From Bdellovibrionota bacterium FG-2 (GTDB lineage: Bacteria; Bdellovibrionota; UBA1018), in assembly GCA_051382305.1 (NCBI GenBank), contig JBBCAV010000067.1, positions 1 to 17,327 on the forward strand: DNA of 17,327 bases, in the 5' to 3' direction. The notes under the pieces were generated by a model. It worked only from the letters and a program-made list of their open reading frames with translations, searched no databases and was not told where the DNA came from. Each line of letters starts with the position of its first letter. Positions within the stretch are counted from its first letter, which is position 1. Shown here piece after piece: positions 1-17,327 of this stretch. The translations under genes were made by a program, and so were the position numbers.

Positions 1-78
1 ACTTTTGTCGATCCCATGACACCGATCCAAAAGCAGGTGCTCAAGCTGCTGAATATTCCAGTCTCCCAATTTTCTTAA
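1..78 (+). CDS. Transposase C-terminal fragment (IS1634-like), 5' partial
   Basis: Open frame from base 1 to TAA at 76-78, with a TPIQKQVLKLL motif. Confidence 0.7.
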   Translation, partial: TFVDPMTPIQKQVLKLLNIPVSQFS

Positions 79-128
79 TCACTGCCGCACCGTGAGAAAA
101 CTTGCGCGTTCTAAGTGCGGAATGTAGG
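1..128 (+). mobile_element. Right end of an IS1634-family insertion sequence, truncated by the window edge
   Basis: Frame +1 reads TFVDPMTPIQKQVLKLLNIPVSQFS* (1-78), resembling the LTPxQxxxLxLL C-terminus of IS1634 transposases. It is followed by AAGTGCGGAATGTAGG (113-128), which resembles the TGCGGAATGTNGG terminal IR I recall for this family. Confidence 0.7.
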
Positions 129-138
129 TTTGAATGCC

Positions 139-176
139 CATGCCGGCATACTATTAAGTAAATAGTATTATTGAAA
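139..176 (-). promoter_or_regulatory. Putative sigma70 promoter with an overlapping palindromic operator and a leaderless ATG
   Basis: Minus strand: TTTCAA (176-171), 17 nt, TAGTAT (153-148), 6 nt, ATG (141-139). A perfect inverted repeat ATACTATT-N5-AATAGTAT lies at 148-168. Confidence 0.45.
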
Positions 177-184
177 GGAAGGGA

Positions 185-814
185 TTACGTCGTCTTGACC
201 ACGATATCCGCAATAATATTCGCGGCTTCATCGGCACGATCAGCGGCATTGGAGAGATGCCGATACACTTCGCGCTTCTTAAGCATGCGCACGATTTCTG
301 GCGCATTTTCAGTCTCGGTGAACAATTCTGCGATGGCTTTGCGGTAAGTCTTTTCGACGTTGTTTTCAAAGCGCTTCGCTTTACGGGCGTGCTCACTGGC
401 AACGGCTGGGTGTTTTTCAATACGTTGAAGGGCGAGCAGAATTTCACGGGAGGCTTCTAAAAGCATGGTCGCCATATCCGTGAGATGTTGAGTGGGGGAA
501 ACTTGCAAGACCACCATTTCATCGACCGTCGAGTGGGCATAATCCAAAAGATCATCCACGGCGCGCGAGAGTTTGAATATATCTTCGCGATCAATGGGGG
601 TGACAAAAGTACGAGTCAAATCATCGATCAGCATCCGCCGGACTTCGTCGCCATCTTTTTCGGCGCGATTGACGCGTTTTTCGTTTTCGGGTGTTGGACT
701 TTTCATATAGGCCACAAGCCCTTCAAGACCCACGACCCCGATTTGGGCTTGCTGAATCAGGTATTCTCTAAAATTATCTTTTCGTGGTTTTAAAAAGTCA
801 TTGAACCAACTCAT
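185..814 (-). CDS. DUF47 / PhoU-like phosphate transport regulator (Pit accessory protein)
   Basis: Motifs EKDGDEVRR, TFVTPIDREDI, LSRAVDDLLD and ADRADEAANII. The start at ATG 814 overlaps the pit stop (ATGA). The longer ORF-track start lies inside pit. Confidence 0.92.
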   Translation of the reverse strand: MSWFNDFLKPRKDNFREYLIQQAQIGVVGLEGLVAYMKSPTPENEKRVNRAEKDGDEVRRMLIDDLTRTFVTPIDREDIFKLSRAVDDLLDYAHSTVDEMVVLQVSPTQHLTDMATMLLEASREILLALQRIEKHPAVASEHARKAKRFENNVEKTYRKAIAELFTETENAPEIVRMLKKREVYRHLSNAADRADEAANIIADIVVKTT

Positions 815-1854
815 AGTGTTTGCCTCAGTGCTAAGTAGATTAACCCTGCAAGAATTGAGGTGCAGGGGATGGTGATAATCCAGGTAATAATGATTTGCCG
901 ACTTACGCCCCACCGAACTTTCGAGAGTCGGTCGGCACTACCTACTCCCATGATGGCTGTAGAAACGACTTGAGTGGTGCTGACGGGGCCTCCGAGTAAC
1001 GAAGCACAAATAATGACTAACCCTGAGCCAATTTGGGTAGAAAACCCATCAATCGGTCGAATCCTAAAGAATCCTGAGCCCAAGGTGCGAATGAGTCTCC
1101 AGCCGCCAACGGACGTCCCCAAGGCAATGGCGCTTGCACTTAAGGCAACGACCCACATGGGTACTTCGAATTTGTTAATTTGGCCACTCGCCAGAAGTCC
1201 CATGGTGATGATTCCCATGGTCTTTTGTGCGTCATTGGTGCCATGCGAGAGGGCAAGGCCGATAGCGGTTACGACCTGACTTCTTCGAAAAAATTTATTG
1301 ATCGAAGGGCTTGATCCGCGCGCTAGGAATCGCCAAAGCTTAAGCAGAAAAAAGCCCGCAATAAAGCCAATCGCCGGGGATATGAGCAAGGAGGTGAGGA
1401 TCTTGAGTAGGCCCGCAACCTGAACGACTTCGAAAATTCTATAAAAATCTTGTAGGGTCACAATCCCTTTTGCACAGTGAACAATGGCGCTATGGGAAAC
1501 TGCAGCTCCGAGGAGGCCTCCGATCAAGGCGTGCGAAGAGCTTGAGGGAATTCCGGAGTGCCAGGTCAGGACGTTCCAGCAAACTGCCGCAACGAGCGAA
1601 GACAAAATCAGAGGCAGTGCAGTTGTGGCATCCGAGGGAAGAATCAGGACTCCTGCGCCAATCGTCTTAGCTACGGCTACCCCAAATAAAAAGGGCCCGA
1701 TAAATTCGGCAATCGCCGTGATGGTGAGGGCTTGTCTAGGTGAAAGCGCGCGAGAGGAAATCATCGTCGAAACGATGTTGGCGCTGTCGTTAAAGCCGTT
1801 CATGAAATCAAAAACAACGGCGACGGTAATGAATAGGATTAGGGTAAAGGTCAT
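811..1854 (-). CDS. pit: Inorganic phosphate transporter, PiT family
   Basis: PiT signatures NGFNDSAN, GIPSSSSHALIGG, HGTNDAQKTMG and PVSTTQ, with multiple transmembrane segments; paired with DUF47. Confidence 0.95.
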   Translation of the reverse strand: MTFTLILFITVAVVFDFMNGFNDSANIVSTMISSRALSPRQALTITAIAEFIGPFLFGVAVAKTIGAGVLILPSDATTALPLILSSLVAAVCWNVLTWHSGIPSSSSHALIGGLLGAAVSHSAIVHCAKGIVTLQDFYRIFEVVQVAGLLKILTSLLISPAIGFIAGFFLLKLWRFLARGSSPSINKFFRRSQVVTAIGLALSHGTNDAQKTMGIITMGLLASGQINKFEVPMWVVALSASAIALGTSVGGWRLIRTLGSGFFRIRPIDGFSTQIGSGLVIICASLLGGPVSTTQVVSTAIMGVGSADRLSKVRWGVSRQIIITWIITIPCTSILAGLIYLALRQTL

Positions 1855-1866
1855 GAATTATTTAGC

Positions 1867-1923
1867 AAAAAAGAGAGACTCAGCCCCGAAGGACTTGAGC
1901 TGCGGCCCTCCGGGGCTGAGTCT
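1867..1923 (-). terminator. Intrinsic terminator after the histone gene
   Basis: Minus strand AGACTCAGCCCCGGAGGGC-loop10-GTCCTTCGGGGCTGAGTCT forms a 13-bp perfect stem that extends to 19 bp with two G-U pairs, followed by CTCTTTTTT. Confidence 0.8.
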
Positions 1924-1929
1924 AATAGT

Positions 1930-2169
1930 TTAGCAAGAAGCCGGTGGCTCTTCGCTTCCTCCTGCGACCTCAAAATCACGGTCCATTACGGTTTTTCTGC
2001 CGTCTTTTTTTGCGTTTTCGACAGCTTGATCACATAAGGATCGCACGCGCGCCGAAAGAATTTCCATCACGGCGGCCGACGTATTCATTTGTGAAGATTC
2101 ACGGATGTAATTCTTCACTTTTGATGCGACGACTAGGGTTTCAGTTTTTGTGTTTTCTGCTTCAGTCAT
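1930..2169 (-). CDS. Bacterial histone-fold protein (Bd0055/HBb-like), 79 aa
   Basis: The core LVVASKVKNYIRESSQMNTSAAVMEILSARVRSLCDQAVENAKKDGRKTVMDRDF has the helix1 - MNTS loop - long helix2 - GRKTVxxxD (RxTxxxxD) pattern of prokaryotic histones. GGAG lies upstream of ATG 2169, so the ORF-track start at 2214 is probably too long. Confidence 0.92.
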   Translation of the reverse strand: MTEAENTKTETLVVASKVKNYIRESSQMNTSAAVMEILSARVRSLCDQAVENAKKDGRKTVMDRDFEVAGGSEEPPASC

Positions 2170-2170
2170 A

Positions 2171-2674
2171 TTATTCCACTCCCAAAAGTTCGACGTCAAA
2201 TACCAAGGTTGCATTGGGCGGAATCACGCCGCCGGCACCTTGTTCTCCATAACCAAGCTCTGAGGGAATCGTGAGTTTGCGCTTGCCGCCGACCTTCATT
2301 CCCACAACACCTTTATCCCAACCTTGAATGACCTGTCCGGCGCCGAGCGAAAACTTAAACGGCTCCTTATGATCCAAAGATGAATCAAATTTTTTGCCAT
2401 CCGTAAGCCAGCCCGTATAATGAACGGAGACCGTTTTCCCGGCCACGGCTTCAGCGCCAGTGCCGACTTTGAGATCTTCACTTTTTAATTCGGGTTTGGC
2501 ATCTGATTTTCCGGGCTGAGCTTGGGTCACAGGTGCTCCTTTTGCGGCTTCTGTTGTTGTTGCAGGTGCGGCGGTCGTTGCCGTTGTAGATTCTGGTGCC
2601 TTGTCTTTGTTAAAGCAGGAAACAAACAACAGCATTGAGGTAACGAGAACAAGAATAGATCGAAATGATTTCAC
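2171..2674 (-). CDS. FKBP-type peptidyl-prolyl cis-trans isomerase, predicted lipoprotein
   Basis: Motifs [27 protein letters not shown] and [15 protein letters not shown]-terminal signal ends in FVSC (lipobox-like), followed by a Thr/Ala-rich linker. GAGGAG precedes the GTG start. Confidence 0.95.
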
Positions 2675-2717
2675 AGGTAGTCTCCTCTTTCATGACTTTA
2701 GGTTGTCGTTCTAGGTT

Positions 2718-3413
2718 TTACCCGTAAGATGGCACGGCTTTTAGATTTCCGGAAGAAAATTCCTCAATCCACTGTGGAGTAATGCCCTGCAAATCTTTGA
2801 TCTTGGCGTGGGCTTGCGTCGTGTCTTGCTTGAGGTGGTTGGTTGCAGAAATCGCCACGACATAAAGCCCCGCTGCGTTAGCCGAAGTGATTCCAGCAAG
2901 GGAGTCTTCAAAAGCGAGGCCATGTCCCGGCTTGATGCCGAGTTCCTTCATGGCTGTAAGATAGGGGTCCGGCGCAGGTTTGCTCTTGGGATAATCTTCG
3001 GCACCTACCACGGTTTTGAAACAATGCCTGATTTTCAAGCGATCCAGCGCCCACAGAATATCGGACCGGGTGGAGCCACTGACGACGGCTAGGGGGAATT
3101 TTTCCGCGAGGCATCTTACCGCCTCGGCACTCCCCGTTACTTCGGGGAGTTCGCGTTTGAGTTCCTGGCGGTAGGTGCGCAGCACGTTGCTTTTGATCCT
3201 CTCGTGAGGAACGGCGACGGAATAAATGGAAAAGAGATATTCAAAGGCCGACTCCCATGTGCGACCTGTGATGAAGTCTGCGTCACCGGGTTTGAGTTTG
3301 ACGCCTACTTTTTCAAAGCATTTTTCTATGGCTCGGCCTGCTGCGGGCTCTGTGTCAATGAGGGTGCCATCGAGGTCAAAAAAGATTGCCTTGATCACTT
3401 CGCTTTTGGTCAC
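2718..3413 (-). CDS. HAD-superfamily phosphatase (subfamily IA, beta-PGM/CbbY-like)
   Basis: Motif I FFDLDGTLIDTE, motif II VVSGS, KPAPDPY and FEDSLAGI. Confidence 0.92.
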   Translation of the reverse strand: MTKSEVIKAIFFDLDGTLIDTEPAAGRAIEKCFEKVGVKLKPGDADFITGRTWESAFEYLFSIYSVAVPHERIKSNVLRTYRQELKRELPEVTGSAEAVRCLAEKFPLAVVSGSTRSDILWALDRLKIRHCFKTVVGAEDYPKSKPAPDPYLTAMKELGIKPGHGLAFEDSLAGITSANAAGLYVVAISATNHLKQDTTQAHAKIKDLQGITPQWIEEFSSGNLKAVPSYG

Positions 3414-3415
3414 GT

Positions 3416-4186
3416 TCAGCCTTTTCTGCGTTCATTTTTGACTTCAGGAGAGATCGTCTTGAGTCGCTCTAGAATGTCTTTGAGGAGATCTAAGAAAATG
3501 GTCTTGTTCATTTCATCGATTTTTGTAAATTTGATTCCAATGTAGCGAATTGTATTTCCATTTCGAGAGTTGATGTCATCAACCACGCGACAAATCATCC
3601 CCTCCATTTCGACGGCGACGGGAAACCAGCCGCGAGGCTCCATTCGAAGCAAGAGGCGGTGGCCAGGAAGAAGTGTTTGTGCGGGGAGGCTTTCGGTGGA
3701 TAAAAGGATTCCATTTGGGCTCAAGTTTCCTACATCAAAAATGTGGTCAACCGCTCTGACTTTGGGATTGGCCTGGGTCGCCGTGACCAGGGTTGTTCCT
3801 TGTACACGAAGAGGGAAGGTTTGAATGACGGAAAGCGACGGGATTCTCGGGTATTTGCGAATATACTCGGTCGGAAAAAATCCGTATTTTGCGATCAGTG
3901 CGTTCACTTTTTTGGCTTGCTCTGGAATGAGGCTAAACTTCAATCCCATGTGCTCGGAGACTTGAGTGGCTTCGCGAATGATCTGGGCTTCGGTTGTAAA
4001 GGTCATCGGCTCAGGGGTCTCAAGTTTCACAGTCACTTTGAGCTTTTTTGCAAAATGGCGCGCAGGATCGAGAGATCCCCAGGGCAGGCCGCCTACGCCG
4101 TAGGCGGAGAGGTTTTGCTTGTCATAAGTGTAGAAGTGGCCTTCAAAGGTGAATTCGAGTGTGCCTTTAACGTAGATGGGTAGCAT
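3416..4186 (-). CDS. PilZ-domain protein (probable c-di-GMP receptor, tandem PilZ-like)
   Basis: RKYPR (RxxxR), NLSPNG (D/NxSxxG) and YIGIKF in the C-terminal half. A degenerate NLSAYG...MGLKF occurs in the N-terminal half. Confidence 0.8.
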   Translation of the reverse strand: MLPIYVKGTLEFTFEGHFYTYDKQNLSAYGVGGLPWGSLDPARHFAKKLKVTVKLETPEPMTFTTEAQIIREATQVSEHMGLKFSLIPEQAKKVNALIAKYGFFPTEYIRKYPRIPSLSVIQTFPLRVQGTTLVTATQANPKVRAVDHIFDVGNLSPNGILLSTESLPAQTLLPGHRLLLRMEPRGWFPVAVEMEGMICRVVDDINSRNGNTIRYIGIKFTKIDEMNKTIFLDLLKDILERLKTISPEVKNERRKG

Positions 4187-4196
4187 CCTGTTTTCA

Positions 4197-4226
4197 ATCG
4201 TAACACTCAGTGGCTAGGGGATTCAA
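4197..4226 (-). promoter_or_regulatory. Putative internal sigma70 promoter for the PilZ-HAD-FKBP-histone run
   Basis: TTGAAT (4226-4221), 18 nt, then an extended -10 TGnTACGAT (hexamer 4202-4197), 10 nt before ATG 4186. Confidence 0.4.
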
Positions 4227-5233
4227 GGGCCAATAAGTATCTTGGAGAACTCTCGTGAAAGTTCCTGAGGAACGATGAAAACCGCGCCCTCTCGGGAACT
4301 CAGAGATGCCGTAAGAACCTTGGATTCAAGGTGGGGCCTAATTCGGAGTTCTGTCGCCGCGTTTTTGCGGTCCTTGAACACAATTCTCAAGAGGGGTTTC
4401 TTTTGAAGTGCTTCGAATGCAGTTTTTTCCCAAGCCGGGTCATCAGGGAAGCGCTGAATTTGAAAATGAGTGATTTTTTCGAGATAGGCTTGAACGTCCG
4501 TGTTAGGATCCAACTTCCGCACTTTTGGGTTCATTTCTTTCCATAGATCGCCGTGTCGTTCGATGTGGAGCGTTTTTTTTGCTCCGTTCCAAAATTCGAT
4601 TTCATCCACGTCATCCCCTTCAAAGGTGAGAAGGGTTCGTCTTCGGAGTGCCTCAAACCCGCGCAAATGCCCAAGCATAGAGACCCCGGCTCCTCGGACG
4701 CGGAAAACTCGTTTAGGTTCTTGGGGATCGTAGGCAAACACGTTTTCCTCACCCGACCCAAAGTGGATCTCAAACTCGGTTTGAGATCCCGGCTTATCTC
4801 GGTTTTCAGCGCTGAATCGTATGGCAAATCGGGGTGGGTTTAGTCCATAGGATTCCAGGGGGCCTTGGGGCGCAATATCCTCGATTTGAAGCGTACTGAG
4901 GGTGTCCAAGAGGTGTTCAATAAAATTGGAATAAGCCAGGCGGTCAGTGAGTTCTTGCGAAACGATTTTCCATGCGGAGAGTTCAGAGCCTGTTGGGCTT
5001 CGTTCGATTTGCGTACTAAAGCGATCGCCGGAATTGGGATCATTTTTCGCGATGCTCACTCGCGTTACAGTTTTGTAGTCAAACTTGAAAAAAAATCCGC
5101 CGGGTTTTCTGGCCAGACTTTGGCTCACGGCTTCTGAGGAACTTGGAGTTTTTTCAGGGCAGCCGGACAGGAGGGCCGCAAGGAGAATATGGCAAATGGC
5201 GATGGTGCAAGTCTGTTTCGATATCCTTGACAT
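4223..5233 (-). CDS. DUF4340-like lipoprotein
   Basis: Lipobox LLSGC, LESYGLNPP motif and two repeated beta-rich units of the DUF4340 type. AGGAG lies upstream of ATG 5233 (start choice inferred). Confidence 0.6.
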   Translation of the reverse strand: MSRISKQTCTIAICHILLAALLSGCPEKTPSSSEAVSQSLARKPGGFFFKFDYKTVTRVSIAKNDPNSGDRFSTQIERSPTGSELSAWKIVSQELTDRLAYSNFIEHLLDTLSTLQIEDIAPQGPLESYGLNPPRFAIRFSAENRDKPGSQTEFEIHFGSGEENVFAYDPQEPKRVFRVRGAGVSMLGHLRGFEALRRRTLLTFEGDDVDEIEFWNGAKKTLHIERHGDLWKEMNPKVRKLDPNTDVQAYLEKITHFQIQRFPDDPAWEKTAFEALQKKPLLRIVFKDRKNAATELRIRPHLESKVLTASLSSREGAVFIVPQELSREFSKILIGP

Positions 5234-5268
5234 ACTGTGGACGTACTCCTGGGTTGACATACTATGGA
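5227..5268 (+). repeat. 15-bp direct repeat with 27-bp period
   Basis: TTGACATACTGTGGA (5227-5241) and TTGACATACTATGGA (5254-5268), one mismatch. Confidence 0.8.
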
Positions 5269-5287
5269 GCCGTGGGTAGCGTTGCAA
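5254..5287. promoter_or_regulatory. Interlocked divergent sigma70 promoters
   Basis: Plus: TTGACA (5254-5259), 17 nt, TAGCGT (5277-5282). Minus: TTGCAA (5287-5282), 17 nt, TAGTAT (5264-5259). Confidence 0.6.
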
Positions 5288-5292
5288 GCACT

Positions 5293-5943
5293 ATGTCGAG
5301 TCTCGCATCGCAAAGCATCTGGGATATGATTCGAAGTGGTGGTTTTGCCATGTATCCGCTTCTTGTCTGCTCGCTTCTTTCTTGGGGCGTAATCTTTGAG
5401 CGATTGTGGAGCTACCGTCGTTTGGGTCATACCCTACACTCTTTTCATCTAAGTGCTATGAATCTGCTTTTGAGAAATGATCGAGATGCCTTGGAGCGTT
5501 TGTGCAGGGAGAGTGGGAATCTCCCGACGGCTTCGCTTGTGAGTATTGCGCTGGAGCGCCTGAATTCAAAAGACGATAGGCTTAGGCAGCGTTGGCAAGA
5601 AGCCATGGAGCGGAGACGGCAGCTTGTAAACCAAGACTTGAGGGCCAACCTCTGGATTTTGGGAACCATTGGGAGTGCCTCCCCGTTTATCGGCCTTTTT
5701 GGAACCGTGATTGGGATTTTACGCTCTTTCCAAGAAATGGCTAAAACTGGATCTGGCGGGTTTGCCGTCGTGGCCTCCGGGATTTCTGAGTCGCTCATTG
5801 CTACGGCAGCTGGAATTATTGTCGCGGTCATTGCCGTTATGTCCTATAACGCCTTTCAGACGCGTTTGAGTCGCTTTGTACTTGTCATTAGGCTGCAGGC
5901 AGAAGAGCTTGTGGAGCTGCTCGAGGCTAATAATGGCTCTTAA
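5293..5943 (+). CDS. MotA/TolQ/ExbB proton channel family protein
   Basis: Motifs GGFAMYPL, LGTIGSASPFIGLFGTVIGI and GISESLIATAAGI. Start moved to ATG 5293 because the ORF-track start overlaps the divergent gene. Confidence 0.95.
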   Translation: MSSLASQSIWDMIRSGGFAMYPLLVCSLLSWGVIFERLWSYRRLGHTLHSFHLSAMNLLLRNDRDALERLCRESGNLPTASLVSIALERLNSKDDRLRQRWQEAMERRRQLVNQDLRANLWILGTIGSASPFIGLFGTVIGILRSFQEMAKTGSGGFAVVASGISESLIATAAGIIVAVIAVMSYNAFQTRLSRFVLVIRLQAEELVELLEANNGS

Positions 5944-6379
5944 AGGGGCGCCTGATGCGGATAGCGCGGGGGCTGAAGGCGCCATATTCGCAGAGATCAA
6001 CATCACGCCACTGACGGATATTTTTTTGGTGCTTCTCATTATCTTTATGGTGACGAGTTCGGTGATGTCGCAGCTCGGGGTGGATGTGAATTTGCCTTCG
6101 GCGAGTAGCGCGACGTCGCAGGCTCAGCCGGAGGGTTTAGTGGTCACGTTGTTGCCGGCCGGTGCACTTCGAGTTAACGATACGTCCGTTTCTTCAGGAG
6201 ATTATGTTGCATTTGAGAGTGTTTTGCGCGAGACGTTTAAGAAAATGAAAACTCGTCTCGTGATCCTAGAGGGAGATAAGCAAGCGCTCTTAGGGTCAGC
6301 CATCGAGGTCATGGATCATGCCCGAAAGGCCGGGGCAGACAAATTTGCAATTGCGACGGCGCCGGATCAAGGGCGTTAA
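5933..6379 (+). CDS. ExbD/TolR family biopolymer transport protein
   Basis: Motifs EINITPLTDIFLVLLIIFMV, VNLPSA, GDK and VMD..RKAG. GAGG precedes ATG 5933, which overlaps the end of the ExbB gene. Confidence 0.95.
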   Translation: MALKGAPDADSAGAEGAIFAEINITPLTDIFLVLLIIFMVTSSVMSQLGVDVNLPSASSATSQAQPEGLVVTLLPAGALRVNDTSVSSGDYVAFESVLRETFKKMKTRLVILEGDKQALLGSAIEVMDHARKAGADKFAIATAPDQGR

Positions 6380-6398
6380 GTCCGTAGTTAAGTCCGTA
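6375..6398 (+). repeat. Exact 12-bp tandem duplication
   Basis: GTTAAGTCCGTA twice (6375-6386, 6387-6398), spanning the ExbD stop codon. Confidence 0.9.
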
Positions 6399-6418
6399 TA
6401 AGGAAAATAGGATTGTTC

Positions 6419-7039
6419 ATGGACGTACAAGGAAATCTCGATCAAAAACAAAGTTGGGGCACGTTTTTTAGGGGTGCGATTCGCGGGAAGACCAGGATTC
6501 TGTTGGCTTGGATCTTTGGGATTGCACTGGTTTTATCGGCCCGGCATTTTCCTTCTTGGCCTGGGGTGGTGGTTTGTTTCTTGGGCGCCACGCTTCGTTT
6601 TTGGGCGAGTGGATATTTAAGGAAAGATTCGCGTCCTGCGGTGGGCGGGCCTTATGCGTTTGTGAGAAACCCTCTCTATGTGGGGACCTTTCTTATGGCC
6701 ATCGGCACGGCGCTTGCGGTCGAAAATTATGTTCTTTTCGGGGTGAGTTCAGCCCTTTTTGCCGTGATCTATCACTTTATTGTTTTGGATGAAGAGGAGA
6801 AGTTACAGCGGATTTTTGGTGAGCCTTATTCGCATTACTGCGCTTTGGTGCCACGGTTTATTCCAAGGTTGATCCCTCTTAAGGCTGAACAGCTTGATCT
6901 TGTGAATCCCGATCGAACGCATCGGCGTTATTCGTTTGCAATTACGATGAAAAATCGTGCGTACGAAGCCTATGCGGCTTTTGCGGCGCTGATCGGCTTT
7001 GTGTGGCTGGTTGCGGCCGTCTGGCAGCGGCTGCTCTAG
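6419..7039 (+). CDS. Isoprenylcysteine carboxyl methyltransferase / phospholipid methyltransferase family membrane protein
   Basis: Motifs GPYAFVRNPLYVG, EEEKL..FGEPY..Y...VPRFIP, with several TM helices. AGGA precedes ATG 6419. Confidence 0.88.
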   Translation: MDVQGNLDQKQSWGTFFRGAIRGKTRILLAWIFGIALVLSARHFPSWPGVVVCFLGATLRFWASGYLRKDSRPAVGGPYAFVRNPLYVGTFLMAIGTALAVENYVLFGVSSALFAVIYHFIVLDEEEKLQRIFGEPYSHYCALVPRFIPRLIPLKAEQLDLVNPDRTHRRYSFAITMKNRAYEAYAAFAALIGFVWLVAAVWQRLL

Positions 7040-7040
7040 G

Positions 7041-8869
7041 CTAGTCGTTAGGCCAGATTAATTTATCGCATTCTTTTGGCGCGGGCAGTCCGTGGTCATT
7101 GCCCTCAAGGGAGAGGATGCCCGTTGCGTAGTTCAACGTTCGATATTTTGATTCGGGATGTTCATTGGCTATTTGCTCGTCGGGATGTCTATCTAGCCAT
7201 TCTTGATCGACCTCGGTTCGGCAGCTCGTCGCTAATAATTCAAAGGCTTTTTGCTTGGATTGTTTTCTTAAGTAGTGTTTTTGAAAAAGGTCTGCAAAAT
7301 ATTCATCTCGCTTATTTTCAAGATCCGTAAGCGAGGGGAGGGCCTTGGTCTTTTTCTCGAGGGCAAAGATGGCAAACTCGCCCAGCGTGATATTGGAGTC
7401 GAGACAGTCTAGGACTTCCTTTATCTTAGTTTGATCTTGAGGTGCCCATTTGAGCATCGAGGTGGGTTTGTGATCTTTTGCGGCAAACGTTTGAATAAAA
7501 TGTCCCCATTCGTGCATGAAAACAGCCTGTAGGAGGTCAGAATACTTTGGATCAAAGGCGATAAGGGTGGTGCCAAATTAATGGAGAATTCTTTGAATAC
7601 GGGGCTCCAAGCGGCGTTGAATTTGTTGCTTCTCGCCGCATCAGGGTCCATGAATTCTTGCGCCATGTTTGTGCTTTTGACTACTTGGTCAGAGGCTTGA
7701 GCAAAACTATCTTTAGCCTGCTTTGAAAATATCGAGTCTTGAAACATAGAGTTCAACAGGTCTCCCGTTTGCGTAACTATTTTCTGTCTCACAGGAATCA
7801 TCTCTTTTGTTTTTGCCGCTATTACCATTTTGCCATAGGTTTCACCCAAGCAGAGGCAGTCTTCTTGCGGGGCGTCGCCACATATCGCAGGCCATAGGGT
7901 TTTAGCGGTGCTTTGGAAAGTTTGAAATGTGTTCCAGGTAGAGCCATTATCGCGAGCTTTCTGGTAGCGCTCTCCTAACCGTGGCAGTTTGTAGGCGGGG
8001 TCACTTAAGGCAGCCCAAAGTACGTTGTAGGCGACGGCTTGGTTTAAGGTTACGGGCGCTTTGATTTTGAGGTTAGGTGACACATTTTTGTTCCAGCCGT
8101 TTTCTAATAATTCTTGCGGAATTTGCTCAAGTCTCGGGTCATCTACTGAGGTTACGTCCGCAGTTTTTGTGCAAAGCTCTCTACTGAGGCGAGAGCCTTG
8201 GAAGGTCTTTAGGTAATCCATTAGGACATAGGCGGCGGGGCTTTTCTCCGTGTTCTTTCGCGGACTTTCCTCGATTTTTGCGTATTCACTTGGTTCGAGT
8301 AGTTCTTTGCGTACGACGAGGCAATAATTAATGAGTGTGTCGCCAAACTCGGCGGCATAGTGGTCGGCGTTGAGCAACTTTTGGGACAAGTCTGACGCAC
8401 TTGGTTTTGTTGAGTCTTGATCAAGGGCAGCGAGGTTCTTTTCTTGCGTCGTGAGAACCTGAAAATCCCCCTTTCGGAGCTTTTCTACGCATTGGGGTTC
8501 GATGAGGTTTTGAATGGGTTGCGTCGCTAGAATTTGGGCGTTAATTCGTGATTCAATTTCTTTGGATCTTTTTTCGCCTGCATTGATTGAGGCGGTGCCA
8601 ATGGGGATGATTCCATTCTTTAGCCCGCTCTTGGGGCCGCAGATCTTGTCGTACGTTTCTTGCTAGGGCACAGAGTTGTAACAGGCGGGCGCCCGATTGA
8701 GTGTCGCGTAAAGATCGGTAAGGCTTTTTGATGAAAATTTTACCGACAGGTTTAATAAGCGATTATCCAGTCTTTCTTGTGCAGTTTCGAAATGTGCGTC
8801 CGGTTGAGCAATGGGTTGTGCGAAACAAAATGACGACATCAATGTGAACAATGCGATCAGGATTCTCAC
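7041..8869 (-). pseudogene. Disrupted secreted zinc metallopeptidase (gluzincin, M13/M48-like), about 609 aa if repaired
   Basis: Signal peptide VRILIALFTLMSSFCFA. An in-frame TAG sits at 8665-8663 and the frame stays open into ORF 7421-8389. A one-base shift near 7575-7577 joins NAAWSP..FSIN to FGTTLIAF..AVFMHEWGH. EYFAD and HPESKYR follow. Confidence 0.8.
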
Positions 8870-8931
8870 GATCACGATTGTACCCTGAATCTTGATGTGA
8901 AGAACTAGGCAAATTATTCCGCCCAAATACC

Positions 8932-10293
8932 CTAAAACACCATTGACAGTTCAGCAATCCCATAGGGGGCAAGCGTGGTGTTGCGCCCCAAATACGGGAG
9001 ATTGATTGTGAGTCCCATTTGTAGCGGGAGTGGAAAGTCATTTTTCAGAAAAAATGGGATCGTCGAAAACGAGGCCCCGACAATCAGGGTCTCGGTGTAG
9101 ATGTCGGTCTTTTCGGAGAGATAGGTGTAGTCTCGATCGGACTTAGAGCCTTCATAGCGATCCCGCTGTTTCCATCCCCATTCATAATCACCGCTGATGC
9201 TAAATGAAGAAGTGAAATTGAGGGAAGCGCCTAAGGTGAGTGATTCTTTGGTGCCGAGTTTTTGAGTCACGTTCTCTTCGTCGGAAAGATCGGGAATCAC
9301 CACATCGGAACTTTTGCGCACGCGAAGCATGCGGTGACCAAAAAGGGGTTGGGTCCACTTTATCCCTTGCGAAAGGGTTATCCAATCCCAGGGCGTAACG
9401 TTGACGATGTGGGCCACGCCCATATCCCAGGAGCCTTGTCCAAAATCTGTCTCGGTGAGGATGGCAGGGTTTTTTGTTTTGCCCGTGGGAGCGGTCGTTG
9501 TCGTTTGAAACGAGGCTAGAAAAGTTGGAGGTTGGGTAGGCACATTGAAGTCGGCGCCTAGTTTGAGCCAATTGTAGCGAGAGAGGAGGTAGATGTCTCC
9601 CAGTCCCGTTCCTTGCCAATCTTCAACGCGTGCATAACCTTTGTCGGTGAGCACGCCTTGAAACGTGTCGTCCGAAATATTGCGCACTAAATCCAGTGCG
9701 TCTCGCAGTTCGGGCAGGACGCTTGGATTTGAAGAGACAAACCCATAATAGATGTCGTTGGCCGTGTTGTTTCCAGAGATTGAATGAGCGACCTTCACTT
9801 GGGTGCGAAGCGTGGGGACGACGAGAGCAACGGTGAGTTGATCCGTCACCCCATGTTGGAGCGATACCACGGCTTCTTGGCGCTGCGCTTCGACGCCGAC
9901 ATTGAGTTTTCCTAAGGAGAGGGCGTCTCCTAAAAGAGGGGCGGAGGCGTTTTGCGTGATTCCGTAGAAACCATTTTCACGCTCCTTCTTCTCGTAGCGC
10001 TTGCCCGTGGCGTTTAAGAAGTTTACGAGTTTTGAGAGACGAGCATCAAAATCCTTCAGTTTTGAAGAGGAGAGCTCGAAGTTGTAGTCTTTGGTGAGGG
10101 ATTGGATGTCGCCATTGTTATCAAATGTTTCAGTGATCCCTGTGGCTTGGGCATAGACGAAGGTCATGCGCGAACGTCCGCCCGGAAGAACACGTGCGTC
10201 TTCAGCAGACGTAGGAGTGCATAAAGATGTGCAAATTCCAATAGTTGAGATGGAAAAGGTCAGCAATTTGCGGGCAGAAGGCATGAGCGACAT
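8932..10293 (-). CDS. Outer-membrane beta-barrel protein (SphA / MetA-pathway-like transporter family)
   Basis: Signal peptide, GLGDI, APTG and GQGSWD motifs, alternating beta-strand pattern, C-terminal Phe. GGAG precedes the ATG. Confidence 0.65.
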   Translation of the reverse strand: MSLMPSARKLLTFSISTIGICTSLCTPTSAEDARVLPGGRSRMTFVYAQATGITETFDNNGDIQSLTKDYNFELSSSKLKDFDARLSKLVNFLNATGKRYEKKERENGFYGITQNASAPLLGDALSLGKLNVGVEAQRQEAVVSLQHGVTDQLTVALVVPTLRTQVKVAHSISGNNTANDIYYGFVSSNPSVLPELRDALDLVRNISDDTFQGVLTDKGYARVEDWQGTGLGDIYLLSRYNWLKLGADFNVPTQPPTFLASFQTTTTAPTGKTKNPAILTETDFGQGSWDMGVAHIVNVTPWDWITLSQGIKWTQPLFGHRMLRVRKSSDVVIPDLSDEENVTQKLGTKESLTLGASLNFTSSFSISGDYEWGWKQRDRYEGSKSDRDYTYLSEKTDIYTETLIVGASFSTIPFFLKNDFPLPLQMGLTINLPYLGRNTTLAPYGIAELSMVF

Positions 10294-10436
10294 GGAGTTC
10301 TCCGGTTAGAAACGCAGAGCAGAATTTGTCATAAAATGCGCGACGCGTCAAGAGTGGAGTTTTTGAATTTGTGGATAGCAAAATAGATGCACCCGTGATA
10401 ACACTATGCGTCACGAAAGAGAGGTCCTCCGTGGTT

Positions 10437-12605
10437 ATGAAAAAGCATCGGTTTCTGCGCCCACTCGTATTGTCGTTGTTGGTCTCGGGTTCGCTCTCTG
10501 GTGGCGCTTTTGCTTATGATCTTCGTGTTTCGGTGAGCGAAGCGCGCGAGGTTTTGAATCATATTTTGGAGGATGCGCGACTTCACCCCGAACCTAAGGG
10601 GAGCAGTGAAGCGGAGAGGCGTGAGTTTTCTGCTAATCTTCTTCGCTCGTATCGTAAAGGTGGCGCGCCGGGCGCGATGTCGGCAAAATATGGCGAGGGC
10701 CCGATAGAAATCAAAACCGCGCCTTTTCTAGGAGTGGTGCTCAACCAAAAAATGCCGGAGATTTATCCCGCAGCCTACGCAAAAGCGTACAAAGAAAATT
10801 TCGAAAAAGAAGTGAAGCGCATTCATTTAGAAACGCTGTTTGATGAGGGGCTGATATCAAATATCGTCAATGGTACTGTGCCGGCGGACCAAAAGGAGGT
10901 GGCCGATCAAATAGGCCTTTGTTTGGCCACGAAAGTCGCCGCCGGAAAATCCCCGCAATGTGAGCTCGATGAATCGGATCGCGTTAAGAATCCAAGTTTT
11001 TTTGCCAAGGCCTGGGTGAAGCTAACGTGCGGTCATTCGTGGCTTGAGCCCAGCGATTGCCGTGCAAGAAAAGTTATTTTTAATGCGGCCAAAGGGCAGC
11101 TCTTGGCGGCCCGTCTTGATCCCAAAGTGCAGGAGCAGGTGGCCCGCGAGTTTGCCGTGAAGTTTTCGCCTCTTTTTAGAGAAGGATTTTCCGAGGAAAT
11201 CTCTGGGCGAATTGCGGCCTTTCCCGCCCTTGTTTCGCAAAAGTTTCGAGGCGAAGAGGATCCGTTTTGGTCGGATCATACGCCCTTGGTAGAATTGGAC
11301 CCCACGTCTTTTGGAAAACTGAGTCTCAAAGAGTTCACTTCGAGCGTCCGTGCGGATATGGGGCTATCGGCGCTTCTTATAAGTTCTGAGGATGCAAAAC
11401 TTCGGGGTCTCTCGGCGGCCTTGTTTTATGCTTCGGCTAATAAAATGTTGTTGCTGGCTGGAGGCGAAGAAGCAGTGATTCGGAATGGTCGCTTGGAGTT
11501 CGCACCCGGAGGTGGTGTTGATTTAGCTCATCCTGAAAAAGCCCCGGCACTTCTCTTGGGGGCTTTTGGAGGTTGGGGTGCGCAAGGTGCGCCTGGAGAT
11601 TTTCAGTTTTCCCCTTGGGACTTCGCCGCCTACGATCCCACGGCTGAGGCGCATCCTACGGCTTTTCGAGTTTTTCCATCGCTCTTTTTATTGGGGCCTA
11701 GAGGTGTTCCCAGAGCTTCGCCCGGTTCGTCGCCTTACGAAGCCATCGGGGATCTCGCTGATATCGTAACGATGTCGCTTGATTTCTTGCGGTACACTCT
11801 CCCCGGAACCCCATTTTGGGAGCATTTTGGCGGCAACGACGAACTCGAAAAAATCTTGGAACCCTCGAGCCCTATTCTTTTTCCGCGCGATGGACGCTTG
11901 TTGGCGGTCGGAGTTTTGGCAGCGGCACTTAAGAATCTCATCGCCCCGATTCAAGGGCATGTTGAAATGACTGATCCAGGAAGTTCCCAAGGCGCTTTGG
12001 GGGTATTGTTTCACGAGATCGTTAGGCTTTCGGGTCGCGATCCCGTGGGGATTTCAGTGCGAGGGGTTTCGAAAATGTTGCTCGCTGCCTCTGAGTTGGA
12101 CTCCTCGTTAGCTCAAGATCCGGCTGTGCCCGCAGAGCTGCTCGCAGTGCTGCCAAAGCTGGGCGATGCACTGCAAGTGGGCGCCCTTGCAATGTCTGCT
12201 AAGGGTCAATCTTCTGACGGTGGTTTTTGTGATCGATTGGATGTTCCGCAAACTTCGTCTCGGACGCTGTCTTCAAATATCTGGGGACTCCGGGCTTTGG
12301 GGCGAGCTTATGAACGCTCACAAATGTCGGTGATTAAATTGAGCCTCAAGTCCGGCTGGCATTTTTTAGAGTCTTTTTGGCCTGAAAACGGCAATCTTAA
12401 GCCCATTGAGGGCGGCGGCGCGCAGAGCGTAAACCCCAGTGAACTTTGGGCGCTCCTCAGGCTGTGGGATGAATCGCAAGGGCGTGTGCGCCAAGATCTT
12501 TCGGGAGAAATGGATTGGACCAAGTGGGATCGCAGAATGGAGACTTTGCGGGCCACACTTTGGGCGCAACTGAAAACTGAGCACGGCCCCGTGCCGCTGA
12601 ATTAG
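10437..12605 (+). CDS. Large secreted hypothetical protein, possibly with a C-terminal alpha/alpha-toroid region
   Basis: Long ORF with signal peptide MKKHRFLRPLVLSLLVSGSLSGGAFA. GAGG upstream (GTG 10431 is an alternative start). QSSDGGF resembles a prenyltransferase/squalene-cyclase repeat. Confidence 0.75.
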   Translation: MKKHRFLRPLVLSLLVSGSLSGGAFAYDLRVSVSEAREVLNHILEDARLHPEPKGSSEAERREFSANLLRSYRKGGAPGAMSAKYGEGPIEIKTAPFLGVVLNQKMPEIYPAAYAKAYKENFEKEVKRIHLETLFDEGLISNIVNGTVPADQKEVADQIGLCLATKVAAGKSPQCELDESDRVKNPSFFAKAWVKLTCGHSWLEPSDCRARKVIFNAAKGQLLAARLDPKVQEQVAREFAVKFSPLFREGFSEEISGRIAAFPALVSQKFRGEEDPFWSDHTPLVELDPTSFGKLSLKEFTSSVRADMGLSALLISSEDAKLRGLSAALFYASANKMLLLAGGEEAVIRNGRLEFAPGGGVDLAHPEKAPALLLGAFGGWGAQGAPGDFQFSPWDFAAYDPTAEAHPTAFRVFPSLFLLGPRGVPRASPGSSPYEAIGDLADIVTMSLDFLRYTLPGTPFWEHFGGNDELEKILEPSSPILFPRDGRLLAVGVLAAALKNLIAPIQGHVEMTDPGSSQGALGVLFHEIVRLSGRDPVGISVRGVSKMLLAASELDSSLAQDPAVPAELLAVLPKLGDALQVGALAMSAKGQSSDGGFCDRLDVPQTSSRTLSSNIWGLRALGRAYERSQMSVIKLSLKSGWHFLESFWPENGNLKPIEGGGAQSVNPSELWALLRLWDESQGRVRQDLSGEMDWTKWDRRMETLRATLWAQLKTEHGPVPLN

Positions 12606-12617
12606 GCTTGGTTTAAC

Positions 12618-12645
12618 TTGTGCATCTCTGGTGAGGTGTTAAACT
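12618..12645 (+). promoter_or_regulatory. Putative promoter of the carboxypeptidase gene
   Basis: TTGTGC, 16 nt, extended -10 TGnTAAACT (12640-12645). An inverted repeat GTTTAAC/GTTAAAC lies at 12611-12617 and 12638-12644. AAGGAG precedes ATG 12696. Confidence 0.35.
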
Positions 12646-12695
12646 AAAACCGTAATTCAACCTTTTTTATAGAACTCTCATGAAGGAGACTTCTC

Positions 12696-14000
12696 ATGTT
12701 GCTACGGAATGCGTTCTTTTTGATCCTCCTTATTCTTATGGCAAGTAGCTCTGTCGTAGTCGCTCGCAACTCGCGCGCGGATGTCCCGCCTGTGTCTCCG
12801 GACTTTGAGCAGGCCTTTGTGCAGATCTTAGCCAAAGACAAAGTCGCGCGCTCAAAACTGGCCGATCTCGGTGTGAGTATCGAAGCTCTTCGCTCTGACA
12901 GTATATGGGGATTTGTGAGTCCTTCGGTTCTAGCGCGCGTGAAGGCCGCTCATTTCAAGGTTACTTCTCATACACCCGCTCACTTGCTTGATTTTCCAGC
13001 ACAAGACGGGCGCTTTCATAATTATCAAGAGACGCTCGCAGCGTTGCGAGATCTTAATGCAAAACACCCGGACATCACCCGTTTGCAGAGTATTGGCAAG
13101 TCCAATGAAGGGCGTGACCTTTGGGCGTTTCATTTAAATACAACTCCTGAGGCGCTCTCGAGTGGCCTTAGCGGGAAACCTGGTGCGATCTTCATGGGAA
13201 ACCATCATGCGCGGGAGCATTTGAGTGTGGAGGTTCCGCTGATGCTTGCGGAGTACCTGCTTGCGAATCGGGCGGATCCCAAGATTGCGGCACTCTTGGA
13301 GTCACGCGATATTTGGGTGATCCCCATGGTGAATCCGGATGGCGCGGAGTGGGATATTGCTTCGGGCAGCTATCGCTCTTGGCGCAAGAATCGGCGTGAC
13401 AATGGCAACGGCGTTTTTGGCGTCGATCTGAATCGTAACTATGGATTCAAATGGGGAACCGGTGGATCTTCTGCGGATCCCACGAGTGATGTGTTTAAAG
13501 GCAAGACTCCTTTTTCAGAACCTGAGACGCAGGTTGTTCGCGATTTTGTCGAAGCGCATCTGAATGCGAAAGTCTTGCTCACGTTTCACTCCTATAGTGA
13601 GTTGATTCTTTATCCTTGGGGTCATAAATATAATCCCGTCGAAAACACGCGCGATCATGACGTATTTACGAAGATGGCGACGACGATGGCGAAGTGGAAC
13701 GGCTATACTCCCGAGCAATCCAGCGCTTTGTATATCGCCAGTGGCGATACGACGGATTGGGCTTATGGCGCGCACGGAATTTTTGCGTTTACCTTTGAAC
13801 TCTCTCCAGCCGATGCTTGGGGCGGGGGAGGGTTTTATCCCGGCGCAAAGGTGATCGACAAAGTGTTTCAGGATAATCTGAATCCTTGTCTCTATATGCT
13901 CGATGTCGCTGATGATCCTTACCGCGTTTTAGGAAACCAACCCACGGGCGGTTTGCGCTCGTATGTGGAGCCTTGGGTCGATCCCGCGGTGCGGTGGTAG
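12696..14000 (+). CDS. Secreted M14 zinc carboxypeptidase (carboxypeptidase T-like) with propeptide
   Basis: Motifs HAREH, NPDG, WRKNR, GVDLNRN, FSEPET, FHSYS, GDTTDWAY and TFEL, plus a signal peptide. Confidence 0.95.
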   Translation: MLLRNAFFLILLILMASSSVVVARNSRADVPPVSPDFEQAFVQILAKDKVARSKLADLGVSIEALRSDSIWGFVSPSVLARVKAAHFKVTSHTPAHLLDFPAQDGRFHNYQETLAALRDLNAKHPDITRLQSIGKSNEGRDLWAFHLNTTPEALSSGLSGKPGAIFMGNHHAREHLSVEVPLMLAEYLLANRADPKIAALLESRDIWVIPMVNPDGAEWDIASGSYRSWRKNRRDNGNGVFGVDLNRNYGFKWGTGGSSADPTSDVFKGKTPFSEPETQVVRDFVEAHLNAKVLLTFHSYSELILYPWGHKYNPVENTRDHDVFTKMATTMAKWNGYTPEQSSALYIASGDTTDWAYGAHGIFAFTFELSPADAWGGGGFYPGAKVIDKVFQDNLNPCLYMLDVADDPYRVLGNQPTGGLRSYVEPWVDPAVRW

Positions 14001-14021
14001 AACCTATATTAATGGTCTATT

Positions 14022-14411
14022 ATGTCGGCACCCATGAAAAAACCCCGTACTGATTCTGATGACAATGTGGAGCTGGTCGTTCGTGATCGCTCCGCCCGCG
14101 TCTTTCGCCTTCCTCGGGAGAAGATGCGTGGCCTTGTTAGTTTGATTCGAGAGCATGAAGTCAAGCAAGACGATCAGCTCATTTCCGCTGACGAGGTATT
14201 TAAGAGCCTTTATGAAAAATATGGAAAGGTAGGCACGGTAATACGTGGCGCTCGTGCCAAGGAGGGATTGACTCAGACTGAGCTTGCTAAGAAGCTGGGT
14301 GGAACTCAAGCTGACATTTCTCAAATGGAAACGAGCAAACGACCCGTGGGAAAGAAGATGGCGCACCGGCTTGCAGAGATTTTTGAGACCGATTATCGGA
14401 TTTTTCTCTAA
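14022..14411 (+). CDS. XRE/HTH_3 transcriptional regulator, HigA-like antitoxin architecture
   Basis: C-terminal HTH IRGARAKEGLTQTELAKKLGGTQADISQMETSKRPVGKKMAHRLA. Start is ATG 14022 or 14034. Confidence 0.88.
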   Translation: MSAPMKKPRTDSDDNVELVVRDRSARVFRLPREKMRGLVSLIREHEVKQDDQLISADEVFKSLYEKYGKVGTVIRGARAKEGLTQTELAKKLGGTQADISQMETSKRPVGKKMAHRLAEIFETDYRIFL

Positions 14412-14430
14412 ATATACAATACTCGTTCTT

Positions 14431-16596
14431 TTATTGTTTGCGCTCTAGCAGCCGTTTTTGGACCTCGAGCGTGCGGACGTATTTGACGTAGAAACACGAG
14501 TCTTCATAATCAATCGTGAGAGGCTTTGGATCAATGATCTCGAGTTGTTCGAGCACATTGAAGTTTTCTCGGCAGCGCTTTAGCAATCGTCGTTTGAAAA
14601 AGCCTTTCTTAAGAGTTGACGCAAAAAGGCTGCAAAGGTGCGGGGCGGTTTTGGAATCAATTTCAGGAATCAACTCCGACTCCTGACTCAAGGATCGTTT
14701 CACCATCCGTCGGATCTCTTTTGAAAAGCCGTCTTCAAAACTCTCGAGCGTCGTTTGATACTTTTCTGCCCTAAAATTTGCGCCGGTCGCTCGGAACTGG
14801 GCGTAGTTTTCAATCACTTGATGAAGCAGCATGCGATCCCGGCGATAATCCCGAAAGGAGATTTTGCCCGAGGCCGGGTCAGACGTATTCCCGTTTATGT
14901 CTTCCCACAAGAACTCATTTTCCACGACGCGCATGGCGCGCAAGAGGCGATCCGTGGATTTTGAGCCTAAGGTCAAAACGGATTGGGCATTGATCTGGGC
15001 CACGGCTCCGCGAGCCATGGCTTCAAATACGGCGGAGCCTCTGAAGTTCAATTCGCGCTGATAACAAACCAGGGGCGGAGCCAAACCCTTCGCAGGACTT
15101 TCTTCTAAGCTCGCAGGACAAGGTTCAACCGTCGTCGGTGATACCTTGAGAAAACTTTCAATTTTATCGACTATGTCCAACATCGCTTCAATCGCGCCCC
15201 GCTCGCGCTCAGGAACAGGTGAGGGGGCTTCTTTGGCGAGGCCCGCAAACTTCTGCAAGAAAAGCTTCAACTCGCTAAAATCACCCAAAGCGTGGGGGTA
15301 TTGCGCGTCCAGTTCATGGCGCAGGTCTTCAAAAGAGCGTTTCTCGCGTAGGAGTTGCTCTACTGCGATGATCGTAGCCTTGGCCTTTTCGATGGTGGCG
15401 TTTGCTTCTTTGACCATCATGTCTAATGTCTTCGGCTCGCCATAATTATTCGAGGACGAAACACTCAGTCCTCGGGCCCTTAAATCAATGAGCCAGCGGC
15501 TCTTCTCTGCATCCGTGGCATGATCGGGTAAAACGGGAAGCATGTTTGGATCGATAATTCGTGCTTCCAAATACTGAATTATAAGATTCAAATCAAATGT
15601 AAGTGCAGAGCCCATGGTGGCAACCGAATTAAAAATCGCGGAGAAACTGCCAACTCTTTCTTGCTGGGAAAATAATTTCTCAAACTCCCCGACTTGCCCA
15701 GGCTGATACTCTCGTTCAATAAGGCGGCGAATCTCGTCGGTTTTCGAGCTAAACTGATATGCCCGGCGATACTCACACGCCGAATATTTGATTGCGTAAT
15801 AAGTGCACGCCAAAACCTGGTCATTTTGAACATTGGTAATCTGATTAAGAGCGTGCTTTACTTTGGAGTCACTCAAAAGCGCGGTAAGATTAGCCATCAC
15901 ATCTAGGGCAGCGCCAGCCACGGCTTGATTGGCGAATCCCGTATAACCCGTCGCAAGCGAGGCGACACCCATAACGGAACCGAGCATCGGCGCCCAACCG
16001 CCCATGGCATCCACACACTTAGGATCTATCGCACGAAGATTCTGTAGAAACACCCCGACTTGACCATAGAGATCGCCGCGAAACTTGTTCTCGCGCGTTT
16101 GCTGAAACTCTTGGGAGTGGGCGAGGTTGCTGGCTTGCGTGCTGAGTTGAGATTCCTCAAATTTTTGAATTGAACTATCTAGGGCGGCGATCTGCGCTGA
16201 CTTCTCGATGTATTCAGGCGTGGTTGGCGGATAGTGGGATCGGTCCAACTTTACCGCGCTCATCTGCATCTGCAAATCCAAAATGTACTTGCCGGTGACT
16301 TCAAAGTTCACCTGATCTTTGGCAGAGGGGTCCAGTGAGCCATAATAATTTGAAATCGTTGAGAGCGAACCCAGCAGTTTCGTGAGCGGCGCTTCGCACT
16401 GAGCTTTGCCATTGAGCTTTGCTTCGAGGGCGGCCTTGACCATCCCCATCAGGCCGTCAACGTTGAACGGGTCATCCGATTGATAAAAAGGACAGTTGAA
16501 GAGCACGCCGTTCTTGGGGAGTTCAACTTCGGCACGCGCCTCAAACGATTGTGGGACCACCAGCACAAGACTGATCCAAAGCAGTGGGTGAAGCAT
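14431..16596 (-). CDS. Large secreted helical hypothetical protein
   Basis: Long ORF with signal-like MLHPLLWISLVLVVPQSFEARA from ATG 16596, coiled-coil-like stretches, scattered Cys and a Gly/Ala-rich hydrophobic segment. Confidence 0.8.
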   Translation of the reverse strand: MLHPLLWISLVLVVPQSFEARAEVELPKNGVLFNCPFYQSDDPFNVDGLMGMVKAALEAKLNGKAQCEAPLTKLLGSLSTISNYYGSLDPSAKDQVNFEVTGKYILDLQMQMSAVKLDRSHYPPTTPEYIEKSAQIAALDSSIQKFEESQLSTQASNLAHSQEFQQTRENKFRGDLYGQVGVFLQNLRAIDPKCVDAMGGWAPMLGSVMGVASLATGYTGFANQAVAGAALDVMANLTALLSDSKVKHALNQITNVQNDQVLACTYYAIKYSACEYRRAYQFSSKTDEIRRLIEREYQPGQVGEFEKLFSQQERVGSFSAIFNSVATMGSALTFDLNLIIQYLEARIIDPNMLPVLPDHATDAEKSRWLIDLRARGLSVSSSNNYGEPKTLDMMVKEANATIEKAKATIIAVEQLLREKRSFEDLRHELDAQYPHALGDFSELKLFLQKFAGLAKEAPSPVPERERGAIEAMLDIVDKIESFLKVSPTTVEPCPASLEESPAKGLAPPLVCYQRELNFRGSAVFEAMARGAVAQINAQSVLTLGSKSTDRLLRAMRVVENEFLWEDINGNTSDPASGKISFRDYRRDRMLLHQVIENYAQFRATGANFRAEKYQTTLESFEDGFSKEIRRMVKRSLSQESELIPEIDSKTAPHLCSLFASTLKKGFFKRRLLKRCRENFNVLEQLEIIDPKPLTIDYEDSCFYVKYVRTLEVQKRLLERKQ

Positions 16597-16602
16597 TGCG
16601 TC

Positions 16603-16631
16603 GATATACTCAAGGAACGGTGAAATGTCAC
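16603..16631 (-). promoter_or_regulatory. Putative promoter giving a leaderless transcript
   Basis: GTGACA (16631-16626), 17 nt, TATATC (16608-16603), 6 nt, ATG 16596. No SD. Confidence 0.4.
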
Positions 16632-16666
16632 CCCTTCTTTTGGTTCGTGGCATAGCAGCTATTTTA

Positions 16667-16708
16667 TTGACAGATGTTCATGGATGAACTATTTGAGTTC
16701 ACAAGGAG
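16667..16708 (+). promoter_or_regulatory. Putative promoter with overlapping palindromic operators and an SD
   Basis: TTGACA (16667-16672), 17 nt, TATTTG. Palindromes GTTCAT-GG-ATGAAC (16676-16689) and TGAACT-N5-AGTTCA (16685-16701). AAGGAG at 16703-16708. Confidence 0.5.
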
Positions 16709-16721
16709 TCTTAAATTTATT

Positions 16722-17006
16722 ATGAAAACATTGTTTTTGGTTCTCGCTGTGTCGCTTTTTTCTGCTAGTGCATTTGCCGATCAAGTTCAGAGCAAATACG
16801 CTTATGATTGTTGCCCTTGTACTTGTATGTCACATATTCGCGGAGCTTACGGAACGTGTGCGGCAGCAGTCGCAGCATGCAAAGCGGGACGTCCTGCTAG
16901 CGGCGGTGGCAGCAGTACCAAGAAATGCGGCCAAGACGAAATCTCTGCAAAAGGAACCGCCGCAAAAAAAGCCGTGACGGTTGCCAGCCGCACGACCGCG
17001 AAATAA
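16722..17006 (+). CDS. Small secreted Cys-rich protein, 94 aa
   Basis: Classic signal peptide MKTLFLVLAVSLFSASAFA. The mature part has CCPCTC plus three more Cys and a basic tail. AAGGAG lies upstream. Confidence 0.8.
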   Translation: MKTLFLVLAVSLFSASAFADQVQSKYAYDCCPCTCMSHIRGAYGTCAAAVAACKAGRPASGGGSSTKKCGQDEISAKGTAAKKAVTVASRTTAK

Positions 17007-17105
17007 GATTCCTTTATTCCCGTTGCCCGTTTTTGACCTCTGCGCGGCAAGGCAATTTTTGCCTGGCTAAGCCGGCGTGTTCCTAGGGTTTACATTGAAT
17101 TTCAC

Positions 17106-17327
17106 GTAAGCATTCAGTAAACCCGTCTGCTTGAAATTAAGAACAGAGGGTCTGTCTGAAGTTTTTGGCCAACGGGTAAGCCCAGACGCTTTTGATGGGT
17201 TGAGCCTTGAGATGGCGGGTATCTAATTTTCCACGCCCCTGGGTGTTGCCGAGGCACCGCCAGTTCGCAGCCTTGTAGGAAGTGCCAGCGAATTTGCTCA
17301 TTTCAACGAAGGTTTCAAGTAGGACGG
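17106..17327 (-). mobile_element. End of an IS66-like element carrying a DUF4338 gene, truncated by the window edge
   Basis: GTAAGCATTCAGTAAACCC starting at 17106 resembles GTAA-initiated IS66-type terminal IRs and begins 31 nt beyond the DUF4338 stop codon. Confidence 0.55.
17137..17327 (-). CDS. DUF4338 (DruA-like domain) protein, C-terminal fragment, 5' partial
   Basis: Hand translation from 17325: VLLETFVEMSKFAGTSYKAANWRCLGNTQGRGKLDTRHLKAQPIKSVWAYPLAKNFRQTLCS*. It contains the LLETFV, GTxYxAANW, GxTxGRG and KxxWxYPL motifs. Confidence 0.85.
   Translation of the reverse strand, partial: VLLETFVEMSKFAGTSYKAANWRCLGNTQGRGKLDTRHLKAQPIKSVWAYPLAKNFRQTLCS

Follow-up and report, generated by a model that had tools for sequence, protein, structure and literature searches.

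An HBb-type histone with acidic terminal tails in an uncultured Bdellovibrionota relative

A short gene in the 17,327-nucleotide stretch of DNA analyzed here (the window) encodes a protein in which a histone-like core is flanked by acidic residues at both ends. Is this protein a histone of the type known from Bdellovibrio bacteriovorus (HBb, or Bd0055), and do its acidic ends give it a role of its own? As the best explanation of the evidence as a whole, to which we assign a probability of about 0.8, we propose that it is a nucleoid-associated histone of the HBb-type "bacterial dimer" category, with acidic ends that most likely tune its affinity for DNA. The gene is an expected, ordinary member of the HBb-type family in an uncultured Bdellovibrionota relative. 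As a histone it adds little, given that homologues of Bd0055 are already widespread in this group (67% of Bdellovibrionota genomes, according to Hocher et al. 2023, PMC10627809). There are three modest leads, none of them a discovery: an acidic N-terminal tail found family-wide, recurrent fusion to and fission from ZZ fingers, and a family of ZZ proteins without a histone domain.

The histone gene and its neighbors

The histone gene is located on the minus strand at positions 1930 to 2169 (79 codons plus a TAA stop at 1930 to 1932), and its assignment draws on the match to HBb, the fold predicted by AF2, and Foldseek. Translation of the minus strand from ATG to TAA reproduces the residues quoted for a 79-aa ORF in a preliminary description of this DNA. 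Three parts can be distinguished in the product, all encoded on the minus strand: an acidic, disordered N-terminal tail, MTEAENTKTET (codons 1 to 11, positions 2137 to 2169, net charge −2); a histone-fold core that carries the RKTVMDRD clamp and the S16-K17 motif (codons 12 to 66, positions 1972 to 2136); and a C-terminal extension, EVAGGSEEPPASC (codons 67 to 79, positions 1933 to 1971, net charge −3). A longer frame of 94 codons with a start at 2214 was rejected, as it overlaps the upstream FKBP gene and the homologues all begin at M-T/S-E. Translation has to include the N-terminal tail, because no further in-frame start follows Met1 ahead of the fold.

Homologues of the protein are present in 53 of 61 genomes (the window's own genome and 60 relatives). 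Comparison of the 55 core codons with those of a congener (genome G001) revealed 21 synonymous and 5 non-synonymous changed codons. Given both observations, the ORF is more than a chance reading frame, and the excess of synonymous changes relative to the congener indicates that the histone core is under purifying selection. With the window's protein as the query, no second histone paralogue was found in the window's genome (next match, E = 0.71), an assembly of 433 contigs that is 85% complete. HU/IHF genes are represented in the same genome by four full-length PF00216 matches.

Directly upstream, on the same strand, lies a gene for an FKBP-type peptidyl-prolyl isomerase (2171 to 2674; Pfam FKBP_C, E = 6.3e−40), whose TAA codon (2171 to 2173) is separated from the histone ATG by 1 nt. 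A Shine-Dalgarno-like GGAG tetramer at 2179 to 2182 of the minus strand precedes the ATG by 9 nt and falls within the last codons of the FKBP gene. With the tetramer inside FKBP codons and the stop 1 nt from the ATG, the histone gene is tightly coupled to the FKBP gene. The preliminary description had presented it as a stand-alone gene with its own Shine-Dalgarno sequence; the first of these attributes has to be withdrawn, and the second holds for the presence and spacing of the GGAG but not for its independence from the FKBP coding sequence.

Next upstream on the minus strand is a gene of the HAD hydrolase family (2718 to 3413; Pfam HAD_2, E = 1.1e−31), and the head-to-tail order on this strand is PilZ, HAD, FKBP, histone, and then an intrinsic terminator (1865 to 1923, minus strand). 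The terminator consists of a hairpin with a 19-bp stem (1876 to 1923) and a U-run, with a folding energy of −39.2 kcal/mol and a z-score of −6.15; none of 200 shuffled sequences folds equally well, and the earlier claim of a strong terminator is thereby upheld. A consensus terminator scan recovered just a 5-pair hairpin at 1875 to 1887, which is the 3′ part of the same structure. Judging by spacing alone, the histone gene is probably transcribed together with the upstream HAD and FKBP genes into a transcript that ends at this terminator. A promoter-like site at 2170 to 2199 of the minus strand was discarded; because its −10 hexamer ends 1 nt ahead of the ATG, transcription from this site would begin within the ORF. 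Beyond the terminator are genes for a PitA-like phosphate transporter and then a PhoU-like protein.

The FKBP gene is found directly upstream of the histone gene in 17 of 19 relatives' loci, and the HAD gene upstream of the FKBP gene in 10 of these 19 loci, for which flanks of just 1.5 kb were available. Among 75 loci from species-representative genomes, the FKBP-histone adjacency recurs in 26, and the labels of nearly all of these are Bdellovibrionota-type. The FKBP protein starts with a hydrophobic, lipobox-like leader, as read from its sequence, and is probably exported, so that no functional tie to the histone is seen beyond shared transcription.

Relationship to HBb and to other histones

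Among the sequences of PDB entries, the best phmmer matches of the window's protein are those of HBb (8cmp, E = 2.5e−15; 8fvx, E = 3e−15), aligned without gaps over 59 residues (9 to 67). Leptospira HLp follows at E = 1.9e−6 and HTkC at E = 6.7e−5, and the archaeal HMfA and HMfB match at E = 0.17 to 0.48. The scores against Pfam CBFD_NFYB_HMF (19.3 bits, cut-off 21.4) and NCBIfam archaea_histone (23, cut-off 50) are below the cut-offs; therefore, the family placement is founded on the similarity to HBb and on the predicted fold. The AF2 model, built on 64 homologues, has a pLDDT of 82.4 and three core helices (alpha1, 15 to 26; alpha2, 32 to 55; alpha3, starting at 63 and extending to 69), with low-confidence coil at both ends. 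Residues 1 to 10 of the N-terminal tail have a mean pLDDT of 56, and the model shows no secondary structure before residue 15. At the other end, the first three residues of the C-terminal extension (67 to 69) are predicted to prolong alpha3, and the following GGSEEPPASC to be disordered. In a Foldseek comparison of this model with the PDB, HBb chains hold ranks 1 to 5 (rmsd of 0.5 to 1.0 Å over 55 to 58 columns, 57 to 58% identity, target-normalised TM of 0.87 to 0.93), followed by HLp, HTkC, and then archaeal and eukaryotic histones. The identification with Bd0055/HBb made in the preliminary description is thus confirmed by both searches, and the fold comparison with Bd0055 suggested there gives a histone fold that ranks HBb first.

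The residues through which HBb holds DNA are largely retained. Hu et al. (2024, PMC11317129) name N22, R57, S9, T53, T8, S24, K10, K12, K52, and K16 as main DNA contacts of HBb and describe an RD clamp, R51-D58, that is reinforced by D49. Mapped by an offset of +7 from the phmmer alignment, these contacts correspond, in the same order, to N29, R64, S16, T60, A15, S31, K17, K19, K59, and R23; eight of the ten are identical, one is a conservative replacement (K16 to R23), and one is changed (T8 to A15). The clamp residues are all present, as R58, D65, and D56. Across the 64 aligned homologues, R58, K59, V61, D63, R64, and D65 are invariant, and the DNA-contact columns are invariant or nearly so.

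Schwab et al. (2024, PMC11390915) delimited the "bacterial dimer" category by similarity of sequence, and the window's protein displays its features. The stretch R58-K59-T60-V61-M62-D63-R64-D65 contains both the RKTxxxD motif and the RD clamp; in alpha1, S16, K17, and K19 are identical to S9, K10, and K12 of HBb, with R23 in place of K16; and the gapless alignment with HBb implies the same short alpha2 and a truncated alpha3, which in the model spans just residues 63 to 69. The archaeal tetramerisation His is absent; read off the alignment, K55 occupies the position of HBb A48, for which mutant data are given by Hocher et al. (2023, PMC10627809). Taken together, the HBb match, the predicted fold, the kept contacts, and the invariant columns leave membership in this category well supported. 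By homology with HBb, we suggest that two copies of the protein would pair in a handshake homodimer held together by antiparallel alpha2 helices. The dimer would contact the DNA backbone at the minor groove, without sequence specificity, by way of the N-terminus of alpha1 and the L1 and L2 loops; it would bend the DNA and act as a nucleoid-associated protein alongside HU/IHF.

With HBb (8cmp, 8fvx, 9ezz, and 9f0e), the window's protein shares the fold with its short alpha2 and truncated alpha3, 57 to 58% identity over the gapless alignment, the S-K motif, the RKTV loop, and the RD clamp. The two proteins differ in that T8 of HBb is an Ala in the window's protein, in the low overall pI of the latter (5.1), and in their ends, as some 3 residues precede LVV in HBb and a few follow the fold, whereas the window's protein has 11 acidic-tail residues before and 13 after. 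It is closer to hundreds of metagenomic homologues (60 to 84% identity) than to HBb, and 459 homologues were retrieved at E of 0.001 or better.

Two other assignments were rejected. For a face-to-face (FtF) histone, the match to HLp (E = 1.9e−6, 37 to 38% identity) falls well short of that to HBb (58% identity). HLp (9qt0 and 9qt1) and HTkC (9f2c) do have an alpha3-truncated fold that superimposes on the model with a Foldseek rmsd of 0.9 to 1.3 Å, at just 32 to 38% identity. Bacterial FtF histones are described as tetramers whose tails are mostly positively charged (Schwab et al. 2024, PMC11390915), in contrast to the acidic tails of the window's protein. A nucleosomal archaeal histone of the HMfB type is likewise not indicated, considering the E values of HMfA and HMfB and the scores below the Pfam and NCBIfam cut-offs.

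The acidic tails

To describe the tails across the family, we used the best 120 of the 459 homologues. Of these, 109 are single-domain proteins of at most 85 residues, including the window's protein, and form the basis of the tail counts, which exclude the other 11, all of them tandem doublets or N-truncated ZZ fusions. Among the 109 short homologues, the N-terminal tail before LVVxSK has a median length of 13 residues (range, 6 to 22), is rich in E, T, N, S, and G, and carries a net negative charge in every case (109/109). At 11 residues and a charge of −2, the tail of the window's protein is shorter than the median, and it is ordinary in view of that median and of the uniformly negative charge. 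Within this set of sequences, members of the family as a rule begin with an acidic tail, and the tail-less HBb of B. bacteriovorus is the outlier. Because HBb lacks the acidic tail that all 109 short homologues from the best 120 have, results obtained with HBb in vitro may exaggerate how tightly members of the family bind DNA or how readily they form filaments.

Hocher et al. (2023, PMC10627809) state that most bacterial singlets are without long disordered N-terminal tails, and one analysis described there kept just proteins of at most 65 residues. This filter may explain why short acidic tails have gone unremarked. Our literature search found no paper that ties acidic tails to HBb-type histones; the supplements of the surveys may show such tails.

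The C-terminal end is different. At most 2 residues follow DRDF in 97 of the 109 short homologues (from the best 120 of 459) and at least 3 in the remaining 12, and a 13-residue tail that ends in Cys occurs only in the window's protein and its congener. Between these two, residues 67 to 69 differ (EVA in the window, PGF in the congener), and the last ten residues are identical at nine positions (GGSEEPPASC and GGSEEPAASC). Four of the five changed codons among these last ten are synonymous, which gives a crude neutral P of 0.018 from a single comparison. The C-terminal GGSEEPxASC thus appears to be conserved within the genus, as judged from one congener, and a genus-specific acidic C-terminal tail with a terminal Cys is the only distinctive trait of the gene. 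The label "tailed variant" from the preliminary description therefore fits the C-terminal tail, found in the window's protein and its congener alone among the 109, and does not fit the N-terminal one. The conservation of the tails among close relatives, which the same description had proposed to examine, is likewise split: GGSEEPxASC is kept in the congener, whereas the N-terminal tail drifts in sequence and keeps its charge alone.

Looser look-alikes of the C-terminal tail are seen in a few relatives (GGGETPTPAS, GGGEETPA, and GGGPPPAA), and the one included in our tree, GGGETPTPAS of locus L004, groups apart from the window's protein. Unrelated C-terminal tails of 5 to 22 residues are dispersed among other family members, several of which have tails that end in -AA, an ending that may resemble degradation tags of the ssrA type.

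The tails have a large effect on the charge of the protein. The calculated pI is 9.43 for the core, 7.87 for the protein without its C-terminal tail, and 5.1 for the whole protein, which has a net charge of −2. The latter value is the second lowest among the 109 short homologues from the best 120 of 459 (median of the other 108, 7.84). Both tails emerge near the DNA-binding face of the predicted fold, one at the first turn of alpha1 and the other just after R64. This placement favors a mechanism in which the acidic tails would compete intramolecularly with DNA for that face. Since the tails turn a core of pI 9.4 into a protein of pI 5.1, tuning of affinity or self-association is their most likely role, and we tentatively hypothesize that they lower or tune DNA affinity and self-association, a proposal with somewhat less than an even chance of being right.

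A comparable arrangement has been described in archaeal coiled-coil histones, in which disordered acidic tails at the N-terminus, the C-terminus, or both ends of a histone fold are proposed to cover the face of alpha1 that binds DNA (Schwab et al. 2024, PMC11390915), the mechanism favored above. These proteins, however, belong to another category, form DNA-bridging tetramers, and have no close sequence relation to the window's protein, and the role of their tails is likewise a proposal.

Alternatively, the protein could be the same HBb-type histone with tails that have no specific function: the N-terminal tail would be a spacer constrained in its composition and a homologue of the linker's end in ZZ-histone fusions, and the C-terminal tail a recent, tolerated extension that arose, for example, from a shifted stop codon. 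Several patterns fit this explanation, which we nevertheless consider rather unlikely. The N-terminal tail drifts freely between the congeners, with 0 synonymous and 5 non-synonymous changed codons out of 11, so that its composition appears to be kept and its sequence not. In one genus, the free histones begin precisely at the internal Met of the fused form. Unrelated C-terminal tails of 3 to 22 residues are scattered sporadically through the family, and the 13-residue form is restricted to one genus. On the other hand, a negative N-terminal tail in all 109 short homologues argues for selection on charge, and the synonymous changes in GGSEEPxASC (4 of 5) are not what a merely tolerated extension would lead one to expect.

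For a protein that coats DNA in bulk, the acidity of the window's protein (net charge −2, pI 5.1) is uncommon, and it could point to weak DNA binding. The protein might then act mainly as a histone-fold factor that binds other proteins or has a regulatory role, or it might constitute an inducible, buffered pool, with modification, the redox state of Cys79, or proteolysis switching its tails. Besides the second-lowest pI, such a role would suit the terminal Cys, which is kept in both members of the genus, and the -AA endings of other family members, if these are ssrA-like. We consider it very improbable, however, given that the DNA contacts and the clamp are fully typical of the family, that the proteins closest to it, encoded at the same locus, are ordinary free histones, and that no modification enzyme is seen among the nearby genes.

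ZZ-histone fusions and a histone-less ZZ protein

The preliminary description had also noted a likeness to the histone domain of ZZ-histones, and the longer homologues bear this out. Of 44 such proteins, 41 are ZZ-histone fusions or N-truncated calls of them (30 with the full ZZ Cys/His pattern before the histone domain and 11 truncated), and their identity to the window's protein reaches about 75 to 80%; of the remaining three, two are tandem doublets and one is extended by a long C-terminal stretch. We counted 13 clear ZZ-histone fusions among the 61 genomes. In two of these genomes (G054 and G056), the histone domain of the fusion is 71 to 74% identical to the window's protein and shares LCDQAVE...RKTVMDRDF with it. 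No Pfam ZZ model matched the ZZ finger of the fusion, and its ligand spacing agrees with seven of the eight positions quoted for D0LYE7 by Schwab et al. (2024, PMC11390915).

Schwab et al. (2024) describe ZZ-histones such as D0LYE7 and that of B. bacteriovorus, whose histone domain likewise belongs to the bacterial-dimer type, and a C-terminal domain of this kind is present in the window's protein. In ZZ-histones, however, an N-terminal ZZ zinc finger with C4 and C2H2 sites belongs to the same polypeptide, whereas the genome of the window encodes a ZZ finger on another contig. The window's protein itself was rejected as a ZZ-histone: it has no ZZ finger, its only Cys residues are C46 and C79, it contains no His, and its ATG follows the FKBP stop.

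We reconstructed a maximum-likelihood tree from 89 distinct histone cores (55 columns), with at least nine loci that did not match the core pattern left out (L025, L027, L054, L098, and L102 to L106). In this tree, which is unrooted and weakly resolved and whose bootstrap had not settled, the window's protein and its congener form a starred pair within the free, FKBP-linked histones. The ZZ label requires about 8 changes on the tree (6 to 8 over the bootstrap trees), and starred branches force at least 2 of them. A direct example is provided by one genus in which, at the same locus, three species carry a free histone of 66 residues and two species carry a fusion; the flanks are colinear at 71 to 73% identity, and the fusion has an internal Met at the point where the free form begins. 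From the changes on the tree and from these free and fused forms, we conclude that ZZ fusion and fission are recurrent, even at one locus within a genus, and that the N-terminal tail is homologous to the end of the fusion linker. As the tree is unrooted and weakly resolved, it carries no reading of the direction of change. The earlier suggestion that the window's protein may be a liberated form of a ZZ-histone did not fare as well as the likeness itself: the protein is most closely related to free histones encoded at the same FKBP-linked locus, and given these relatives and the conserved HAD-FKBP-histone array, a recent liberation is unsupported.

The ZZ finger on the other contig belongs to a separate, histone-less protein of 112 aa with a pI of 9.47 (G000:C42, positions 13304 to 13639). 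Its ZZ assignment is based on the spacing of Cys and His residues and on weak Foldseek ranks, because no ZZ profile matched: searches of the ZZ proteins against Pfam and NCBIfam found no ZZ model, and no PDB sequence was matched in a profile search. The AF2 model of the protein (pLDDT of 71) has no Foldseek match in the PDB at E of 0.001, and its best neighbors there are the eukaryotic ZZ domains of p62, BIG, and HERC2 with an H3 tail (E of 0.2 to 0.6).

Eukaryotic ZZ domains read the N-terminus of H3 or N-degrons. Could the free histone and the ZZ-only protein form a split system, doing in trans what ZZ-histones do in cis, with the ZZ module reading the N-terminus or the acidic tails of the histone or binding DNA together with it? 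The argument for a functional link is that the two modules are fused elsewhere, both in the 13 fusions among the 61 genomes and in 41 of the 44 longer homologues. Several other observations are compatible with it. A ZZ protein is present in 33 of the 53 histone-bearing genomes and in 1 of the 8 genomes without a histone, an association that is overstated by the kinship of these genomes. In all 19 histone-positive genomes whose ZZ gene is clearly histone-less, there is a free histone as well. The two proteins of the window's genome are oppositely charged (pI 5.1 and 9.47), and the structural neighbors of the ZZ model bind protein N-termini, albeit at the E values of only 0.2 to 0.6 given above.

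We nevertheless regard a split system as improbable. The histone and ZZ genes are unlinked, 20 of the 53 histone-bearing genomes (among the 61 examined) gave no ZZ match, the ZZ fold has no match at E of 0.001, and domains that are fused need not touch. Moreover, Schwab et al. (2024, PMC11390915) judge the reading of tails by bacterial ZZ domains to be unlikely, as the residues of the eukaryotic pocket are not conserved. A predicted complex of two histone chains, the ZZ-only protein, and two Zn ions, run without controls, received a score of 0.00 and a mark of 0.32 and speaks neither for nor against binding. In a comparison with ZZ-histone loci, the gene order around the ZZ-only gene matched that of the congener alone and so cannot show whether ZZ-only genes are truncated ZZ-histones.

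The ZZ-only proteins form a large family of their own (1,336 proteins at E of 0.001 or better), and the source names listed for them are all "hypothetical protein." Among the best 120 of the 1,336, 119 have the ZZ pattern, none has the histone motif, and 113 end in a sequence similar to (K/R)VILRR. The PKVILRR motif is located where the fusions begin alpha1, and a MAFFT alignment of ZZ-only proteins with ZZ-histones sets it, with ambiguous placement, opposite SKxKNYIR of that helix. It is conceivable, although quite improbable in our view, that the histone and the ZZ-only protein are halves of one chromatin module, in which the ZZ finger would read the tails and PKVILRR would dock on the histone or on DNA. 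If true, this would be a bacterial histone-tail reader pair, with its repeated fusion and fission recorded in the genomes. Independently of such a pairing, a large, unannotated family of histone-less ZZ proteins that co-occur with free histones offers a testable handle on the role of the ZZ module.

Free and ZZ-fused histones at a single locus

Within one genus, a single locus flanked by the same genes carries either a free histone or a histone domain with an N-terminal ZZ zinc finger (ZZ-histone), depending on the genome. The free form is a 66-aa histone (loci L110-L112, from related genomes G045, G058, and G060), whereas the fused form is a 182-aa ZZ-histone accompanied by an additional 198-aa membrane ORF (L114 in G054; also L136 in G056). 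The start of the 66-aa histone corresponds to an internal Met of the 182-aa ZZ-histone. The locus in L110-L112 versus L114 is a clean fusion/fission polymorphism.

Outside the window, the genome from which it comes (G000) encodes a ZZ protein that has no histone fold (contig C42, 13304-13639 (-), which is 1501-1836 (-) of extracted locus L116). In addition to a Cys/His pattern of the ZZ type, this 112-aa basic protein (pI 9.47) has a helix with the sequence NHRESWAEER, a linker rich in A, P, and E, and, at its C-terminus, a conserved PKVILRR-like motif. Its family has 1336 members (E ≤ 0.001), for which "hypothetical protein" is the sole name given by the sources. Among the 120 best members, the C-terminal PKVILRR-like motif is found in 113 and a histone motif in none.

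Genomic surroundings of the histone gene

Directly upstream of the window's histone gene (1930-2169 (-)) lies an FKBP prolyl-isomerase gene (2171-2674 (-)). Two sets of related loci show this adjacency of FKBP and histone, one in 17 of 19 cases and the other in 26 of 75 (loci concerned include L003-L021 and L032-L061), and a HAD hydrolase often precedes the FKBP gene. Because its leader is lipobox-like (…LLFVSC), the FKBP is probably exported.

In the congener (G001, L003:1740-1830), a strong hairpin and T-run follow straight after the histone stop, as they do at 1840-1929 in the window. The stem sequences of the two hairpins are unrelated; terminator function is kept between the two genomes, but terminator sequence is not.

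Elsewhere in the window, no Pfam match at E 0.001 was obtained for five ORFs, which range from 158 to 744 codons in length and include those at 7041-8389 (-), 8932-10293 (-), 10371-12605 (+), and 14431-16653 (-). Their neighbors are ExbB/ExbD-like genes, a PEMT/ICMT-like methyltransferase, and an M14 carboxypeptidase.

Other architectures and tails

Five metagenomic proteins of 126-149 aa (P0003, P0004, P0068, P0243, and P0247) are tandem doublets with two HBb-type histone folds per chain, and two of the five bear acidic or Pro-rich C-terminal tails. A further architecture, separate from the ZZ and doublet forms, is that of the 276-aa protein P0286, in which a helical, charged extension of ~200 residues lies C-terminal to an HBb-type histone domain. 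The C-terminal tails of the histones from loci L078, L081, L095, and L066 and of protein P0038 end in -EAA, -QAA, or -PAA, which we take to be reminiscent, by resemblance only, of ssrA-type ClpXP degradation tags.
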